Assembly (NCBI GenBank): GCA_021295785.1
Contig: JAGWBR010000006.1
Span: 17,229 to 81,228, forward strand
From: Gemmatimonadota bacterium
GTDB lineage: Bacteria; Gemmatimonadota; Gemmatimonadetes; Palauibacterales; Palauibacteraceae
DNA length: 64,000 nucleotides
Direction of reading: 5' to 3'
In this document: positions 1 to 64,000 of the stretch, piece by piece
How positions within the stretch are numbered: the stretch's first letter is position 1
Layout of the letters: each line of letters begins with the position of its first letter
The notes under the pieces: generated by a model
Told to the model about the DNA's origin: nothing
Databases searched by the model: none
What the model saw: only the letters and a program-made list of their open reading frames with translations
Program-made: the position numbers and the translations under genes

Positions 1-177
1 GCCGGCAAACCCCGCCAGGATACGTCCCCCTTGAAGCACGCGGAGCTTCGTGGCGCGGGCCTTTACGACCGTTTCGCCGAGTGTGACCTGACCGTCCCCT
101 GCCATGGCGACCGATTCCTCCCGCCTGACGCACACTATCGTGGTGGCCCGAATTGGGGCGGGACCGCTACCCGGCAT
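1..177 (-). CDS. hslV: ATP-dependent protease subunit HslV (ClpQ), 5' part only; gene runs off the left edge
   Basis: My own minus-strand translation (absent from the ORF track because it is truncated): [59 protein letters not shown]. This matches the HslV N-terminal signature (E. coli [48 protein letters not shown]). The start is uncertain: ATG 177-175 leaves 10 residues before the catalytic Thr codon (144-142). Confidence 0.8.
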
Positions 178-1102
178 CGACGTCTTCCTCCGCTTCTCCC
201 CCGCCCCGCGGGTGCGCCTGCGCATGAACCTTCCGCAGACGTTCCACCGAGGTGTGGGTGTACACCCGTGTTGTGCTGAGGCTGGCATGCCCCAGCATGG
301 CCTTCACGGACACAAGATCGGCCCCCCCGTCAACCAGGTGGGTGGCAAAGGTGTGACGCAGCGAGTGGGTGCTGACCCGTGCCCCGTCCGACGCGATCTT
401 CAGCGCCTGGGTCGCGTCGCGCTGCAGCTGCCGAATCGACAGCCGATTGCCTTTCCGAGAAACGAACACTGCACGCTCGTCCGGGGCGTGCTTGCGGCGC
501 GCCCGCAGGTACGCGGCCAGGGCCGCGGCGGCCGCTGCACCCAGTGGCACGTCGCGCTCCTTGCCGCCCTTGCCCAGCGCGCGGATGCGGTCCGCGGCAA
601 CGTGGGTCGTGTCCAGCTGGTGGACCTCCGACACCCTGAGCCCGCACGAATACAGTGTCTCGAGCAGGGCCCACCGCCGAAGGTCCAGGAACGAACCGCT
701 CTCCTCTGCCGTGACCCGGGCCTGTTCGAGCATGCTCCGTGCCTGGTCCACCGTCAGATGCTCGGGCAAGGTCCGACCCAGTTTCGGCCCCCGGATCGAC
801 CGGGAGGGGTCGCCCTCAACCCGGCCCGTGCGGCGGAGAAAACCGTAGAACGAGCGAACGGCGGCCAGCCTGCGCCTCAGGGTGGTCCGCGCCAAACCCC
901 GCGCGGCCATCGAACCAAGGAAGGACCGGATCGTGGTGCGGTCTACTTCGCTCCAAGACCAGTCGCCGCCACCCTCGTGTCCGACCACGAACCGCTCGAA
1001 CTGACGCAGATCACGGGCGTAGTTCTCCACGGTTTTCGCGGACATCCTACGCTCGCCAGCTGCGTAGCGGAGGAAGTCGTCAAGCAGATCCTGCCTGGTC
1101 AT
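167..1102 (-). CDS. xerC: Tyrosine site-specific recombinase XerC/XerD family
   Basis: 311 aa. The N-terminal SAM-like region reads [28 protein letters not shown]. The catalytic C-terminus reads [38 protein letters not shown] (R..HxxR..Y). ATGA overlap with topA (1099-1102). Sits between topA and hslV. Confidence 0.9.
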
Positions 1103-3771
1103 TTCGCGGTTCGGCGGGCCGTCCGCCGCGGCGCCCGGCGTGTCTTTGTCCGACGCGCCCCGCCCCGCCCCCCACCCCTGGCTGCCATCCGCACCTTGCG
1201 TTCCTGGATCAACTCCAGTGCCCGGGGCAGGTCCACACCCCGCGGGTCCTCCTCGCGGCCCAGCGAAGCGTTGACTTTGCCATGCTGCACGTACGGGCCA
1301 TACCGCCCGTTCATCACCCGTATCGGCTCACCGTCGTCAGGGTGCGGCCCCACCTCGCAGATCACCGTATTCGACGTGCGACGGCCTCCGCGCTTGGGCT
1401 GGGAGAGCAGTTCCATCGCCCTGTCAAATCCGATCGTCAACAAGTCGTCCTGTTCCTTGAGCGACCTGAAGTCTCGTTCGTGCGACACAAACGGCCCGAA
1501 CCGCGACAGGCCCGCCTTGACCGGCTTCCCCGTCTCGGGGTGCTGCCCCAGGGTGCGGGGCAACGACAACAGCGCCAGCGCCGACTCCAGGGTTACGCTG
1601 CGCGGATCCATGTTTTTCGGCAATGATGACCGCTTCGGTTTCGGGGGCTTCGCGGCCTTGCCGGGCTTGGCGTTCCTGGTGGTTCCGGCGCCCGATTGGC
1701 CACTCCGGGCCTGGTCTCCGCCCAGCTGTACATACCATCCGTAGCGACCGTTCAAGAGGCGCACCGTCTCGCCCGTGGCCGGGTCCGTGCCGAGCTCCGA
1801 GGGGGCATCGTATTTCTCGCGGAACAACTTCTCGGCGAGTCCCGCCGTCAGGTCTGCCGGGGCCAAGCCGTCGGGGATTGATGCCGTCCGACGCGATTCG
1901 CCTTCGCCGCATTCCATGTACGGATCTCTTCGGCCGATCCGGACGCTCACCTGGTCTCCCTGCAGATCGAAGGGAAGCTCCACGGTAGACGCCTCGCGGG
2001 GATCGATGCGTTCCAATCCGGCCTCGAGTTTGCCCTCGAAGCCAGGCCCGTTCTCGCCGCCCCCCCCGTAGAACTCGCGGAGGTACTCGCGCCAGTCGAC
2101 CGAACCCGCTGCGATCCGGTCCAGGTCCTGTTCCATCTGCGCGGTGAACCGGGTGTCCACCAAGTCGGAGAAGTAAAGCTCCATCAGCCGGGTCACGGCG
2201 ACGCCCACGAAGTTGGGGATCAGCTGCTGTTTCTCTTTGTCAACGTAACCGCGCGAGACGATGGTCGAAATGATGGACGCGTAAGTGGAAGGGCGGCCGA
2301 TTCCCCTTTGTTCAAGCGCTTTCACCAGAGTCGCTTCGGTGTAGCGGGGGGGGGGAATCGTTTCGTGTTCTCTCGCCAACAGCTCGCGCAGGCCGAGTTC
2401 GTCGCCTTCACCCAGGGGGGGCAGCGGATCAGCCATACCGGCGAGCGCCGCCGCCGGGTCGGCGGTCCCCTCTACGTACGCACGCAGGTAACCGGGACGC
2501 ACAATCACCTTCCCCTCGGCCATGAACATCGCATCTGACGCCGTGGTTAGCACCGTGGTGCGGCGGGTCAGGGAGCTGGCCATTTGCGTGGCCACTGTGC
2601 GGCGCCAGATCATTTCGTAGAGCCGTTTCTTGGGACCGGACACGCGGTGGCGGGCAGCCAGTTCATCGGCCGTCTGCATCCCGGGCCCGGCCGGCCGAAT
2701 CGCCTCGTGGGCCTGCTGGGCGGCAGCGGACTTGGTCTTGTAGACCCGTGGCCGGGCGCTGAGGTGATCTGCCCCGTACAGGCTCGTGACCCGCTTCCTC
2801 ACCGCGGAGATCGCCTCGTTCGACAGGTGAGTCGAATCGGTACGCATGTAGGTGATCAACCCGGCCTGGTAGAGGTCCTGGGCCAGTCGCATCGTTTCCC
2901 GGGCGGGGAGGCGCAGGCGGCGGTTCGCCTCTTGTTGGAGCGTGGCCGTGGTGTACGGTGGCGGGGGCGACGTCCGGGATTCCCGGTGTTGAACGCCGGT
3001 TACCCGGAATGCCTGGTTCTCAAGGCGCTCTTTGAGTGTTTCCGCAGCCTCGCCGTCCAAGACCAGCTTGCGGGACCGGGGCTTGAGCTTCCCTGTGTTC
3101 TGGTCGAAGTCGCGGCCGGCGGCGACCTTCCTGCCCCCCACCTCCACCAGGTCGGCCGCGAACTCCGCGCCGGCGGTGGTCAACACCGCCCGGAGGCTCC
3201 AGTACCCCGCACCCTTGAAGGCGGCCCGTTCGCGCTCCCGCTCGACCAGAAGACGGAGGGCCGCGGACTGAACCCTGCCCGCCGACAACCCCGGCCTGAT
3301 CTTCTTCCAGAGCAGGGGAGAGAGCTCGTACCCCACCAACCGGTCCAGGATTCGGCGGGCCTGTTGAGCCCAGACACGGTTCAGGTCCAGATCGCCCTGT
3401 TCCTCCAGGGCCGTGCGGACCGCCGTCTTGGTGATTTCGTTGAAACGGATGCGGCGAAATCCCCCCGCGCCTGGGCGCCAACCCAGCTCTTCAGCAACGT
3501 GATAGGCGATCGCCTCGCCTTCGCGGTCAGGGTCAGTGGCGAGCAGCACCTGGTCCACGCGGCCCGCCGCGGCGCGAAGTTGCTTGAGGACCGGACCCTT
3601 GCCCGTAACAGTCACCCACTCCGGTTCAAAGCTCTCTTTGTCGACTCCGAGGCCGCTGACGGGGAGGTCCCGCACATGCCCCACGGAGGCCAGGACCTTG
3701 TAGCCCTTCCCCAGATAGCGCTCAAGGGTGCGCGCCTTGGCGGGTGACTCGACTATGACGAGACTACTCAT
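1099..3771 (-). CDS. topA: DNA topoisomerase I
   Basis: 890 aa. Toprim start MSSLVIVESPAKARTLERYLGKGYKVLASVGHVRDLP, and a type IA core (ITYMRTDS). The C-terminal region has three GRYGWYVQ / SRFGPFVS / GRYGPYVQ repeats and a basic tail, with no CxxC zinc ribbons. Confidence 0.97.
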   Translation of the reverse strand: MSSLVIVESPAKARTLERYLGKGYKVLASVGHVRDLPVSGLGVDKESFEPEWVTVTGKGPVLKQLRAAAGRVDQVLLATDPDREGEAIAYHVAEELGWRPGAGGFRRIRFNEITKTAVRTALEEQGDLDLNRVWAQQARRILDRLVGYELSPLLWKKIRPGLSAGRVQSAALRLLVERERERAAFKGAGYWSLRAVLTTAGAEFAADLVEVGGRKVAAGRDFDQNTGKLKPRSRKLVLDGEAAETLKERLENQAFRVTGVQHRESRTSPPPPYTTATLQQEANRRLRLPARETMRLAQDLYQAGLITYMRTDSTHLSNEAISAVRKRVTSLYGADHLSARPRVYKTKSAAAQQAHEAIRPAGPGMQTADELAARHRVSGPKKRLYEMIWRRTVATQMASSLTRRTTVLTTASDAMFMAEGKVIVRPGYLRAYVEGTADPAAALAGMADPLPPLGEGDELGLRELLAREHETIPPPRYTEATLVKALEQRGIGRPSTYASIISTIVSRGYVDKEKQQLIPNFVGVAVTRLMELYFSDLVDTRFTAQMEQDLDRIAAGSVDWREYLREFYGGGGENGPGFEGKLEAGLERIDPREASTVELPFDLQGDQVSVRIGRRDPYMECGEGESRRTASIPDGLAPADLTAGLAEKLFREKYDAPSELGTDPATGETVRLLNGRYGWYVQLGGDQARSGQSGAGTTRNAKPGKAAKPPKPKRSSLPKNMDPRSVTLESALALLSLPRTLGQHPETGKPVKAGLSRFGPFVSHERDFRSLKEQDDLLTIGFDRAMELLSQPKRGGRRTSNTVICEVGPHPDDGEPIRVMNGRYGPYVQHGKVNASLGREEDPRGVDLPRALELIQERKVRMAARGGGRGGARRTKTRRAPRRTARRTAK

Positions 3772-3804
3772 CCGTTGCTGGTTCCTCGTTGTTTCTCGGT
3801 TGGG

Positions 3805-4386
3805 TCATCCGTTGTCCTGGCTTTGGCGGGCCTCCGACCGGGCCGCCAGCGCGCGCAGAATACTCGCGGCGACCGCCTCGGGCGAGCATCCGTCAGTTTC
3901 CACATGCACCTCGGCTTCGGCGTATGCTGGCTCGCGGGTCCTCAACAATCCGCGCAGAGCGACCTTCGGACCTTCTGGTTCGGTCGCCAACATCGGGCGG
4001 CTGTCCACGCCAGACTTCCCGAGCCGGTCGATCGCCGTTTCCGGCCGAACTCTCAGCCAGACGCGGACCCGGCCGGGAGCACTGCGCTCAATATCGCTCC
4101 TGGCCATCCAACCGCCACCCGTCGCCACTATAGTCCGCCGCACATTAGACATCTGCTCGGCTGCGCGCGTCTCCAATTCCCTGAACCGCTCCTCGCCCCG
4201 GCTCTCAAAAACCGATTTGATTCCCTCTCCGGCGAGCCGTTCTATCTCGTCGTCCAAGTCGACGAACCGGTAACCCATCCGGCGCGCCAAAACCGGTCCA
4301 ACTTCAGATTTTCCGGCTCCCGACAGCCCGACGAGCCAAACGCTGAGCGGAGCAGACACGGGTTCGTGCGTTTCAGTTTCGGTCAC
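3805..4386 (-). CDS. aroK: Shikimate kinase
   Basis: Walker A LVGLSGAGKSEVG followed by RRMGYRFVDLDDEIERLAGEGIKSVFESRGEERFRELE. I moved the start to GTG 4386-4384, which overlaps the aroC TGA (GTGA). The ORF-track ATG 4479 would overlap aroC by 97 nt. Confidence 0.85.
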   Translation of the reverse strand: MTETETHEPVSAPLSVWLVGLSGAGKSEVGPVLARRMGYRFVDLDDEIERLAGEGIKSVFESRGEERFRELETRAAEQMSNVRRTIVATGGGWMARSDIERSAPGRVRVWLRVRPETAIDRLGKSGVDSRPMLATEPEGPKVALRGLLRTREPAYAEAEVHVETDGCSPEAVAASILRALAARSEARQSQDNG

Positions 4387-5591
4387 TTTCCGGGTATCGA
4401 AGTCGCCAGGCGCTGCAGATACGAGTCGACGTTGCAGCGCATCTCTCCCATCGAATCTCCCCCGAATTTCTCGATCCACACGTCGGCGAGCAGCAGACAG
4501 AGCACCGCCTCACCCACCACGGCGGCCGCGGGCACGGCGCATACATCGCTGCGCTCCTGAATTGCCTTGGCGGGTTCACCGGTCCGGGTGTTCACGCTTG
4601 CGAGCGGCCGGCGCAGCGAACTCAGAGGCTTCATGGCCGCGCGCGCGATCAGCGGTTCCCCGGTGGTCATACCGCCCTCCAGCCCGCCTGCATTGTTTCT
4701 CCTTCGTGAGTACCCGCCGGTCCTGGTCTTGGTCCGATCGAGATCGAACTCGTCGTGCACCGCGCTGCCACGTACCGAGGCAACCCCAAACCCCATGCCG
4801 ATCTCAACACCCTTCATCGCGTGGATTGACATGATCGCGCCTGCCACGCGGCCTCCAAGGCGGGTCTCCCAACTGACGTGGCTGCCGAGGCCAACCGGCA
4901 GCCCCGAGGCCACGATCTCAAAGACCCCGCCCAGCGAATCCCCGGCCCGGCGGGCATCGTCGATTGCCTGGACCATCGCCCGGCTGCCGACACTGTCCAG
5001 GCAACGAACCGGGTCCTTGTCGGCCTCGGCCCTGAAACCGGGTTGCAGCTGATCGGGCTCCGGCCGCGCCTCGACCGGTCCAATTCGGACCACGTGGCTG
5101 TCCACCTCAACGCCCCATTCGGCCAAGAACGAGCGCGCCAGGGCTCCGGCCGCGACCCGGGCTGCTGTCTCGCGGGCACTGGCCCTCTCCAGGATGTCGC
5201 GGGCGTCGCCGCGGTCGTACTTGAGCATCCCGGCAAGGTCAGCATGGCCGGGTCGCGGCAGATGCACGCGCCGCAGCGCCCGGTCGTCCGCGTCAGGCTC
5301 CGGTGCTTCGAGCGCCATGGCCTCGGACCAGTTGCCGTGGTCCTTGTTCGGAATGCGGATGGCGACCGGGGAGGCGATTGTCTCGCCGAGCCTGATTCCG
5401 GACATGACCTCGCCCAGATCCTGTTCGATCCGCATCCGTCCGCCACGTCCGTGGCCGCCCTGCCGCCGGGCCAAGTCCCGCCGGAGGGTCTCAAGCTCCA
5501 CTCCGAGCCCGGCGGGCAGCCCTTCCAGGATGGCGATTACCGCGGGCCCGTGGGATTCTCCGGCGGTGGTCAACCTCAGTCGTCTCAGCAT
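4383..5591 (-). CDS. aroC: Chorismate synthase
   Basis: 402 aa. MLRRLRLTTAGESHGPAVIAILEGLPAGL, followed by the ...RPGHADLAGMLKY... signatures typical of AroC. Confidence 0.95.
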   Translation of the reverse strand: MLRRLRLTTAGESHGPAVIAILEGLPAGLGVELETLRRDLARRQGGHGRGGRMRIEQDLGEVMSGIRLGETIASPVAIRIPNKDHGNWSEAMALEAPEPDADDRALRRVHLPRPGHADLAGMLKYDRGDARDILERASARETAARVAAGALARSFLAEWGVEVDSHVVRIGPVEARPEPDQLQPGFRAEADKDPVRCLDSVGSRAMVQAIDDARRAGDSLGGVFEIVASGLPVGLGSHVSWETRLGGRVAGAIMSIHAMKGVEIGMGFGVASVRGSAVHDEFDLDRTKTRTGGYSRRRNNAGGLEGGMTTGEPLIARAAMKPLSSLRRPLASVNTRTGEPAKAIQERSDVCAVPAAAVVGEAVLCLLLADVWIEKFGGDSMGEMRCNVDSYLQRLATSIPGK

Positions 5592-5640
5592 GCCCTGCTC
5601 CTCCCCTCACACTCCTGCCGAAGTCAGTTGCCAGCCCGGG

Positions 5641-7074
5641 TCACCCTCCTCTTGGAGTCAGAATCCGCGGAGTTACCAAGATCATGAGGTCCATCTTCAC
5701 CTCATTCACACTGCGAGAACGGAAAAGGCCGCCGATCAGGGGAAGGCGCATCAGACCGGGCACGCCCCGCTCGATCACTACGCGCTCGGCCAGTGTAAGC
5801 CCCCCGATTACGGCCGTTTCGCCGTCCTCAACCACCAGCGTCGTCTCCCCGACCTGCCGCTGAAATGTATAACCCTCGGCGCCGGTTGAGATTACGCCGG
5901 ACCGTTCGGCGGCCAGTTGCAGCCGGATGTTGCCATCTCCCAAGACCCGCGGAAGCACGTTCAGGATGATCCCCGTGTCCTCAAATCGGACGCTCACCCG
6001 AGCTTGTTCAAGCTGGGCGCCCGACTCCAGAACGCGGATCGGCGTGCGCTCTCCCACTTGGATGCGGGCCTCGGTGTTGTCCAGCGCGCGGATGGACGGT
6101 GCTGCCCGGACTTCGGTGAGGCGGGCGGTCTCGAGCGCTTCCAAAAAGCCGAACAGAGTGAAGTCCCCCAGGGCCGCGGCCACCAAGATCTGGAGCACCG
6201 GAGCGGCCACCCCCGCCCTGGCATCGGCCACGGCCGCGATGGCGGAGCCTCCGAAACTGACAATCGTCTCGTTGGTGAGATCGAATATGGCGGCGTCTGG
6301 CTCGCCGTCGCCGTCGGTGTCAACATCCTGCCGGCTGGCGGGGTCGGGGGCGGGAATTATGTGGTTAATGCCCTGCTCCACAGCGGCCCCCTGTCGGTCC
6401 TTCAGGTCGTAGGTAATGCCGAGGGCTTCGAGCCCCGATCTGTTCACATATATGATCTTGGCCTCGATCGCGATCTGCGGGCGGGGGCGATCCAGCTGGG
6501 CCACCACTCCAGCGATGCGGTCGAGCGCGGAGGGTGAGTCGGTGACCACCAGGGCGTTGGCCGCGGGATCGGCGACCACCTCCCCCAGGCCCGGAGTCAG
6601 CAAGTGCTGAAGGGAGTTCACGACCGCAACCGCCTCCGCGTGCTTCAATTCGAATACCGTTGCCTCGCGGCGGTAGCGCTGGCGGTCGTCCAGAGATTCC
6701 AGCCAGTCCACGACGATGATTCCCGCCTGGTTGGTTTCCCAACCGAGCCCCTGTGCCGTTAGGATCGCCTCCAGCGCATCCGGCCAGGGCCGGGACCGGA
6801 TATCCACCGCACGGATGGTCACGGCGGCCGCGTCGGCGTTGGGTGCAAACGAGAGGCCCGTGAACTCGGCGAGGGCCGCGAGCACATCCCTCACCTGAGC
6901 GCTGTCGAACGCCAGCGACACTCGCTGCGCGGTGAGGCCCGGGTCCCCTGCTTCGGGGCCCGCGACCGCTTCCGATTTGGTCGGGGCCCCCTCGGTGGCC
7001 TGGCCCCGGGTTTCCGCGACGTGGCCCGAGGCGAGTGCAACCGCCGCGGCCGCCAGGAGAACGCGGCGTTTCAC
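5641..7074 (-). CDS. pilQ: Type IV pilus secretin PilQ
   Basis: C-terminal secretin domain (ETAVIGGLT...GVPGLMRLPLIGGLFRS...MDLMILVTPRIL). N0/STN-like segment VSLAFDSAQVRDVLAALAEFTGLSF. Start set to GTG 7074-7072, giving the signal-peptide-like VKRRVLLAAAAVALASG and overlapping the upstream TAG by 1 nt. ATG 7125 is the alternative. Confidence 0.85.
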   Translation of the reverse strand: MKRRVLLAAAAVALASGHVAETRGQATEGAPTKSEAVAGPEAGDPGLTAQRVSLAFDSAQVRDVLAALAEFTGLSFAPNADAAAVTIRAVDIRSRPWPDALEAILTAQGLGWETNQAGIIVVDWLESLDDRQRYRREATVFELKHAEAVAVVNSLQHLLTPGLGEVVADPAANALVVTDSPSALDRIAGVVAQLDRPRPQIAIEAKIIYVNRSGLEALGITYDLKDRQGAAVEQGINHIIPAPDPASRQDVDTDGDGEPDAAIFDLTNETIVSFGGSAIAAVADARAGVAAPVLQILVAAALGDFTLFGFLEALETARLTEVRAAPSIRALDNTEARIQVGERTPIRVLESGAQLEQARVSVRFEDTGIILNVLPRVLGDGNIRLQLAAERSGVISTGAEGYTFQRQVGETTLVVEDGETAVIGGLTLAERVVIERGVPGLMRLPLIGGLFRSRSVNEVKMDLMILVTPRILTPRGG

Positions 7075-8057
7075 TAGCGGGGACTGCCCCCGGGCTCTTT
7101 CTGGTCCGCGGGACGGATCGTCCATGTTTCGCGGCGCGCAACCACCTCCCCTGCGCCGACCCCCGCCGTCACGATCACCGCGACCCCGGTCGGATAGATC
7201 CCGGTCACCAGGAGTGCGCCGGCCCGCTCGCCCTCTCCCAGAGCATGGCGATGTCCGGTGACGGGATCGGCAAACACGGCCACGCTGGCTCGCCGGTTGC
7301 TGTGGAGGATCCCAGTCAACACCAGTGAGGGCCCGCCGTGCGCTTCCCTGGTGTGAACCACCGGTGGCTCAAAGGGGTCGCGGGCGAATCTGTTCGCGGC
7401 GAGCAAACGGTCCAGTGGTGCCGGCAGAGGGGCTCGGCGGCCGGCCGGGCTGGCGCCTGGGTTGGTGACGGCAGCGGCGGGGGCGGCCGCGCCCGGGGTG
7501 GCGGAAGAGTGAACGGAGTATGTCTCGACAGACAATACCGCGCTGAGGATCCGGGGACCTTCGGCGGGCGCGCCTACGGGGCGGACCGACTCGACTCCGG
7601 GCCGGGCCATCCCGGGCAACGTCGCCGTTTGACCCAAGAACCGAGCAAGCCCGTGGTAGCTGCCTTCCGCCTCCACGCTCCAGTGCTGGCGCAGGAGACC
7701 CACGGCGGAATCCAAAACGGGGTCCGACGGCGTCAGGCGGAGAAGATCGACCCCTTGCCCGGCCGCGGCGGCTGTGAGCGCCCCGTAGGCCCGGCCAGCC
7801 TGGTCGGCCGAAGGAATCAATTCAACCAGCGCGGACGCCACCAGCAACTCCCGATCGACAGCTTTTTCGGTCTCCGAGACGGCGGGCTCGGTCTCGCGGC
7901 GCCGCTGGTTGCTTTCCTCCAGGGCCGTCACCTGCTCGCTGACAACATCAATCGCACGCTGCCGGGGCAGGACGACATTCTGGTACACCGGCACACCGGC
8001 AAGAACGATCAAGACGGCGGCCAGGTAATGGCTGCGTTTCGCACCGACCAGGCTCAA
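7074..8057 (-). CDS. pilO: PilO-like protein fused in frame to a PilP-like C-terminal domain
   Basis: Only the last ~327 codons of ORF 7074..8525 are used. TTG 8057-8055 overlaps the pilN TGA (TTGA). The order is a TM helix (HYLAAVLIVLAGVPVY), a coiled coil and PilO-like core, an Ala/Pro linker (~7416-7514), then a PilP-like module (ARDPFEPP...LVLTGILHSNRRASVAVFAD...GALLVTGIYPTGVAVIV). Confidence 0.65.
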   Translation of the reverse strand: MSLVGAKRSHYLAAVLIVLAGVPVYQNVVLPRQRAIDVVSEQVTALEESNQRRRETEPAVSETEKAVDRELLVASALVELIPSADQAGRAYGALTAAAAGQGVDLLRLTPSDPVLDSAVGLLRQHWSVEAEGSYHGLARFLGQTATLPGMARPGVESVRPVGAPAEGPRILSAVLSVETYSVHSSATPGAAAPAAAVTNPGASPAGRRAPLPAPLDRLLAANRFARDPFEPPVVHTREAHGGPSLVLTGILHSNRRASVAVFADPVTGHRHALGEGERAGALLVTGIYPTGVAVIVTAGVGAGEVVARRETWTIRPADQKEPGGSPR

Positions 8058-8674
8058 TCCACACCAGACCCGCTGGCCGGTGCCGACACCAACCGGGCAG
8101 AGACCGCGAACGCGTACCCACCGGCCGGGGAGCGCTGCGTTCCCAAGATCCGAACGTCTGTCAGCTGCGCCCAGTCGTGCAGTTTCCGGTGGAAATCGGT
8201 GACATCCAGGAGTGCGGCACCGAAACCCTGGATCTCCAACAGGGCGTCGGTCGCGCCGGGATCGTCGACGGGGTCCACCGTTATCCCGGTGAGCCAGACC
8301 GAGTCCGGGACATGCAGGGGCAGGCTGGCAAGGAACACCGGCCACACCAGCCGCAGCTCCTCCAACCGGTTGGCGGCCTCCCCGGCCCGACTGGCAAGTT
8401 CGGTCAGGGCCGCGAGGCTGTCCCGGGCGGTTGCACCACGCTCCAGCATGGCGGAGTCGGTCTGCGCTGTTTCCAAACGCATGCTCAGCGCCGCCTCCCG
8501 GTTCCCCTGGGCCCAAAGGACCCAAGCGCAGGCCACCGCGACCGCGAGGGCCAGGACCCCAAGCGCCACAACCGGCGTTGCGAATGGATTCCTCCCTTTG
8601 ACCGCGGGGTCGCGGGCCGGATCCCCCTGGGTTGGTCCCGCGGGGGGCTGGTTCCCAAGGTTGATGGTTATCAA
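8054..8674 (-). CDS. pilN: Type IV pilus assembly protein PilN
   Basis: TTG 8674-8672 overlaps the pilM TGA (TTGA). N-terminus LITINLGNQ (compare the PilN INLLP motif). One TM helix (VVALGVLALAVAVACAWVLW), then a coiled coil and periplasmic domain. Position between pilM and pilO. Confidence 0.75.
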   Translation of the reverse strand: MITINLGNQPPAGPTQGDPARDPAVKGRNPFATPVVALGVLALAVAVACAWVLWAQGNREAALSMRLETAQTDSAMLERGATARDSLAALTELASRAGEAANRLEELRLVWPVFLASLPLHVPDSVWLTGITVDPVDDPGATDALLEIQGFGAALLDVTDFHRKLHDWAQLTDVRILGTQRSPAGGYAFAVSARLVSAPASGSGVD

Positions 8675-9651
8675 CGGAACGACCTCAGGCCCAGTCCTAT
8701 GGTCGCCATCAGCCGCGCCCCCATCTCCGGACCCGTAGTCCGGATTCCGTCCAGGGCATCGCCCTTCATGTCGAGATTGGCGAGGGGCGTGGCCACCTGG
8801 GTCTGGATCCCCAGTCCTTCGCCCATTGCCCTGACCAGCCCCGGGGCCGCGGCACCACCTCCGCACAGGAAGACCGCGCCGATCCCGTCCGCGAGGTCTT
8901 CTTCCCGGACAAATCGCACTGCCCGGCCGGCAGCCTCAAGCAGTCGGGCAATTCGGCCCTTCAAGTCCGAGCCCGGTGCTTCCGCCTCGTCCGGTCCAAT
9001 CCGGATGTCGTCGGTACCGACCGCGACGCATCGCGCCAACACCGGCACCCCGGAGGCCAGAACCACGATCTCCGACTCCGACCGGCCAACGTCGATCAGG
9101 GCCGAAATACCGCGGACGGCACCAGGCCGGGAGTACACCAGCGCGTTCCTCAACGCCAGCGCCTCCACATCAATCGCGGCGACGGGAAAGCCGGTGGTCT
9201 GGGCCAACTCCAGTCGGTATTGGATTACGCGACGACGAGCAGCCACGATCAGCACATCCATGGTCCCGGTCTTCACGTCTCTTTCGAGGACCTGGGCATC
9301 GATTACAACATCGTCCATTTCGAACGGGATGTGTTGCTCGGCTTCCCACGGGAGCACGTCCTTGAGGTCGCGGTCGCCGGCATCTTCGATCTCGATTCGC
9401 TTCACCACGACGTCCCTGCCCCGCACGGCCGCCACGACCAACGTGTCCATACGCCGCGCGTGTTCCACGAGCCCTTCCAATGCACGTGCAATTCCGTCCT
9501 GCCAACGCCCGTTTTCGCAGGCGGCTTCGCCTGCCGCCAGCAGGCACGGGCGGCCGCTCGAATGTTCGATCAGGCTGGCCTTCACCGACCCCGTCCCGAT
9601 GTCGAGGCCCAGCGTTGCTCTGGGCCGCCGTTTCCCGGCCATCCAAATCAA
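8671..9651 (-). CDS. pilM: Type IV pilus assembly ATPase-fold protein PilM
   Basis: 326 aa with an actin-like fold. The phosphate-1 motif is LGLDIGTGSVKASLIE and the later motif is VFLCGGGAAAPGL. First gene of the pilMNOPQ order. Confidence 0.9.
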   Translation of the reverse strand: MIWMAGKRRPRATLGLDIGTGSVKASLIEHSSGRPCLLAAGEAACENGRWQDGIARALEGLVEHARRMDTLVVAAVRGRDVVVKRIEIEDAGDRDLKDVLPWEAEQHIPFEMDDVVIDAQVLERDVKTGTMDVLIVAARRRVIQYRLELAQTTGFPVAAIDVEALALRNALVYSRPGAVRGISALIDVGRSESEIVVLASGVPVLARCVAVGTDDIRIGPDEAEAPGSDLKGRIARLLEAAGRAVRFVREEDLADGIGAVFLCGGGAAAPGLVRAMGEGLGIQTQVATPLANLDMKGDALDGIRTTGPEMGARLMATIGLGLRSFR

Positions 9652-9653
9652 GG

Positions 9654-10490
9654 TTAGCCTCGGTATTCGAGCAGCCGGACCTCACGAACCACTTCCCGGT
9701 CGGCAGCTCCGCCGCCGGACTGCATTTGTCCGCGCAGGCGAACCGCGGACACGCGGGAAGAGGACGAATCCGGCACGCTGGTTTGCCAAATCGAATCAGC
9801 CACCAAGTACTCGAAGACAGCTCCCGGACCGAAGGTCACACCGTACTGTTGTCCGTTGCGCCTGAGCTCGCGGGCACCTCCGTCGCCTGCGGCCAGCGTG
9901 TAGGTCAGGGTTCCGTACACGCGAATCAGGCCCCCGGGTGCCGGGGGCCGGGCGAAAACCCCGTTCAGATCAGGTGTCTGCCGGTAGCCCGATCCCGAGC
10001 CGACTGCCCCCGCAGCCAAGCACTCCGCCTTTGCGGCGGAGGTGGCCCTGAGGGTCGGGTCGGTTCCCTCGGAGTAGGTGTACTCCGTTCCGTACGGGGG
10101 CAGGTATGCCGCGCCGCGCCCCCGCGAGGGCAGGTTGGGCGAGACCGCGCTGTAAACGAGGAGCGCCAGATCCCCGTCCGAGAGAGTACCGCATACCACC
10201 GCCCGTTCGATGTCGTACCTCACTGACAGGGTGTCGGCCAGAGTGGCGCGCAGGTCCCCGGGCGATATCTCGGCAAGCTCCGAGGCCATTCCGCCGGTCA
10301 CGGCCCGGGCAGCTGCCGCCAAGTCACTCAATTCGCTCATTCTTGTGTGGAACCGGGCCTGGTACACGACCAGCCCGGCCAGCGAGACACACAACAGGCT
10401 CGCGCCGGCGATTACCATCATCGCTTCCGCCAACACGAATCCGGCACATCGCGGGGCCACCTCCCCTGGCACAACTCGATGGCCGCTCAA
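9654..10490 (-). CDS. Minor (pseudo)pilin, PilW-like, with prepilin-type N-terminus
   Basis: 278 aa. Leader ...PRCAG then FVLAEAMMVIAGASLLCVSLAGLVVY (G/F-x-L-x-E class III signal). The TTG start overlaps the upstream TGA (10487-10490). Sits in the minor pilin row. Confidence 0.6.
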   Translation of the reverse strand: MSGHRVVPGEVAPRCAGFVLAEAMMVIAGASLLCVSLAGLVVYQARFHTRMSELSDLAAAARAVTGGMASELAEISPGDLRATLADTLSVRYDIERAVVCGTLSDGDLALLVYSAVSPNLPSRGRGAAYLPPYGTEYTYSEGTDPTLRATSAAKAECLAAGAVGSGSGYRQTPDLNGVFARPPAPGGLIRVYGTLTYTLAAGDGGARELRRNGQQYGVTFGPGAVFEYLVADSIWQTSVPDSSSSRVSAVRLRGQMQSGGGAADREVVREVRLLEYRG

Positions 10491-10882
10491 GGGGCCGGGG
10501 GCATCGCACGGCGCGCGACCAGCCGGGTCGCATGGATCAGCGTATCGGTCCCGTTAACAACCTTCACCGTTAGACCCTGCAAGTCCTCACCCAGGTCCAA
10601 CGCTTCGGTCGTTACGGTGTATGCCGCGCCATTCACCATCCGGGACGTGGTCCCGTTCACGGTGCCCGCCGGCGACCGGCGCACCTCCGCTGCTGCGTCC
10701 GCTGCCGCCAGGGTCATTTCGGCGTCGGCCCGGCCCAGACTGATCTGTCGGGCAACTGCCCCGGCGACGCCGGCCACGGCCAGCGCACCGACCGAGGCCA
10801 CAACCACCGCCAGCAGGAGTTCGACAAGCCCGAACCCCTCTTGACGTGGCGGCGGCACCGGCACTGTCCGCGGTCCCGTCAT
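10487..10882 (-). CDS. Minor pilin, PilV-like, prepilin-type N-terminus
   Basis: 131 aa. ...RQEG|FGLVELLLAVVVASVGALAVAGV. ATGA overlap with the upstream gene (10879-10882). Confidence 0.65.
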   Translation of the reverse strand: MTGPRTVPVPPPRQEGFGLVELLLAVVVASVGALAVAGVAGAVARQISLGRADAEMTLAAADAAAEVRRSPAGTVNGTTSRMVNGAAYTVTTEALDLGEDLQGLTVKVVNGTDTLIHATRLVARRAMPPAP

Positions 10883-11319
10883 CTGGAGACCTTTTCGCGT
10901 CTCACGCGCCCCAGAAAATTCGAGATCAACCGGATTCCCCGTTCATCGCGGTACAAGTACAGACTTCCCGCGGCGCCGTGTCCGCGGGCGTTGAACCGGA
11001 GGGTGGCCGGGCGGAGCGCGACAGAATCGGCACCACCCATGGCCACCTCGGCCAGATCCGTTCTGGCCACCAGAAAACCGTCCACTTTGCGGCGAGTCTC
11101 GACGATTGTCCCCGACACCGTCACATCCAGGCGCTCTCTGGCTGAGAGCGCACGCAGCCGGGCAGCCCTGAGGTGCGATTCGGCGACCGCTGCCGCCCTG
11201 GTCAGCCTGAGCCCCTCCAACCCGCCCCAGGCAGTGACCGCCGCCGCCGCCGCCAGAGCCGTTACCGCCATGGCCAGAACCACCTCAACGACCGTGAAAC
11301 CGCCGCACGCTTGGTTCAT
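10879..11319 (-). CDS. Minor pilin, FimT/GspH-like, prepilin-type N-terminus
   Basis: Start chosen at ATG 11319, giving MNQACGG|FTVVEVVLAMAVTALAAAAAV (7-aa leader). ATG 11379 is the alternative. The C-terminus ...LRFNARGHGAAGSLYLY... resembles the GspH/FimT pattern. The N-terminal 99 codons of ORF 10879..11616 are rejected. Confidence 0.65.
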   Translation of the reverse strand: MNQACGGFTVVEVVLAMAVTALAAAAAVTAWGGLEGLRLTRAAAVAESHLRAARLRALSARERLDVTVSGTIVETRRKVDGFLVARTDLAEVAMGGADSVALRPATLRFNARGHGAAGSLYLYRDERGIRLISNFLGRVRREKVSR

Positions 11320-11396
11320 CCCGTTTCGTTTTCGCTCCCTGCGTAATGGCCAAGCCCGCTCGGGGCGCGTCCGTGCCATGACTATGGAGCGTGCGA

Positions 11397-13823
11397 TCAA
11401 GGGCGTATCAAAAAGGCAATTCCCGCCGCGAGAAACGAGAGAGAAACCCAGAGCCCCGCGGTGAAGCTCGCTGGCTGGTAGCGGAAGACCACGTCGGTCT
11501 CGCCGGCCTCTACTTGGACCGCGCGAAAAAAGCGGTTGGCCGTATGGATCGGCCGCACCGCGCCGTCCACGCGAGCTTTCCACCCGGGATAGGACGAGTC
11601 GGTCAGTACCACCCACCCCGGCTGCCCACTGGTGACGATCCGAACCCGCCCGGGGTGGTTTTCCACAATTCTGGCACCCGGGAAACCGTCTTTCCGCGCG
11701 CTCTCGACATCGGTTTCCGACCGGGGCCTCGGCCGGTGTCGCGGCCGGGCCGCGAGGACGACCGCCGTGGCCGGATCAAAATCGGGACTCAGCAACAGGT
11801 CCACCGCCTCAACCTCGTCCGTGGCTATCACTGCGCGAGGAACCACGTATGCGCGGGGGAGCGGGCTGCGCAGTTCATACACCACGCCGGGGAGTCCGCG
11901 CACCAGGGAAACCGAATCCGCAGCCGCGAATGTCGGGATGGCGGGGCGCGCCAACAGGTAGCGAACGCTGTGGAGGCGAAGAAGCCGCCAGCGCCGTCGC
12001 CAGTCAAGGATCCGGAGCAGCTGCCGCGCGTCTTCGGCCCGCGACAGACGCAGCGCATCCCAGGCGTCCTGCTGCTGAATTCCGTGCAAAAGCCCGGTAT
12101 TGGGAGCGGCTGTTTCTCGCCACGCCAACTTCTGGAGATGCACGGGGAGGCCGGGGGTCGCACCAATCGCCCTGCGTCGGTCGTCAAATGGACTGCTCCG
12201 CCACCGGTAGTCGACGCGAGTCTGGTCCAGTCGCGCGGGCCCCAAGACCGCCGGCGCTTTGGTGAAGAACTCAAGGGGCGCCACGGGAGCCAGGCCGCGG
12301 TGGCTGGCGGCGAGGTCGGCAACGGTGATGAGACAGATCAAGACTCCCGCCTTCCGCGGGGAGACCAGGCCGCGCCGGGCGAAGTGCACTACGGTACTCG
12401 CAAGACCGGCGACTGCGGCCGCCGCGGCCAAGGCACCCTGCCATGCCCGCAGCACGTACTGCGGGTCATCGGCCATGCGCGGGTTGCCCCAGTGGTCCGC
12501 CAGCTTCGCCACCCACGCCGCGCTCCCCTCCAAACCGAGGGCCGCGGCCACCAGCACTACCGGCCAGCAGACCAGCCACGGGAACCCGCCCCGGCGCGGC
12601 CGCCCCAGCGCCGCCTCTGTTGCGATAGTTGTGACGGCCGACGCTGCCAGGGCCGTCAGTAGGAAATACTTTTCCGGGAATCGAAACACGCTGAGCCAGG
12701 GCACCGCCTGAAGCAAAAAGGGGAACACCGGCCCGTGACGGCCGGCGGCCAGCACCAGACCCACGAAGCCGATCCCGGTCCAGAACAGGTATTCCCGCCT
12801 TCGGGTGCTCCCGGGGCTCCCGAGTCCGAGCACCAGCCAGAGTGGGAACGCCCCACCCAGGTAGAGAGAAAACAACCACGGTTCGGTCTGCCCGATCATG
12901 GCGCGGACTCCGAACGAAAACTCGGGGTCTCGAAAGCTCGGGGGCACGGCCAGATGAACGAGGCGGACCGGCTCCAGCGAGAACGCCATCACCTCGCCGG
13001 GAGCCAACCCGCCCTGTCGCGAGGAGTTGGCAACCAGCTCGGCCGTCGGAAGCAGTTGCACCGCGCAGAGTCCCAGCGTCCACACACCGGCGAGCGCCAG
13101 GCAGGCAACGGAACGCCAACCGAATCCCGCCCCTCTTGCCCGGACTGCCCTCCGTTCCAAAAAAAGGATCACGGCGGCGGCCAAGGCCCCGGTCAGCACA
13201 GCTATCTGGATCTCGCCGGCCAGGACGCACATCGTCGATGTGGCCACCAGCGCCGCACATTTGTTCGTCGACGGGCGGTGCCACGCCTCCACGGCGGCCC
13301 AGACTACCCAGGGCGTCCATGCCGAAGCCTGGAGGGCGCCCAGGAGGTTGAGGAGAGAGGCCATGTACCCGCCCAACATCCAGACGGCGGCGCCCGAAAA
13401 GGCGGCGGCGGAAGTAGCCGCGTTTTCGGGCGGAGCCTGGACCGGGCCAAGCCCCCGTCGCGACCGGCGGATGCGGGTCCTCTGGTTCAGCAGAGCCAGC
13501 GCCCCGCATCCGCCGGTCGCCAAGTGAAAGACGATCAACCAGTTGAACGCCGCGTCGAACGGCAGCACGGCAAACAACCAGTGAGGCGGATAGAACACGC
13601 CCGACTGCAGGTTCGCCAGCAGCGGCGCGCCCGTGCCAATCAGGGGCGACCACAACGGGATTTCGCCGGCACGGAGGGCCTCCGCGAGGAGTGCCCTCAT
13701 CGGAACGAAGAACATCTGCATGTCGCGGGCGACCGGGAGGCCGACCAGAGTCGTCATCTCCCAGAACGTGCCGGCCGCTATGGCTGTAAGCGCCGTCGCC
13801 AGCCAGAGGCTGCGACGCCTCAA
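11397..13823 (-). CDS. YfhO-family polytopic membrane protein (GT-C-type glycosyltransferase fold)
   Basis: 808 aa with many TM segments. N-terminus: VARDMQMFFVPMRALLAEALRAGEIPLWSPLIGTGAPLLANLQSGVFYPPHW. C-terminus: LTDSSYPGWKARVDGAVRPIHTANRFFRAVQVEAGETDVVFRYQPASFTAGLWVS. Both ends fit the YfhO family pattern. Begins 13 nt downstream of pilA. Confidence 0.8.
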   Translation of the reverse strand: MRRRSLWLATALTAIAAGTFWEMTTLVGLPVARDMQMFFVPMRALLAEALRAGEIPLWSPLIGTGAPLLANLQSGVFYPPHWLFAVLPFDAAFNWLIVFHLATGGCGALALLNQRTRIRRSRRGLGPVQAPPENAATSAAAFSGAAVWMLGGYMASLLNLLGALQASAWTPWVVWAAVEAWHRPSTNKCAALVATSTMCVLAGEIQIAVLTGALAAAVILFLERRAVRARGAGFGWRSVACLALAGVWTLGLCAVQLLPTAELVANSSRQGGLAPGEVMAFSLEPVRLVHLAVPPSFRDPEFSFGVRAMIGQTEPWLFSLYLGGAFPLWLVLGLGSPGSTRRREYLFWTGIGFVGLVLAAGRHGPVFPFLLQAVPWLSVFRFPEKYFLLTALAASAVTTIATEAALGRPRRGGFPWLVCWPVVLVAAALGLEGSAAWVAKLADHWGNPRMADDPQYVLRAWQGALAAAAAVAGLASTVVHFARRGLVSPRKAGVLICLITVADLAASHRGLAPVAPLEFFTKAPAVLGPARLDQTRVDYRWRSSPFDDRRRAIGATPGLPVHLQKLAWRETAAPNTGLLHGIQQQDAWDALRLSRAEDARQLLRILDWRRRWRLLRLHSVRYLLARPAIPTFAAADSVSLVRGLPGVVYELRSPLPRAYVVPRAVIATDEVEAVDLLLSPDFDPATAVVLAARPRHRPRPRSETDVESARKDGFPGARIVENHPGRVRIVTSGQPGWVVLTDSSYPGWKARVDGAVRPIHTANRFFRAVQVEAGETDVVFRYQPASFTAGLWVSLSFLAAGIAFLIRP

Positions 13824-13836
13824 CTTTAACTGCCGG

Positions 13837-14265
13837 TCAACAATCGGTCGCTTCTAGGACATGCCCCACGCTCCCTTCCGCCTCCTCGGGCGAGGTGTTG
13901 ACACACCAGGTGTTTGCGGAACTGGCGTGTTTGGCCGTGATCAGGTACCCGTCGTCATACTTGGTCGCCTGAAGCGCAACGTTGGCGCTGGCCTGGAAAT
14001 CGAGAATCCCGTCGCCGTCGAGGTCTGCGTTGTCTCCCGCCGACACCGTCTGATCTGCATACGCCAGATTGGCGGCGTAATACACCTCCTGCGCGGTCAT
14101 CAGATTGCGCAGGTCGCTTTTGGCCGAAGCGTCGTAGGCCTGCTCTTTGGTGCTGGTGAACTGGGGTATTGCGATCGCGGCCAGTATCCCGACAATGACC
14201 ACGACCGTGAGAAGTTCGATCAGGGTAAACCCGCTGTCGGGTGCCTTCCCTTTTATTCTTGACAT
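13837..14265 (-). CDS. pilA: Major type IVa pilin PilA
   Basis: ATG 14265 is preceded by GGGAG (complement of 14274-14278). MSRIKGKAPDSG|FTLIELLTVVVIVGILAAIAIPQF. The C-terminal disulfide loop is C-VNTSPEEAEGSVGHVLEATD-C. GC looks locally lower. Confidence 0.92.
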   Translation of the reverse strand: MSRIKGKAPDSGFTLIELLTVVVIVGILAAIAIPQFTSTKEQAYDASAKSDLRNLMTAQEVYYAANLAYADQTVSAGDNADLDGDGILDFQASANVALQATKYDDGYLITAKHASSANTWCVNTSPEEAEGSVGHVLEATDC

Positions 14266-14341
14266 TGGTTGTTCTCCCTGGTCCGTGTTATGGGCTTGAT
14301 CCACCCACCAACACATTGGCCCGAGCGGTCAACCAGCTATC

Positions 14342-14396
14342 AAAAAAAGGCCGGCGGGACCCCCCTCCAGGCACCGGGCAGTCCGACCCGGCCGGC
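14342..14396 (-). terminator. Rho-independent terminator after the pilBTC-hyp transcription unit, upstream of pilA
   Basis: On the minus strand GCCGGCCGGG...CCCGCCGGC forms a GC-rich stem (9 bp with one bulge, enclosing an inner CCGGG/CCCGG hairpin). It is followed directly by T7 (A-run 14342-14348 on the plus strand). It lies 9 nt after the TGA at 14405-14407. Confidence 0.6.
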
Positions 14397-14404
14397 GTGG
14401 CACA

Positions 14405-14830
14405 TCACCAATCGGGGGGTTCGTCGAATCCCGTGGCCGACACCAACAGGCCGCTGCGGGTCTGAGCCGTCAGCGAGCAGTCGCTCTCCCCCGCACCGCG
14501 GGGGCTGGGCAGCAGAAATCGAAGCATCTCCGGTCCGCCGGCCTGCCCGGTGCCGGCATGGGGCACGGGCTGCAACCCGAGCTTGCGGAGGACGCGCTCC
14601 GCCGGCCCGGCCGGGGGGTCCAGATGAATCGTCCAAGACCGAACTTGTGCGCCGCCCAGGCGGACCCGCACCTCCCACCGCCGCGCATCCCCACCGCCTG
14701 CGAAACGCGCCCAGGTCTCCGCACCAGCGGAGGTGCGGGCCACCGGATCCCCCAGGCGCGCGACTGCCTCCTCCAGGGTTGCCCCGATGAGCCCGCCGAG
14801 GTTGGGCAGATCGCCGGCGGACCGGGTCAC
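14405..14830 (-). CDS. Hypothetical 141-aa protein translationally coupled to pilC
   Basis: GTG 14830-14828 overlaps the pilC TGA (GTGA). VTRSAGDLPNLGGLIGATLEEAVARLGDPVARTSAGAETWARFAGGGDARRWEVRVRLGG...GFDEPPDW. This is the last 141 codons of the otherwise spurious ORF 14405..15886. No family recognised. Confidence 0.55.
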   Translation of the reverse strand: MTRSAGDLPNLGGLIGATLEEAVARLGDPVARTSAGAETWARFAGGGDARRWEVRVRLGGAQVRSWTIHLDPPAGPAERVLRKLGLQPVPHAGTGQAGGPEMLRFLLPSPRGAGESDCSLTAQTRSGLLVSATGFDEPPDW

Positions 14831-15912
14831 TGGACGTGCGTGGCGATGGTGAGGATCGGCAGGTACATGGCGATAATCATCCCGCCCACAACGCCGCCAA
14901 AGCCCAACACCATCGCCGGTTCCAGCAGCTTGAGGCTGGAATCCACTGCCGCACTGACCTCCATGTCGTAGGCGTCGGCCACCGATTCCAGCATCTCGGG
15001 GAGCCCGCCGGTTTCTTCGCCGACTGCGATCATCTGGGTGGCCATGAGCGGGAACACGCCCGACTCCCGGAGCGGAGCGGCAATCGACTTGCCCGCCGCA
15101 ATCTCTGCCCGGCTGTCGAAGACGGCATCGCTCACTGCCCGGTTGTCCGCCGTGCGGGCTGCCAGTTCCATGCCGTCCAAGATAGGCACGCCGGAAGTCA
15201 GCATGGCCGACAGGGTCCGCGAGAACCGGGCCACCGCGGCCCTTCTCAAGATCCTCCCCGCTACCGGAAGCGTCAGGAGAATCCGATCGATGCGGAGCCG
15301 GCCGCTGCGCGTGGCCGCCCACTGGCGGAGGCCGACCCCGGCGAGCAGCGGCAAGGACAGTATCGCCCACCAGTAGCGGGCCAGACGGTCGGAGGCACCC
15401 ATGAGAAGGCGCGTCGGAAGCGGGAGCGGGGCACCCAGGCTGTCGAAAACCTCCTTGAAGGCGGGTGTCACGAAAGCGAGCAGAACGACGGCCGACAGGA
15501 CGGCCACAACCAGGATCACGGCCGGGTAGAGCATCGCTCCGATCAACTTGGTTCTGGCCTCGTCCATCCGGCCCAGTATCATCGAGAGCCGGAACAGAAC
15601 CGATTCCAGGGTACCGCCTGCCTCGCCCGCCGCCACCATGTTTATGTAGAGGGGGTTGAATGTTGCCGGCCACCGAGCCATGGCCTCCGCCAGACCATTT
15701 CCCGACTCCACCTCTCGCAGGGTCGCGGAAACCGCTTTCGAGAGGCGTGGACTCGTTTCTTGCTGGGCCAGGACTGCGAGTGACTGGTCCATTGGCAGGC
15801 CGGCCTTTGTCATCACCGCCAGCTGTTTGGTGAACGATACCAACTGCCGCGGCGGGGGCGGTCGCTGCACCGCGCCGGCGAACCAATCCCCAATCGACCG
15901 GGCCGCGGTCAC
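14827..15912 (-). CDS. pilC: Type IV pilus platform protein PilC (GspF family)
   Basis: Two GspF repeats (FTKQLAVMTKAGLPMDQSL... and FSRTLSAMLTSGVPILDGM...). Start moved to GTG 15912-15910, which overlaps the pilT TGA (GTGA). Confidence 0.9.
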   Translation of the reverse strand: MTAARSIGDWFAGAVQRPPPPRQLVSFTKQLAVMTKAGLPMDQSLAVLAQQETSPRLSKAVSATLREVESGNGLAEAMARWPATFNPLYINMVAAGEAGGTLESVLFRLSMILGRMDEARTKLIGAMLYPAVILVVAVLSAVVLLAFVTPAFKEVFDSLGAPLPLPTRLLMGASDRLARYWWAILSLPLLAGVGLRQWAATRSGRLRIDRILLTLPVAGRILRRAAVARFSRTLSAMLTSGVPILDGMELAARTADNRAVSDAVFDSRAEIAAGKSIAAPLRESGVFPLMATQMIAVGEETGGLPEMLESVADAYDMEVSAAVDSSLKLLEPAMVLGFGGVVGGMIIAMYLPILTIATHVQ

Positions 15913-17042
15913 CCCCCGGCCTGCCGGGCCAATTCGACCTTCCGCTTGAGGCCGGCTGGATTCGGGCTGACCGACAGGCAGGTGTCCGGCGTCACCTCTC
16001 CCGCCATACACAGCCACGCCAGCGAGTCATTCAGACTCTGCATTCCGTGGCGTTTCCCGGCCTGGATGGAAGACCCGATCTGGTGCCCCCGGTCTTCCCG
16101 GATCAGAGCCCTTACCGCGGCGGTGACCCGCAGGATCTCGCACGCGGCCACTCTTCCCCGGCCCGACGCACGCGGCAACAGCGTTTGCGACACGACCCCC
16201 TCAAGGACCGACGCCGTCTGGGCCCGAACTCGGTCGCGCTCTCCGGCGGGGAAAGCGTCGATGAGCCGGCTGACCGATTCACTGGCGGAACCGGTGTGCA
16301 GTGTGGTCAGCACCAAATGCCCCGTCTCGGCTGCGGTGAGGGCGGCCTGGATGGTGTCGGGGTCTCTCGCCTCTCCCACCATGATCACATCCGGATCCTG
16401 CCTGAGCGCCGATCGCAGCGCGGAGGCGAAGCCGGCGGTATCACGCCCGACTTCGCGCTGCCGCACGAGACAGCGACGGGATTCGTAAACGAACTCGACC
16501 GGGTCCTCGATTGTCAGGACGTGGGCGTCACGTTCGCTGTTGATCAGTCCGATCATCCCCGCCAGCGTGGTCGATTTTCCGCTGCCGGTCGCGCCGGTGA
16601 CCAGCACGAGCCCCCGACCCAGCAGGGCCAGATCGCGCACTGCCCCGGGCAGGCCGAGATCCGAAAGGGACGGGGGGACGGGTGGAACCCTGCGGATCGC
16701 CGCGGCAGTTTCGCCTCCGCACCGGAACACGTTGAATCGATACCGGGGCGCGGCCGAATCCGCGGTGCCAGATCCCGGCGGGCCGTTCGACCGCGCTGCC
16801 GGGGACCAGGCGAAATCGGCCTCACCAGATCCCGACAGCTCCTCGGCGGCACCCGGAGGCAAGACCGACCTGACCATGGCCGCCACGCCTTCGGGCGGAA
16901 TGGCTTCGCCCTTCGCCCGCAGGGTTCCGTCAACTCGCACCCGCATGACACGGCCCGGAGACAGGTGAAGGTCGGACGCCCCGCACGCTTCCATCACGGC
17001 AAGGGCCGCCCGCATTTCCTCCGCCGCGACCGGGGCGGTCAA
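15909..17042 (-). CDS. pilT: Twitching-motility retraction ATPase PilT family
   Basis: 377 aa. Walker A LVLVTGATGSGKSTTLAGMIGLIN, then HVLTIEDPVEF, and ...LVLTTLHTGSASESVSRLID. The TTG start overlaps the pilB TGA. Confidence 0.9.
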   Translation of the reverse strand: MTAPVAAEEMRAALAVMEACGASDLHLSPGRVMRVRVDGTLRAKGEAIPPEGVAAMVRSVLPPGAAEELSGSGEADFAWSPAARSNGPPGSGTADSAAPRYRFNVFRCGGETAAAIRRVPPVPPSLSDLGLPGAVRDLALLGRGLVLVTGATGSGKSTTLAGMIGLINSERDAHVLTIEDPVEFVYESRRCLVRQREVGRDTAGFASALRSALRQDPDVIMVGEARDPDTIQAALTAAETGHLVLTTLHTGSASESVSRLIDAFPAGERDRVRAQTASVLEGVVSQTLLPRASGRGRVAACEILRVTAAVRALIREDRGHQIGSSIQAGKRHGMQSLNDSLAWLCMAGEVTPDTCLSVSPNPAGLKRKVELARQAGG

Positions 17043-18775
17043 GCGCTCGTCACGCGAAGTACCTCTTCCAGGGTAGTGGTTCCCCGCACAGCCTTTTTCA
17101 GGCCGTCGCGGCGAAGAGTCACCATGCCCTCTTCTACTGCACGCTGTTTGATCTGGTGCGCGGGGGCACGGTCCAGCGCCAGCTGCCTGATGGCCCTGGA
17201 CATCGGCATCACTTCATACAGACCGCGCCTCCCGGAGAACCCCGTGAGCCCGCACGCGTCGCACCCGGCGCCCCGCCGGAACCGGGCACCCGACGCCTCG
17301 GCCGGGTCCATTCCCGCTTCGCGCAGGGCCCGCGGCAGGTAGCGGGTTTCCCGCGAACAGTTGCCACACACGCAACGCACGAGACGCTGGGCTGTTACCA
17401 GGTTGATCGCGGCCGCGGCGTTAAACGGCTCCACCCCCATGTCCACTAGACGCGTAACCGTGGAGGCAGCATCGTTGGTGTGCAGGGTCGACAAGACCAG
17501 GTGCCCGGTCAGGGCTGCCTTCACCGCTATGCTGGCGGTTTCCAGGTCCCGTATCTCGCCGACCAGGACGATGTCAGGGTCCTGCCGAAGGAACGACCGC
17601 AGAGCAGCGGCGAAGGTCAGACCAATCGCGGGACGGACCTGTACTTGATTGACACCGGTCATGTTGTATTCGACCGGGTCCTCCGCCGTTTGGATGTTGA
17701 CTCCGTCGGTGTTGAGCCGCGCCAGCACGCTGTACAGGGTCGTGGTCTTGCCCGATCCCGTCGGCCCGGTAACCAGCACCATCCCGTGCGGATCTTCCAG
17801 GGCCGTCATGAATTCGCGTTCGGCCCGGCGCCCCATTCCGAAGGCACCAAGGTCCATTGCGAGCGTGCCCCGGTCGAGAACTCTCAACACGATCTTCTCG
17901 CCAGACAGCGTGGGCAGCGTAGACACACGCATGTCCACCGCCCCGTCGGGCCGCGTCACTTTGATTCGGCCGTCCTGGGGCAGTCTGCGCTCGGCGATGT
18001 TGAGGTTGGCCATGATTTTCAACCTGGATGACAGACTGGCCGCCATTTCCAGTGGCGGAGCCGAGACCTGCTGCAGCGCGCCATCGATCCGGTACCGTAC
18101 GCGCAGCTCCCGCTCGTACGGTTCGATGTGGATGTCCGATGCTCCCCTTGATATCGCGGATTCGAGCATTTCGTCGATGAAACGAACCGCCGGCTCGTCA
18201 CCCAGTTCCACCCAAGCTCCGCGGGGCAGGTCATCGCGGTCGTCCGGGCCGCTCGGGTCGCTCCGCACCTCTGGTTTGCCGACCTCGTCCAGTTCTTCGA
18301 TCAACCGGGTGACCGCGACTTCCGGGGTTGGATACTGCCTCTCGATAAGCTCCAGAAGCGCCATTTCTCCCGCGGCGGCCGGTTCGATCTCCATCCCCGC
18401 AATAAACTCGAGGTCCTCGACCAGGCGGAGGTTATCAGGCTCACCCATCGCCACAACCAATCGGCCGGCCCGGCTCGATACCGGGCAAAGAAAATTCCTG
18501 TGCGCGAAGGTCCCGGGCACCCGGTGCGCCACCGAATCCGGCACCCCGGAAGCAGCCTGCCCGTTCAGTTCCAGCACCTGAACACCCATGACTTCGCCAA
18601 CCACACCGGCGATGGCGGCCTCCGACGCAATGCCCAGCGCCGCCAGGCAGTACCCAAGACGCATCCCGCTCCGTGCCCGTTCGGCCAGTCCCTGTTCGGC
18701 CTGATCGGTCGTGATCGCACCCCGGCTGGTTAGCTCCGCGAGCACGGCGCGCTCCGCCCGTGTCAGCCCGCGCAC
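17039..18775 (-). CDS. pilB: Type IV pilus assembly ATPase PilB (GspE family)
   Basis: 578 aa. N-terminal T2SSE_N-like domain. Walker A VLVTGPTGSGKTTTLYS. Tetracysteine CVCGNC...CDACGLTGFSGRRGLYEVM. Confidence 0.93.
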   Translation of the reverse strand: MRGLTRAERAVLAELTSRGAITTDQAEQGLAERARSGMRLGYCLAALGIASEAAIAGVVGEVMGVQVLELNGQAASGVPDSVAHRVPGTFAHRNFLCPVSSRAGRLVVAMGEPDNLRLVEDLEFIAGMEIEPAAAGEMALLELIERQYPTPEVAVTRLIEELDEVGKPEVRSDPSGPDDRDDLPRGAWVELGDEPAVRFIDEMLESAISRGASDIHIEPYERELRVRYRIDGALQQVSAPPLEMAASLSSRLKIMANLNIAERRLPQDGRIKVTRPDGAVDMRVSTLPTLSGEKIVLRVLDRGTLAMDLGAFGMGRRAEREFMTALEDPHGMVLVTGPTGSGKTTTLYSVLARLNTDGVNIQTAEDPVEYNMTGVNQVQVRPAIGLTFAAALRSFLRQDPDIVLVGEIRDLETASIAVKAALTGHLVLSTLHTNDAASTVTRLVDMGVEPFNAAAAINLVTAQRLVRCVCGNCSRETRYLPRALREAGMDPAEASGARFRRGAGCDACGLTGFSGRRGLYEVMPMSRAIRQLALDRAPAHQIKQRAVEEGMVTLRRDGLKKAVRGTTTLEEVLRVTSA

Positions 18776-19437
18776 AGTTGCCCGGCCATTTTCTCCAGCG
18801 TTTTCGGGCCGATCCCGCTGACGCCCTGAAGGTCTTCGGCACTGCGAAACGGGCCGTGGCGATCGCGGTATTCAATGATCCGGACGGCTATGGCGGGTCC
18901 CACCCCGGGCAGCTCTTCCAGTTGCCCGGCGTCGGCGGAATTGGGATCTACCGTGCCAGGTGGACAGCGGCCCCCCGGCCGGAGTGCGGGCTGCAACCCG
19001 GGGGCGACCGCGGAGGCCCAACCTGCCTCCCCGCCGGGTGCAAAGTCCAACAACGGCTCCAGGGTTTCGGCGCGCGCCGGGCCGATTCCTCGTACCCGCT
19101 GCAGGTCCTGGGCCGAGGAGATGGGTGCACGGTCTCGCTCCGCAACAATAGCCCGGGCCAGACTGGGACCAACGCCGGGCAAACGTCGCAGTTCAACTTC
19201 CGGAGCCGTGTTCACGTCGATTTTTTCGCCCGACGCTATCGGCCGGGAGGCCCGACGCTGCTCGTCGATCGCCCCGGCAACTTCCGTTGCCATTGCTTGC
19301 ACGGGCGACGAATCCCATGTGACCTCGGTTGGCGCGGGAGACAACAGGCCCCTTCCCGCGAGACCTCCCGTTACGAGGACCGCCGCAACCCAGATCGCCT
19401 TTCGTTCCGCCCGGTTCAGATCGATCATTTCACGCAC
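18763..19437 (-). CDS. comEA: ComEA-family DNA receptor with two tandem helix-hairpin-helix modules
   Basis: 224 aa. N-terminal TM helix (AIWVAAVLVTGGLAG). Module 1: IDVNTAPEVELRRLPGVGPSLARAIVAERDRAPISSAQDLQRVRGIGPARAETL. Module 2: VDPNSADAGQLEELPGVGPAIAVRIIEYRDRHGPFRSAEDLQGVSGIGPKTLEKM. Confidence 0.85.
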   Translation of the reverse strand: MREMIDLNRAERKAIWVAAVLVTGGLAGRGLLSPAPTEVTWDSSPVQAMATEVAGAIDEQRRASRPIASGEKIDVNTAPEVELRRLPGVGPSLARAIVAERDRAPISSAQDLQRVRGIGPARAETLEPLLDFAPGGEAGWASAVAPGLQPALRPGGRCPPGTVDPNSADAGQLEELPGVGPAIAVRIIEYRDRHGPFRSAEDLQGVSGIGPKTLEKMAGQLCAG

Positions 19438-19507
19438 CTCCTGTTGAACGGACTCCGCGCCGGCCGCCTGCGCGTGCGGGGCACTGGTTCCTGGAGTAAC
19501 GTGGGAG

Positions 19508-20707
19508 ATGGTCTCAAACGGGCATCAAAATTTCCAGTCCGTATCCCGCCGCCATTTCATCCGGGCGGGAAGCGCGGGCGCGGCCGGGCTCTGGCTGTCA
19601 GCATGCGGCGGCCGCGAGCCACCGCCCCGGGCGAACAGCGCTGTGATCGGCGAGGCCCCGCGCCGCTGGGTCAAGGACCCGACGCCGTTCATCCACCGCA
19701 CAACGAACCTGGAAACCAGGCTTGAAGACATCACGGGGTTCATCACGCCCAACGAGTTGTTTTTTGTGCGCAACCATTCGCCGACGCCCCTGATTGACCC
19801 CGACCGGTACGCGTTGAAGGTGCACGGTCCAGGGTTGTCCACGGAACTGGAGATCGGTCTGGGCACGCTGGAGTCCATGCCCCAGACCACGGTGACCGCC
19901 TACCTGGAATGCGCCGGGAACTGGCGCGGGCTTTTCCGCGAACTGACAGGCGCCAGGGCATCGGGCGGTCAGTGGACGACCGGGGCGGTCGGCTGCGCCG
20001 TGTGGTCTGGCCCGACGCTGGGCTCTGTGTTGGAACTGGCCGGCCTGACCGGCGACGCGGTTGACGTGAACCTGGTCGGACTGGACGGATCGGCCTTCGA
20101 GCGGGCCATGCCTTTGGCCAAGGCCTTCCACCCCGACACCCTGATCGCCCTGCGGATGAACGACCAGCCCCTCCCGCAGGACCACGGCTTCCCGGCCCGC
20201 GCCGTTGTGCCCGGTTGGACCGGCTCGGCAAGTATCAAATGGTTGGGCGAGATCCATGTATCGACCGAGAAGGTCTGGAACCGCAACAACACGACTTCAT
20301 ACGTCCTTATCGGCGACCAATGGCCCGAAGCGGACTACGCCCCGGCCCTGGGAGCACCGATCAACGAGTTGGTTGTGAAGAGTGCCCTGGCCCTGCCCCG
20401 ACCCGCCGCGCTCGGCCCGGGCCCGCACCAGCTCCACGGGTTCGCGCATTCCGGCAGCGGCCCCGTTCGCGAGGTCCAATGGAGTGCCGACGGCGGTACC
20501 ACCTGGCAGGCGGCGACCATCGTCGACCCGGTCGTGGCGACCGCCTGGCAGCGGTTCGAATTTACATGGAACGCGGTGCCGGGCGACCACGTGCTGATGA
20601 CACGGGCAGTGGATTCGGCGGGCATGGCGCAACCAGACCAGCCCCTGATGAATGACAAGGGCTACCTGTTGAACGTCCCGCTGCCGCACCCGGTTACGGT
20701 GGCCTGA
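19508..20707 (+). CDS. Sulfite-oxidase-family molybdopterin oxidoreductase, Tat-exported
   Basis: 399 aa. Twin-arginine signal SRRHFIRAGSAGAAGLWLSA. Mo-domain motifs (FFVRNHSPTP, ...LECAGNWRG...) and a C-terminal dimerisation domain. Confidence 0.85.
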   Translation: MVSNGHQNFQSVSRRHFIRAGSAGAAGLWLSACGGREPPPRANSAVIGEAPRRWVKDPTPFIHRTTNLETRLEDITGFITPNELFFVRNHSPTPLIDPDRYALKVHGPGLSTELEIGLGTLESMPQTTVTAYLECAGNWRGLFRELTGARASGGQWTTGAVGCAVWSGPTLGSVLELAGLTGDAVDVNLVGLDGSAFERAMPLAKAFHPDTLIALRMNDQPLPQDHGFPARAVVPGWTGSASIKWLGEIHVSTEKVWNRNNTTSYVLIGDQWPEADYAPALGAPINELVVKSALALPRPAALGPGPHQLHGFAHSGSGPVREVQWSADGGTTWQAATIVDPVVATAWQRFEFTWNAVPGDHVLMTRAVDSAGMAQPDQPLMNDKGYLLNVPLPHPVTVA

Positions 20708-20732
20708 CACCCTCGGGGCCGCTGCAGGCCCG

Positions 20733-21452
20733 TCAGAAAACGAAGACTATTTCGGCCCAGCCGTCCACGGGAGACCCCAATCGGGTGGCTGGTTGGTAAC
20801 GCCACTCGCGAGCCGCTCTGATGATCTCCCGGTTGAACCGTTCGTCAGGGGTCGGGGGATCGAGTTCAACCAGACCGGCCTCCCCGCTGGCCGCCACGAA
20901 AACCCGCACCGTAATTTCCATCCCGCGCGCCGACTCGGGCGGGTTCCAGCGCGGCGCGACCGACCTGGGAATCGCGGGCACGTAGTCGTTACTTCCGTCC
21001 GCGTCGCCTGCCCCCCGACCTGCGTCGCCCGCACCCCCCGCCCCGAGAGGCAATCCGACCGGCCCTGCCTGAAACGCGGTCTCAAGGTGGGGGAAATCCA
21101 CTTCCCTGGGCGTCAGGTCGGGCGCCGCGACTATCACCGGCCTCGCGGGCCGGGGAATGGGCTGGGGGGCGGGGGACCGGCGCACCGTTACACCCTGCAT
21201 GCCGCCCCGCGCCACCTCGGGAAAGGCCCGGGCGGCGGCAACAGCCCCTCGCTCTCGCGCGGCAGAGCCGGGCTGGAGCCAGAACACCAGGGCGTGGGCG
21301 ACCACCGACGCCAGCAAGCAGCCCGAAAAGAGTGACTGCTGGCTTCGGCGACCTTGGCCCTTCCGCCCCGCCCCGGGCCGTGCCCGGGCCGTGCCCGGAG
21401 TCGCACCGGTTTTCTCTGTCAAATCAGTCTCCTGGCGTTCATACGTCCGCAC
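20733..21452 (-). CDS. TonB-like energy transducer (N-terminal anchor, Pro-rich linker, TonB C-terminal domain)
   Basis: TM helix LFSGCLLASVVAHALVFWL. Pro-rich middle section. C-terminus: ITVRVFVAASGEAGLVELDPPTPDERFNREIIRAAREWRYQPATRLGSPVDGWAEIVFVF. Confidence 0.6.
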   Translation of the reverse strand: MRTYERQETDLTEKTGATPGTARARPGAGRKGQGRRSQQSLFSGCLLASVVAHALVFWLQPGSAARERGAVAAARAFPEVARGGMQGVTVRRSPAPQPIPRPARPVIVAAPDLTPREVDFPHLETAFQAGPVGLPLGAGGAGDAGRGAGDADGSNDYVPAIPRSVAPRWNPPESARGMEITVRVFVAASGEAGLVELDPPTPDERFNREIIRAAREWRYQPATRLGSPVDGWAEIVFVF

Positions 21453-21473
21453 GCCTCAAACCGTATCATTAGG

Positions 21474-21485
21474 GTCTCATGAGAC
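21474..21485. promoter_or_regulatory. Perfect 12-bp palindrome GTCTCATGAGAC in the tonB-like/tdh divergent intergenic region (candidate operator)
   Basis: Read directly from the sequence. It sits in a locally AT-richer stretch (ccgtatcattagggtctcatgagacatgtgcaaacc), 50 nt upstream of the tdh start. Confidence 0.3.
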
Positions 21486-21538
21486 ATGTGCAAACCACCC
21501 CCACCGGGCCCTTCATCTCCGAGCCGGCACCAGTTTGA
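21479..21538 (+). promoter_or_regulatory. Candidate 19-codon leader ORF (MRHVQTTPTGPFISEPAPV) coupled to tdh
   Basis: ATG 21479 lies inside the palindrome. Its TGA (21536-21538) overlaps the tdh TTG start (21535-21537) as TTGA. Too short for the ORF track. Coding status unproven. Confidence 0.25.
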
Positions 21539-22566
21539 GAGCTATCCTCAAGCCGGCCCCCCGCAAGGGTCTTGAGTTTCAGGACATTGAACCCCCCAAA
21601 CCCGGACCCGGCGAGATCCTCATCCGGGTGTTGCGAGGGGGAATCTGCGGCACCGACCTTCATATCTACGACTGGGACAAATGGGCCCGCGGTCGCATTG
21701 CCCCACCGGTCGTGATCGGTCATGAGTTCATGGGCGTGGTTGAGGGCTGGGGTGCCGGTGGCGGCCGGTACTCGGCGGGCCAACGCGTGTCGGCCGAGGG
21801 TCACATTACGTGCGCGGCCTGCGAGCGGTGCCGCACCGGCGAGGCCCATGTTTGCGACAGCACGCGCATTCTGGGGATAGACACCGACGGCGGATTCGCC
21901 GACCTGGTCACGGTTCCGGCCTCCAACGTGGTTGCGCTGCCGGATTCCGTACCCGACGACTACGGGGCACTGCTCGACCCGTTCGGGAATGCCATCCACG
22001 CCGTTGTGCCCGCGCAGGTCGCTGGTCGGTCGGTGGCGGTGGTTGGTTGCGGTCCGATCGGGCTTTTCGCCGTGGCGGTTGCCCGGCTGGCCGGGGCGTC
22101 CAGGGTCATCGCCATCGAACCGGTCGCCCACCGGCGGGAAATGGCTGCCGAGCTCGGAGCCCATCTGGCCCTGCACCCGCGCGCCGACGACGTGCAGGCC
22201 GAGGTCCACCGGCTTACTCGCGGCCACGGGGCCGACGTTGTGTGTGAAATGAGTGGTCACCCCGATGGCATCCGCCTCTCGCTGGACCTGTGCCGCAGCG
22301 CCGGACAACTGCGGCTGCTGGGACTGCCGGAAAACCCCGTCGAAATCGACGTTGCCCGGAGCGTCATCTTCAAGGGAATCAACGTTCAGGGCGTGGTGGG
22401 CCGCCAGATGTACGATACCTGGGACGCCGCGCTGAGGTTCCTTGAAGGGGGGAAGATCGATCTGGGTCCCGTCATCACCGACCGGTTCCCGCTGGAAGAT
22501 TTCGAGTATGGTTTCGGGAAAGCCCGCAACGGGGACGCGGCCAAGGTCCTCCTGGCGCTGGACTGA
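21535..22566 (+). CDS. tdh: L-threonine 3-dehydrogenase
   Basis: Starting from TTG 21535 the protein reads (M)RAILKPAPRKGLEFQDIEPPKPGPGEILIRVLRGGICGTDLHIYDWDKWARGRIAPPVVIGHEFMGVV, collinear with E. coli Tdh. There is no ATG or GTG in frame upstream. The first 126 codons of ORF 21157.. are rejected. Confidence 0.9.
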   Translation: MRAILKPAPRKGLEFQDIEPPKPGPGEILIRVLRGGICGTDLHIYDWDKWARGRIAPPVVIGHEFMGVVEGWGAGGGRYSAGQRVSAEGHITCAACERCRTGEAHVCDSTRILGIDTDGGFADLVTVPASNVVALPDSVPDDYGALLDPFGNAIHAVVPAQVAGRSVAVVGCGPIGLFAVAVARLAGASRVIAIEPVAHRREMAAELGAHLALHPRADDVQAEVHRLTRGHGADVVCEMSGHPDGIRLSLDLCRSAGQLRLLGLPENPVEIDVARSVIFKGINVQGVVGRQMYDTWDAALRFLEGGKIDLGPVITDRFPLEDFEYGFGKARNGDAAKVLLALD

Positions 22567-23243
22567 TGAGGTGGGCCGCACTGACCAGATTCGCCTCCGC
22601 GGCCGCGGCCTGCCTGCCCCTCACAGCCGCCCAATGCGTGAACCCGGAGCCGACCAGCGACGCCGCCCTGGTAACCTTCGCGGCCTTCCCCGACACGGTC
22701 ACGGCGGGCCAGCAGTTTACGATGGAGTTCGCCGGTCCGATCGCCCCCAATACCTGCGGCACACTTGACTCGGCCTACGCAGAGGTCTCCGACTCGACCA
22801 TCGTGCTGGCCGGGGTCCGCAACCTCTTCCGCGCGCGCTGCGCCGATCAGCGGGTCTCGTTCTACGAAGTAAACCTCATCACCATTGATTCCCCGGGAGT
22901 GAGGGAGGTGGTCAACGCGGCGGGACGGAGCTTTGGCACTCTGATGGTGGCGGACTCGGGGTCTCAGACCGACTTCATTGGCCGGGGCGGCGGGACGGTG
23001 CGGGAGGCAGGCCCCTGCCTGGTGTTCGGCCCTGGTTGGGTCGGCACCCAGCGCATTTTCTCGCTACAAAACGCCCCGGACCCGGTGCGAAACGCGTCGG
23101 AAGACCAAATCGTTAACCTCCGCGGCCGATTCCGGGGTTTTGACAGGTGCGGCCAGTGGGGGTCGCGCCCGGTAATCCAGGTCGACACGGCGTGGGTCTC
23201 CGACTCCACCACGGACGACTACTACTCCGGCAACCAGCAGTGA
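22566..23243 (+). CDS. Hypothetical secreted/lipoprotein-like protein inserted between tdh and kbl
   Basis: 225 aa. ATG overlaps the tdh TGA by 1 nt (TGATG). Signal-like N-terminus MRWAALTRFASAAAACLPLTAAQC. Contains several Cys. No family recognised. Confidence 0.6.
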   Translation: MRWAALTRFASAAAACLPLTAAQCVNPEPTSDAALVTFAAFPDTVTAGQQFTMEFAGPIAPNTCGTLDSAYAEVSDSTIVLAGVRNLFRARCADQRVSFYEVNLITIDSPGVREVVNAAGRSFGTLMVADSGSQTDFIGRGGGTVREAGPCLVFGPGWVGTQRIFSLQNAPDPVRNASEDQIVNLRGRFRGFDRCGQWGSRPVIQVDTAWVSDSTTDDYYSGNQQ

Positions 23244-23275
23244 CCCTCTATCAAGAAGAAGGAGTGACGACCCCG

Positions 23276-24466
23276 ATGGTGAATCGTGGACTGCGGGAAC
23301 GGCTCGCGGACGAGCTTGCGACCATGCGGGCGTCGGGCGTGCACAAGGAGCTCCTGCACATCATGGGGCGGCAGGGACCCACGGTGGATATTGACGGACT
23401 GGGCGAGACCGTGAACCTGTGTTCAAACAACTACCTGGGACTCTGCGGAGAGCAGTCGGTGGTGGACGCCGTAAAGGCCGGCGCGGACCGCTACGGTGCC
23501 GGCACGTCTTCGGTCCGCTTCATTTGCGGAACCTTTCAGATCCACCGCGAGCTGGAAATCCGGATCGCCGATTTTCTGGAGACCGAGGCGTCGATGACCT
23601 ACACGTCGGCCTGGGCCGCGAACGAGGGGCTCTTCGCTCCCCTTCTTTCGCCCGACGATGTGCTGATCTCCGACAGGTTGAACCACGCCAGCATTATCGA
23701 CGGAGCCCGGCTTTGCAAGGCTCGGCGGATGGTCTACGCGCACATGGACATGGACTCGCTGCGCGAAACGCTGGAGGCGTCGCGGGATGCCAGACACCGC
23801 ATGGTAGTGACCGACGGGGTGTTCTCGATGGAGGGCGAAATCGCTCCGCTTCCCGATATTCGCGAGCTCTGCGACCGCTACGACGCCATCCTGGTGGTTG
23901 ACGACAGCCACGCCAGCGGCGTGCTGGGCCCGACCGGCCGCGGCACACCCGAGCACTTCGGCATGCACGGCGAGATCGACATTATCACTTCCACCCTGGG
24001 GAAGGCCCTGGGCGGCATGGCGGGAGGTTTCACCGCCAGCTCGTCGGCGGTGATCGACTACCTGACCCAGGCTTCGCGCACGCAGCTCTTCACCAACAGC
24101 ATGGCTCCCTCCGCGGCGTGCGGGGCGCTGGCGGCCATCGATCACCTTGAAAACCACCCCGGGCTCACCGACCGGCTTCGCGAGAATACCGCTCAGTTCC
24201 GCAGCGGGCTGGAGGAACTTGGGTACAAACCGATTCCCGGCGAAACGCCTATCGTGCCGGTCATTGTCGGGGCAACCGCCGACGCCATGAAGCTGAGCGC
24301 GGAGTTGCTGAAGGAAGGCGTGTTCGTGATAGGGTTTGGGTTCCCCGTCGTGCCCCGCGGCGAGGCCCGCATCCGGTGTCAGGTCTCGGCCGCCCACGAG
24401 CCGGAGCACCTGGACCAGGCCCTCGAAGCGCTGCGCGGCGTCGGGGCCAAGCTGGGGATCGTTTGA
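23276..24466 (+). CDS. kbl: 2-amino-3-ketobutyrate CoA ligase (glycine C-acetyltransferase)
   Basis: ATG 23276 with GAAGGAG at 23258-23264. MVNRGLRERL...NLCSNNYLGL...YGAGTSSVRFICGT...VDDSHASG...STLGKALGG (PLP Lys). Confidence 0.93.
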   Translation: MVNRGLRERLADELATMRASGVHKELLHIMGRQGPTVDIDGLGETVNLCSNNYLGLCGEQSVVDAVKAGADRYGAGTSSVRFICGTFQIHRELEIRIADFLETEASMTYTSAWAANEGLFAPLLSPDDVLISDRLNHASIIDGARLCKARRMVYAHMDMDSLRETLEASRDARHRMVVTDGVFSMEGEIAPLPDIRELCDRYDAILVVDDSHASGVLGPTGRGTPEHFGMHGEIDIITSTLGKALGGMAGGFTASSSAVIDYLTQASRTQLFTNSMAPSAACGALAAIDHLENHPGLTDRLRENTAQFRSGLEELGYKPIPGETPIVPVIVGATADAMKLSAELLKEGVFVIGFGFPVVPRGEARIRCQVSAAHEPEHLDQALEALRGVGAKLGIV

Positions 24467-24469
24467 CCG

Positions 24470-25216
24470 GTGGGCGACCCGGGTGGTTACTTCGCGGGTC
24501 GTGGAGACCGGGCGGACCGACGGCCTGTCCCGCCCCTGCCCGCCGTGGTTCCGTCCTTGCTGGCTGCCGACTTCGTACGCCTCGGGGAGGAGGTGGCCGC
24601 GGCGGAGGAGGCCGGTGCCCGGTGGTTCCAGTTGGATGTCATGGACGGTCATTTTGTTCCCAACCTGAGCTTTGGCGTGCCGGTGCTTGAGTCGCTCCGC
24701 CCGGCGACCGATTCGTTCCTGGATGCGCACCTGATGATCACCGCACCGCACACCCTGCTCGAGGCGTTCGCGGGGGCGGGGGCGGACCTGATCACCATCC
24801 ACGCCGAGGCCAGCGAGGATCCGCGCCGGGACCTGGAGACCATTCGCGGCCTGGGATGCCAATGCGGTTTTGCTGTCAGCCCCCCCACGCCGGCCTCGGC
24901 GGCTGTCGACGCACTGGAGATCGCCGACCTGGTACTCGTGATGACGGTGAACCCAGGGTTTGGGGGTCAGCGGTTCATGCCCAAAACCCTGGCCAAGATC
25001 GGGGAGCTGAGGGAAGCGGCGAGCCGCCGGGGGGTTTCACCGCCCGTGTTTCAGGTTGACGGGGGGATCGACTCGGACACGGCGGCGGTGGCCGCCCGGG
25101 CGGGGGCGCAGTCCTACGTGGCCGGGTCGTCGGTGTTTAGGGGTGCCGGCGGGGCCGGGCCGAGTTTCCGCCGGCTGCAGAGCACGGTTGAGGAGGCGCG
25201 CCACTGGGAAGGGTAG
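24470..25216 (+). CDS. rpe: Ribulose-phosphate 3-epimerase
   Basis: VVPSLLAADFVRLGEEVAAAEEAGARWFQLDVMDGHFVPNLSFG...MTVNPGFGGQRF...VDGGI. The start is GTG 24470, or possibly GTG 24545 (giving MVPSLLAADF). Confidence 0.9.
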   Translation: MGDPGGYFAGRGDRADRRPVPPLPAVVPSLLAADFVRLGEEVAAAEEAGARWFQLDVMDGHFVPNLSFGVPVLESLRPATDSFLDAHLMITAPHTLLEAFAGAGADLITIHAEASEDPRRDLETIRGLGCQCGFAVSPPTPASAAVDALEIADLVLVMTVNPGFGGQRFMPKTLAKIGELREAASRRGVSPPVFQVDGGIDSDTAAVAARAGAQSYVAGSSVFRGAGGAGPSFRRLQSTVEEARHWEG

Positions 25217-25269
25217 TCACCACCGGGCTTTCGGCCCGGGAACTGGCCAGGTACGACAGGCACATCGCC

Positions 25270-26406
25270 ATGCCGGAGGTGGGCCGCGAAGGCCAGGAGC
25301 GACTGGCCGGGGCCAGCGTGCTTCTGATCGGCGCGGGCGGGCTGGGATCTCCCGCCGCCCTCTACCTGGCCGCCGCGGGCATCGGGCGCCTAGGCATCGT
25401 TGACGATGACGAAGTAGAGCTCTCCAACCTCCAACGCCAGGTCATCCACGATACCGAATCCGTGGGCACCCCCAAGGTCGAGTCCGCCCGCGGCAGGCTG
25501 GCCGGCGTCAACCCGCACATACGCGTTGAGACCTTCCGCACGCGCCTGCGATCCGAAAACGCCCCCGACGTGATGGCCGGCTGGGATTTTGTGGTGGACG
25601 GCAGCGACAACTTCCCGACGCGCTATCTGGTCAACGACGCCTGCGTCATGCTCGGAATCCCTTTCGCATACGGGGCGGTGCTGAGATTCGAGGGACAGGC
25701 GTCGGTGTTTGCGGCGGAGGACGGCCCGTGCTACCGGTGCCTTTTCCGCGACCCGCCGCCGCCCGAGCTGGCACCCAATTGCGCCGAGGCCGGCGTGTTG
25801 GGCGTGGTCCCCGGCATGATCGGCTCGATTCAGGCCTGCGAGGCGATCAAGTGGATATTGGGAGAAGGGGAATCGCTGGTTGGGCGGCTTCTTCTGGTGG
25901 ACGCGTTCCGCATGACTTTCAGGACGCTGACAATCCGACCAGACCCGGATTGCGTCGTTTGCGGCAACGAGCCGACGCTGACCGAACTCGTTGATTATGA
26001 ACATTTCTGCGCGTCCGCCGGCGAGCCTGCCGGGGAGTCAGCGGACGCCGGCGGTTCCCGATCCGGAACGGAGGACGCAATGGTTGCAGAGATCGACGTA
26101 CACGACCTGCGGGCGTTGGTTGAAGCCCGCGAGGACTTCCAGCTGGTTGACGTGCGCGAAGACTACGAGTGGGAGATTTGCAACCTCGGTCACCTCGGTG
26201 CCCAGCTCGCGCCCATGGACCAACTGGCCGAGCTGGTACCGAAACTGGACAGGAACAAGCCGGTGATCGTGCACTGTCGAACCGGACCGAGGGGTGCAAG
26301 CGCGGCGGCCTGGCTTCGCCTGTCCGGCGTCGACGACGTGCGCAACCTCCGCGGGGGCATCATCGCCTGGGCCGAGGAGTTTGACCCGGACATGGTGGTG
26401 TATTGA
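25270..26406 (+). CDS. moeB: MoeB/ThiF-type adenylyltransferase fused to a C-terminal rhodanese domain (MoeZ-like)
   Basis: VLLIGAGGLGSPAALYLAAAGIGRLGIVDDDEVELSNLQRQ, the CYRC...C..C zinc motif, and a rhodanese active-site loop VHCRTGPRG. The family-conserved N-terminus (LSARELARYDRHI) lies upstream of ATG 25270, so the true start is probably non-canonical (see findings). Confidence 0.88.
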   Translation: MPEVGREGQERLAGASVLLIGAGGLGSPAALYLAAAGIGRLGIVDDDEVELSNLQRQVIHDTESVGTPKVESARGRLAGVNPHIRVETFRTRLRSENAPDVMAGWDFVVDGSDNFPTRYLVNDACVMLGIPFAYGAVLRFEGQASVFAAEDGPCYRCLFRDPPPPELAPNCAEAGVLGVVPGMIGSIQACEAIKWILGEGESLVGRLLLVDAFRMTFRTLTIRPDPDCVVCGNEPTLTELVDYEHFCASAGEPAGESADAGGSRSGTEDAMVAEIDVHDLRALVEAREDFQLVDVREDYEWEICNLGHLGAQLAPMDQLAELVPKLDRNKPVIVHCRTGPRGASAAAWLRLSGVDDVRNLRGGIIAWAEEFDPDMVVY

Positions 26407-27362
26407 TCCGAATCGCGTCCATGCTGGCCTCGGGCACGGAAATCGTCTGCGCCCTTGGACTTGAAGACTCGCTGGTGGCGATTTCCCACGAATGCGACTA
26501 TCCGGCCGGTGTGATGGACCGACCCCGTGCGAGCCGGTCGCGGTTTGATCCCGGGGGCATGACCAGCCTTGAGATCGACGAAGCCGTGCGCCGGACCATG
26601 CTCGAGTTCGGCAGCCCCTATGAGATCGATCTGGGCGTGTTGGCCGACGTGCGGCCCGACATCATCCTTACGCAGGCGGTGTGCGAGGTATGCGCCGTGC
26701 CGACTCCGGGCGTCGAGCAGGCAGTGGCCGAGAGCGGCCTCGAGGCCCGGGTCCTATCGCTCGATCCGCACGACATCCCGGGCATCCTGGGCTCGGTGGG
26801 CCAAGTCGCCGATGCCTGCGAGGAGGCGGGCCATGCCGGGGCCGCCGCTTCCGCGCACCAGGCCGTGGCCGGAATGGAAGCCCGGCTGGCTGCCGTTCGT
26901 CAAGCGGTGGAAGGGGCCGACCGACCGCTGGTGCTTGGGCTGGAGTGGCTGGACCCCCCGTTTCTGCCGGGTCACTGGGTCCCCGAGATGATTGACCTGG
27001 CGGGGGGGCGTTGCGCCGCCGGGCCTCCGCGGAGGCCGTCCCCGCAGGTCGGATGGGAGGAGGTTCGCGGGCTGGATCCCGACACGTTGATCGTGATGTC
27101 ATGCGGTTTCGGGGTCGAGCGCACCCTCGAGGATGCCGAAGCCGCCTCGCACCACCTGGTGCGCGCCGCCCCGCGGGCCATTCGCCAAGGGCGGAGTTGG
27201 GCGGTCGACGGTTCGTCCTACTTCAACCGGTCGGGTCCCCGGGTCGTTGACGGGGTGGAGATCCTGGCGGGGATTCTGCACCCGGATCGCTGGCCGGCAC
27301 CTGCTCCCGGGGTGGCACAGGTCTGGACTCCCGAACTCCAACGGGTCGGGGCGGCGAAGTAG
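26403..27362 (+). CDS. Periplasmic-binding-protein type 2 (Fe-siderophore/cobalamin BtuF-like fold) homologue without a signal peptide
   Basis: 319 aa. MIRIASMLASGTEIVCALGLEDSLVAISHECDYP...RPDIILTQ... is the typical class III SBP start, but there is no leader. The TTG start overlaps the moeB TGA (TTGA). Confidence 0.65.
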   Translation: MIRIASMLASGTEIVCALGLEDSLVAISHECDYPAGVMDRPRASRSRFDPGGMTSLEIDEAVRRTMLEFGSPYEIDLGVLADVRPDIILTQAVCEVCAVPTPGVEQAVAESGLEARVLSLDPHDIPGILGSVGQVADACEEAGHAGAAASAHQAVAGMEARLAAVRQAVEGADRPLVLGLEWLDPPFLPGHWVPEMIDLAGGRCAAGPPRRPSPQVGWEEVRGLDPDTLIVMSCGFGVERTLEDAEAASHHLVRAAPRAIRQGRSWAVDGSSYFNRSGPRVVDGVEILAGILHPDRWPAPAPGVAQVWTPELQRVGAAK

Positions 27363-27397
27363 CCCGGCGCGCAGCTACGAAATGCTCGCCGGCAGTC

Positions 27398-29164
27398 TCA
27401 GTCCGAGTTGGGCGGTGCCCCAATCGCGGAGGGCGGATCGGTATCCACTTCCTCGCGCCACGCGCTGTAGTGGGCGGCGGGGCCGGGTGGATCCAGGTCA
27501 ACGCGCCGTACGTCCCTGACCGCCTTGGCGGCTCGAAGACTTCTCAACACCTTATCGTTCAGGTCGCCGTCCACCCTCACCACCCCCAGAGCCCGGCCCG
27601 TCGGCTGCCGCCGCGACAGGTGGTACTGGGCGATGTTGACCTTCGCGCGGCCCAGTCGCCGGCCCACTTCCCCGATCACGCCCGGTTCATCGGTGTTCAG
27701 AATCAGCAGAAGCGTGCCGCCGGGGACGATATCCAGGCGGAAACTGCCGATCCTGATCAGACGGGGTTGCTGCCGTTTCCCGATAACGGCACCCCCGACC
27801 ACCGTGTCTTCCTCCCCCCTGCGCGACGCGGTGATCTCCACGTAGTTCAGGTAATCGGCGTGGGACGGGTCGGAATGGGACTCGATGGTAAGGCCGCGCT
27901 CGGCCGCAATCGAGAGCGAGTTGACGACGTTGAGCGGAGGTGGCACTTCCCGCTCCAGAAAACCGGCAGCCGCGGCGGCTTCCAGTGGTTCCAGCACGTC
28001 CGCGGCTTCTCCGGCGTAGTACACCTGGAGCCGGCGCCTCGGCTTGTCGTCCAGCGCCGCGAGCACCGCCCCGAGTCTGCGGCCCAAGTCCATCAGCGGA
28101 CCCGCCAAACCGGTGTCTCCGCCCCGGAAGGGGGCGTTGAGAGCAGCATGATAGTTCTTCTTGAGGAGGGCATCGCGGACCACCAGCGCTATCTCACGCG
28201 ACACGGCCTCTTGAGCGTCGCGGGTGCTGGCCCCGAGATGGGCTGTCATCACAAGGTTCGGGGCCGCGAGCAGCGGGTTGCCGGGATAAGGGGGTTCGAC
28301 CGCGAACACGTCCAGTCCCGCGCCTGCCAGGCGACCGCTCGAAAGCGCCGCCGCCAGGGCTTCTTCGTCTACCAGGCCCCCGCGCGCGGCGTTCACCAGA
28401 ATCGACCCCTCCGGCATGGAGGCGAGCTCGGCCTGCCCAATCAGATTCCGGTTCTTATCGGTCAGCGGCACGTGCAAGGTTACGACGTCGGCCCGGGCAA
28501 GCATGTCCGGCAACGAAAACATGGCAACACCCAGCTCTTCCGCCCGGCGGGACGTCACATACGGGTCGTGTCCGATGATCTTCATTCCAAAGGCGCGAGC
28601 CCGGTGGGCCACCTCGGTTCCGATTCGACCCAACCCCACCACTCCCAATGTCCGGCCGCGGAGCTCCAGCCCGCGCAGAGTTTTCCGGGGCCAGTCGCCC
28701 TGGCGTATCCCGGCATCGGCCTGCGGGATCTTGCGGGCAGCGGCCAAGATCAAGGCAAACGCCAGCTCCGCCGTGGAATACGTATTCCCGCCCGGAGCGT
28801 TGAGCACGGCGATTCCTCGGCGGGTGGCCGCCGGCAGATCGATGTTGTCCACCCCCACGCCGGCCCGGCCGATCACCTCCAGGTCCCCGGCCTCGGCCAA
28901 CAGTTCCGCAGTGACCTTGGTGCGGCTCCGCACAATCAGCGCCGCCGCTCCGTCCAGGGCGTGCGTGAGGTCCTCCGGCGCGGCTTCGGTCAGGTCCTCA
29001 ATCTCAATGGCGGGCGACTCGGACAGGATCTCCAGGCCAGCCGGAAGGAGCGGATCGGCAATTACGACCCGCTTCGGCGGTGGACGGTCGTGGAGTGCCG
29101 GTTCGGGGGCTGCGAGCGTCGCCGACGCCGACCCGTTTTCGATTGAACCGCCGGGGGAAATCAC
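27398..29164 (-). CDS. serA: D-3-phosphoglycerate dehydrogenase (long form with ACT domain)
   Basis: GRAGVGVDNIDLPAATRRGIAVLNAPGGN, the NAD motif LGVVGLGRIGTEVA, and a C-terminal ASB/ACT region. Start moved to GTG 29164-29162, overlapping the upstream TGA (GTGA). The first 130 codons of ORF 27398..29554 are rejected. Confidence 0.9.
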   Translation of the reverse strand: MISPGGSIENGSASATLAAPEPALHDRPPPKRVVIADPLLPAGLEILSESPAIEIEDLTEAAPEDLTHALDGAAALIVRSRTKVTAELLAEAGDLEVIGRAGVGVDNIDLPAATRRGIAVLNAPGGNTYSTAELAFALILAAARKIPQADAGIRQGDWPRKTLRGLELRGRTLGVVGLGRIGTEVAHRARAFGMKIIGHDPYVTSRRAEELGVAMFSLPDMLARADVVTLHVPLTDKNRNLIGQAELASMPEGSILVNAARGGLVDEEALAAALSSGRLAGAGLDVFAVEPPYPGNPLLAAPNLVMTAHLGASTRDAQEAVSREIALVVRDALLKKNYHAALNAPFRGGDTGLAGPLMDLGRRLGAVLAALDDKPRRRLQVYYAGEAADVLEPLEAAAAAGFLEREVPPPLNVVNSLSIAAERGLTIESHSDPSHADYLNYVEITASRRGEEDTVVGGAVIGKRQQPRLIRIGSFRLDIVPGGTLLLILNTDEPGVIGEVGRRLGRAKVNIAQYHLSRRQPTGRALGVVRVDGDLNDKVLRSLRAAKAVRDVRRVDLDPPGPAAHYSAWREEVDTDPPSAIGAPPNSD

Positions 29165-30261
29165 AAAACCTCGCTTAGCACTGCCAGCAGCGCCTCGAGT
29201 TCCTCCATCGTGTGCTCTCCCATGTGCCCGATTCGGAAGGTCGGTTCCTTCAGTTTCCCGTACCCGGCCGCCACGGCGAACCCGCGGCTTTTCATGCGCC
29301 CCTCCACCTCCGGCCCCGTCAGTCCCTCCGGCAACCCGATCGCGGTTACCGCGGGCGACCTGTAACCCTCCGCGGCAAACACGCCCAACGGCCGGCCCGT
29401 CGCTTCGGCCGTGTCGGCCACCCACTGCCACGTGCGCTCCGCCATGGCGGTGTGCCGGGTCCAGCGCGCCTGAAGACCTTCTTCGTGGATCCGCTCCAGC
29501 TGCCGCTCGAGCGCGAAGAGAAGCGACACTGCCGGCGTGGTCGGCGTCTGCCACTTCTTCATGTTCTTTTCGTGGTTCAGCAGATCGAAATAGAACCCGC
29601 GGTTGGGCGTGTTACGTGCGCGCTCCAGCGCCCGGTCCGAGGCCGCGGCGAACGCCAGCCCCGGGGGCAGCGCAACCGCCTTCTGCGATCCCGTCAGGAG
29701 AAAGTCGATGCCCCATTCGTCCATCTCGATCCGAGCAGCCGCCAGCGAAGAAACCGCGTCCACCGCAATCAACACATCGTCAAATTCCCGCACTACCGCC
29801 GCAAGTTCCCTGACCGGGTTGAGGACTCCGGTCGAACTCTCCGAGTGGACCACAGTCACCAAGTCGTAGCGGCCCGGGTCGGCGGCCAGGGCTTCGCGCA
29901 GTTGCTCGGGCAAGAGGGGGTCCCCCCACTGCGCCTCCAGCGTGTCCGCCGCGCGCCCGGTAGCCGTCGAGATGTTGTAGAACCGCTGGCCGAACGAACC
30001 GTTGGTCAGGCACAGGGCTCCGCGGCCGGTCAAATTCGTGATCGCGGCCTCCATCATTCCAGTGGCCGACGACGTGGAAATGTAGACTGGCCGAGATGTG
30101 CGGAGCAGCGCCGACAATTTCGGCTGCATCCCCTGAACGAGGGCCGACACCTCGGGGCTCCTGTGGCCCGCCACCGGCCGCTGCATGGCCTCGAAAAGGT
30201 CGTGGGGGACTTCGGTCGGACCGGGCAGGAAGAACTTCCCGAAAGATCGCAATTGGCTCAT
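29161..30261 (-). CDS. Class V (AGXT-type) aminotransferase, probably acting as phosphoserine aminotransferase given coupling to serA
   Basis: Starting from ATG 30261: MSQLRSFGKFFLPGPTEVPHDLFEAM...SSTGVLNP...GSQKAVALPPGLAF (PLP Lys). 4-nt overlap with serA. Confidence 0.8.
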   Translation of the reverse strand: MSQLRSFGKFFLPGPTEVPHDLFEAMQRPVAGHRSPEVSALVQGMQPKLSALLRTSRPVYISTSSATGMMEAAITNLTGRGALCLTNGSFGQRFYNISTATGRAADTLEAQWGDPLLPEQLREALAADPGRYDLVTVVHSESSTGVLNPVRELAAVVREFDDVLIAVDAVSSLAAARIEMDEWGIDFLLTGSQKAVALPPGLAFAAASDRALERARNTPNRGFYFDLLNHEKNMKKWQTPTTPAVSLLFALERQLERIHEEGLQARWTRHTAMAERTWQWVADTAEATGRPLGVFAAEGYRSPAVTAIGLPEGLTGPEVEGRMKSRGFAVAAGYGKLKEPTFRIGHMGEHTMEELEALLAVLSEVL

Positions 30262-30447
30262 GGGCGCATACTTTATGCCTCGCGGCCGCCGGTGGCTACC
30301 GTGGCGGTCCGGGGTTGCCACCCGGAACACCGAACTTGGTTAATTTCCGGGAGCAACCGCGTGCCGCGGCGGGGCATGAACAGCCCGGCACCAGCGGATG
30401 GCATTTTGGCGAAACCGGGCCGGCGGTCCGGGACGCATCGGAGGCGC

Positions 30448-30717
30448 ATGCGGTATTTCACAACCACACAGGTATTGCCAGAGGATGTGCTTTCGAGGGC
30501 CAGGGACTTCATGTCGGCCAATTCATCGCTGACGGTTCGCGAGGAAGACCCCGCCAGCGTGACGTTTGCCGGCGCGATCGGCGTGGCGCGTTTCTCGGTT
30601 GACCGGCACGGCGGACAAACCAACGTCCATCTTGAGACCGACCGTGTCGCCGGGCTGGACGTGACCGACGTGGCCCGGCGTTTCCTTTATTCACTCAGGG
30701 AGGCCAACCGTGGCTGA
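30448..30717 (+). CDS. Hypothetical 89-aa protein (first gene of a coupled trio)
   Basis: ATG 30448: MRYFTTTQVLPEDVLSRARDFMSANSSLTVREEDPASVTFAGAIGVARFSVDRHGGQTNVHLETDRVAGLDVTDVARRFLYSLREANRG. This is the last part of ORF 29212..30717. An alternative start is ATG 30376. Its stop overlaps the next gene's start. Confidence 0.5.
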   Translation: MRYFTTTQVLPEDVLSRARDFMSANSSLTVREEDPASVTFAGAIGVARFSVDRHGGQTNVHLETDRVAGLDVTDVARRFLYSLREANRG

Positions 30718-31000
30718 GCCCGCGCGGGGGAATACTACTGTACGCCTGATCATGCCGGACCGGTGGCTCGAACACGTCGCCCGTGTCCCGTCGTCGGCAA
30801 CAGTAGCCGAAATCAAGGAAATGGGTGTCCGCGCCATGCTCCAGCGCGGCTCCGAAGACCCCGGCACTTACTACGTGGAACACCGGGAGAAAGAAGTCCG
30901 CGACGAGACCGTGACTTTGGACGGACTCGGCGTGAGGGCCAGGGGCATTCTGTCGATCAGACCCTACGACATCGGCCACCCGCGGGAGTTCGCGGGCTGA
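30710..31000 (+). CDS. Hypothetical 96-aa protein with a ubiquitin/beta-grasp-like sequence pattern
   Basis: GTG 30710 is preceded by AGGGAGG (30697-30703). TVRLIMPDRWLEHVARVPSSATVAEIKEMGVRAML...YYVEHREKEVRDETVTLDGLGVRARGILSIRP. The fold assignment is inferred from pattern only. Confidence 0.55.
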   Translation: MAEPARGNTTVRLIMPDRWLEHVARVPSSATVAEIKEMGVRAMLQRGSEDPGTYYVEHREKEVRDETVTLDGLGVRARGILSIRPYDIGHPREFAG

Positions 31001-31008
31001 TTTCTCCC

Positions 31009-32706
31009 TTGGGTCCCGGCGAGTTCGAAGCGCTGGCTCAACTTCGGGGGCCAGTTGCCCGGGGACGCCATCTGGCACTGGTTGCGGCCGAGGGGGGATG
31101 CGTTGAGGCGGTCTACGCGGCGGCGGTGGTCAGTGACCTTGGCTTGGCGGATGGTGCCGAGGCGGACTTTGCTGATCAAGACGCCGCTGACTCCGCCGGT
31201 GCCGGACTGGATTCACGGAGCATTCGGGCGGTCGTGCTGGCCGCGACCGACGATCGCGCCTGGCGGTGCGCCCGGGGCATGCGGGCGGCCATGGACGAAA
31301 ACCTCCGGGACCGCTGCCCGGTCGTTGTGATGCCCGGCGACATGCCTTCGCCCGCGGCGATGGCCGGAGCGAGCGTAGCTGTCGGGACTCCCGTGACGGT
31401 TCTGGAGGCGCTGACCTCCGGCCGGATCTCGGGGTCGGAGGTTCGTTCACTGGTCATGGATAACATCGCGGCGCTCGACCCTGCGTGGCCGGCGGTCGAT
31501 GCTCTTCTCCAGTCAACCGGCCGGGACATTCGGCGCGTGGCTACCGGTCCCCGGTACGACGAACGGTTCGGGGACCTGATGAAACGTTGGCTGCCCCGTG
31601 CCCGGCGGTGGCCGTTGGAGTTGTTCGAGCCGGCGCCGGCCCCTGCCGACTCACCGGCCGGGCCTTTCCTGCGGACTCTGGTTCGGGCCAGCGGCCGGGG
31701 GCGCGTCAGCGGGTTTGCCGGGATGGTTGGTCGGCTCTCGGCGGCGGGCAAGGAAGTGAGCGTAGTGGTCGCGTCTGCACCCAGGGCGTTTGAGGTGGTT
31801 TCATCGACACTGGCCGCCGCCGGGTTCGGTGGTATCTCCGTTGCCCCCCTGACCGATGCCCCGATGCCCGCTCCCACCGGGGCGGAGGATGACGTCGGGG
31901 CAGCGGCTGATGACAATGGCGCACCGGCGGCCGACGAAGGCGGCGCGGCGCGGGCCGTCGTGCTATACGGTCTCCCGCGTTCGGCTGAGGCACTCGCAAG
32001 GGCACTCGGCGAGGCCGGTCAGCGGTACGCGGTTGTGGATGTCATCCACATGCAACAGCTGGAGATCATGGCCCGGCAGCTGGGGTGGCGGGTCGCGCCG
32101 TTGGGCGACGGGCCGGTGCCCGAGTTTAGCTCGGGGGTCGAGGAGTTCCGCAACCGAATTCGCGACGCGGTCCGATCGGAGGACCTTGCTACCGGTGCCC
32201 TGCTGCTCGAACCGGTGCTTGCGGAGTACGGGGCAGCCCGTGTCGCAGCGGCAATGGCCTCTTTGCTCCGGGGGACGGACATCCGCGGCGCAGGCGGAGA
32301 CGGACCGCCAGACAGGTCCCGTTCAGCCAAGACCGGGCGAGACCGCCAACCAGGCGAAGGCCAGGCGAACCGCGCGGCTCGCACAGGGTGGCAGACCGTC
32401 TTCGTGAACGTGGGGGAACGCGACGGCCTCGGACCCGGTGACGTGGTGGGGGCCATTACGGGCGAAACAGACGTCAAGGCTGCCCAAATTGGCCGTATCC
32501 AGATCAAACCGGGGTTCGCGCTGGTTCAGGTGAACGCCGGCGTCCTGGAAGAGGTCGTTGCCGGCCTGAACGGGACCATGTTGCGGGGCAAGGAAGTCAT
32601 GGCTAGGCCAGACCGGGGGCCATCGACCTCCCGACCCTCCGGCCCCGGCCGACCTTCTCGCTCTCCGCCCCGCCAGCGCCGCGACAAGCCGCGCAACCGG
32701 CGGTAG
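31009..32706 (+). CDS. DEAD-box helicase homologue with degenerate ATPase motifs and a retained C-terminal DbpA-type RNA-binding domain
   Basis: TTG 31009 (alternative CTG 30997, which has GGGAG 8 nt upstream). GTPVTVLEALTSGRISGSEVRSLVMDNIAAL parallels [32 protein letters not shown] of DbpA. The C-terminus GWQTVFVNVGERDGLGPGDVVGAITGETDVKAAQIGRIQIKPGFALVQV is a DbpA RBD. Ends in an Arg/Pro-rich tail. Confidence 0.75.
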   Translation: MGPGEFEALAQLRGPVARGRHLALVAAEGGCVEAVYAAAVVSDLGLADGAEADFADQDAADSAGAGLDSRSIRAVVLAATDDRAWRCARGMRAAMDENLRDRCPVVVMPGDMPSPAAMAGASVAVGTPVTVLEALTSGRISGSEVRSLVMDNIAALDPAWPAVDALLQSTGRDIRRVATGPRYDERFGDLMKRWLPRARRWPLELFEPAPAPADSPAGPFLRTLVRASGRGRVSGFAGMVGRLSAAGKEVSVVVASAPRAFEVVSSTLAAAGFGGISVAPLTDAPMPAPTGAEDDVGAAADDNGAPAADEGGAARAVVLYGLPRSAEALARALGEAGQRYAVVDVIHMQQLEIMARQLGWRVAPLGDGPVPEFSSGVEEFRNRIRDAVRSEDLATGALLLEPVLAEYGAARVAAAMASLLRGTDIRGAGGDGPPDRSRSAKTGRDRQPGEGQANRAARTGWQTVFVNVGERDGLGPGDVVGAITGETDVKAAQIGRIQIKPGFALVQVNAGVLEEVVAGLNGTMLRGKEVMARPDRGPSTSRPSGPGRPSRSPPRQRRDKPRNRR

Positions 32707-32719
32707 CGCCCCCCTCACC

Positions 32720-34204
32720 TCACCCGCTGTGGAACGGTGCCCATTTCTCCTTGGGTGAGGGCGGAGTCAACAAGCTCACAACCACAAGCATCAGCGTCGA
32801 GACCAGGACACCTGGAATCACGATGTAATCGGTAGACGCGAAGTTGAACGTGTCGCCGCCCAGCGAAACCTCGAAACTGATTCCCAGCCGGGAGAGCAGG
32901 GTGATTCCCAGGATGGACCCCAGCCCTCCGGCAAGGCAGGCAACCCCGCCCTGCGAAGTGACCCGTTTCCACAAGAACGCGGCCAACAGCGCCGGAGTCA
33001 GGCTCGCACCGACCAGCGAATAGGCGAACAGCGCCATCGCGAGCACGCTGTCCGACAGGGTCAGCGCCGCCAGCCCCAGTCCGCCGAATATCACAACGAA
33101 CATTCTCTGCACCAGCAACTTCCTGCTGTCCGAGGCCCCGGGGTTGATGAACCGTTCGTACACGTCGCGGCTGGCCCCGGTGGAAGAAACCAGCAGGAAC
33201 GTGTTGCCCGTTGAAATCACAATGGCCACCGCGGCCGCCAACAGCACCGCGCCCATCGCCGTGGGCAACCCATTGGCCGCTATGTGAAGGATGATCGACT
33301 CAGCCGCAGCACGCCCCTCGACAACCACCGTCGCGGGATCGGCGAGTTCCGGGAACACGGCCCGGCCGGCTATCGCGGTCAGGGCCAGGGCAGTCTCAAT
33401 TACGACCACGCCCAGCAGCATCCACACCACGGCCTTCTTCGCCGATCCCGCGTCCTGGGCGGACGAGAACTTCTGGTACATCCCGCTCTCCCCCAACAGC
33501 AGTAGGAACGTGGGTGCCGCCACGCCGAACACCCACAACACGTTGTGGCCTCCCAGAATGCTGGTGTGGTCGGGCGGCAGCTGCGACACGATTTCTGCAA
33601 CCCCGCCGTTGGAAAACACCAGATAGGGCAGCGCGAACAGGATTCCCAGGGTGATGATCACGCCGTTGAACATGTCAACGCTGACAATCGACACCATGCC
33701 CGCCAGCGCGGTGAACACCACGATGACCGCGGCCGTGATCAGCATCCCCTCCACATCGGAAATCGTGTTGGGGAATACGATGGACAGGATCCACCCCCCG
33801 CCCCGGAACTGGTAAGCCGCGATGGTGACGTAGGCGATTATCACCGCCAGCGTGCCCAGCGCCCGCGCCGCGGCGTTGTACCGCTGCTCAAGCAGGTCGG
33901 GCACCGTGTACTTGGCGATAGAGCGCACTCGCGGAGCAAGGTACGCCGCAACGACCAGCCCCACCCATGCCCCGAACGAGAACCAGAGTTCCGCGATCCC
34001 GGTGGTGTAGGCCAAGCCCGCTCCGCCAAACAGCGACCCCGACCCGATCCAGGTGCAGACCAGCGTTCCCACCAAGAGCGGCACCGACACGTTCCGGCCG
34101 GCCACCATGAAATCCGCGTGGCTGCGGACCTGCCGCATCCGCCACACACCAACGCCGATTATCACCAACGGCCAGACGATGACAGCGATGGTCAGCAGGT
34201 TCAT
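32720..34204 (-). CDS. Sodium:solute symporter family (SSF) transporter
   Basis: Starting from ATG 34204: MNLLTIAVIVWPLVIIGVGVWRMRQVRSHADFMVAGRNVSVPLLVGTLVCTWIGSGSLFGGAGLAY. About 13 TM segments. ATGA overlap with pspA. Confidence 0.88.
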   Translation of the reverse strand: MNLLTIAVIVWPLVIIGVGVWRMRQVRSHADFMVAGRNVSVPLLVGTLVCTWIGSGSLFGGAGLAYTTGIAELWFSFGAWVGLVVAAYLAPRVRSIAKYTVPDLLEQRYNAAARALGTLAVIIAYVTIAAYQFRGGGWILSIVFPNTISDVEGMLITAAVIVVFTALAGMVSIVSVDMFNGVIITLGILFALPYLVFSNGGVAEIVSQLPPDHTSILGGHNVLWVFGVAAPTFLLLLGESGMYQKFSSAQDAGSAKKAVVWMLLGVVVIETALALTAIAGRAVFPELADPATVVVEGRAAAESIILHIAANGLPTAMGAVLLAAAVAIVISTGNTFLLVSSTGASRDVYERFINPGASDSRKLLVQRMFVVIFGGLGLAALTLSDSVLAMALFAYSLVGASLTPALLAAFLWKRVTSQGGVACLAGGLGSILGITLLSRLGISFEVSLGGDTFNFASTDYIVIPGVLVSTLMLVVVSLLTPPSPKEKWAPFHSG

Positions 34205-34923
34205 GGGGAATCCCCTTCCTCGCGCATCCTGCGCTTCAGTTCTTCCAGCAATTGGTCGGCCCGGCTCTCCCGGCTTCCCTTGTCCATCTTCTCCCACGCC
34301 TCATCCAAGCCGGGGTCGGCAGTCTGGGCACCGCCACCGCCCGCGGCCCGGCTGCCCTGGCTGCCAAGGCCCAGCTCCTCGTCTAGTTCGCGGCGGGCAC
34401 GATCGGTGGCGGCCGCGTCGTCAATGGTCTCGGCGGCCCGGTCGAAGGCGTCAAAGGCGTCGGCTGCGTCCAAGCTCTGTTGTCTGGCCGCGGCGGCCTG
34501 CCCCCGGGCCAGAATACCGCCCTTGTTCGCGGTGGCCTCCTTCAGCTGGGCAGTCATCCGGCGCACCTCGGCCCGCTGCTCCAAGAGGTCGGCCTTGGCG
34601 GTTTCGACCTTCATCACCTGAACCTCGAGGCGGCTGCGGGCCCGCTCCGCAAACTCAAGCCCGACACGGGCAGTTTCATCGTCCCCCACCGCGACCGCCT
34701 TCCCGGCCCGGCGTTCGGCGGTCTTGATTTCACCGGTCAGTCGGTCCGCGACGGCGATCAACTTCTTCACATCCTGTTCCAGCCGGGTGCAATCGGCCTT
34801 GGCCTGGATCAGCTCCGACCGCATTCCCCTCAGCAGGTCTTCAACATCCTCGCGCCTGAAACCGCGCTTCGATTCCATTTCGTCCAGCGCGGATTCAATT
34901 CTGTCTCTGAGTCTCCGGAACAT
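34201..34923 (-). CDS. pspA: PspA/IM30 family protein
   Basis: 240 aa, all-helical with coiled coils. MFRRLRDRIESALDEMESK...DVEDLLRGMRSELIQAKADCTRLEQDVKKL...ERRAGKAVAVGDDETARVGLEFAERARSRLE. Confidence 0.8.
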   Translation of the reverse strand: MFRRLRDRIESALDEMESKRGFRREDVEDLLRGMRSELIQAKADCTRLEQDVKKLIAVADRLTGEIKTAERRAGKAVAVGDDETARVGLEFAERARSRLEVQVMKVETAKADLLEQRAEVRRMTAQLKEATANKGGILARGQAAAARQQSLDAADAFDAFDRAAETIDDAAATDRARRELDEELGLGSQGSRAAGGGGAQTADPGLDEAWEKMDKGSRESRADQLLEELKRRMREEGDSP

Positions 34924-35068
34924 CGCTCCTCGGTCGGCCGGATTCGGCCGTTTGTTGCCGGTCTTTGGCTTGCCGCCGCTCAGCGCGGCCCGCGCCCCTG
35001 CGGGGGCTTGGTGCCGGGCCCCGTACCGAGCCCCGCGTTGCGCCCGAGCATCTTAGTTATCTTACGGA

Positions 35069-37372
35069 ATGGCTGCCGACCAGTCGTTCCAAACCGACGC
35101 GGAGGAAGCCGTTTCCACCCCCGTTACCCCCGCCACGATTGGCGCTCCGCGTACCTATGCGATTGATGGCATGCACTGCGCGGCCTGCGTGGGGCTTGTT
35201 GAGCGGGCGATTTCCGCGCTGGACGGCGTGGAGGCCTCCGTAAACCTGCTCGCGGGCAATGCCACCGTGGCCGCCACGCGCGCGGTGCCCGACACCGAAA
35301 TCATCGCTGCGGTCCGAAAAGCGGGATACGACGCGGTGCCTCTGGAGGCCCCGGCGGATTTGGCCGACAAGAGCGAGGAGCGCCGGAAGCGAGCCGAAGC
35401 TGCCCTGGAGAGCGCTCGCCGGCGCATGGTTCTGGGCTGGGGCTTGACCGTTCCCGCGATGGTGTTGATGCTGTCCCACATGCTGGGCGCGCCGATGTGG
35501 CCCTCGGACCTCGGTTTTCACGCGCTGCTGACCCTGTTCGCGGTCGCGATTCTGGCCGGGCCGGGGCTGGAAACGCTGCGGGGCGCATGGCGGTCGGCGC
35601 GGGGGGGCATGCCCAACATGGACGTGCTCATCAGCATGGGGGGGTCGGTGTCCACTCTCACGGGCGTGTGGGCGACTGCATCGGTGGCCGGCCTGGCTTC
35701 GCCGGTCATGAACTTTGCCGGGGCCGGGGCGATGATCGTGGTAATTCATTTGACGGGGCGCTTGCTGGAGGCCCGGGCCCGGGGCCGGGCTTCCGCCGCC
35801 ATTCAAGATCTCCTGGCGCTCGAACCGCCGACCGCCCGGGTTGAGCGCGGCGGCGCGGAGGTCGAAATCCCGACCCATCAGATGGTGGCCGGCGACGTGT
35901 TTCTTGTTCGCCCCGGCGAGAAAATCCCGGTCGACGGGCGCGTGCTGTCGGGTGCCAGCGCCGTTGACGAGTCGCTGGCCACCGGGGAGTCGCTGCCCGT
36001 TACCAAAAGCGCCGGCGACAGCGTGCTGGGCGCGACCGTTAACCACTCGGGAGCCCTGAGGGTCGAGGCGACTGCGGTGGGAGCGGACACGTTTCTGGCC
36101 GAGGTGGTCCGCATGGTGGAGCGGGCACAGGCCAGCAAGGTTCCGGTGCAGGCGTTTGCGGACAAGGTGACTGCTGTATTCGTGCCAGGCGTACTGGTGG
36201 CCTCGGGGGCGGCGTTTGTCGGTTGGATGTTGTGGCCGGGTCCACTGGCGGCGGCTGCCGAGTTTGCGTTTTCGTGGGTCCCGTGGGAGACGGCGGCAGG
36301 CCTGGGACCGGTTTCACGGGCTCTCTACGCGGCCGTCGCGGTCGTCGTCGTGGCCTGCCCCTGCGCGCTTGGTCTGGCCACCCCGACTGCCCTTATGGTC
36401 GGGACCGGCCTGGGGGCGGGACAAGGCATACTGATCCGCGACGGAGCGGCGATCCAGGAACTGGCGAGGGTGGATACCGTGGCCCTCGACAAGACGGGAA
36501 CCCTGACCGAGGGCCGGCCCGTCGTGGTCGGTGCGACCGACGGAGTCCTGCGGCTGGCCGCGTCTCTGGAACAGTATTCGGAGCATCCCCTCGGTACGGC
36601 AATCGTCGAGGCGGCCCGCGACCGGGGGATGGAGCTGTGGGCCGCCGACCAAGTCGGGGCCGTGCCCGGGATGGGAATCGAGGGCCGGGTCCGGGGCCAC
36701 TCGGTGGTGGTCGGCAACAAGCGGCTGTTGGAGGAACGCGGGGTTTCGCCGCCGCCGGATCCGGTCTCGGATCACGAGGGGGCCACGATTTCTTACGTGG
36801 CCGTCGACGGCCGCGTCCGCGGGACGGTCCTCCTGGCTGATCCGGTGCGCGAGGGGTCCCGGACGGCGCTGGACTCCCTTGGAAGGCTGGGCATCAGACT
36901 CCAGATGCTAACGGGAGACGGCCCTGGCGCGGCGCGGCGAGTAGCGGAGGAACTTGGAATCGATGATTCGCATTTCGGGCTTCTTCCTGCCGAAAAGGCC
37001 CGCCGTCTGTCGAAACTGAGGGAAGAGGGGTCGGTCGTCGCCTTCGTCGGAGATGGCATTAACGACGCGCCGGCCTTGCAGGAAGCAAACGTGGGAATCG
37101 CCGTGGGGACCGGCGCGGGGGTCGCCGTCGAGGCGGCCGGCATTACGCTCGCCAAGGGCGACATCCGCGGAGTGGTCCGGGCCCTCAAGTTGTCGAAGGC
37201 GACCTTCGGCAAGATCCGGCAAAACCTGTTCTGGGCCTACGCTTACAACGTCGCCGCCGTGCCCCTGGCCTTTCTCGGTCTGCTGCACCCCGTCGTGGCC
37301 GAAACCGCGATGGCAGTCAGCTCGCTGACAGTGGTGGCAAACGCAAACCGGCTCCGCCGCCTGCGCCTCTGA
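35069..37372 (+). CDS. copA: Copper-translocating P1B-type ATPase
   Basis: 767 aa. HMA domain [19 protein letters not shown], the CPC motif [20 protein letters not shown], and [10 protein letters not shown]. Confidence 0.95.
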
Positions 37373-37400
37373 AGCGCTATGTTTGAGGTAACGAAGCTTT

Positions 37401-37418
37401 GGGGACGAACGCGTCCCC
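37401..37418 (+). terminator. Possible copA terminator hairpin
   Basis: GGGGACG-aacg-CGTCCCC (7-bp stem), 29 nt after the copA stop. The T-tail is weak (tctcc). Confidence 0.35.
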
Positions 37419-37509
37419 TCTCCATCACGCCGTCACGCTCCAGAGTTGATCCGCCGGGCGCTTCCGCCGGACGCTCTACCAGACGCGCAACACAAGGACC
37501 GGATTTGAC

Positions 37510-37854
37510 ATGGCGTCGAAATACGTTGGATTCCTTCTCGCGGCTTGGTACCTTACTGCCCCGATTGTGTGGGGCTACCCGATGGGATTCCTCTGGTGGC
37601 ACAGCGCCGTGCTGGGCGGCGCGATCCTGGTGGTAACCGTCTCATTCCACGTGGAGACCAATCGCCTGAGTGGGTGGGGACTGATCGCGGTGGGCCTCTA
37701 CAGCATGCTCTCTCCGTTCCTCCACAGCTACCTGCCAAACGCTCAGGGGCTGTTCAACGACTTGGTATTCGGGGTGCTGACAATCGGGACTGGTGCAGCG
37801 ATGGGGGGCGCCGGCATCGCCCACTGGGAGGAGAAACAGGCCGCCCTGGGCTGA
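37510..37854 (+). CDS. Small 4-TM membrane protein, SPW-repeat-like
   Basis: 114 aa. YLTAPIVWGY and MLSPFLHSY resemble degenerate SPW motifs at helix ends. Hydrophobic throughout. Confidence 0.5.
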   Translation: MASKYVGFLLAAWYLTAPIVWGYPMGFLWWHSAVLGGAILVVTVSFHVETNRLSGWGLIAVGLYSMLSPFLHSYLPNAQGLFNDLVFGVLTIGTGAAMGGAGIAHWEEKQAALG

Positions 37855-37869
37855 GGCCTGTGGGTCCGG

Positions 37870-39093
37870 TCAGGCTCCGTATTTCTTCAAACCACCGGCC
37901 CGCGCTGCTGCGAGGCGCATGAGGTCCCAACCGCGCACCGTGCCGTGGATTCCCCGGGCACAGGCCGCCTCGCCGAACCCTCCGGCCCGGCGTTCTCCGG
38001 GCAGTCCGCCGCCGTGGAGCAGGAAAGGCACCGGATGCCAGCTGTGGCCGCGCATCACGGCGGGCGTCGAGTGGTCTCCCGTCACCAGGAGCACGCCGTC
38101 CCCCAGCACGCCCGCGATGTCGCCCGCCACCGGATCGATCGCCTCGATGGTGGCGACCTTGCGATCAAAATCCCCGTCTTCGCCGGCCTTGTCGGGTGCC
38201 TTGTAGTGCAGGAACACGAAGTCGTTTTTGGGCAACGCGTCCTTGAGGCCGTGCAGGAGAGCGTCTGCGCGGTCGGGGGCCTCAACCGCCTCCATCCCGA
38301 CAAGGCGGGCCACGCCCCTGTACATCGGGTAGGCCGCCACCGCCCGGGCCTTCATCCCAAAAACGTCGGGGAAGAGCGGCCACCGCGGCCTGCCGGAAAT
38401 GCCGCGCAGGAGCACCATGTTGGCGCCGGCCTCCCCGGCCAGGGATTGGGCCGCACGGTTGACCCAGGTCCCGAGCAGTTCGGCGGCACGGCGCGCCCCC
38501 TCCGTCTTGGGCTCGGGGTCACGCGGGGGGACGCCTTCGTGTCCCGGATCCGTGCCGCGGACATCTGTCTCCAACCGCCCGGCACCGCTCCCCTCGGAGC
38601 GAATCACCAAGACGAACCGGTGCTCCGACACGTGGCGCACGAGGCATGTGACCCCGGGGAGGTCGATCTGGTTGAGACGTTCTGTCAGGGGCACGGCGGC
38701 CGAACTGGTGATGCGGCCGGCCCGGCGGTCGGTCAGGCGGCCGCGCTGGTCCACCCAACAGAGGTTGCCGCGCGCCGCAATGTCCGTCTCACGGAGGTCG
38801 AACCGGATGCCCAGAGCCTCCAGCACACCCCTGCCCGTCACGTACCTGAGCGGGTCGTACCCGAACAGCGACAGGTGCCCCGGCCCGCTCCCGGGCGTGA
38901 TCCCCGGGGCTACCGGATGGTGCAGGCCCAACGATCCCGTCCGCGCCAGGTCATCGAGGCAGGGAGTCCGGGCGGCTTCCAGTTCGGTGGGCCCGCCCGG
39001 CTCGCGGGGCAGGCCGCCAAGGCCGTCCAAGACCAGCAGCACGATCTTCCGGGCCGCCGGTTGAGCCAATTCAGCCACGGTCTGCAAATCCAT
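37870..39093 (-). CDS. apgM: Cofactor-independent phosphoglycerate mutase, archaeal type (ApgM)
   Basis: 407 aa. KIVLLVLDGLGGLP...TPCLDDLARTGSLGL...GITPGSGPGHLSLFGYDP...LLVTGDHSTP. Confidence 0.88.
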   Translation of the reverse strand: MDLQTVAELAQPAARKIVLLVLDGLGGLPREPGGPTELEAARTPCLDDLARTGSLGLHHPVAPGITPGSGPGHLSLFGYDPLRYVTGRGVLEALGIRFDLRETDIAARGNLCWVDQRGRLTDRRAGRITSSAAVPLTERLNQIDLPGVTCLVRHVSEHRFVLVIRSEGSGAGRLETDVRGTDPGHEGVPPRDPEPKTEGARRAAELLGTWVNRAAQSLAGEAGANMVLLRGISGRPRWPLFPDVFGMKARAVAAYPMYRGVARLVGMEAVEAPDRADALLHGLKDALPKNDFVFLHYKAPDKAGEDGDFDRKVATIEAIDPVAGDIAGVLGDGVLLVTGDHSTPAVMRGHSWHPVPFLLHGGGLPGERRAGGFGEAACARGIHGTVRGWDLMRLAAARAGGLKKYGA

Positions 39094-39149
39094 GGCCCGA
39101 AGGTAGGGCGGGGACAGAGTCTTTGCCCATCCGAACCGGGAGGGTGCCA

Positions 39150-39860
39150 GTGAGGACCGCTGTGGAGTGCGCCGGCCTGACCCGCCGGTTCGGACCCGTG
39201 TGGGCGCTCAGGGGCGTCGACGTGCGCGTCGGAGCGGGCGCGGTGGCGGCGCTTTTTGGGCGGAACGGCGCGGGCAAGACGACTTTGCTTCGGGTTTTTT
39301 CTACGCTCCTGGGCCCGACCGGGGGTCGGCTGGCGGTGTTGGGCCATACGGTGATGGAGGCCGGTGCCCGAGGCCGCCCCAACCGACTGGCCGCCGAGGC
39401 TGCGCGCGAGCGGATCGCCTGGTTGTCGTCTTCAGGCCACCACTACGAGGACCTCACCGGACTTGAGAACCTGGCGTTTTTTTCCCGGTTGGCTGGCGGC
39501 GGCACCGATGCCGCGTGGCTCCGCGATTTGCTGGACCGGGTCGGGATCGCGCGGGCAGCGAACTTCAAGGTGCGGACTTTCTCCGCGGGGATGCGCCGGA
39601 GGCTGGATCTGGCCCGACTGTGCGCCGCGCCCGCCGATCTGGTTCTGATGGATGAACCGTTCGTCAACTTGGATGCGGACGGGGCATCCCTGGTTCGGGA
39701 GTTGATCCGCGAGTGGAAGGCCGGTGGCGCGGCCGTGATCGTCGCGACCCACCTCGAAAAAGAACTGGCGTCGGTGGCTGACCTCGCAGTGCGCCTGCGG
39801 GCAGGTCGGCCGGACCTCTCCGCCGCCGGAGACCGTCTGCCGGCCCAGGCCGACCCGTGA
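39150..39860 (+). CDS. ccmA: Heme exporter ATP-binding protein CcmA
   Basis: GTG 39150 with GGAGGG 5 nt upstream (the ORF-track TTG 39123 is less likely). Walker A GRNGAGKTTLLRV, signature FSAGMRRRLDLA, Walker B LVLMDEP. Followed by ccmB and ccmC. Confidence 0.8.
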   Translation: MRTAVECAGLTRRFGPVWALRGVDVRVGAGAVAALFGRNGAGKTTLLRVFSTLLGPTGGRLAVLGHTVMEAGARGRPNRLAAEAARERIAWLSSSGHHYEDLTGLENLAFFSRLAGGGTDAAWLRDLLDRVGIARAANFKVRTFSAGMRRRLDLARLCAAPADLVLMDEPFVNLDADGASLVRELIREWKAGGAAVIVATHLEKELASVADLAVRLRAGRPDLSAAGDRLPAQADP

Positions 39861-40537
39861 GCGAGCTTCTGCGGCGCGCTGCCACCATCGCACGCAAGGA
39901 CCTGCTGATCGAAGTGCGGGCCCGGCAAGGGTTTGCCGCCATGCTCTCCTTTGCCGCCCTGGTCCTTTTCATCTTCTCGTTTGCGCTCGGCCCCGATCCT
40001 GCGCTCCAGGCACGTGTTGCACCGGGGCTGCTGTGGACTGCCGTCATTTTCACGGGCACTCTGTCTTTGACGCGCCTGTTTGAGACCGAACGGATCGGCG
40101 ACGGCATTACCTTGCTGCGAATGCACGGCGGAGACCAGCGGGCCGTCTACCTGGGCAAACTGGCGGGCAACCTCTGCGTATTGGCGGCGCTGGAATTGGT
40201 GCTGTTCCCCGGCGCCGCGCTGATGTTTGGGCTGGACTTGGCCGGCCACTTCTGGTCAGTGTTGACGATTGCGGTATTGGGCACTGTGGGGTTCTCGCTG
40301 GCCGGTACCTTCTTCGCGGCACTCACCGCGACCCTGAGGGGAAGAGAACTGTTGCTGCCGCTTTTGCTTTTCCCCGCCCTGATTCCGGTAGTGATCGGGT
40401 CGGTCGGAGCGCTCGACGCCGTGCTGGCCGGGGACCCGCTCGGGCGTCTCGACGGATGGCTCCGGCTGCTGGCTGCCTACGACGTGCTGCTTTGCGTGGC
40501 CTGCGTCGGTATTTTTCCGGTGCTCTTGGAAGAGTGA
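39857..40537 (+). CDS. ccmB: Heme exporter membrane protein CcmB
   Basis: 226 aa with 6 TM segments. ...LTRLFETERIGDGITLLRM... (CcmB pattern). GTGA overlap with ccmA. Confidence 0.8.
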   Translation: MSELLRRAATIARKDLLIEVRARQGFAAMLSFAALVLFIFSFALGPDPALQARVAPGLLWTAVIFTGTLSLTRLFETERIGDGITLLRMHGGDQRAVYLGKLAGNLCVLAALELVLFPGAALMFGLDLAGHFWSVLTIAVLGTVGFSLAGTFFAALTATLRGRELLLPLLLFPALIPVVIGSVGALDAVLAGDPLGRLDGWLRLLAAYDVLLCVACVGIFPVLLEE

Positions 40538-40623
40538 CCCGCTCCGGGCGGGGAGCGCGGCATTAACGGAGGAATGGGCAGATAGCTCAAAACAACGAAC
40601 CCCATCACAGTGGCCCCGCGCCT

Positions 40624-41352
40624 GTGACTGGTGCAGGCGCCTTGCCTGGCCCGCCGCGGCAGCCGGTGCTTGGCTGGACGGCCCTGGCGATGGTCACGGC
40701 CACCACTGTCTGGGGTTTGTTCCTGACTCCGGCCGACGCCGTTCAGGGCGAGATTCACCGGCTCCTTTACGTGCACGTGCCCATGGCGTGGGCGGGCATG
40801 CTGGCCTTGTTCGCGGTTTTTGTCGCCAGCGTCCTTTACCTTGTGCAGCGCGATCTGCGGTGGGATTGCTGGGCACTGGCGGGGGTCGAGATCGGCGTGC
40901 TGTGCACCGCGCTAACTCTGGTTTTGGGGTCGCTCTGGGCGCGGCCGACGTGGGGCATCTGGTGGGAATGGGATCCGCGCCTGACTTCCACGGCCATTCT
41001 GCTGATCATCTACGTAGGGTACCTGCTGGTGCGGTCCCTCGCGGACGATCCGGAGCGGCGTGCACGCTGGGCGGCGGCCATCGGCATCTTGGGGTTCATA
41101 CAGGTGCCTGTGGTGTATATGTCGGTGTACTGGTGGCGCAGTCTTCACCAGCCGCCGTCGTCGCCGCGCTCGATGGCTTCAACGTTTGGCGTTGTTCTGT
41201 TGTCAAACTTCGCGGCGTATACCGTTGCGTTCTTCTGGGCGTTGCGGCGGCGACGGCGGCTGGCCGCCCAGGAGTTGGCGCTTGAGGCCGGCTGTGTTTC
41301 GTCCGACGGGAGGATCGAGAGGATTGAAGGGATCGGGGTGACCGGAGAGTGA
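40624..41352 (+). CDS. ccmC: Heme exporter protein CcmC
   Basis: The WWD motif is WGIWWEWDPRLTS. Conserved His residues occur in YVHVPMAW and in RSLHQ. Confidence 0.88.
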   Translation: MTGAGALPGPPRQPVLGWTALAMVTATTVWGLFLTPADAVQGEIHRLLYVHVPMAWAGMLALFAVFVASVLYLVQRDLRWDCWALAGVEIGVLCTALTLVLGSLWARPTWGIWWEWDPRLTSTAILLIIYVGYLLVRSLADDPERRARWAAAIGILGFIQVPVVYMSVYWWRSLHQPPSSPRSMASTFGVVLLSNFAAYTVAFFWALRRRRRLAAQELALEAGCVSSDGRIERIEGIGVTGE

Positions 41353-41504
41353 CCGAACAACTCAATCACACCTGGTTCATTGCCGCCGGGTATGGCCTGA
41401 CCTGGCTGAGTGTGGCCGGGTACATATTCTGGATAAGAAAACGCGAGAGCCGGGTAGCGGCCCTCGCCTCGATGTTTGACGGATCAACAGACGGAGCTAA
41501 TTGA
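41349..41504 (+). CDS. ccmD: CcmD-like small membrane protein (51 aa; not in ORF track)
   Basis: My own translation: VTEQLNHTWFIAAGYGLTWLSVAGYIFWIRKRESRVAALASMFDGSTDGAN. One TM helix followed by a basic stretch, as in CcmD. GTG overlaps the ccmC TGA (GTGA). Its TGA overlaps the next gene's TTG (TTGA). Confidence 0.55.
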   Translation: MTEQLNHTWFIAAGYGLTWLSVAGYIFWIRKRESRVAALASMFDGSTDGAN

Positions 41505-42499
41505 ATCACATGGGACAGACACTGGTTCCCAGATCGGGTGCGGCCACAACCCGCAAGTGCCGCTGCAACAGCGGAAAATTGGAACACGAATGCTGCTTTC
41601 GAACAGCTGAGTCGCGCGATTCGTTCGATCAATATTTGCAGGACGTAGAGCGCTACCAACTGATCGAGAGCGCGGCCAAGGAACGGGAAATTGCCCGCAG
41701 GGCCAGGGCCGGCGACCGCAGGGCCGCCGAGCATTTGGTGACGTCCAACCTGCGGTTCGTGATTTCCTACGTCAAGAAATACCAGGGCCGCGGGCTGACC
41801 CTGGCGGAGCTGGTTTGTATCGGCAACGAGGGGCTTCTCAAGGCAGTGAAGAAGTTCGACCCCGACAAAGGGGTGAAGTTCATTTCGTACGCCGTTTGGT
41901 GGATCCGTCAGACGGTTCTGCAGGCGCTGGCGGAACAGACCCGTTCGGTAAGGATCCCTCTCAACCAGAACTCAAATCTGGTCAAGCTGTCCAGGTCCGA
42001 GACGAAACTGACCCAGAAGCTGGGCCGTCCGCCGACGGACCAGGAGATCGCCGGAGACATGGAAGAGCCGGTCGACACCGTCCGGGCGCTGCGCCGCGTG
42101 GCGTCGGCCGAGCTCAGCCTGGACGCGCCCCTGGATCAGTCAGACCGCGACAGCGTCTCGTTCGGCGAGCGTTTCGCTCCGCAGGACGACGAGGACATCG
42201 AGGAAGACATCCAGGGTACGGCGCGCCGCGAGTTCCTGGAGAGGATGTTCAGCGTCCATTTGTCGTCGCGCGAGAGGACTATCCTCAACCTGTATTACGG
42301 GCTGGAAGACGGTGAGGAGATGACCCTCGAACAGATCGGCGAGCGGCTCGGCGTTACCCGCGAGCGCATCCGTCAAATCAGGAACCGCGCTTTCGACAAG
42401 CTGCGCGGGTCACGCGACGGAGCAGCGCTCGAGGACTTCTGGCGCGAACCGCTTGATCTGGAAGAGCTGGCCGATGAGCTCAGCGCCGGAGTCGGCTGA
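41501..42499 (+). CDS. Sigma-70 family RNA polymerase sigma factor (regions 1.2-4) with an N-terminal SEC-C-type Cys motif
   Basis: Region 2: NLRFVISYVKKYQGRGLTLAELVCIGNEGLLKAVKKFDPDKGVKFISYAVWWIRQ. Region 4: LEQIGERLGVTRERIRQIRNRAFDKLR. N-terminus: KCRCNSGKLEHECC (41558-41596). The start is TTG 41501 or ATG 41510. Confidence 0.9.
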   Translation: MNHMGQTLVPRSGAATTRKCRCNSGKLEHECCFRTAESRDSFDQYLQDVERYQLIESAAKEREIARRARAGDRRAAEHLVTSNLRFVISYVKKYQGRGLTLAELVCIGNEGLLKAVKKFDPDKGVKFISYAVWWIRQTVLQALAEQTRSVRIPLNQNSNLVKLSRSETKLTQKLGRPPTDQEIAGDMEEPVDTVRALRRVASAELSLDAPLDQSDRDSVSFGERFAPQDDEDIEEDIQGTARREFLERMFSVHLSSRERTILNLYYGLEDGEEMTLEQIGERLGVTRERIRQIRNRAFDKLRGSRDGAALEDFWREPLDLEELADELSAGVG

Positions 42500-42932
42500 A
42501 CTCGGGCAGGCTGAGCACGAAAATTGCGAGGGTGATCACGGCGCTGGCCACGCACCAGCGGCAGAACGCGTGTATCACCCACAGTTCCAGGGCGGTCAGG
42601 TAGCCCGAGAAGACGATCCCCCCCGTGGACATGACCGCCAGCGCCGGGGAGACCCACCTGGCGAGCGCAGCCGGGCCCCGGCCCTCCGACGAGGTTGCCC
42701 CGAGGATGGCCGCCGCCAGCACGGCCGCGTACCACCCCACTCCCCATCCGGCCACGGGGAACCCGAGGAACCGGGCCCACTGGGATCCCTGTACGAGGTC
42801 GCAACTTCCGCCCGCCCCGCATGCCAGTTCTCCGTAGAAACCGAGCGCGTACAGGAACAGGTATATGGAGAGGAACAGGCCGGCTAGCGCCAGGAGCACG
42901 ATCGCCCGGCGCCGGCCCAGTTCGGTAATCAC
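42480..42932 (-). CDS. Vitamin K epoxide reductase (VKOR) family protein
   Basis: 150 aa with 4 TM segments. Loop cysteines C-GAGGS-C. The redox CxxC is FCRWCV. The GTG start overlaps the DsbA-like TGA (GTGA). Confidence 0.8.
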   Translation of the reverse strand: MITELGRRRAIVLLALAGLFLSIYLFLYALGFYGELACGAGGSCDLVQGSQWARFLGFPVAGWGVGWYAAVLAAAILGATSSEGRGPAALARWVSPALAVMSTGGIVFSGYLTALELWVIHAFCRWCVASAVITLAIFVLSLPEFSRLRR

Positions 42933-43738
42933 GACGACTCTTCGTCCGGGCTGGCCCCGGCATCGGCGTCAGTCGCCGTGTTGGCCTCGATCACGGCCTC
43001 CACGACGGCGTACGGATCACCCGCTGTCACATTCACCCGCTCCCCGTTGACGAAAATGGTGGGGGTCGAGTTGACTCCCTTCTGGGCCCCGTAGGCGCGC
43101 GAGCCCGCAATCTCGGCCAGGTAGGGATGGTATCCGGTGGCCTCGTCCCGCATGGCGCTGCAATCGCGGAAGGCCCCGAAATCAGGAACCACCTCTTCGG
43201 CGATCGAGTTGATGGTTCCGTCTGGATCGGCCTGCAGGTACCAGGTGGTCTGACGTGCCAGGAGCATGTCATGCATCATCATGTAGACACCCTGGTCGCC
43301 GGCGCACCGGGCAGCAACATGCGCCCGCAACGAGTTCGGAAAGCTGGGGCCGATCGGGTAGTCATAGGTGACCCAGCGCACCCGGGGATCGGCGTTGTCC
43401 ACGTAGTTCTGGCGGAGCAGCCGTCCAGCGAAGCCGGAGAATCTGGCGCAGGCAGGGCAGGAATAATCCGAGAATTCCTCGATCAGAATCGGAGCCGATT
43501 CGGAGCCGTGCACGACTCCGGTGGCGGGGTCGGCCGAGGCTTCGCCGGCCATCACCCGAAACGCTTCCCACTCCCCTTCCAGGGAGCCTGCGCCCGCCAT
43601 CTGGTCGGCACCACCGCCACCGCCCTGGCTCTGCCAGTACAGGAAAGCCGCTCCGCCAAGGACGATTACGACCGCCAGTCCGTAAAAGACGGAGTTTCCC
43701 TTGCCCGAGCCCTTTTTCTGCTGAGATTTGTTATCCAT
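42929..43738 (-). CDS. DsbA-family thiol:disulfide oxidoreductase, membrane-anchored
   Basis: 269 aa. N-terminal TM helix (VFYGLAVVIVLGGAAFLYW). Thioredoxin-fold active site FSDYSCPACARF. Confidence 0.8.
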   Translation of the reverse strand: MDNKSQQKKGSGKGNSVFYGLAVVIVLGGAAFLYWQSQGGGGGADQMAGAGSLEGEWEAFRVMAGEASADPATGVVHGSESAPILIEEFSDYSCPACARFSGFAGRLLRQNYVDNADPRVRWVTYDYPIGPSFPNSLRAHVAARCAGDQGVYMMMHDMLLARQTTWYLQADPDGTINSIAEEVVPDFGAFRDCSAMRDEATGYHPYLAEIAGSRAYGAQKGVNSTPTIFVNGERVNVTAGDPYAVVEAVIEANTATDADAGASPDEESS

Positions 43739-43813
43739 CAGGTCCTCCCCGGGGCATCACCCCGATTGCAGTTTCCAGTGAATCCATGTTCGCCGTCAGT
43801 GCCGAAGTCGCCG

Positions 43814-45238
43814 TCAGTCCCAGAATGGCAAGTTGTGGCGCATCAGCCATCCCGCCACGGCGAGGGCGCTCAGGAACACGGCCACAGCGATGGTGCGGGT
43901 CCATGGTCCGCCGCGCCTCGGCAGCAACTCCCATGCACCCAGTGCCGGCAGCATTACCTCCGACCATACTTCCGCCAGGCGGAGCACCACATCCGACCAG
44001 ACCTCCGCGTAAGACCTGTCCAGCGCCTCCAGCGAGCGGCCCCACTCATCCAGCGCTTCCTTTAGTTCCGCATCGTCCGCGTCGAGGGGGGCCAGGTCGC
44101 GCGTGCCGAGTCGCTGCTCCAGCAGTGCCTGCCTGGCCTGCAAGTCGTCGAACGCTCCACCAAGCGCCGACGCTGCACCCGCCATCCGCTTCCGGATCGC
44201 CTCCCTGGCGGCCGCAACCGGTGGATCCTCCTGACCCGGTGGTTCCCTGCGCCGGTCCCGGGCGACCTGCCCCAACTCGTCCAGGAACACGCGGACGGTC
44301 CGGGCGGCGACGGCGTCTTGCGCGGCAAGGGCGTCGCCCCGCAACTGCCGCGCATCCAGCACCTTGATCTGTTCGGCCAGCGAATCGGACCGGCTTGCCT
44401 GCGACAACTTGGCGATTAGCGGACTCGCGGCGGTCTCCACCAAATCCGTGAAGTGGTCTTTGAAGAAGATCCTGTCGTGCGGAGGGGAGAGCGCATGTCC
44501 GGCACCCACCCGACCCACGGCGCTGCGGACCAGCGCGGGGATCGCCTTTTGCGTGGCGGCCACGGTCTCCATGCCGGCCGACCCGGCCGGGGCCACCTCG
44601 GCCAGGTTGAAGAGCCCGAGGCTGAGGTCGGATTCGTCTGCTCTGGCGGGTGGGGCACGCCCCTCCGCTCCCCTGGACGCCTCGACTGCTTCGGCGGCCT
44701 CTTGCGCGGTCAGATAATGGAGGAAGAGAGAACACTCCGGGCTGGTGACTCGGAGGGCCGGGCCGGCGGGGCCGGCCTCCACCGGATCTTCCAGCCTGAT
44801 TTCTTCGACTGGCCATTTCACCGTGTAATGGTGCCGGTGAGCCAGCAGGTGCAGGCCAACCCTTGTGATGAGGGCGAGGTGGGGTCCTTCGATCACCGTG
44901 CCCTGGACCGTCCCCGTTACCGCCGTCCCCACAATGCAGACAATGCCCTCGCCGGCTGCCTGAGTCAGGGCGGCCTGCCGGGCGTCGGCGTCGATGGCCG
45001 TATTGAGGTCGGTTTCCAGTTCTTGAATGTCGTCCGGGGCGCCCTGGAGGACCATTGTCCAGTCGCCGCCGAACACGAACATCAGCCCGGACCGCACCGC
45101 CGTAGCGAACACGCCGTGGAAGTCTATCTGTTCACCGTCGACTTCAAGGCCCCTGCCTGTGGCGGCCACCTCCGCCTCCCGAATAATCGGCTGGCCTTCG
45201 CGCAAAACGTCCAGACGGAATCCGGGGTAGTCGGCCAT
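43814..45238 (-). CDS. Hypothetical 474-aa tail-anchored protein (two beta-rich N-terminal modules, a long helical region, a C-terminal TM helix)
   Basis: ATG 45238-45236 overlaps the upstream TGA by 1 nt. [24 protein letters not shown].... C-terminal TM helix WTRTIAVAVFLSALAVAGWLM. No family recognised. The N-terminal 59 codons of ORF 43814..45415 are rejected. Confidence 0.6.
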   Translation of the reverse strand: MADYPGFRLDVLREGQPIIREAEVAATGRGLEVDGEQIDFHGVFATAVRSGLMFVFGGDWTMVLQGAPDDIQELETDLNTAIDADARQAALTQAAGEGIVCIVGTAVTGTVQGTVIEGPHLALITRVGLHLLAHRHHYTVKWPVEEIRLEDPVEAGPAGPALRVTSPECSLFLHYLTAQEAAEAVEASRGAEGRAPPARADESDLSLGLFNLAEVAPAGSAGMETVAATQKAIPALVRSAVGRVGAGHALSPPHDRIFFKDHFTDLVETAASPLIAKLSQASRSDSLAEQIKVLDARQLRGDALAAQDAVAARTVRVFLDELGQVARDRRREPPGQEDPPVAAAREAIRKRMAGAASALGGAFDDLQARQALLEQRLGTRDLAPLDADDAELKEALDEWGRSLEALDRSYAEVWSDVVLRLAEVWSEVMLPALGAWELLPRRGGPWTRTIAVAVFLSALAVAGWLMRHNLPFWD

Positions 45239-46269
45239 CAGCGAGCGATTACGTCCGCCAGGAGTGTCGGTTCGATGTTCCCTCCCGAGAGTACCGCGAC
45301 CACCTGCCCCCCCGCGGCCGCGGCAGCCGTCGCCGACGGTGCGGCCCCGCCAAGAACAGCCGCCACCGTCGCGGCACCCGATGGCTCCACCACGAGGCGT
45401 CGCCTGTGCAGCCACCCGACAGCCGAAAGGATTTGTTCGTCAGTTACGGTCGCGACTTCGTCCAGTAACGCCCTGCAGTGGGCGAAGGTCAAATCACCGG
45501 GGCGGAGAGGCTTCAGCCCGTCGGCCACCGTGTTCGCACTGTCCAGTGTGACAACCGAACCCTGCCTGATCGAACGCCGCATCGCATCCGCCGCTTCCGG
45601 CTCAACCCCGATAACCCTTGCCTCGGGGCGAAGTGCCTTGACCGCGGTGGACACGCCGGCGGCCAGACCGCCACCACCAATCGGCACAAGCACGACATCC
45701 GGTCCGGCTGGCGACTGTTCGTCCAACCGGTTCGCAAGGGCCTCGGCTTGTTCGCAAATCTCAAGCCCGACCGTGCCCTGACCGGCGATGATGTCGGGAT
45801 GGTCGAAAGGAGGCACCATCACTCCCCCCTCCTCGTCCAGAATCTCCTCGGCGCGGAGACGGCGCGATTCGGAAGTGGTTCCCGCAAACTCCACGGTGGC
45901 GCCGAGGGCTTCCGTCGCCCTTCGCTTTATCCCGGGTGCGTCGTCGGGCATGGTTATCAGGGCCGACACACCGAACGAGCGTGCGGCGAATGCCACGGCC
46001 TGGGCGTGGTTGCCCGATGAATAGGTTATCAACCCCTTCGCCCGCGTTCCCGCCGGAACGCGACTCACGAAATTGTAGGCGCCGCGGGCCTTGAAGGCGC
46101 AAATCCGCTGGAGGTTTTCGCACTTGAGCCAAATCCGGGCACCGGTGCCGCCCGACGGGCTCCCTGGTGGCAGCGACGCGGGGATGAGCGGCGTCCGCCA
46201 AACCGCCCCGCCTATTCGGCCCGCCGCCGCCCGAATGTCCTGCAGTGAAACCAAGTGGGGCGCGGTCAC
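45238..46269 (-). CDS. PLP-dependent threonine/serine dehydratase (no ACT regulatory domain)
   Basis: 343 aa. [18 protein letters not shown] (PLP Lys), [25 protein letters not shown] overlap with gyrA. Confidence 0.85.
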
Positions 46270-48836
46270 CCGGAACCGCCGGAAGGCGGAGCGACCCCCT
46301 CGCCCGCGGCCACCGCGGACTCCTCCGCCACCGCCGGGGCGACCTCACCACCGTCGGCGGGAGGCTCGTCGCCCTCCGGCGGGGTACCGTTGCCATCCAT
46401 GGGGTCAGGCGGAACCAGGGCCGCGTCCACCAGGGTGTCTGACTTGTCCAGCGCAATCAAGCGCACGCCCCGCGTGTAGCGACCAATCACCCGGATTTCG
46501 GAGACGGGCTGCCGGTTGATGACCCCGTGTTGGGTCACCAGCATCAACTCGTCACCGTCTTCGACCTCGCGCACGGCCACTACGTGCCCCAGCCCGGCCT
46601 TGGGGTGAACGTTGATGACACCCAAACCGCCACGGCGGCGCAGCGGGTATTCTGCAAGCTGGGTCCTCTTCCCGATCCCGCCGACCGTGGCCGTGAGCAG
46701 AGTCGCGTCCCGGCGTGCTACCACCAATCCCACCACAATGTCATCGCCTCGCAGGGTAACGCCGCGGACGCCGCGGGCCATCCTGCCCATCTGTCTTACA
46801 TCGGTTTCGTGAAACCTGATGACCCGCCCCTTGCGCGTGGCCAGCATCACATCGTTATCACCGTCGGTCACCTGGACGTCGATCAGCTCGTCGCCGTCAG
46901 CCAGCTGGCAAGCCCAAATCCCGTTGGCCCGGACATTCGAAAACAAGTCCAACCGTACGCGCTTCACCACACCCCGACGCGTGGCGAACATCAGGGTTTG
47001 TCCGCCGCCCAGGCCGCGAACGTTGATGACCGCCGCGATCTTCTCGCCCTTCTCCATCTTGAGCAGGTTGGCCACGTGCCTGCCCTGCGCCGCGCGCCTT
47101 GTCTCGGGCACTTCCCAGGCCCTGAGGCGGTAGACGCGCCCGCCGCCGGTGAAAACGAGCAGCGTATCGTGGGTTGACGTCAATAGCAGCCTGTCGACGC
47201 CGTCGTCCTCCCTCGTGCCCATCCCCTGGATTCCCCGGCCACCGCGCCTTTGGGCTCGGTACACGCCGGGCTCGGTGCGCTTCACGTACCCGCCCCGCGA
47301 GAACGTGACGACCGTGGGTTCGTCGGCAATCAGGTCAACTGTGGAGAGGTGGGCGTAGTGACCGAGAATCTCGGTGCGGCGCTTGTCTCCGTGCTTGTTG
47401 GCAGACTGGCGCAGCTCGTTTTTGACGATCGACATTCGCTGCGTCCGGGAACCGAGGATGCTCTCCAGGTCTTCGCGGAGGGCCCGGACCGTACGCAGTT
47501 CCTCTTCGAGTTTCTCGGTTTCCAGGCTGGTGAGGCGGCTCAGCCGCATGTCGAGCACTGCCCCCGCCTGGCGCTCGGTCAGGTCGAACTCCTCCCGGAG
47601 CGCTCGGGACGCTTTTTTGGCATCGCGGGATCCCCGAATGATCTTGATCACCCTGTCTATCGCCCCGACGGCGATGACAAGACCCTCCAAGACGTGCTCT
47701 CGGTCGCGGGCCGCGGCCAGCTCGAATTCGGTCCTCCGCACAACGACCTCGTGACGGTGGGCCACGAACCGTTCGAGCAGTGCCTTCAGGCCCAGGACCT
47801 TGGGACGGCCCCTGTCCAGGGCGAGCAGGATGGCACCGAAGTGGTTTTGAAGTTGGGTGTGCTTGTAGAGCTGATTGAGGACCACTTGCTCCATGGCACC
47901 GCGCTTGAGGTCGACCACTACCCGGATGCCGTCGCGCCCCGATTCGTCGCGCAGGTCGGAGATGTCGGTGATGCGCCGGTCGCGGACCAGTTGGGCGATC
48001 TGCCGCACCAACCGGGCCTTGTTGACCATGAACGGGATCTCGGTGATGATGATCCTGGTCCGATTGTCCCGGCGTTCCTCGATCTCCGTGCGCCCTCGGA
48101 CGATCAGCTTCCCGCGCCCCTCGCGGTAGGTGTCGGCTATGCCCTCGGTTCCCAGGAGGAGCCCGCCGGTAGGGAAGTCAGGACCCGGCATCGATTCCAT
48201 CAGGTCGTCTACGGTCGCCGTGGGGTCGTCGATCAGCTTGCAGCAGGCCTCCACCGCCTCGCCCAGGTTGTGGGGAGGGATGTTTGTGGCCATTCCCACG
48301 GCAATGCCCGACGAGCCGTTGACCAACAGGTTGGGGATTGCGGCCGGCAGCACAACGGGCTCTTCCAGGCGCCCGTCGAAGTTCGGCTGAAAGTCAACCG
48401 TTTCCTTGTCGATGTCGGCGAGCATGTCGCCCGACACCGACGCCAGGCGGGCTTCGGTGTAGCGGTAGGCTGCGGCCGAATCCCCGTCGACCGACCCGAA
48501 GTTGCCCTGGCCGTCGACCAGAGGGTAGCGAAGCGAGAAATCCTGCGCCATCCTGACGAGCGAATTGTAAACGGCGCCGTCGCCGTGAGGATGGTACTTG
48601 CCGAGGACGTCGCCCACGACCGTGGCGCATTTCTTGTACGGTCGGTTGCTGGAAAGCCCGGCCTCCAGCATCGCGTAGAGGATGCGGCGGTGGACCGGTT
48701 TCAGGCCGTCCCGAACGTCGGGGAGGGCACGCTGCACAATCACGCTCATCGAGTAGTCGATGAACGACGAGCGCATTTCGGCTTCTAGCGTTCTGGTCTG
48801 GTCGTCGCCGGTATCGAGACCCTGGGACTCGTCCAT
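46266..48836 (-). CDS. gyrA: DNA gyrase subunit A
   Basis: 856 aa. [29 protein letters not shown], the active-site [11 protein letters not shown]-terminal beta-pinwheel repeats, and an acidic tail. Confidence 0.97.
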
Positions 48837-48929
48837 TTAACTCCGTGCGGGAAGGCGTCCTTTGAAGACTCGCGGCGTTGTCGCCCGGCGGGGTGCAAAA
48901 CCGGTCTGGAATAACCCTCCAAACTACTC

Positions 48930-51923
48930 TCAGATGAGGCTCTTTGCTGCCGGTTCGCGAACGATTCCGCTGGCTTCGGCGGCCCATTTTCCGAGGTGTT
49001 TGCCGGTGGCCGTGTCGGCTCGTTCGGCAATCTCGGCCGGAGTGCCCCGGGCCACCACGCATCCGCCGCCGGCACCCGCTCCCGGACCCATGTCGATGAT
49101 CCAGTCGGCCCTGGCGATGAAGGCTGGATTGTGCTCAACGGTGAGCACCGTGTGGCCGCCGTCGGCGAGGCCGGACAAGACATCGACGAGGCCGTTGATT
49201 TCGCCCGCGCCGAGGCCGACCGTTGGTTCGTCGAGCACGTACAGAACTTTGTTCCGCCCGCGCCCGCGCCCGCCGCCGCGGGCGCGGGCGCCGAGTTCGC
49301 GGGCGATCTTGAGCCGCTGGGCTTCGCCCCCCGAGAGCGTGGTGGCCGGCTGCCCGAGTTTCAAGTAGCCCAGACCCACACGGGCCAGCATCCACAACCT
49401 GCGCCCGAACGCGTCGCTGCGAATGAAGAACCTGATGGCCTCGCTCACGGTCAGGTTGAGGGCATCCGCGATCGACAGGCCGCGGACCTTGATTTCGAGC
49501 ACGTCCGGTCGGAACCGGCTGCCCCGGCACCGCTCGCAGGGCGCGTTGACGTCGGCCAGGAAGACCATCTCAATGACCTCTTCACCAGTGCCCCGACACT
49601 GCGGGCACTGCCCGAGCGGACTGTTGAACGAGAAGTGCCCTGCCCCGAACCCCCGCCGCCGCGCCTCCGGTTGGGCGGCGTACATCTGGCGCAGTTCCGA
49701 AAACGCGCCGATGTAGGTGACCGGACTGGACCGGGAGCTGCGGCCCACGGGCGACTGGTCCACCACCGCCAACCTCCCGAGCTCCTCGCCCCCTTCGAAG
49801 GCGGTCCATCGTCCTTCCGGGTCGCCAAGGTAACGCTTCGCGCCGGAGTCGCCGTCCAGCCTGGTCTGCATGGCCTGGCAGATGATTCCGCGCACCAGAC
49901 TGGACTTGCCCGATCCCGACACACCGGTAACGACGGTCAGGGCACCGAGGGGCACCTCGACATCCACTCCCTGCACGTTGTGGAGTCTGCCCCCGGTCAG
50001 TCGAAGCGTTTCCGCGGGAACGTCCGGAGACGTTTCCGCGGGAACGTTTTGAGACCCACAGCGGCCGTCGCCGGGCAGCCGGGCACCGCCGCTGAACCCG
50101 CAGCCGGCAGAGACCGCCATCGCTTTGCCCGTGGCCGAGCCCGCTTCCAACATGCTCTGCCACGATCCGACGAAAACCACTTCTCCGCCGTCCGCGCCGG
50201 CCTTTGGACCCAGTTCAATAATCTCTGAAGCCTGGCGCATGACGGTCGCGTCGTGCTCCACCGCGACCACGGTGTTGCCGCGGTCGGCGAGCGACTGCAG
50301 GGCCGCGCTCAGGCGTTCGGTGTCTTCCGGGTGCAGACCGGTGGTCGGCTCGTCCAGCACATAAAGCGTGTCCGTGAGGCCGCTCCCCAGGCATCCCGCC
50401 AGCCTGATCCGCTGCATTTCGCCCGCCGACAGAGACCGGGCCTGCCGGTCCAGCGCCAGATAATCCAGCCCTACCCCCACCAGGAAGAAGGCCCGTGACC
50501 GAATCTCCTCAAGCACGGTCGCCGCGAGTCCCCGCTGAAAGGGCGTGAGGCCCATGTCTCCGCCGACCCAGTCGTGCAACTCAAGAATCGTCATGCCCGC
50601 ACCGTCGGAAATGGCGAGTCCGTCTACCTTGACGTTGGCGGCGGCCGGCGCGTCGCACTGCCGCGGCATTTGGTACTGCCGAAGAAACGTCCGGATATAG
50701 GGCTTGTATTTCTTGCGCTCACGCGACCGCAGGAACGGGACGACTCCGCGAAAACGCTTGCCCTCACGCCGGCCGCCCTCCAACAACAGTCGGCGATCAG
50801 CCTCGGGCAGGTCGCGCCAGGCGCAGCCGGTGTCGATTCCTGCTGCACCGGCGAATTCACTCACGTTGCTGCGTTCCCCGCTGTAACGGGGCTTGGTCCA
50901 GGGGTCCAGCGCACCTTTGTCCAACGAACGCCCCGGATCCGGCACGATCAAGTCTTCGGTGTACTCCAGCACTGCACCGAACCCCTTGCACTCGGGGCAC
51001 GCCCCGGCCGCACTGTTGAAGCTGAACAGGTTCGGTTCGGGATGGGGAAACTCGTCACCGCATTCGGCGCATCGATGCCTCAGGTCAAAGGGCCGCCTGA
51101 TTGGCGCACCGGCCGCTACGTATTCCAGGACCAAGGCACGGCCCCTGCCCTCGGCGAAAGCGACGGTCAGCGAATCCGCCAACCGAGAGCGAAACGCCCC
51201 AAACGCTTCCCGGCCAGACCCGGCGGGGGCTTCCGGGTCGCCCGGAGCCGTCAGCCGATCGACCACCACGAGTAGCTCGTCCGCATCGGCCAGCGGGGTT
51301 ACCACGCTCTCGTGGCTTGAATCGGGCCGCGGGTCGGTACCCAAGTCGCCCAGATAAACCTCCCGCCCGTCGGCGATGACCCGAAGAAACCCCCTGGACC
51401 GGATCCCCATTGCGGCCGTCGCGGCCCGCGACAGACCGGACACGGGTTCAAAGGGAGCCGCGACAATGACCCGCCGCCCGGCTTCCACACCACACAGCTC
51501 CGCGGTGGCCGAAGAGACCGAGTCGGGACGCACGGGTCTGTCACAGCGCGGGCAAATCGTGATCCCGGAACGAGCCCACAGCAGCCGCATGCAGTCGTAG
51601 ATGTCGGAAACCGTTCCCACGGTGGAGCGGCTCGACTGAACCTGGTTGCCCTGGCCAATCGCCACTGACGGGGGCAGGCCCTCGATCCGGTCCACGGCGG
51701 GCTTGGGCATCCGCTCCAGGAACTGCTTTGCGTAGGTGGACAGCGACTCGATGTACTTCCGCTGCCCCTCGGCGTACAACGTGTGAAACACCAGGCTGGA
51801 CTTCCCCGAGCCGGACGGCCCGGTCACAGCCGTGAGGGCGCCTCGCCGAATTTGCACGTTCACGCCCTTGAGGTTGTGCTGGCGGGCCCCAAAAACGCGA
51901 ATGGTCTGTTCGTTCGATGGCAT
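48930..51923 (-). CDS. uvrA: Excinuclease ABC subunit A
   Basis: 997 aa. GARQHNLKGVNV...VTGPSGSGKSSLVFHTLYAEGQRKYIESLSTYAKQF, with a second ABC module ...VTGVSGSGKSSLV.... Signature motifs LSAGEMQRIRLA and LSGGEAQRLKIA. Confidence 0.93.
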   Translation of the reverse strand: MPSNEQTIRVFGARQHNLKGVNVQIRRGALTAVTGPSGSGKSSLVFHTLYAEGQRKYIESLSTYAKQFLERMPKPAVDRIEGLPPSVAIGQGNQVQSSRSTVGTVSDIYDCMRLLWARSGITICPRCDRPVRPDSVSSATAELCGVEAGRRVIVAAPFEPVSGLSRAATAAMGIRSRGFLRVIADGREVYLGDLGTDPRPDSSHESVVTPLADADELLVVVDRLTAPGDPEAPAGSGREAFGAFRSRLADSLTVAFAEGRGRALVLEYVAAGAPIRRPFDLRHRCAECGDEFPHPEPNLFSFNSAAGACPECKGFGAVLEYTEDLIVPDPGRSLDKGALDPWTKPRYSGERSNVSEFAGAAGIDTGCAWRDLPEADRRLLLEGGRREGKRFRGVVPFLRSRERKKYKPYIRTFLRQYQMPRQCDAPAAANVKVDGLAISDGAGMTILELHDWVGGDMGLTPFQRGLAATVLEEIRSRAFFLVGVGLDYLALDRQARSLSAGEMQRIRLAGCLGSGLTDTLYVLDEPTTGLHPEDTERLSAALQSLADRGNTVVAVEHDATVMRQASEIIELGPKAGADGGEVVFVGSWQSMLEAGSATGKAMAVSAGCGFSGGARLPGDGRCGSQNVPAETSPDVPAETLRLTGGRLHNVQGVDVEVPLGALTVVTGVSGSGKSSLVRGIICQAMQTRLDGDSGAKRYLGDPEGRWTAFEGGEELGRLAVVDQSPVGRSSRSSPVTYIGAFSELRQMYAAQPEARRRGFGAGHFSFNSPLGQCPQCRGTGEEVIEMVFLADVNAPCERCRGSRFRPDVLEIKVRGLSIADALNLTVSEAIRFFIRSDAFGRRLWMLARVGLGYLKLGQPATTLSGGEAQRLKIARELGARARGGGRGRGRNKVLYVLDEPTVGLGAGEINGLVDVLSGLADGGHTVLTVEHNPAFIARADWIIDMGPGAGAGGGCVVARGTPAEIAERADTATGKHLGKWAAEASGIVREPAAKSLI
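50007..50047. repeat. In-frame 24-bp-period tandem duplication inside uvrA
   Basis: CGTTTCCGCGGGAACGT occurs at 50007-50023 and again at 50031-50047. It encodes VPAETSPD-VPAETLRL in the inter-module linker. Confidence 0.9.
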
Positions 51924-51969
51924 CCTGTAGGTTAGCGGAGGTGCTGCCCTGCCGGTACCTTCCCGTCCA

Positions 51970-53853
51970 ATGGAATCTGAAGTATTCAGAGAGGACGAGC
52001 GCCTCGGTAAGGCGTACGACGCCAGACTGATGCGCCGCCTGCTGCGCTACCTCCGTCCCTATTGGACCAAGGCAGCGCTGGCAGTGCTCATGCTGATCGT
52101 AGCGTCCGGGCTCGCGCTGGTTGGTCCCTGGCTAACAAAGGAAGCAATCGACAAGGCGATCCCCGCGGGCGACTGGGGGATGATCCGCAACCTCTCGCTG
52201 CTGTTCATCGCCTCGCTGGTTCTGTCGGGGCTCCTTGAGTACGGACGGACAATTCTTACGACGTGGATCGGCCAGAACGTGATGCTGGATTTGCGCCGGC
52301 AGATCTTCGACCAGCTGCAGCGCCTCCGGCCCGCCTACTTCGACCGCAATCCGGTCGGCCGGCTGATGACTCGCCTGACCAGCGATGTTGAGGTCCTGAA
52401 CGAAATGTTCACGTCCGGCGTGGTGACCGTGTTCGGCGACGTGTTCACCGTGCTTTTCATCATGGGCGGTATGCTGCTCATGGACTGGCGACTGGCCCTG
52501 GTCACATTCGCCGTGCTGCCTCTGCTGTTCCTGTGTGCGATGGTCTTTCGGTCCAAGGTCAGGAAGGCCTACCGCGACATTCGGGTGCGCCTGGCCAGGA
52601 TCAACGCGTTTCTGCAGGAACGTCTCACGGGGATGACGGTAGTGCAATTGTTCGGCCACGAGGGCCCCACCCGCGACCGTTTCAGAACCGCCAACGCCGA
52701 TCACCTGGACGCCCACCTCCGGTCGATTACGTACTACGCCCTGTTCTTCCCGGTCGTTGAGCTCCTGGCGTCGACCGCGATGGCGCTGATTCTCTGGTAC
52801 GGCGGCGGCCGTGCCCTGGAAGGTGTGGTCACGATCGGTGTCGTTGCCGCGTTCTTGCAATATGCCCGGCGGTTTTTCCGGCCCATTCAGGACCTGTCAG
52901 AGAAATACAACGTGCTTCAGGGCGCGATGGCCAGTTCAGAGCGGATCTTCCTGTTGCTGGACGAGGAGCCGGGGATCGCTGACCCCGGGGAGCCGATCGC
53001 ATTGGCGGACCGGCCAGTCTTGGGCCGGGTGGAGTTTGAGGACGTCTGGTTCCGGTATCTGAGCCCCGAGGAGGACGCCGGGACCAACGGCGAACTTGCC
53101 GAGGCGGCCGGGGCGGCACTGTGGCAGGGCGCCGAGGGCCGGCACGGGGCCAGCGACGAGGGGTGGGTCCTGCGCGGGGTGAGTTTCATTGTCGAACCCG
53201 GGGAGCGATTGGCGGTCGTCGGGGCAACGGGGGCCGGGAAGACGACTCTGTTCAGCCTGCTCCTGCGCTTCTACGAACCGCAACGAGGGCGCATACTCCT
53301 GGACGGGCACGACATCCGCGACTACAGCCTTGCCGACCTGCGCCGGCAGACCGGGCTGGTTCAACAAGACGTTTTCCTGTTTTCCGGTTCAGCCCGTCAG
53401 AACATCGCGCTGGACCGTGCCGGGATTGCGGAGGGCGAGGTGAAAGAGGCCGCTCTGCGGGTGGGCGTGGATTCGCACCTGACCCGGCTCCGGGACGGGT
53501 ACGGTACCAAGCTGGGCGAGCGGGGCAGCAAGCTCTCGGTCGGCGAGAAGCAACTTGTTTCGTTTGCGCGGGCTCTGGCGGGAGATCCCAGGATCCTGCT
53601 CCTTGACGAGGCGACCAGCTCTGTCGATTCGGAGATCGAGGCCGAAATCCAGGCTGCTCTCGTGCGCCTGCAGGAGGGGAGGACCAGTATCGTTATCGCC
53701 CACCGCCTCTCAACCGTGCAGGGAGCCGACCGGATTCTGGTGTTGCACCACGGGAAGATCGCCGAGTCGGGCGACCATGACGCGCTGCTCCAGCGGGAGG
53801 GACTCTACGCCAAACTGTACCGGCTTCAGTTCGCCCGGCCGGCGGCGGCCTGA
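51970..53853 (+). CDS. ABC exporter, fused permease/ATPase, MsbA-like
   Basis: 627 aa. A 6-TM exporter domain followed by an NBD (GATGAGKTTLFSLL, LSVGEKQLVSFARAL, ILLLDEATS). Convergent with waaA. There is a ~40-aa insertion before Walker A. Confidence 0.85.
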   Translation: MESEVFREDERLGKAYDARLMRRLLRYLRPYWTKAALAVLMLIVASGLALVGPWLTKEAIDKAIPAGDWGMIRNLSLLFIASLVLSGLLEYGRTILTTWIGQNVMLDLRRQIFDQLQRLRPAYFDRNPVGRLMTRLTSDVEVLNEMFTSGVVTVFGDVFTVLFIMGGMLLMDWRLALVTFAVLPLLFLCAMVFRSKVRKAYRDIRVRLARINAFLQERLTGMTVVQLFGHEGPTRDRFRTANADHLDAHLRSITYYALFFPVVELLASTAMALILWYGGGRALEGVVTIGVVAAFLQYARRFFRPIQDLSEKYNVLQGAMASSERIFLLLDEEPGIADPGEPIALADRPVLGRVEFEDVWFRYLSPEEDAGTNGELAEAAGAALWQGAEGRHGASDEGWVLRGVSFIVEPGERLAVVGATGAGKTTLFSLLLRFYEPQRGRILLDGHDIRDYSLADLRRQTGLVQQDVFLFSGSARQNIALDRAGIAEGEVKEAALRVGVDSHLTRLRDGYGTKLGERGSKLSVGEKQLVSFARALAGDPRILLLDEATSSVDSEIEAEIQAALVRLQEGRTSIVIAHRLSTVQGADRILVLHHGKIAESGDHDALLQREGLYAKLYRLQFARPAAA

Positions 53854-53887
53854 CTTTCCTCAAGAGGCGAGACCGGTCGCGGTTTTT

Positions 53888-55084
53888 TCACCGGGTGGAT
53901 GCGGGCGGGCGCTCCGGCCAAACGGACTCAATCAGGTCAGCCGTTGGTTCGGCAGCGCCGGCACCGGCCAGCACGTACTGCCGGGCACGACGCCCCGCAT
54001 CGTGGCGGGCAGCGTGATCGAGCAATCGGCGAAGGGTCGGTATCAGACTCTCGCCCGACACCGAGAACCCGCCGCCCGCCGCTTCGAGACCCCTCGCGTC
54101 TTCCCGGTCGTGACGACAGCCGAAAACCACGGGCAGGCCCGCGGCCGCCGGCTCAAGCACGTTGTGGAGACCTCGGAGACCAAGCCGGCCCTTGCGCGGG
54201 AGTCCTCCGCCCACGTAGGCCATGTTCGCTGACCCGTACAGGTCGCCGAGGATGCCAACTCTGTCCACCACGACCACGCCGGCAGACCGCGCCTCCGCCC
54301 CTGCACCCGCCAAGACGTCCGGGCGCTCGCTCCACAGGGTGCAACCGTGTCCCGCGCGCTCCAACCGGAGTGTCAGGTGGGCCACCGCCCGCCGGGTTGG
54401 TTCGTGGGGAACGAGCACGAGCTGGAGCTGGCGTCGGCTGGACGCGCCACGGGACAGACGATCCCAAGCCGCGATCAAGGCCGCCTCGTCCTCGGGCCAC
54501 GTCGAACCGGCAATCAGCCGGAGCGGACCCCCGACGTTGTCGGTTGCCGTCTCCGCGGTGGAGGCGAGCACCGAGTCGAAGGCCGGGTCACCCGTCACGA
54601 CCGTGACATCCGGGGAAACCCCGAGCCTCGCCAAGCGCTCGGCGTCGGCAGCTGTCGCGGCCCCAACAGCCGAGAGTCGGGCGTACGACCGCGCGAGGAG
54701 CTGGCGCGCCGGGGTTCGCAAGCGGTTGCTGCGAGAACGAACCACCCCTCCCGTGATGACCACCGGCACCCCGCGGCGAACCGCGGCGCTGACCATCGAC
54801 GGCCACACATCTCCCCTCGGAAGCACCAGTACACCCGGGCGCACCGCGGCGAACGCCTTTTCGCAGTCGCGGCGGCAGTCCAGGGGCGGTGGTCCGCCGA
54901 AGTCCGGCTCCAGAGCGGCAAACGCCACGTTGGCGGACGGCGAGCCGGCGGTGGCGAGCAGGCGCAGTTTCCGCCTTCGGCGCAGCGCCCTCACAACAGG
55001 GACCGCGGCCAACAGTTCTCCCGCAGACGCACCGTGCAGCCACAGGATGTCGCCGCCGCCCTCGGGGCCGATTATTCGCGCCAT
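53888..55084 (-). CDS. waaA: 3-deoxy-D-manno-octulosonic acid (Kdo) transferase
   Basis: ILWLHGASAGELLAAVPVVRAL (compare WxHxxSxGE of WaaA/KdtA), plus a C-terminal GT-B half. The start is uncertain. ATG 55084 was chosen to avoid overlapping the divergent gene. ATG 55369 is the ORF-track alternative. Confidence 0.75.
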   Translation of the reverse strand: MARIIGPEGGGDILWLHGASAGELLAAVPVVRALRRRRKLRLLATAGSPSANVAFAALEPDFGGPPPLDCRRDCEKAFAAVRPGVLVLPRGDVWPSMVSAAVRRGVPVVITGGVVRSRSNRLRTPARQLLARSYARLSAVGAATAADAERLARLGVSPDVTVVTGDPAFDSVLASTAETATDNVGGPLRLIAGSTWPEDEAALIAAWDRLSRGASSRRQLQLVLVPHEPTRRAVAHLTLRLERAGHGCTLWSERPDVLAGAGAEARSAGVVVVDRVGILGDLYGSANMAYVGGGLPRKGRLGLRGLHNVLEPAAAGLPVVFGCRHDREDARGLEAAGGGFSVSGESLIPTLRRLLDHAARHDAGRRARQYVLAGAGAAEPTADLIESVWPERPPASTR

Positions 55085-55156
55085 CGCCCCGGCGGCTTCG
55101 AGCCGCGCGGGGACGGCCGGAGTCCACGGCCAGGCCTGGAGTTGATTCGCCCTCGC

Positions 55157-56338
55157 ATGGCCAGAACCGCGACGGTCGGAACCGCCCTCAGGACGTTCCC
55201 GCGGGAATGTTTTCGGGGTTTTATCGGCAGTTTTCCCGGCTTCAACCGGGCCCTGAGAATCTGTGCCATCTGCGCCGTGACGTGGGCCGGTGCGGGCTGT
55301 TCCGCCGGGTACATTCTCCGGGCCGGGTGGGAAGAGGCCCGCATCCTCACCAACCGCCGGCCGATTCAAGCCGTCCTCCGCGACACCACTGTCGATGCTC
55401 TGACCCGTGACAAACTCCGCCTCGTGCTGGACGTGCGCGACTTCGCCGTCCGCGACCTGGGGCTGAGGGCGGGCAACAGTTACCGCGACTTTACGGAACT
55501 GGACCGCGACACTCTGGCTCTGCAGGTAATGGCGGCCGCCGAGCTGGACCTGACGTGGAAAATGTGGAACTTCCCCATTGTGGGCGCCCTCCCTTACAAG
55601 GCGTGGTTTGACTTTGACAGGGCCCTGGCGGAGGCCGAGGCACTGCGGCGGGAAGGCTGGGACGTGAGGGTGAGCCCGGTGTCCGCTTTTTCAACGCTGG
55701 GCTGGTTCCCCGATCCCATATTGTCTCCTACGCTCAGAGCTGACAGCGTGTCGCTCGCGAACACAGTTATCCACGAGATCCTGCACTCGACGTACTACCC
55801 CACCGGCCAGGCGGACTTCAACGAGAGTTTCGCCAATTTTGTCGGGTATCGTGGTGCCATAGCGTTTTTTTGCGACGCCGTGCGGTCCCGCCCGCCCGCA
55901 GCCAGTTCCGACCCGGCCGAAGCCACGTCGCCGGCTTGCGCCACAGCCCGCCAGCGGTGGGAGGATGCCCGGATCTTCGGCCGGTTCTTCCAGTCGGTGG
56001 CCGAGCCCTTGAGAGCAGTCTACGACTCGGGCGCCCCGGACCCGGAAAAGCGCATCGAAAAACGGCAGGTTTTCGCGGATGCCGCGGCGCGGTGGGAAGC
56101 GGAATACCGGGAAGCGCTGGGCGGGCGGTTCGGCTCGATAGACCCCGGGCAGCTGAACAACGCCTGGGTCATCGCACGCTTGCTGTACTACAGAGGCCTG
56201 GACGATTTTGAAACTGTCTACGCCCGGCACGGCGAGCTCATGCCCGCAGTCCGGGAAATCACCGAAACCGCCGAGGGGCGCGACCCCTGGGAAGCGCTCC
56301 AGAGCCTTCTTGCCCCCGACGAAAGCGAGGCGCGTTGA
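55157..56338 (+). CDS. Predicted zinc aminopeptidase (DUF2265-like), lipoprotein-like
   Basis: HExxH in NTVIHEILHSTYYP, with ...FNESFANFVG... downstream. Lipobox-like WAGAGCSAG. This is the last 393 codons of ORF 54347..56338. Start uncertain. Confidence 0.7.
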   Translation: MARTATVGTALRTFPRECFRGFIGSFPGFNRALRICAICAVTWAGAGCSAGYILRAGWEEARILTNRRPIQAVLRDTTVDALTRDKLRLVLDVRDFAVRDLGLRAGNSYRDFTELDRDTLALQVMAAAELDLTWKMWNFPIVGALPYKAWFDFDRALAEAEALRREGWDVRVSPVSAFSTLGWFPDPILSPTLRADSVSLANTVIHEILHSTYYPTGQADFNESFANFVGYRGAIAFFCDAVRSRPPAASSDPAEATSPACATARQRWEDARIFGRFFQSVAEPLRAVYDSGAPDPEKRIEKRQVFADAAARWEAEYREALGGRFGSIDPGQLNNAWVIARLLYYRGLDDFETVYARHGELMPAVREITETAEGRDPWEALQSLLAPDESEAR

Positions 56339-56631
56339 GCACCCCGTTCACCTGCCAGCGATGTGGCAAGAGCGGCGGCGGCCGAGTTGAGCGGCCCCCG
56401 TTCCCCCACGAACTCGGGCGCCGAATAATCGAAGAGATCTGCTCCATTTGCTGGGAAGACTGGAAACGCCGCCAGATGCTTCTCATCAATCACTTCGGAC
56501 TCAGGATGCACGATCCCGCCGCGCGCGACTTCCTCTACAAGGAGGTGCGCCGGTATCTGTTCGCCGAAGGGGGTTCACCGACCTCGATCGACCCGAGCCA
56601 GGAAGGGTCGGTTAGTTGGCCACAAAGTTGA
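56335..56631 (+). CDS. yggX: Fe(2+)-trafficking/oxidative-damage protection protein YggX family
   Basis: FTCQRCGKSGGGRVERPPFPHELGRRIIEEICSICWEDWKRRQMLLINHFGLRMHDPAARDFLYKEVRRYLF is collinear with E. coli YggX. The TTG start overlaps the upstream TGA. Confidence 0.8.
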   Translation: MSTPFTCQRCGKSGGGRVERPPFPHELGRRIIEEICSICWEDWKRRQMLLINHFGLRMHDPAARDFLYKEVRRYLFAEGGSPTSIDPSQEGSVSWPQS

Positions 56632-59164
56632 TGAGTCGGTCGGGCACGTAGATCACTTTCCGAATCTCGACGCCCTCCAAATGCCTGGATACCGCGGCGT
56701 TGGCCGCCGCCAACTCCTGAACTTGGTCCTGCGCGGCACCGGTGGCCACGGTAACGGTGGCCCGGAGCTTCCCGTTGACCTGCACGGGAACCTGGATCCG
56801 GTTCACGGCCAGTTTGGCTTCGTCGTAGTCGGGCCACCCGGCGTTGTCGAAGATGCTCGCCTCACCGCCTAGCATGACCCACAGCTCCTCGGCGATGTGG
56901 GGCACAATCGGGGCAACGAGAACCACCAGGGGGCGGACCTCTTCCACCGAAGGCGTTCTGCCCTTGTAGCGGACTCGGTTCAAATAGTCCATCGCGGCTG
57001 CAATGGCCGTGTTGTAACGAAGTTCTTCCAGGTGTTCTCCGACCTGCTTGATCAGGAGATGCAGGGCGCGGTCCATTCCTGGATCCAGCGAGTTCTTGCC
57101 CGAGCCGGTGGCGGCAGGGGTCTCGGAAGCAGCCGTGGCGGCGACTACGCTGTCCCAGAGCTTGCCCAGGAACCTGCGCGGGCCGGCCAGCCCCTCGTCC
57201 CGGAAGTCGCCTCCCTGCTGGAACGGCCCCAGGAACATGAGGTACATACGGAACGCGTCCGCGCCGAACTCGGTCACGTACTCGTCGGGCAGAATCACGT
57301 TCCCGCGCGACTTCGAGATCTTGGCCCCCTCCTTGATCAGGAGGCCGTGTTTCCTGAACCGGGCGAACGGTTCCTCGAAATCCAGATGCCCCAAATCGTG
57401 GAGCGCCATCGTGAGGAACCGCGAGTACAGCAGATGCAGCACCGAATGCTCCTCGCCGCCGATGTAGCTGCCCACGGGAAGCCAGGCCGCGGTGCGCGCC
57501 GCGTCAAAGGGCTTGTCGTCGAACTCCGTCGACGGATAGCGCAGGAAGTACCAGCCCGAGTCCAGGAATGTGTCCATTACATCGGTCTCGCGCTCTCCCG
57601 GACCGCCGCATCTGGGGCACGCAGCCTCCCGGAAACCGGGCACCCGCGCAAGCGGCGATGCACCCGAAGCCGTCGGTCGGAAGTCCTCCAAATAGGGCAA
57701 CTCCACCGGAAGATCTTCCTCGGGCACGGCCACCGCGCCGCACGCGCCGCAGTTGATGACCGGGATTGGCGGTCCCCAGTACCGCTGCCGGCTGATGCAC
57801 CAGTCGTGCAACCTGAAATTGACTTCCGGCGTTGCCAGGTCACGCTCCCCGAGCCAAGCCACGATCCGCCGCCCGCCATCGTCGGCCGGCATCCCGCTGA
57901 ACTGGCTCGAGTTGATAAGAACCTCATCGGGCGTGTGCTCAATGAACGCCCCGTCTCCGGCGTCCGGCAGGAAATCCCGCGGATCGGCATCTTCCGGCAC
58001 CTGCGCCCGGGGGCACACCACGGCCCGTACCGGCAACCCGTGCTGGACAGCGAACTCAAAATCGCGCTGATCATGGCCGGGCACGCCCATCACCGCCCCG
58101 GTGCCGTAGTCCATGATCACATAGTCGGAAATCCAGACCGGAATGTCCTCGCCGATCGCCGGGTTCTGGACGTGGCCACCCGTGAACACGCCTGTCTTGG
58201 CCGCGCCCTCTCGCTTCTTCCGCTCGACCAGATCCATGCCGGCCGCGCCCTGCCGGTATGACTCCACGGCATCACGGGTGGCCGGGGCAGTCAGTTCGGG
58301 CACCATGGGATGTTCCGGGGCCAGCACCATGAACGAGGCTCCGAAAACCGTGTCGGGCCTGGTAGTAAAAACCTCCACGGTCGCCAAGTCGCCCGCCCCC
58401 TCACCACCCTGCCCGGCCGACACCGGGAAGCGCAACCGCGCCCCCTCGCTCCGTCCGATCCAGTTGCGCTGCGCCGTCTTGGTCGTCTCCGACCAGTCGA
58501 TCCAGTCCAGATTGTCGAGCAACCGCTGGGCGTATTCGGTGATCTTGAAGAACCACTGGCTCAGCTCTTGCTGCTCAACGGCGGCGTCGCAGCGTTCGCA
58601 GCGCCCCGCAATCACCTGCTCGTTGGCCAGGACGGTCTGGCAGGACGGGCACCAGTTGACCGGGGCCTCCTTCTTCTCGGCAAGACCGGCCTTGTGCAGC
58701 TGCACGAACAGCCACTGGGTCCACTTGTAATAACCCGGATCGGTAGTATCGACCGTCCGGGTCCAGTCGGTCATCAGGCCGGCGGCCCGCAGCATGCGTT
58801 CGAAATTCCGGATGTTGGCCGGGATGAGCTCCATCGGGTGGCGGCCCACCTTCAGCGCGTGGTTCTCGCTGTGGATTCCAAATGCGTCGTAGCCGATGGG
58901 TTCGAATACGTCGTCGCCCTTAAGCCGACGGAACCTCCCGTAGATGTCCGCGCCGGTGAACGCGTAGAGGTTACCGACATGCAGCCCTTCGGCGCTCGGA
59001 TAGGGGTACATCATCAAGTTGAAGAAGGGACGCCTGGCAGCATCCAGATCCGGCGAGTTAGTTCCCCGCTCGTCCCAGTATTGCTGCCAGCGGACCTCTA
59101 CTGCCTCCGGGTCGTACGACGATCCGGAGGCCGGACTGTCCGACGGTTCGTTAGCCGTTGGCAC
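56612..59164 (-). CDS. leuS: Leucyl-tRNA synthetase
   Basis: YPYPSAEGLHVGN (HIGH region), KISKSRGN (KMSKS), and a CP1 editing domain. Start moved to GTG 59164-59162 (MPTANEPSDSPASGSSYDPEAVEVRWQQYW). It overlaps doxX by 14 nt. Confidence 0.95.
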   Translation of the reverse strand: MPTANEPSDSPASGSSYDPEAVEVRWQQYWDERGTNSPDLDAARRPFFNLMMYPYPSAEGLHVGNLYAFTGADIYGRFRRLKGDDVFEPIGYDAFGIHSENHALKVGRHPMELIPANIRNFERMLRAAGLMTDWTRTVDTTDPGYYKWTQWLFVQLHKAGLAEKKEAPVNWCPSCQTVLANEQVIAGRCERCDAAVEQQELSQWFFKITEYAQRLLDNLDWIDWSETTKTAQRNWIGRSEGARLRFPVSAGQGGEGAGDLATVEVFTTRPDTVFGASFMVLAPEHPMVPELTAPATRDAVESYRQGAAGMDLVERKKREGAAKTGVFTGGHVQNPAIGEDIPVWISDYVIMDYGTGAVMGVPGHDQRDFEFAVQHGLPVRAVVCPRAQVPEDADPRDFLPDAGDGAFIEHTPDEVLINSSQFSGMPADDGGRRIVAWLGERDLATPEVNFRLHDWCISRQRYWGPPIPVINCGACGAVAVPEEDLPVELPYLEDFRPTASGASPLARVPGFREAACPRCGGPGERETDVMDTFLDSGWYFLRYPSTEFDDKPFDAARTAAWLPVGSYIGGEEHSVLHLLYSRFLTMALHDLGHLDFEEPFARFRKHGLLIKEGAKISKSRGNVILPDEYVTEFGADAFRMYLMFLGPFQQGGDFRDEGLAGPRRFLGKLWDSVVAATAASETPAATGSGKNSLDPGMDRALHLLIKQVGEHLEELRYNTAIAAAMDYLNRVRYKGRTPSVEEVRPLVVLVAPIVPHIAEELWVMLGGEASIFDNAGWPDYDEAKLAVNRIQVPVQVNGKLRATVTVATGAAQDQVQELAAANAAVSRHLEGVEIRKVIYVPDRLINFVAN

Positions 59165-59561
59165 GTGCGGCGTCAACGCTCCATTTCCCGCTTCCCTTGG
59201 TCCACAGATACAGGAAAATGGCGCAGTAAAGGACAGCGAGCTCACCGCGGTTTCCCATGGGCCAGAACCCATCGGGGAAATGCCTCCACCAGTAGGCGAC
59301 CGCCATCTGACCGGCCAGCACGAAGGCAACCTGTCGCGTCTTGAAGCCGATCAGAATCAGCAGGCCCCCTAAGAACTCCAGGATCCCCGCCAATGCCATC
59401 GCGACCGACCCGACGTCCCCCGAGCCCAAACCCGATAGGGCCCCGCCTTCACCGTTGAACCACCCGGTCAGTTTCTGGTCTCCGTGTTGCCAGAACATCA
59501 AACCCGTCACTGCCCTGAGCAGGGGATAAGTGGCGTCCGCAATGTATGCTGGTGCCTTCAT
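59151..59561 (-). CDS. DoxX family membrane protein
   Basis: 136 aa. LLRAVTGLMFWQHGDQKL...FLGGLLILIGFKTRQVAFVLAGQMAVAY. Confidence 0.8.
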   Translation of the reverse strand: MKAPAYIADATYPLLRAVTGLMFWQHGDQKLTGWFNGEGGALSGLGSGDVGSVAMALAGILEFLGGLLILIGFKTRQVAFVLAGQMAVAYWWRHFPDGFWPMGNRGELAVLYCAIFLYLWTKGSGKWSVDAARANG

Positions 59562-59697
59562 GGTTTCTCCGTTGGCTGAGATTATCGGGCGACCGCTGAT
59601 TCACGGGCAACCGAGGGTGAGGGGCAAGACCGAACCGCCCGGCGGTTCCGCGGAGAATAGTCGGCCGTCGCAAACGAATTGGCAAGCGACCGGCGTT

Positions 59698-60018
59698 TCA
59701 ACGAAAACGGCGGCCCCGGCTGAAATCGGCCCGTTTGGGTCGGTGCCCGGCTTTTCGTAGCGGCCGGACCTCAATCTCGTCCCCATCGTCTCCAGACGTT
59801 TCCGCGGAAACGGGATCCTTCGCCCGCATCCGCGCGGACGACCGGCTGGTGAACACCCCCGCGCCCGGCAGCCACCCCACGGGAGGGGTGCGGGACACAC
59901 GGCCTTTCTTGAATTTGTGTTCGGGGATTCCGGGGAAGCCCAGACCAACCCAGATCCCAAAAACGAATGAAAGGACGAGGGGGATGATCAACAGGGTCAG
60001 AAGAGTGCGGTCGGTCAC
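59698..60018 (-). CDS. Hypothetical small membrane-anchored basic protein
   Basis: 106 aa. GTG start. One TM helix ([23 protein letters not shown]) followed by an Arg/Lys-rich tail. No family recognised. Coding status moderately uncertain. Confidence 0.4.
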
Positions 60019-60060
60019 GGGGCCTCAACCTACGGCGACAGGCGGAAGGAGACCGACCTC

Positions 60061-62040
60061 ATGACTGGCAGGTTTTCGCCACCGTCCGATTTTGCCGCCG
60101 CCGCCAACGTCAGCTCCGACGCGCCATACCGTGAGGTGGCCGCCGATCGACTGGGTTTCTGGGCGGCGCGGGCCGCCGAGCTGGACTGGTTCGAGCCCTG
60201 GCGGAACGTGCTGGACTGGGACCCGCCGCAGGCCAGGTGGTTCACGGGCGGCAAACTCAACGCCGCGTGGAACTGCCTTGACCGGCATTTACCCGACCTC
60301 GCCTCAAAGCGCGCTATCATCTGGGAGGGAGAGCCGGGAGACCGCCGCGACTACACCTACGCCCAACTCCACGCCGCCGTGTGCCGTCTTGCCAATGCCC
60401 TGCGCGGACTCGGGGTCGGCAAGGGCGACCGAGTGGCGATCTATCTCCCGATGATTCCCGAAGCCGTCATCGGCATGCTGGCGTGTGCGCGGATTGGTGC
60501 AGTTCACTCTGTTGTGTTCGCCGGTTTTTCGGCCAGATCTTTGCACGACCGGATCGATGACGCCCGGGCCGCATGCGTGATCACCGCCGACGCGGGTTTC
60601 CGGCGGGGGAAGGTGCTCCCGCTCAAGGCCAGCGTTGATGAGGCGATTGACGGGCTTGACTGCGTCCGCAGCGTGGTTGTGGTGAGCCGGGCGCGGTGCT
60701 CCGAGTCGCAAACGGACCAAGGCCAGGGCGGCAGCGGCGATTCGGCGGTGGCCGGCGCGCTGTCGGACCTCGGTGCAGGCATGACGCCGGGCCGCGACCA
60801 CTGGTACCATGATCTGGTCGCCGGCGCAGCCGACACCTGTCCGGCCGAGCCAATGGACTCGGAAGACCTGTTGTTTGTCCTGTACACGTCGGGCACCACC
60901 GGGAAACCGAAAGGGGTGATGCACTCCACCGGCGGCTATTTGACCCAGGTCGCGGTCACCGCCAAGTGGGTGCTGGACCTCAAACCGGACGACGTCTATT
61001 GGTGTTCCGCCGATGTGGGGTGGGTCACCGGCCACTCCTACATCACCTACGGGCCGCTGGCCAACGGGGCCACGGTTTTGGTCTACGAGGGTGCGCCCGA
61101 CACACCCGCCAGGGGTCGGTTCTGGGAGCTGTGCGAATCTCACGGAGTCACCATCTTCTATACCGCGCCAACCGCGATAAGGTCGTTCATGAAGTGGGGC
61201 GAGGAATGGATCAAGGGCCACGATCTTTCCCGCCTGCGCCTGATTGGAACAGTCGGCGAGCCCATCAACCCCGAAGCGTGGCTGTGGTACCGGGAGACCA
61301 TCGGCGGAGGACGCTGTCCGGTCATCGACACTTGGTGGCAGACCGAGACCGGTGGGATGATGATCACCCCGCTTCCCGGCGTCACCGCGACCGCGCCGGG
61401 TTCGGCCACCCGGGCCTTCCCCGGTATCGACGCCACGATTCTGGCCGACGACGGAACTCCGGCCGCCAGCGGTTATCTTGCGATCACTTCACCCTGGCCC
61501 GGCATGCTCCGGGGGGTGTGGGGAGACGAACAGCGCTACCGAGACACCTACTGGTCCAAGTGGCCCGGAGTGTATTTCCCGGCCGATGCCGCCCGGATTG
61601 ACAAGAACGGAGACTACTGGATCACGGGCAGGGTCGACGATGTTCTGAATGTGGCCGGGCACCGGCTGGGGACGGCAGAGATCGAATCGGCGCTGGTCAG
61701 CCACCCGGCGGTCGCCGAGGCAGCGGTGGTGGGAAGGGCGGACAAGATCAAGGGACAGGCCGTGGCCGCGTTTGTCAGCCTCATGGAAGGCTCAGCCAAG
61801 CAAGACCGAGACGATCTCCGGGCGGAAATCATGCAGCACACGGCCGAGGAGATTGGCGCGATCGCCCGGCCCTCGGAGCTTCATTTCGCCGCGGAGCTGC
61901 CCAAGACGCGCAGCGGGAAAATCATGCGGCGTCTGCTGCGGGATATCGCCGAGGGCCGGGCGATGGGCGACACAACCACGTTGGCCGATCCCTCGGTCGT
62001 GGAGGCCCTGAAACAGCACTACGCCGACAAAGAAGAGTAG
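60061..62040 (+). CDS. acs: Acetyl-CoA synthetase
   Basis: 659 aa. [28 protein letters not shown], and the C-terminal [18 protein letters not shown]. Confidence 0.96.
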
Positions 62041-62129
62041 ATGGCGGGACTGACCCCCCCGCTGAGAGGCGACCGGCATACCGTTTTTCGTTAACCGCGA
62101 CCCGGGAATCAGGAAACACCGAAAACGAA

Positions 62130-62163
62130 GAACGCCCTGCCCGCCGAAGCGGCCAGGGCGTTC
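62130..62163. terminator. Bidirectional rho-independent terminator between acs and the convergent metalloprotease gene
   Basis: GAACGCCCTG-c-CCGC-cgaa-GCGG-c-CAGGGCGTTC forms a ~14-bp stem with a tetraloop. It is flanked by ttcttg on the plus strand and TTCGTTTTCGGTGTTT on the minus strand. Confidence 0.6.
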
Positions 62164-62251
62164 TTGACAATGCACTGCCTGTAGCAACAGGCCGCGCCAA
62201 CGACATCCCCGAGACCCTCAATCGCCCCGGGGAGCCGGGGTTCAGCTCAGC

Positions 62252-64000
62252 TCAACGCGGGTCAATCTCCGGCAGCCCGGTAGTGAACACCGCAACCTGA
62301 CCAGGCTTGCTGGCCAAGGCCTGCGGGTTCTCCTCGTCGTCGGAGTCCAGATTGTCGTAGTAACCCACAATCATTCCGGTGTCGTCCAGCACCATCACCG
62401 CGGGACGGTGTGAATTCTCGTCCAGGGTGTCCTCGTGGCCATCTGGTCCGGTCACCGTGATGCTGGCCAAGTCCGCCATGTCTTGCGTGACGGGAATGGT
62501 GATCACGAAGCTGGCGCCATCGGCATCGGTGTACTTGGCCGGCTCAAACATCTCATCGATGACCACGGCCCCGGATGCGCTACGCCCGACCAACCGGAAC
62601 TCGCCTCCGGCACCCGGCAACTCCGGCTGCGCGTCAAGCACGAAGGACGGATTCAGAGTAACGGCACCCGTCGCGTCAACCTGGCCCCAAATCATCAGAC
62701 TCTGTTGCCGCTCCATGGACTGCCTCGGCAGCTCGTCATGGTCCAGGAAGCTGCCGTAGATGCGGGACGCGTTGCCCAAGCTGAAGGTGCCAATCCAGGG
62801 GGGTTCGCAGTAACTCATGAGGTCCGGAGTGTCCGGGCCAACCAACTCATTGGTTTCGGAGTTCCAACCCCACGACCCGATGCTCCCGTCCGAAGTCGGG
62901 AAGGCCGGATCCGGCCCCCCGGCGCCACCGCACGGAGCGTGCCACAGACCGAAGTTGTGGCCAAGCTCGTGGGCCAGGGTTACGGTCTCAAAAATCGAGA
63001 GAGCCGTTTTGCTGGGCGCGCCCGCAGCTACACCGGCGAAAGTAAACAGGTGGAACGGGTGTGCGATTCCGACCCAGCGGTATTGCCGAACGACCGGGTC
63101 TTCGTGCGTCAAACGCATGCCCTGGACGAGGTCAAGCAGGGGAAAGCCCCACACGCTGGTTTCGAACTGATCGGTCATGATAAGGTCGAAATCGTTGAAC
63201 GGGAACAGCACCCGCGTGTACCACGAGACATTGTGAGTGTCCCATGCCGCAACCAAACCCGGGACCTGGTCAATCGGCTTGGGTTGGCTATCGTACCCGG
63301 ACTCCTCGAGCGGAACAAACACCAGTCCAAGCGTCCCCTGGTCCTGGACATCCACCGGGAACATCCCCTCGGCGAACATCCCCTCGGCCGGGATACGCGT
63401 GTCGACCTCCAACGAGGGGTCAAGCGCGCCGTCCGGGTCGATGTCGATCACGTACTGCAGGCCCGGCTGGATGTACTCGCCAGGAATGAGCACGTTCTGG
63501 CTCATATCCATGTCGCCCTCATACATCTCCGTCGGGATCGGACCGGCCTTGGCATCCATATCAACCGTGTGGATCTGGTTGCCATCCGAGTCGTAGAAGG
63601 TCGCGGTGACCTTCGGGAGGTTCGCCGAGTTCTCGGCCGCGGCGGCAACGAACACCCTGAGCAGGGCGTCCCGGCCCGCCGAAAGCGGCGCGGGATCCTT
63701 CAACGACTGCACGATCTGGACCAGGTATGCGGCCGACGACATGTCATCGTCAATGCAAAGACTAATGGCGCGGTAGATGATCCCGTAGAACCACTGCAAC
63801 TGCAACAGGTCGCCACTGCTGGAGGCGGCAACACACAGGCCGGTACCCGCCGCCAACAGTGAGTATAACTCCGTCGCACCGGAAATGTCCGGAATGGCGC
63901 CCGTCATGCCGGCGTTACCCGACACGTTGAGGATCTGCAGGCTCGAAAGGTTGCCGAGACTCTCTGGCAAGTTGCCGGTGAAGTTGTTGTCGTGCATCAC
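62252..64000 (-). CDS. Secreted LRR-containing metzincin-type zinc metalloprotease (3' 582 codons; 5' end beyond the window)
   Basis: HELGHNFGLWH (62939-62971) fits HExxHxxGxxH. The window-proximal N-terminal part has LRRs, NNFTGNLPESLGNLSSLQILNVSGNAGMTGAIPD. The ORF is open at 64000. Confidence 0.8.
   Translation of the reverse strand: MMHDNNFTGNLPESLGNLSSLQILNVSGNAGMTGAIPDISGATELYSLLAAGTGLCVAASSSGDLLQLQWFYGIIYRAISLCIDDDMSSAAYLVQIVQSLKDPAPLSAGRDALLRVFVAAAAENSANLPKVTATFYDSDGNQIHTVDMDAKAGPIPTEMYEGDMDMSQNVLIPGEYIQPGLQYVIDIDPDGALDPSLEVDTRIPAEGMFAEGMFPVDVQDQGTLGLVFVPLEESGYDSQPKPIDQVPGLVAAWDTHNVSWYTRVLFPFNDFDLIMTDQFETSVWGFPLLDLVQGMRLTHEDPVVRQYRWVGIAHPFHLFTFAGVAAGAPSKTALSIFETVTLAHELGHNFGLWHAPCGGAGGPDPAFPTSDGSIGSWGWNSETNELVGPDTPDLMSYCEPPWIGTFSLGNASRIYGSFLDHDELPRQSMERQQSLMIWGQVDATGAVTLNPSFVLDAQPELPGAGGEFRLVGRSASGAVVIDEMFEPAKYTDADGASFVITIPVTQDMADLASITVTGPDGHEDTLDENSHRPAVMVLDDTGMIVGYYDNLDSDDEENPQALASKPGQVAVFTTGLPEIDPR
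63359..63388. repeat. Perfect 15-bp tandem duplication inside the metalloprotease gene
   Basis: GAACATCCCCTCGGC occurs twice (63359-63373 and 63374-63388). It encodes AEGMF-AEGMF. Confidence 0.9.

Follow-up and report, generated by a model that had tools for sequence, protein, structure and literature searches.

The locus considered here raises the question of what a large membrane protein gene is doing directly downstream of the major pilin gene pilA, and whether its product glycosylates the pilin. In the window (the whole stretch of 64,000 nucleotides analysed), the type IV pilus genes are ordered pilB-pilT-pilC-pilA-X-minor pilins-pilMNOPQ, in which X is a yfhO-like gene. This gene (11397..13823, minus strand) encodes P0001, a polytopic membrane protein of 808 amino acids and a candidate pilin glycosyltransferase, as judged from the open reading frame, its translation, homologues, an AF2 model and Foldseek. 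The source genome was assembled from a metagenome and belongs to Gemmatimonadota, which are conventionally described as Gram-negative.

The pilA gene (13837..14265, minus strand) encodes a major type IVa-like prepilin of 142 amino acids, the presumed acceptor, which was identified by its N_methyl motif and by typeIV_PilA/GspG N-terminal matches. PilA bears the prepilin motif G|FTLIE, and its orthologues are 50-67% identical across the family. The TGA stop codon of pilA is located at 13839-13837, which leaves a gap of exactly 13 nt to the yfhO-like gene (13824..13836, minus strand). No terminator-like element was found between the two genes by a terminator scan of the minus strand, and the sequence of the 13-nt spacer contains no clear Shine-Dalgarno element. 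The sole possible start of the yfhO-like gene is the TTG at 13823, with an in-frame TAG at 13856-13854. The earlier note on this DNA had described an 808-aa frame beginning 13 nt past the pilA stop on the same strand, and the list of open reading frames, the translation and the sequence all agree with this description. The strings that it quoted were also recovered: VARDMQMFF at residues 31-39 and YPGWKARVDG...FRYQP at residues 745-784 of P0001, and HASSANTW and VNTSPEE in the PilA translation. The yfhO-like gene is taken to be real because it has full-length homologues at 38-45% identity, with E values down to 1e-182.

Two minor pilin genes follow on the same strand, so that the yfhO-like gene does lie between the major pilin and minor pilin genes as previously proposed. 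The first (10879..11319, minus strand), 77 nt downstream of yfhO, encodes a protein of 146 amino acids with an N_methyl motif and a GspH/FimT-like tail (...LISNFLGRVRR) in its translation. The second (10487..10882, minus strand) is PilV-like, with N_methyl and weak TIGR02523 PilV matches, and pilM is the next gene past both. Upstream in the cluster, pilC (14827..16017, minus strand) encodes the platform protein (GspF/PilC NCBIfam matches, E = 1e-101); its real start is probably within this frame, since pilT ends at 15909.

The Pfam evidence for the family of P0001 is marginal. The YfhO model (PF09586) matched only residues 736-794 in hmmscan, with 28.3 bits against a cut-off of 28.5, and reached 30.8 bits in a six-frame search. 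The YPGWKARVDG...FRYQP module (codons 745-784; 11472..11591, minus strand) is the sole part of the protein that is matched. The description of P0001 as YfhO-like is therefore founded mainly on its fold and on a chain of homologous proteins. Two homologues with 38-45% full-length identity are named 'YfhO family protein' by NCBI, and a precomputed PF09586 hit is on record for almost all of those at 25-45% identity. According to the model and hydropathy, P0001 has the layout of the YfhO family, with about 13 helices, the last two of which flank a large outer domain. No match to P0001 was obtained in NCBIfam and PDB sequence searches, and no Wzy_C, TPR or PMT_2 domain was found in it with Pfam. 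None of its 80 nearest relatives in GTDB species genomes belongs to Bacillota. On this sequence and model evidence, P0001 is probably a distant member of the YfhO family.

The AF2 model of P0001 has a pLDDT of 88 and a pTM of 0.91. Six Foldseek hits had E <= 0.001, all of them lipid-carrier-dependent GT-C enzymes with a probability of 1.00 and a TM-score (on target) of up to 0.48. The nearest solved folds are those of AftD, ArnT, STT3, PglB and EmbC, and Pmt4 is also significant. The assignment of P0001 as a GT-C-fold glycosyltransferase is thus supported by confident prediction. VARDMQMFF (codons 31-39; 13707..13733, minus strand) is placed in the first periplasmic loop by topology. It contains the candidate catalytic residue Asp34 (13722-13724, minus strand). 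Asp occupies this position in all 28 pilin-linked sequences and in 73 of 84 other YfhO-like sequences (101/112 homologues), and the preceding R33 is specific to the pilin-linked set in the same alignment. Residues conserved family-wide and kept in P0001 include W58, G65, P67, Y78-P79, R269, R540, D503, D742 and P746-G747-W748; the last of these motifs and G774 are conserved throughout the YfhO-like family. The loop 22-82, which carries Asp34, is predicted to be periplasmic from the N-terminal RRR and the Arg-rich alternate loops (positive-inside pattern). The large domain at codons 513-787 (11463..12287, minus strand), helical and then beta-rich in the model, sits between the last two membrane helices, with the final helix at 785-806. 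It is also predicted to be periplasmic, because the loop 483-493 is rich in Arg and Lys and hence cytoplasmic. At the level of prediction, the expected GT-C fold with a periplasm-facing Asp was borne out by the model, Foldseek, the conservation of Asp34 and the topology, and Asp34 is probably the catalytic residue.

The linkage to pilA proved to be conserved in relatives, as the earlier proposal demanded. In a sample of 400 Gemmatimonadota genomes, a pilin gene is located directly upstream on the same strand in 17/17 strong orthologues and in 0/12 weaker paralogue loci, and yfhO follows at 23 of the 30 best pilA loci of the family; such synteny counts overstate the evidence, since related genomes are non-independent observations. 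The pair was also detected in 'Deltaproteobacteria' metagenome-assembled genomes labelled as Myxococcota and in Syntrophorhabdales genomes; all branch members that were checked, from at least three phyla, have it. Several layouts occur, namely pilC-x-pilA-yfhO-minor pilins (as in the window), pilR-pilA-yfhO-PMT_2 and pilSR-pilA-yfhO, and tandem pilin genes precede yfhO at two loci (L017 and L018). In three genomes (G270, G135 and G316), the pilA-yfhO pair lies 12-34 kb away from pilC. In a careful tree, the pilin-linked sequences form one well-supported clade and a second group. The clade comprises 22 rows (support 96/92): 20 sit next to a pilin gene, another comes after a pilin gene whose 5' end is broken, and the last is a second copy in tandem. 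Homologues are about 800 amino acids long, which gives no sign of fusion in the pilin-linked clade. A pilin-YfhO fusion considered in one genome (G414) was rejected, as the 849-aa frame over the pilA match is a long upstream open frame with no similarity to YfhO.

In three related genomes (G058, G082 and G423), two of which belong to the same genus as the source genome, the same cluster occurs without yfhO. In G058 and G082, the first minor pilin gene comes directly after pilA. Since these relatives have the cluster without the gene, yfhO is regarded as an optional accessory and not as part of the assembly machine. The pilins of the three genomes are 49-68% identical to the window PilA and share its Ser/Thr segments (KHASSxNTWCVNxS). 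When 23 pilins from loci with yfhO were aligned with five from loci without it, no pilin feature tracked the gene; the Ser/Thr content ranges over 15-34% with or without it, and both sets have the segment H-x-S-S...C-V-N-x-S.

A second YfhO copy is encoded on contig C4 of the source genome and belongs to a separate Gemmatimonadota YfhO clade. Genes of this clade lie beside a GtrB/CsbB-like GT2 gene and a flippase-like gene and never beside a pilin gene. P0001 does not group with these paralogues, which keep carrier-glycosylation partners and branch apart with a support of 100/100. The GT2 adjoining the contig C4 paralogue has 347 amino acids and C-terminal membrane helices. In the window, no GT2, flippase or other donor-synthesis gene adjoins yfhO, and neither GtrA nor PMT_2 could be detected in the source genome, which is 85% complete. 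More complete sets occur in relatives. Genes encoding a PMT_2 GT-C, a GT2 and a SAM-methyltransferase follow pilA-yfhO in G135 and in L034/L190, and partial sets were observed in G270 and G086 (PMT_2), G222 (methyltransferase and GT2) and L036 (a PMT_2-like frame and GT2). The GT2 near the pilin-linked gene in such relatives differs from the contig C4 type. In L047, a Syntrophorhabdales relative, a Wzy_C+TPR gene resembling TfpO/PglL follows yfhO. A role of P0001 as a substitute prepilin peptidase was ruled out by the presence of a Peptidase_A24 gene on contig C3 and by the GT-C fold of the protein.

Dedicated pilin glycosyltransferases of two known types are encoded at comparable positions. 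TfpO/PilO of Pseudomonas aeruginosa group I is encoded directly after pilA, as is P0001, and glycosylates the pilin in the periplasm. TfpO/PilO and PglL of Neisseria contain the Wzy_C domain (PF04932); the glycan that they transfer is assembled beforehand and passed on as a block from undecaprenyl-pyrophosphate. They represent an unrelated family, and P0001 has no Wzy_C match. TfpW of P. aeruginosa group IV (Pa5196/PA7) is a GT-C enzyme encoded right after pilA that acts as a pilin D-arabinofuranosyltransferase; it uses a polyprenyl-phosphate sugar donor, is an optional accessory of the pilin locus, and has 646 amino acids, about 11 membrane helices and a C-terminal TPR domain, with a model based on ArnT (bioRxiv 10.1101/2020.04.19.049825). 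P0001 resembles TfpW in being an optional accessory encoded directly downstream of pilA on the same strand. It differs in that it has 808 amino acids and a beta-rich periplasmic domain followed by a last membrane helix, matches neither TPR nor PMT_2, and bears the YfhO signature at its C-terminus. The two represent distinct GT-C families. Genes for D-Araf biosynthesis were not observed.

In the Pfam family to which P0001 probably belongs, the streptococcal enzymes PgtC2 and PgfM1 add O-linked sugars to protein segments rich in Ser/Thr. PgtC2 (with GtrB) and PgfM1 (with PgfS) are thought to move single sugars from an undecaprenyl-phosphate sugar to Ser/Thr in extracytoplasmic parts of proteins, their catalytic motif lying at the outer face (bioRxiv 10.1101/2024.05.05.592596). 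These Bacillota enzymes, which have a GT2 encoded alongside or paired with them, target disordered tails of membrane-associated proteins and adhesins, whereas P0001 is from Gemmatimonadota, has a folded pilin as its putative partner, has no adjoining GT2 and is recognized by Pfam only in its last 60 residues. The founding PF09586 members, YfhO of B. subtilis (with CsbB) and Lmo1079 of Listeria, are teichoic-acid GlcNAc transferases (PMC5836110). B. subtilis YfhO has about 13 helices and a large outer loop between the last two (PMC5836110), the same layout as predicted for P0001. However, its acceptors are Gram-positive wall polymers and it is encoded in an operon with the GT2 CsbB, a type of pairing that belongs here to the contig C4 paralogue and not to the pilin-linked gene. 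No report tying a YfhO enzyme to pilins was found in the literature searched, in agreement with the earlier note.

The conserved linkage, the separate paralogue clade, the fold and topology, the glycosylation genes beside the pair in relatives and the precedents of TfpW, PgtC2 and PgfM1 argue for the candidate pilin glycosyltransferase put forward in that note. The alike pilins of genomes without yfhO, the marginal Pfam match and the lack of an adjoining GT2 or flippase gene count against it. P0001 is probably (at a probability of about 0.6) an inner-membrane GT-C enzyme of a pilin-linked YfhO branch that O-glycosylates the upstream pilin and possibly the downstream minor pilins too. The genes pilA and yfhO would be expressed as one transcript, in which the weak TTG start without a Shine-Dalgarno element may keep the enzyme scarce relative to the pilin. 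The enzyme is predicted to have its N-terminus inside, about 13 helices preceding a periplasmic domain of 275 residues and one helix following it, and Asp34 in the first periplasmic loop would serve as the catalytic base. The donor would be a polyprenyl-phosphate monosaccharide, synthesized by a GtrB/CsbB-type GT2 at the cytoplasmic side of the membrane before being flipped; to judge from the CsbB-YfhO and GtrB-PgtC2 pairs, the best candidate for this GT2 is the contig C4 enzyme. From established type IV pilus biology, the acceptor would be the periplasmic globular domain of pilin subunits held in the inner membrane before assembly. As a matter of gene order, the adjacency would be equally compatible with the major pilin, the minor pilins or another periplasmic acceptor.

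The similarity of pilins from loci with and without yfhO bears on two other explanations. P0001 may act in the periplasm as a broad-spectrum O-glycosyltransferase of proteins, comparable to PglL of Neisseria or PgtC2 of streptococci, for which the pilin is one abundant client among many Ser/Thr-rich envelope proteins. Such a role would account for a pilin sequence that does not co-vary with the presence of yfhO, and characterized YfhO-family protein glycosyltransferases do modify several membrane-associated proteins. It is nevertheless considered unlikely, since the constant position of the gene next to pilA, in different cluster layouts and phyla, suggests a dedicated partner and the GT2-linked paralogue in the genome could fill general roles. 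Alike pilins would also be expected if the target were not a protein at all but lipopolysaccharide, a glycolipid or a pilus-associated exopolysaccharide, with the gene placed in the pil cluster for co-regulation only. The teichoic-acid activity of the first characterized YfhO members (PMC5836110) is in keeping with such a target, as are the closest solved folds, ArnT, AftD and Emb, which act on lipids or polysaccharides. This explanation is judged quite improbable, because the gene tracks pilA and not the pilus machinery (the pair being distant from pilC in G270, G135 and G316), because a TfpO/PglL-like gene adjoins yfhO in one relative, and because the paralogue, with a GT2 and a flippase-like gene as its classical partners, would more naturally be the decorator of envelope polymers.

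It is very improbable that P0001 is a non-catalytic pilin accessory or assembly factor with a role like that of TfpY/TfpZ, merely keeping a GT-C-like scaffold. The weak Pfam match would fit such a factor, and other pilin accessory genes at the same genomic position encode non-enzymes (PMC11841053). However, every family-wide residue is kept, including Asp34 and the Arg and Asp positions common to the 84 other homologues, glycosylation genes cluster with yfhO in relatives, and the cluster of G058 and G082 is otherwise identical without the gene.

Glycosylation of the pilin by P0001, the preferred reading, would be one case of a wider proposal, to which we give a little less than an even chance. 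YfhO-type GT-C enzymes may constitute a third class of glycosyltransferases devoted to type IV pilins, recruited independently of the Wzy_C-type TfpO/PglL and the ArnT-like TfpW and widespread in uncultured Gemmatimonadota, Myxococcota-labelled lineages and Syntrophorhabdales. In its full form, with PMT_2 GT-C, GT2 and methyltransferase components, the system might assemble a short glycan, possibly methylated, on the pilin by adding sugars singly in the periplasm, and the source genome would contain a minimal one-enzyme version. Pilin glycosylation shapes the surface chemistry of the pilus, recognition by phages and predators, and adhesion; what is known of its enzymes comes almost entirely from a few proteobacterial pathogens. 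If the proposed function is correct, pilin glycosylation would extend to large, mostly uncultured phyla of soil and sediment, and a branch of a very large, poorly characterized GT-C family would gain a concrete acceptor. The pilin and a single enzyme would also provide a compact test system, with related genomes that naturally lack the gene for comparison. If glycans are assembled step by step in the periplasm by the products of the island of YfhO, PMT_2, GT2 and methyltransferase genes, the island would represent a bacterial equivalent, on the pilus, of eukaryotic O-mannosylation-type pathways.

A compact type IV pilus cluster was identified on the minus strand of the window, in a region with a G+C content of about 67%. 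This cluster contains pilB (17039-18775), pilT (15909-17042), pilC (within 14827-16017), a small frame between pilC and pilA, pilA (13837-14265), whose product bears the prepilin motif G|FTLIE, an 808-codon yfhO frame (11397-13823), two minor pilin genes (10879-11319 and 10487-10882), a 278-aa frame (9654-10490), pilM (8671-9651) and further pil genes. The 278-aa frame, located between the minor pilin genes and pilM, had no match in Pfam or NCBIfam; it is likely to encode a large PilX/PilW-like minor pilin and is probably the counterpart of the 266-aa pilin-like frames in two genomes of the same genus, G058 and G082. By position, it matches the third gene with a faint N_methyl signal (275 aa) of another fetched locus, L193. 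A prepilin peptidase gene is present elsewhere in the genome.

The yfhO gene encodes P0001, which the earlier note had proposed as a candidate pilin glycosyltransferase. Its sole possible start is the TTG at 13823, given the in-frame TAG at 13856-13854. This TTG begins 13 nt past the pilA stop, as had been noted from the sequence, and the strings quoted in that reading were all found in the P0001 and PilA translations. A terminator scan detected no terminator-like element on the minus strand of the pilA-yfhO gap. For near-identical copies, some database gene calls give a 786-aa protein, as would be expected from a start at Met23 (window 13755-13823); with that start, the first membrane helix would be lost and the predicted topology reversed. 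The longer TTG form is supported by the invariance of W21 and E22 among orthologues and by the conservation of residues 5-22.

The Pfam YfhO model matches only residues 736-794 of P0001, at the end of the model, with 28.3 bits where the cut-off is 28.5 (30.8 bits in a six-frame Pfam search), and no match was found in NCBIfam or in a PDB sequence search. Full-length homologues with 38-45% identity (E down to 1e-182) are present in a large protein collection, and those that are named all derive from MAGs of Gemmatimonadota. A precomputed PF09586 hit accompanies nearly every homologue, and two of the Gemmatimonadota ones bear the name 'YfhO family protein'. An AlphaFold2 model of P0001 made with 35 homologues was confident (pLDDT 88, pTM 0.91). 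Foldseek gave six PDB matches at E <= 0.001, each to a GT-C enzyme (AftD, ArnT and STT3), followed by PglB, EmbC/EmbB and Pmt4. The short loops rich in Arg and Lys alternate (N-terminus, 113-125, 223-238, 336-352, 407-412 and 483-493), which predicts an N-in topology. The loop containing Asp34 (22-82) and a 275-residue domain (513-787) are predicted to be periplasmic, with a single final helix returning to the cytoplasm; a matching layout has been described for YfhO of B. subtilis (PMC5836110). Across 112 aligned YfhO-like proteins, the position of Asp34 holds Asp in all 28 pilin-linked sequences, those encoded beside a pilin gene, and in 73 of the 84 others. W58, G65, P67, Y78-P79, R269, R540, P746-G747-W748, D503 (D/E) and D742 (D/E) are likewise retained, and Arg33 is particular to the pilin-linked set. 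Based on the modelled fold, topology and retained residues, P0001 appears to be an active GT-C enzyme and a distant YfhO-family member.

The linkage of pilA and yfhO was surveyed by searching P0001 against 400 Gemmatimonadota genomes, and it is conserved in relatives. Seventeen strong matches (E <= 6e-28) were found, in families f1, f9 and f12, each immediately preceded by a pilin gene in the same orientation, whereas none of 12 fetched loci from the many weak matches (E about 1e-11 to 1e-24) has a pilin gene within 1.5 kb. With PilA as the starting point, yfhO comes next after pilA at 23 of the 30 top-ranking loci, which span 20 genera of the family. The order pilA-yfhO-minor pilins-pilMNOPQ of the window recurs in relatives. 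A PMT_2 gene lies between yfhO and the minor pilins in G086, G135 and G270 carry pilR-pilA-yfhO-PMT_2 with the pair 17-34 kb from pilC, and two of the three f12 genomes contain two tandem pilin genes of another type followed by yfhO.

The linkage also extends to other phyla. Among 80 matches listed from a scan of GTDB species genomes, the closest outside the phylum include four pilin-adjacent 'Deltaproteobacteria' MAGs, three of which are filed under Myxococcota by NCBI; a fifth has yfhO beside a pilin gene with a broken 5' end. Also in this closest set, the yfhO gene is pilin-adjacent in two Syntrophorhabdales and one gene away from a pilin gene in a Saganbacteria genome, and the more distant relatives among the listed matches have no adjacent pilin. 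Independent gene calls on metagenome contigs gave the order pilB-pilC-pilSR-pilin-YfhO for three more homologues (28-29% identity); a more distant homologue lies in a tandem YfhO array with no pilin nearby. Arrays of two or three tandem YfhO paralogues are present in several lineages: those at L037 (3833-8794) and L039 (3884-8642) lie beside a pilin, and one away from pilin (L192, 5001-12383) is accompanied by a methyltransferase-GT2 fusion. Two loci (L190, 2941-5001; L191, 2967-5045) encode a protein of about 686 aa with a PilS six-helix sensor, PAS, a sigma-54 activator and HTH_8, and no histidine-kinase or receiver domain among the Pfam matches listed. From its domains, this protein looks like a one-component PilS-PilR fusion just upstream of pilA; frames of about 680 aa after pilC in L034-L036 and L045 would be of the same kind.

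A quick tree of 112 sequences required 5 changes of the pilin label against 23.7 with shuffled labels, and a careful tree of 53 sequences required 4 against 18, the rows being relatives and not independent observations. In the careful tree (LG+G4 without mixtures, several long branches flagged), P0001 belongs to a clade of 22 rows (support 96/92), 20 of them pilin-adjacent; the other two are the broken-pilin locus and a tandem second copy. No pilin-YfhO fusion was found in this clade. A further pilin-linked group (Syntrophorhabdales and Gemmatimonadota f12, 88/94) falls in an adjacent clade, along with members that lack pilins. The ordinary Gemmatimonadota YfhO paralogues form a clade apart (100/100); across the phylum, many of their genes neighbour orthologous genes for a GT2 and a membrane protein resembling flippases. 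The window's genome itself carries such a paralogue as an 859-aa open frame on contig C4 (about 61.8-66.8 kb; L002, L176), followed by a 384-aa flippase-like protein, a 347-aa GtrB/CsbB-like GT2 with C-terminal membrane helices and a further putative glycosyltransferase-like frame. By gene content, this is a classical multi-component transmembrane glycosylation set. The phylum thus carries two YfhO lineages, one tied to a carrier-sugar synthase and the other to pilA.

Several relatives contain additional glycosylation genes at the pilA-yfhO locus. These include two PMT_2-type GT-C genes, a GT2 and a SAM methyltransferase in G135 (L186), a PMT_2 gene in G270 (L185) and G086 (L187), and a methyltransferase and GT2 in G222 (L184). 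A convergent PMT_2-methyltransferase-GT2 trio is present in a Myxococcota-labelled MAG (L034) and a related metagenome contig (L190); L036 has a 542-aa putative PMT_2-like frame, and no methyltransferase was seen at that locus. The four Gemmatimonadota sets suggest a multi-enzyme pilin glycan pathway, possibly involving a methylated sugar, of which the window would keep one enzyme. Its genome has yfhO alone at the pilA locus, and no GtrA or PMT_2 gene was found in the 85%-complete assembly. In a Syntrophorhabdales pilB-pilC-pilA-yfhO cluster, yfhO is directly followed by a gene for a 599-aa Wzy_C (O-antigen ligase) and TPR protein (L047, 6193-7992) of the same family as the pilin oligosaccharyltransferases TfpO and PglL, so that this locus bears both YfhO-type and TfpO/PglL-type candidate glycosyltransferases.

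As an accessory gene, yfhO shows a clean presence/absence polymorphism between closely related species, whose pilins are 66-68% identical to that of the window. G058 and G082, both complete, and G423 have the order pilB-pilT-pilC-pilA-minor pilin-pilM without yfhO, the first minor pilin lying about 150 nt after pilA (L143, L142 and L183). This intact order indicates that the enzyme is dispensable for the pilus machinery, as are pilin accessory genes in Pseudomonas. The pilins of these three genomes are 49-68% identical to the window PilA and share its Ser/Thr segments and terminal disulfide loop. No pilin feature marks the presence of yfhO, which speaks mildly against a recognition site of high specificity.

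The main rivals are that P0001 is a broader protein glycosyltransferase, or that it acts on a non-protein envelope acceptor. YfhO was defined by its part in glycosylating the teichoic acids of Bacillus and Listeria (PMC5836110). Streptococcal YfhO-family PgtC2 (with GtrB) and PgfM1 (with PgfS) O-glycosylate extracytoplasmic Ser/Thr-rich protein segments (bioRxiv 10.1101/2024.05.05.592596), so protein acceptors are established for the family. The most likely reading, with a probability of roughly 0.6, is that P0001 is a YfhO-type GT-C enzyme dedicated to pilin, which it would O-glycosylate in the periplasm from a polyprenyl-phosphate sugar. The observation of the earlier note is confirmed, and its proposal is supported within the limits of computational evidence. 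None of the papers listed in the literature search tied YfhO to pilin, and the search gave nothing relevant on Gemmatimonadota pili. TfpW of P. aeruginosa group IV is a GT-C enzyme encoded right after pilA, with about 11 helices and a TPR domain, modelled on ArnT (bioRxiv 10.1101/2020.04.19.049825); it belongs to a different family from P0001. Here the known logic of a glycosyltransferase after pilA would be realized by another family of enzymes, in phyla that have been little studied.

Follow-up and report, generated by a model that had tools for sequence, protein, structure and literature searches.

A Gemmatimonadota gene neighbourhood encoding a predicted motorless DEAD-box homologue, a ubiquitin-like protein and a small alpha/beta protein

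Closest Described Systems

DEAD-box proteins have been studied almost wholly as ATP-driven RNA remodellers. The bacterial helicases DeaD/CsdA and DbpA are the nearest described counterparts of the third gene (gene 3) of the locus considered here, which lies in a window of 64,000 nucleotides, the whole stretch of DNA analysed, from a member of the Gemmatimonadota. They share with gene 3 the RecA1 homology, the collinear positions of the motifs, a dimerisation-like segment before the RNA-binding domain (RBD) and the signature GAITGE; however, gene 3 has lost the ATP-binding and -hydrolysis motifs Q, I, II and VI together with the coupling motifs III and V, its RecA2 domain is truncated and unrecognised as Helicase_C, and, as far as its sequence goes, it is not to be filed as a helicase. 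Among eukaryotes, Utp25/Def has been described as a DEAD-box pseudohelicase of the SSU processome, essential in ribosome assembly, in which the helicase motifs are dispensable or degenerate and the role in ribosome biogenesis is structural (PMC9539457). Utp25/Def resembles gene 3 in its DEAD-box fold, but is eukaryotic, carries no DbpA-type RBD and has no specific sequence relation to gene 3; moreover, the function of Utp25 is known, while that of gene 3 we infer. The literature searched contains no description of a DEAD-box pseudohelicase from bacteria.

For the second gene (gene 2), the comparison is with YukD, a non-conjugated ubiquitin-like protein (Ubl) with a presumed role in assembly (PMC1779556). 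YukD/EsaB proteins, encoded in type VII secretion loci, share with gene 2 the beta-grasp fold and the absence of a GG terminus; however, gene 2 does not match the YukD model, its conserved Gly-terminated tail is unique to it, and no type VII secretion genes (FtsK-like EssC, WXG100) were found among the neighbours scanned in the window or beside the related pairs of clade E (see below). The organisation of the locus also recalls the two-gene operon of the START-domain protein RatA/YfjG and the Ubl RnfH, located next to smpB in beta/gamma-proteobacteria (PMC1779556), where, too, a small protein of the helix-grip type comes before a stand-alone Ubl that is not conjugated, next to the gene of an RNA-binding translation factor; the ribosomal role of RatA is itself disputed (bioRxiv 10.64898/2026.05.04.722385). 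The product of the first gene (gene 1), however, has roughly half the length of a START domain (89 aa vs about 150 aa) and no sequence match to it, and the resemblance is organisational only. The assignment of genes 1 and 2 as a START/SRPBCC and RnfH pair was rejected, with only weak Foldseek matches of gene 1 to SRPBCC/START-type folds (E about 1e-3) and no RnfH match for gene 2.

The initial annotation knew of no described system with this composition, and the literature search likewise returned no published description of the three-gene set. Soils and sponges harbour abundant Gemmatimonadota, a poorly characterised phylum with such cultured members as Gemmatimonas. At roughly even odds, and from sequence comparison, the locus may represent a vertically inherited module of this phylum, in which an ATP-independent RNA- or ribosome-binding pseudo-helicase serves as a scaffold and two small proteins as its adaptor.

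Helicase Ancestry and Predicted Loss of the ATP Motor in Gene 3

Gene 3 (31009-32706; 565 aa), which like genes 1 and 2 and all of their features given below is encoded on the forward strand, corresponds to the NCBI 'DbpA RNA binding domain-containing protein' of the same sequence. The profile of its family matched DbpA (7pli, E=4.9e-39), DeaD (5gju, 3.9e-25) and CshA (5ivl, 1.6e-22), and by these comparisons gene 3 is a true homologue of the DeaD/DbpA-type DEAD-box helicases. The initial annotation had held that the ATPase motifs were replaced at positions collinear with those of DEAD-box helicases, and the motif-by-motif alignment to bona fide actinobacterial DEAD-box proteins bears this out: EGGCVEA, with no lysine, stands for the P-loop GTGKT/GSGKT (31090-31110), ATDDRA for PTRELA (31243-31260), MDNI for DEAD, with the first Asp kept and the catalytic Glu gone (31456-31467), ATG for SAT (31540-31548), and ARALGEAG for the motif VI HRIGRxGR, both of whose arginines are gone (31996-32019). 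A functional Walker A elsewhere in the protein was also sought, and none was found anywhere in the ORF.

Thus the RecA1-like domain (aa 1-205; 31009-31623) has lost the motifs Q, I and II in the alignments, with the RNA-contact motifs Ia and Ib partly retained (ATDDRA, GTPVTV), and the RecA2 remnant (aa 206-376; 31624-32136) aligns without the motif IVa-V segment of ~35 residues and without motif VI. The low-complexity Ala/Asp/Pro insert, noted earlier at the place of motif V, was located as 36 residues (31843-31950) replacing the lost motif IV-V segment; its length varies, and the orthologues carry acidic repeats at the equivalent site. The Pfam DEAD model recognised 16 of the 29 family members, the window protein not among them, and Helicase_C none of the 29. 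Motif II takes the form D-[DGNEQ]-x-x in the family, with D151 invariant. With the loss of the P-loop lysine, of the DEAD glutamate, of the motifs V/VI and of a part of RecA2, the protein is predicted to be no longer able to hydrolyse ATP.

The C-terminal DbpA-type RBD (aa 463-533; 32395-32607), in turn, was rightly annotated as intact: it covers the full Pfam model PF03880 (E=5.4e-20; 71.7 bits vs the cutoff of 25.6), contains the invariant D-x-x-GAITGE, occurs in 29/29 family members and is the most conserved region of the protein (0.75), followed by the dimerisation-like domain (0.66), RecA1 (0.59) and RecA2 (0.50), whose remnant is the least conserved folded part. The DeaD-dimerisation-like domain (aa 377-423; 32137-32277) matched Pfam DeaD_dimer below the cutoff (E=0.0019), and this model was found in 10/29 members with the best E=4e-5. 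Since this domain precedes the RBD, the architecture is DeaD/CsdA-like and not that of DbpA proper, a revision of the earlier reading. At the end of RecA1 there is a family-specific basic motif RARRWP (31597-31614), nearly invariant in clade A, where R197 and P202 are invariant, A198-W201 are conserved at 90% or more, and the regular expression matches most loci. The Arg/Pro/Ser-rich C-terminal tail (aa 537-565; 32617-32703), also listed originally as an intact feature, is particular to the window protein, as 27 of the 28 further members in the alignment lack it. The aligned family demonstrates that selection kept the RRM-like RBD, the dimerisation-like domain and parts of the RecA1 RNA-contact motifs.

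Altogether 56 protein homologues were found, and the degenerate form is present at ~70 genomic loci; given these numbers and the graded regional conservation, gene 3 is, on comparative grounds, a gene maintained phylum-wide in the Gemmatimonadota and not a decayed gene or pseudogene. In the neighbour-joining (NJ) tree, its four Gemmatimonadota clades are monophyletic with respect to the active actinobacterial DeaD, with the clades A and B on the opposite sides of the deepest Gemmatimonadota split. The clade B proteins keep the Q motif and an intact P-loop (GSGKT; ASAGSGKT), those of clade C the Q motif only, and those of clade A neither; therefore nucleotide binding may matter in a part of the family. 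The clades B, C and A thus preserve intermediates of decay, from which the order of motif loss can be reconstructed.

The Gene 1-Gene 2 Pair

Genes 1 and 2, which represent two unannotated protein families, were proposed as real genes from the reading frames, and conserved homologues (HMM E down to 1e-52) were recovered at every full-length orthologous locus with upstream sequence. For gene 1 (30448-30717; 89 aa), the confident AF2 model (pLDDT 88.4) predicts the topology beta-alpha-beta4-alpha, for which Foldseek gave only weak matches to KA1, BamC-N and SRPBCC folds (TM up to 0.68, E >= 6.5e-4); its sequence had no match in Pfam, NCBIfam or PDB. In a comparison of four clades, the invariant positions are limited to A18, G42, G45 and T64, and no invariant polar residues able to serve catalysis were found across the clades. 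According to the model, gene 1 is a new small alpha/beta family, Gemmatimonadota-specific and KA1/helix-grip-like.

Gene 2 (30710-31000; 96 aa), for which 15 homologues were found, had been read as ubiquitin-like from its hydrophobic pattern. No Pfam model, that of YukD included, matched it at E<=1, and the assignment comes instead from a chain of profiles: its family (A2) aligns with a Gemmatimonadales Ubl family (A4) at 98.8% in hhalign (E=5e-17), and A4 in turn matches PDB 5zmb, a 'ubiquitin-like protein' (E=1.8e-6), ubiquitin (1e-3) and also ISG15. The A4 proteins, named EsaB/YukD by NCBI, also match other Pfam UBL families, and one member (P0094), a distant relative of gene 2, matched Pfam YukD (PF08817) with 30.9 bits against the cutoff of 27. 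Nearly all of the top-50 Foldseek matches of gene 2 were beta-grasp proteins, for a low-confidence AF2 model (pLDDT 58) with only the first half well formed. The ubiquitin-like reading is upheld along these lines, and gene 2 is, by profile and model, a beta-grasp protein distantly related to the YukD-type Ubls.

The C-terminal tail of gene 2, RPYDIGHPREFAG (aa 84-96; 30959-30997), is a signature of 13 residues, R-x-[YF]-D-x-[GD]-H-x3-[FY]-x-G, directly followed by the stop. Its R, D, H and terminal G are invariant among 33 distinct tails of the clades A and B; as annotated, the protein does not end in GG, and the terminus proves to be [FY]-x-G with a single invariant Gly (33/33). The tail lies outside the hhalign-aligned region, is absent from the A4 Ubls, which end RRRRPVR, and over a short stretch is similar to LPY[EQ]PGD, the tail of the gene-1 paralogue in clade C; the residues 87-96 are predicted to be flexible (pLDDT <50). 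Gene 2 extends the stand-alone bacterial ubiquitin-fold proteins, among which a tail with an invariant terminal Gly is unusual.

The spacing between genes 1 and 2 ranges from an overlap to a gap of 0-110 nt, and in one locus (L021) the two are fused in one ORF. In the Gemmatimonadales clade E, a gene-1 homologue stands directly upstream of the Ubl in 75/75 informative loci, where the pair adjoins HDAC-like and PriA genes and gene 3 occurs in none of the 17 long loci; therefore, the pair has an independent function. It is these two translationally coupled genes that make up the stable unit. Their proteins would form a heterodimer, given that the genes are coupled throughout, are fused in one case and also exist as an independent pair.

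Linkage of the Pair to Gene 3

Genes 1 and 2 were found upstream of gene 3 at every clade-A locus with an upstream flank. The tightly coupled trio described at first is present in this genome but is a minority arrangement among the relatives: in 27 of the ~35 clade-A relatives a minus-strand gene of ~1.5 kb, in one locus (L001) a Na/Ala-symporter gene, separates genes 2 and 3, in two genomes (L014/L015) an inversion does so, and in clade B a gene of ~0.9 kb lies between them. Because of these intervening genes and the inversion, a strict operon is not required. The entire 12-kb neighbourhood is syntenic in clade A, so that adjacency there is not independent evidence. The neighbourhood nevertheless extends beyond this genome and recurs in many others, including subclades with different flanking genes: the clades B and C lack the neighbours serA, serC, PspA-like and CopA, and gene 1, in clade B together with gene 2, still precedes the helicase homologue. 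In every clade, homologues of gene 1 precede gene 2 or gene 3, with the exception of the clade-D pseudo-helicases, near which neither gene 1 nor gene 2 was found. In Gemmatimonadales, a gene-1 paralogue stands alone, without the Ubl, directly upstream of the pseudo-helicase, which makes gene 1 the more constant partner of the latter; in most clade-C loci the ORF of this paralogue overlaps or abuts the helicase ORF.

These arrangements bear on the alternative that the adjacency is inherited synteny without functional link, genes 1 and 2 being an unrelated two-protein unit and the pseudo-helicase acting alone or, via the dimerisation-like domain, pairing with an active DeaD in a regulatory heterodimer. 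The frequent opposite-strand gene between genes 2 and 3, the L014/L015 inversion, the clade-E pair alone beside HDAC-like and PriA genes, the solitary clade-D pseudo-helicases and the rank of the dimerisation-like domain as the second most conserved region of gene 3 are all in its favour. It is nonetheless rather unlikely, since the link persists in the clades B and C despite all other neighbours differing, the clade-C paralogue is mostly in contact with the helicase ORF, and the clades A and B, across the deepest NJ split, share the order and orientation gene 1-gene 2-gene 3.

Proposed Role and Other Readings

In the proposed scaffold-and-adaptor module, gene 3 would have descended from a DeaD/DbpA-type DEAD-box helicase with the loss of its motor and would act as an ATP-independent RNA-binding scaffold or clamp, because the ATP motifs are lost while the RBD, the dimerisation-like domain and the RecA1 RNA contacts are kept. 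By analogy with DbpA/DeaD, its target would likely be rRNA or another structured RNA, and the gene 1-gene 2 pair may be an adaptor or regulator of the pseudo-helicase. Speculatively, the Gly-terminated 13-residue tail of gene 2 could serve as a contact element, a docking suggested by its conservation and by the short resemblance to the tail of the clade-C gene-1 paralogue. A phylum-wide, strongly conserved and motorless bacterial DEAD-box descendant with an rRNA-type RBD would provide a natural experiment on the non-catalytic parts of these proteins.

Some eukaryotic Ubls end in a single Gly after an aromatic or other residue, such as ATG8/ATG12 ('FG') and UFM1 ('VG'). With this precedent, gene 2 might be an activatable Ubl modifier or sulfur carrier, its Gly adenylated by a ThiF+rhodanese enzyme (MoeZ-type, E1-like), with gene 1 as a partner or target and the pseudo-helicase as a substrate, a delivery platform or an unrelated neighbour. 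All 33 distinct tails end in Gly at a fixed spacing to R, D, H and F/Y, the model predicts a flexible tail, and a ThiF+Rhodanese gene lies in the window (25270-26406), 4 kb upstream of the trio with three unrelated genes between, syntenic in at least 10 clade-A relatives. However, this gene lies in a block that is syntenic in general, and none was found at the clade-B loci; no E2, JAB/MPN, MoaE, ThiG or CysM is encoded within ~12 kb, the terminus is F-x-G and not GG, the homologous Gemmatimonadales Ubl ends RRRRPVR, and the nearest recognisable family, YukD, is not conjugated (PMC1779556), so that this reading is improbable. Its fuller version, a genuine Gly-terminated modifier with a new F-x-G terminus, activated by the MoeZ-type enzyme and acting together with gene 1 on a pseudo-helicase bound to RNA or the ribosome, or through it, is more improbable still; if it were true, a whole bacterial phylum would have a Ubl pathway not known before and linked to RNA/ribosome biology.

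Least of all is it to be expected that gene 3 is still an enzyme, by migrated or non-canonical residues or by an active site completed in trans by gene 1 or gene 2: clade B does retain the Q motif and GSGKT, D151 is invariant, and catalytic residues of pseudoenzymes are sometimes relocated, as stated in a review (PMC10211241), but the window protein has no Q motif, P-loop lysine, catalytic Glu, motif V or motif VI arginines and has ~35 RecA2 residues deleted, Helicase_C is undetectable in the whole set of 29 members, and gene 1 offers no invariant polar residues for catalysis.

Locus Layout and Expression Signals

The layout given in the initial annotation was confirmed on the sequence: the TGA of gene 1 (30715-30717) overlaps the gene 2 GTG at 30710, the Shine-Dalgarno-like AGGGAGG (30697-30703), read from the sequence within the 3' end of gene 1, precedes this GTG by 6 nt, and the gene 2 TGA (30998-31000) is followed after 8 nt by the TTG of gene 3. 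This TTG (31009) coincides with the start in the NCBI model (P0001), but the orthologues are ~20 residues longer N-terminally, and the start is to be taken as putative. Closely packed in head-to-tail order, with an 8-nt overlap and then an 8-nt gap, the three genes are very probably co-expressed in this genome. The proteins of genes 1, 2 and 3 matched none of the PADLOC component models of anti-phage defence systems, and the locus is surrounded by a conserved housekeeping neighbourhood. A GC-rich hairpin with a T-rich run (30979-30996) overlaps the last codons of gene 2; the region has two such sites where shuffles predict 2.5, which is not significant alone, and the hairpin could act as an attenuator between genes 2 and 3 or be a product of chance.

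A putatively ATPase-dead DEAD-box derivative

The three adjoining open reading frames of the locus, re-read from the sequence, lie where the initial annotation had placed them: gene 1 (89 aa, 30448-30717), gene 2 for the ubiquitin-like protein (Ubl; 96 aa, GTG start, 30710-31000) and gene 3 for the DEAD-box homologue, or pseudo-helicase (565 aa, TTG start, 31009-32706). The TGA of gene 1 overlaps the GTG of gene 2, which is preceded at a distance of 6 nt by AGGGAGG (30697-30703), and gene 3 starts 8 nt past the TGA of gene 2; the G+C content across the whole window is 62-70%. A GC-rich, terminator-like hairpin, CCCGCGGGAGTTCGCGGG followed by CTGATTTCTC (30979-30996), covers the final codons of gene 2 together with its stop, shortly upstream of the gene 3 TTG, and such terminator-like sites around the locus, this one included, occur at chance level. 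No sigma-70 promoter was found in the scan of the locus region. The only Rfam match within 29500-33500 was Ms_AS-1, sub-threshold and at chance level (E=0.31), which rules out an RNA element as the explanation of the locus.

In gene 3, Pfam recognizes a full-length DbpA RNA-binding domain (RBD; aa 463-533, E=5.4e-20) and, below the threshold, a DeaD dimerisation domain (aa 377-423), while neither DEAD nor Helicase_C is detected. This architecture, with the dimerisation domain followed by the RBD, is DeaD/CsdA-like and not that of DbpA proper. The RBD is thus intact, as had been proposed, and the Arg/Pro tail is also present but peculiar to this orthologue. Homologues of gene 3 in a large protein collection amount to 56, the named ones being all from Gemmatimonadota and labelled by NCBI as 'DbpA RNA binding domain-containing protein'. 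The profile built from 29 of them matched DbpA (7pli) with E=4.9e-39, DeaD (5gju) with 3.9e-25 and CshA (5ivl) with 1.6e-22, and the motifs of the family align position by position with the solved DEAD-box helicases.

The alignment with bona fide actinobacterial DEAD-box relatives confirmed, motif by motif, the earlier claim that each ATPase motif is replaced in the window protein: the Q motif of the active relatives is absent; AATGTGKT (motif I) corresponds to EGGCVEA, PTRELA (Ia) to ATDDRA, TPGR (Ib) to GTPVTV, DEAD (II) to MDNI, SAT (III) to ATG, and HRIGRVGR (VI) to ARALGEAG; and the approximately 35 residues of motifs IVa-V are substituted by a 36-residue Ala/Asp/Pro insert. A functional Walker A elsewhere in gene 3 was looked for as well, and the entire reading frame contains none. 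Precisely where the motif IV-V segment has been lost (alignment columns 365-400), the orthologues P0012, P0019, P0022 and P0034 from sponge-associated Palauibacter carry variable acidic repeats of the ETDDGAAE/ETDGG type; acidic loops of low complexity are tolerated, or selected for, at this position.

Within the family, Pfam DbpA was found in all 29 members, DEAD in 16, DeaD_dimer in 10 and Helicase_C in none, and the column conservation descends from the RBD (0.75) through the dimerisation-like segment (0.66), RecA1 (0.59) and RecA2 (0.50) to the linker (0.42). Selection on gene 3 appears to be directed to the RNA-binding and dimerisation parts, not to the catalytic core. The reading as a pseudogene or decayed helicase is rejected because of this deep conservation and domain-specific constraint, and gene 3 is considered, from its alignments, a real, conserved and ATPase-dead DEAD-box derivative.

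Using the gene 3 family profile, 80 genomic loci were collected. In the Kimura-distance neighbour-joining tree, to be taken as a rough guide only, the pseudo-helicases form four Gemmatimonadota clades, monophyletic with respect to active actinobacterial DeaD. In clade A (the window, Ca. Palauibacter and others) the Q motif and the P-loop lysine are lost and the DEAD position is degenerate; clade B keeps the Q motif (PTALQ) and an intact P-loop, ASAGSGKT, with VDG[VA]S at the DEAD position; clade C (Gemmatimonadaceae, Longimicrobiales) keeps the Q motif, with GPGSGTLV in the P-loop and VDQA for DEAD; and clade D is more divergent at all three sites. Since motifs V and VI are missing in the four clades alike, the capacity for hydrolysis seems to have been lost already in the ancestor of the Gemmatimonadota family, the nucleotide-binding motifs apparently having decayed later and unevenly. 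The pseudo-helicases of eight loci (L055, L056, L057, L063, L075-L077 and L081), with the Q motif, an intact Walker A ASAG[SC]GKT, VDG[VA]S for DEAD and no motifs V and VI, may represent an ATP-binding, non-hydrolysing intermediate.

Linkage of the genes across relatives

Genes 1 and 2 are real and conserved, as initially supposed: wherever a clade-A locus extends far enough upstream, HMMs recover both of them ahead of the pseudo-helicase, with order and orientation unchanged (E 1e-26 to 1e-52), and the same is true of all clade-B loci. The distance from the gene 1 stop to the gene 2 start varies from an overlap to a gap of about 110 nt, and in one locus (L021, 3323-4033) both genes form a continuous reading frame with a linker of about 25 residues, the sole case among about 45 loci, to be explained by a natural fusion or else by an indel in the assembly.

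The clade-A adjacency is weak evidence of coupling because the whole neighbourhood is syntenic, in the order ThiF-rhodanese, PBP-like, serA, serC-like, genes 1, 2 and 3, SSF transporter, PspA-like and CopA. Pure synteny of genes having no functional link is a possible reading of the adjacency in general, though held to be the less probable one. The clade-A neighbour genes are absent from the fetched flanks of clades B and C, where gene 1 is still found upstream of the pseudo-helicase, in clade B together with gene 2; the reading frame of a gene-1 paralogue overlaps or abuts that of the helicase in most clade-C loci. The deepest split of the tree separates clades A and B, so the gene 1-gene 2-gene 3 order common to both is likely to be ancestral.

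Direct packing of the trio (<=151 nt) is restricted to the window and the loci L003/4, L016-18, L023 and L057, so the adjacency recurs beyond the window genome. In 27 clade-A loci the trio is split by a gap of 1.5-2.3 kb, occupied in L001 by a Na/Ala symporter gene on the minus strand; in clade B the gap measures about 0.9-1.1 kb, and L014 and L015 have an inversion at the trio. These counts speak against a strict operon for genes 1-3. Accordingly, the coupled trio of the initial annotation holds for the window but is one of several arrangements and not the general state, whereas the remainder of that interpretation, i.e., the ATPase-dead gene 3, the ubiquitin-like gene 2 and the reality of both small genes, is retained.

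In clade E, the Gemmatimonadales sister family of gene 2 represented by 80 metagenomic loci, the gene-1 homologue lies immediately upstream of the Ubl gene in 75 of the 75 informative loci, and no pseudo-helicase was found in the 17 loci whose downstream flank reaches at least 2.5 kb; the pair has HDAC-like, enolase-superfamily and PriA genes as neighbours. Together with the clade-A, -B and -C placements, this identifies gene 1 and the Ubl as the invariant, autonomous unit; the most constant neighbour of the helicase is the gene-1-type protein. On several long contigs among the clade-E loci L085-L164 a histone-deacetylase-family gene follows the pair, and L101 (5355-9959) shows the succession of the pair, histone-deacetylase-family, enolase-superfamily and PriA genes, with beta-propeller genes upstream.

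The two small proteins

Homologues of gene 2 number 15 (55-99% identity), and the comparison of the protein with Pfam and NCBIfam gave nothing meaningful. Its AF2 model is weak (pLDDT 57.8; shallow alignment), the beta-beta-alpha beginning being clear and the tail disordered; beta-grasp proteins (TmoB, SUMO1, ubiquitin, UBX, Hub1) make up almost all of the 50 best Foldseek matches in PDB, at E>=3.7e-3, and the gene 2 profile itself met only weak Ubl matches in PDB (DDI2 UBL, E=0.24). Only 25 relatives came out of a profile search run exhaustively over 1.84 billion representatives, among them a group of 86-aa Gemmatimonadales proteins ending in RRRRPVR. One of these is labelled 'EsaB/YukD family protein' by NCBI, one exceeds the Pfam YukD threshold (30.9 vs 27 bits), and several touch further UBL models in Pfam. 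The profile of this Gemmatimonadales family matched the solved Ubl 5zmb (E=1.8e-6), followed by ubiquitin and ISG15, and hhalign joined it to the gene 2 family over residues 5-83 with a probability of 98.8% (E=5e-17). Through this transitive link gene 2 is assigned as a ubiquitin-fold protein, which bears out the ubiquitin-like pattern first seen in it.

Gene 2 is extended by a tail (residues 84-96) that reads R-x-[YF]-D-x-[GD]-H-x3-[FY]-x-G before the stop, and whose R, D, H and terminal G do not vary among the 33 distinct sequences from clades A and B. This constant final Gly and a MoeZ-type ThiF-rhodanese gene 4 kb upstream (25270-26406) would suit a conjugatable modifier or sulfur carrier; however, gene 2 has no GG terminus, no E2, JAB or acceptor enzyme was found within about 12 kb, and the sister Ubl family ends in RRRRPVR, so this role is deemed improbable.

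A P/A-Y-[DE]-x-G-[HD] tail marks the small protein that abuts the pseudo-helicase, be it gene 2 (clades A and B) or the gene-1 paralogue (clade C, LPY[EQ]PGD), and the clade-E Ubl, which does not stand beside a helicase, lacks it; the correlation is a lead only because the motif is short. LPY[EQ]PGD is an invariant C-terminal extension of the Gemmatimonadaceae/Longimicrobiales gene-1 paralogues (L039-L049, L052, L054, L059-L061, L071, L072 and L080), is often followed by xGGPGxGEP, and bears a faint likeness to R[AP]YDxGH of the gene 2 tail. Short stretches of the gene 2 profile were also matched repeatedly by the very large proteins P0084 (5185 aa; 12 stretches, the best to positions 14-31), P0087 and P0097, probably as repeat or compositional matches.

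Gene 1, with four homologues and nothing meaningful in Pfam and NCBIfam, is a new family. Its AF2 model is confident (pLDDT 88.4; beta-alpha-beta4-alpha), and the Foldseek matches are weak (Chk1 KA1 domain with TM 0.68, BamC N-domain, SRPBCC/START-type; E ~1e-3). The family profile found no credible match among PDB sequences and Pfam, and the identities as KA1, BamC-N or SRPBCC, being weak and fold-level only, were rejected. Only A18, G42, G45 and T64 are invariant in the four-clade alignment, and the His/Asp-rich motif is conserved in clades A and B only; the protein looks like a binding or structural one rather than an enzyme.

Proposed role, known systems and neighbourhood

Sequence comparison shows that the RBD and the dimerisation-like segment of gene 3 are retained under constraint, that gene 2 has the ubiquitin fold, that genes 1 and 2 are tightly coupled and that conservation is phylum-wide. 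In the mechanism proposed, the pseudo-helicase would serve as an ATP-independent RNA-binding scaffold or clamp, its target by ancestry being probably rRNA or other structured RNA, and the proteins of genes 1 and 2 would form a heterodimeric adaptor or regulator, with the Gly-terminated tail of gene 2 as a possible contact element. Residual catalysis by gene 3 is very hard to credit, every determinant of ATP hydrolysis being lost from the window protein. A defence system was rejected because PADLOC matched none of the three proteins, and a toxin-antitoxin pair of genes 1 and 2 by their single copy, conserved core chromosomal context and phylum-wide synteny.

In the literature searched, no bacterial DEAD-box pseudoenzyme or pseudohelicase was found, only Utp25, Deinococcus PriA and unrelated cases. 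The closest functional precedent is the eukaryotic DEAD-box pseudohelicase Utp25, which works in SSU biogenesis (PMC9539457), and that for a non-conjugated bacterial Ubl is YukD (PMC1779556). The START-protein/RnfH pair adjoining smpB (PMC1779556) likewise places a helix-grip-like protein and a Ubl beside an RNA-binding factor, the likeness to genes 1-3 being organisational only; the ribosome role of the START protein RatA is now disputed (bioRxiv 10.64898/2026.05.04.722385). The gene 3 family is a pseudo-enzyme branch of the DeaD/DbpA family, accompanied by two unannotated small-protein families, and the locus, with its putative function, may be of interest to specialists in RNA helicases, pseudoenzymes and prokaryotic Ubls.

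Several features of the neighbourhood may be added. The 240-aa coiled-coil-looking frame at 34201-34923 (minus strand), between the SSF transporter and CopA and syntenic in nearly all clade-A loci, was called PspA-like from its sequence character, with no Pfam match at E<=1e-5. The full trio also occurs in a MAG labelled Akkermansiaceae (L028), whose contig is probably mis-binned because all the neighbours look Gemmatimonadota-like. The ThiF-rhodanese gene (E1-like) retains its position ahead of serA in no fewer than 10 clade-A relatives, and in the window it shares 4 nt with the start of the Peripla_BP_2-like gene (26403-27362), an odd coupling.
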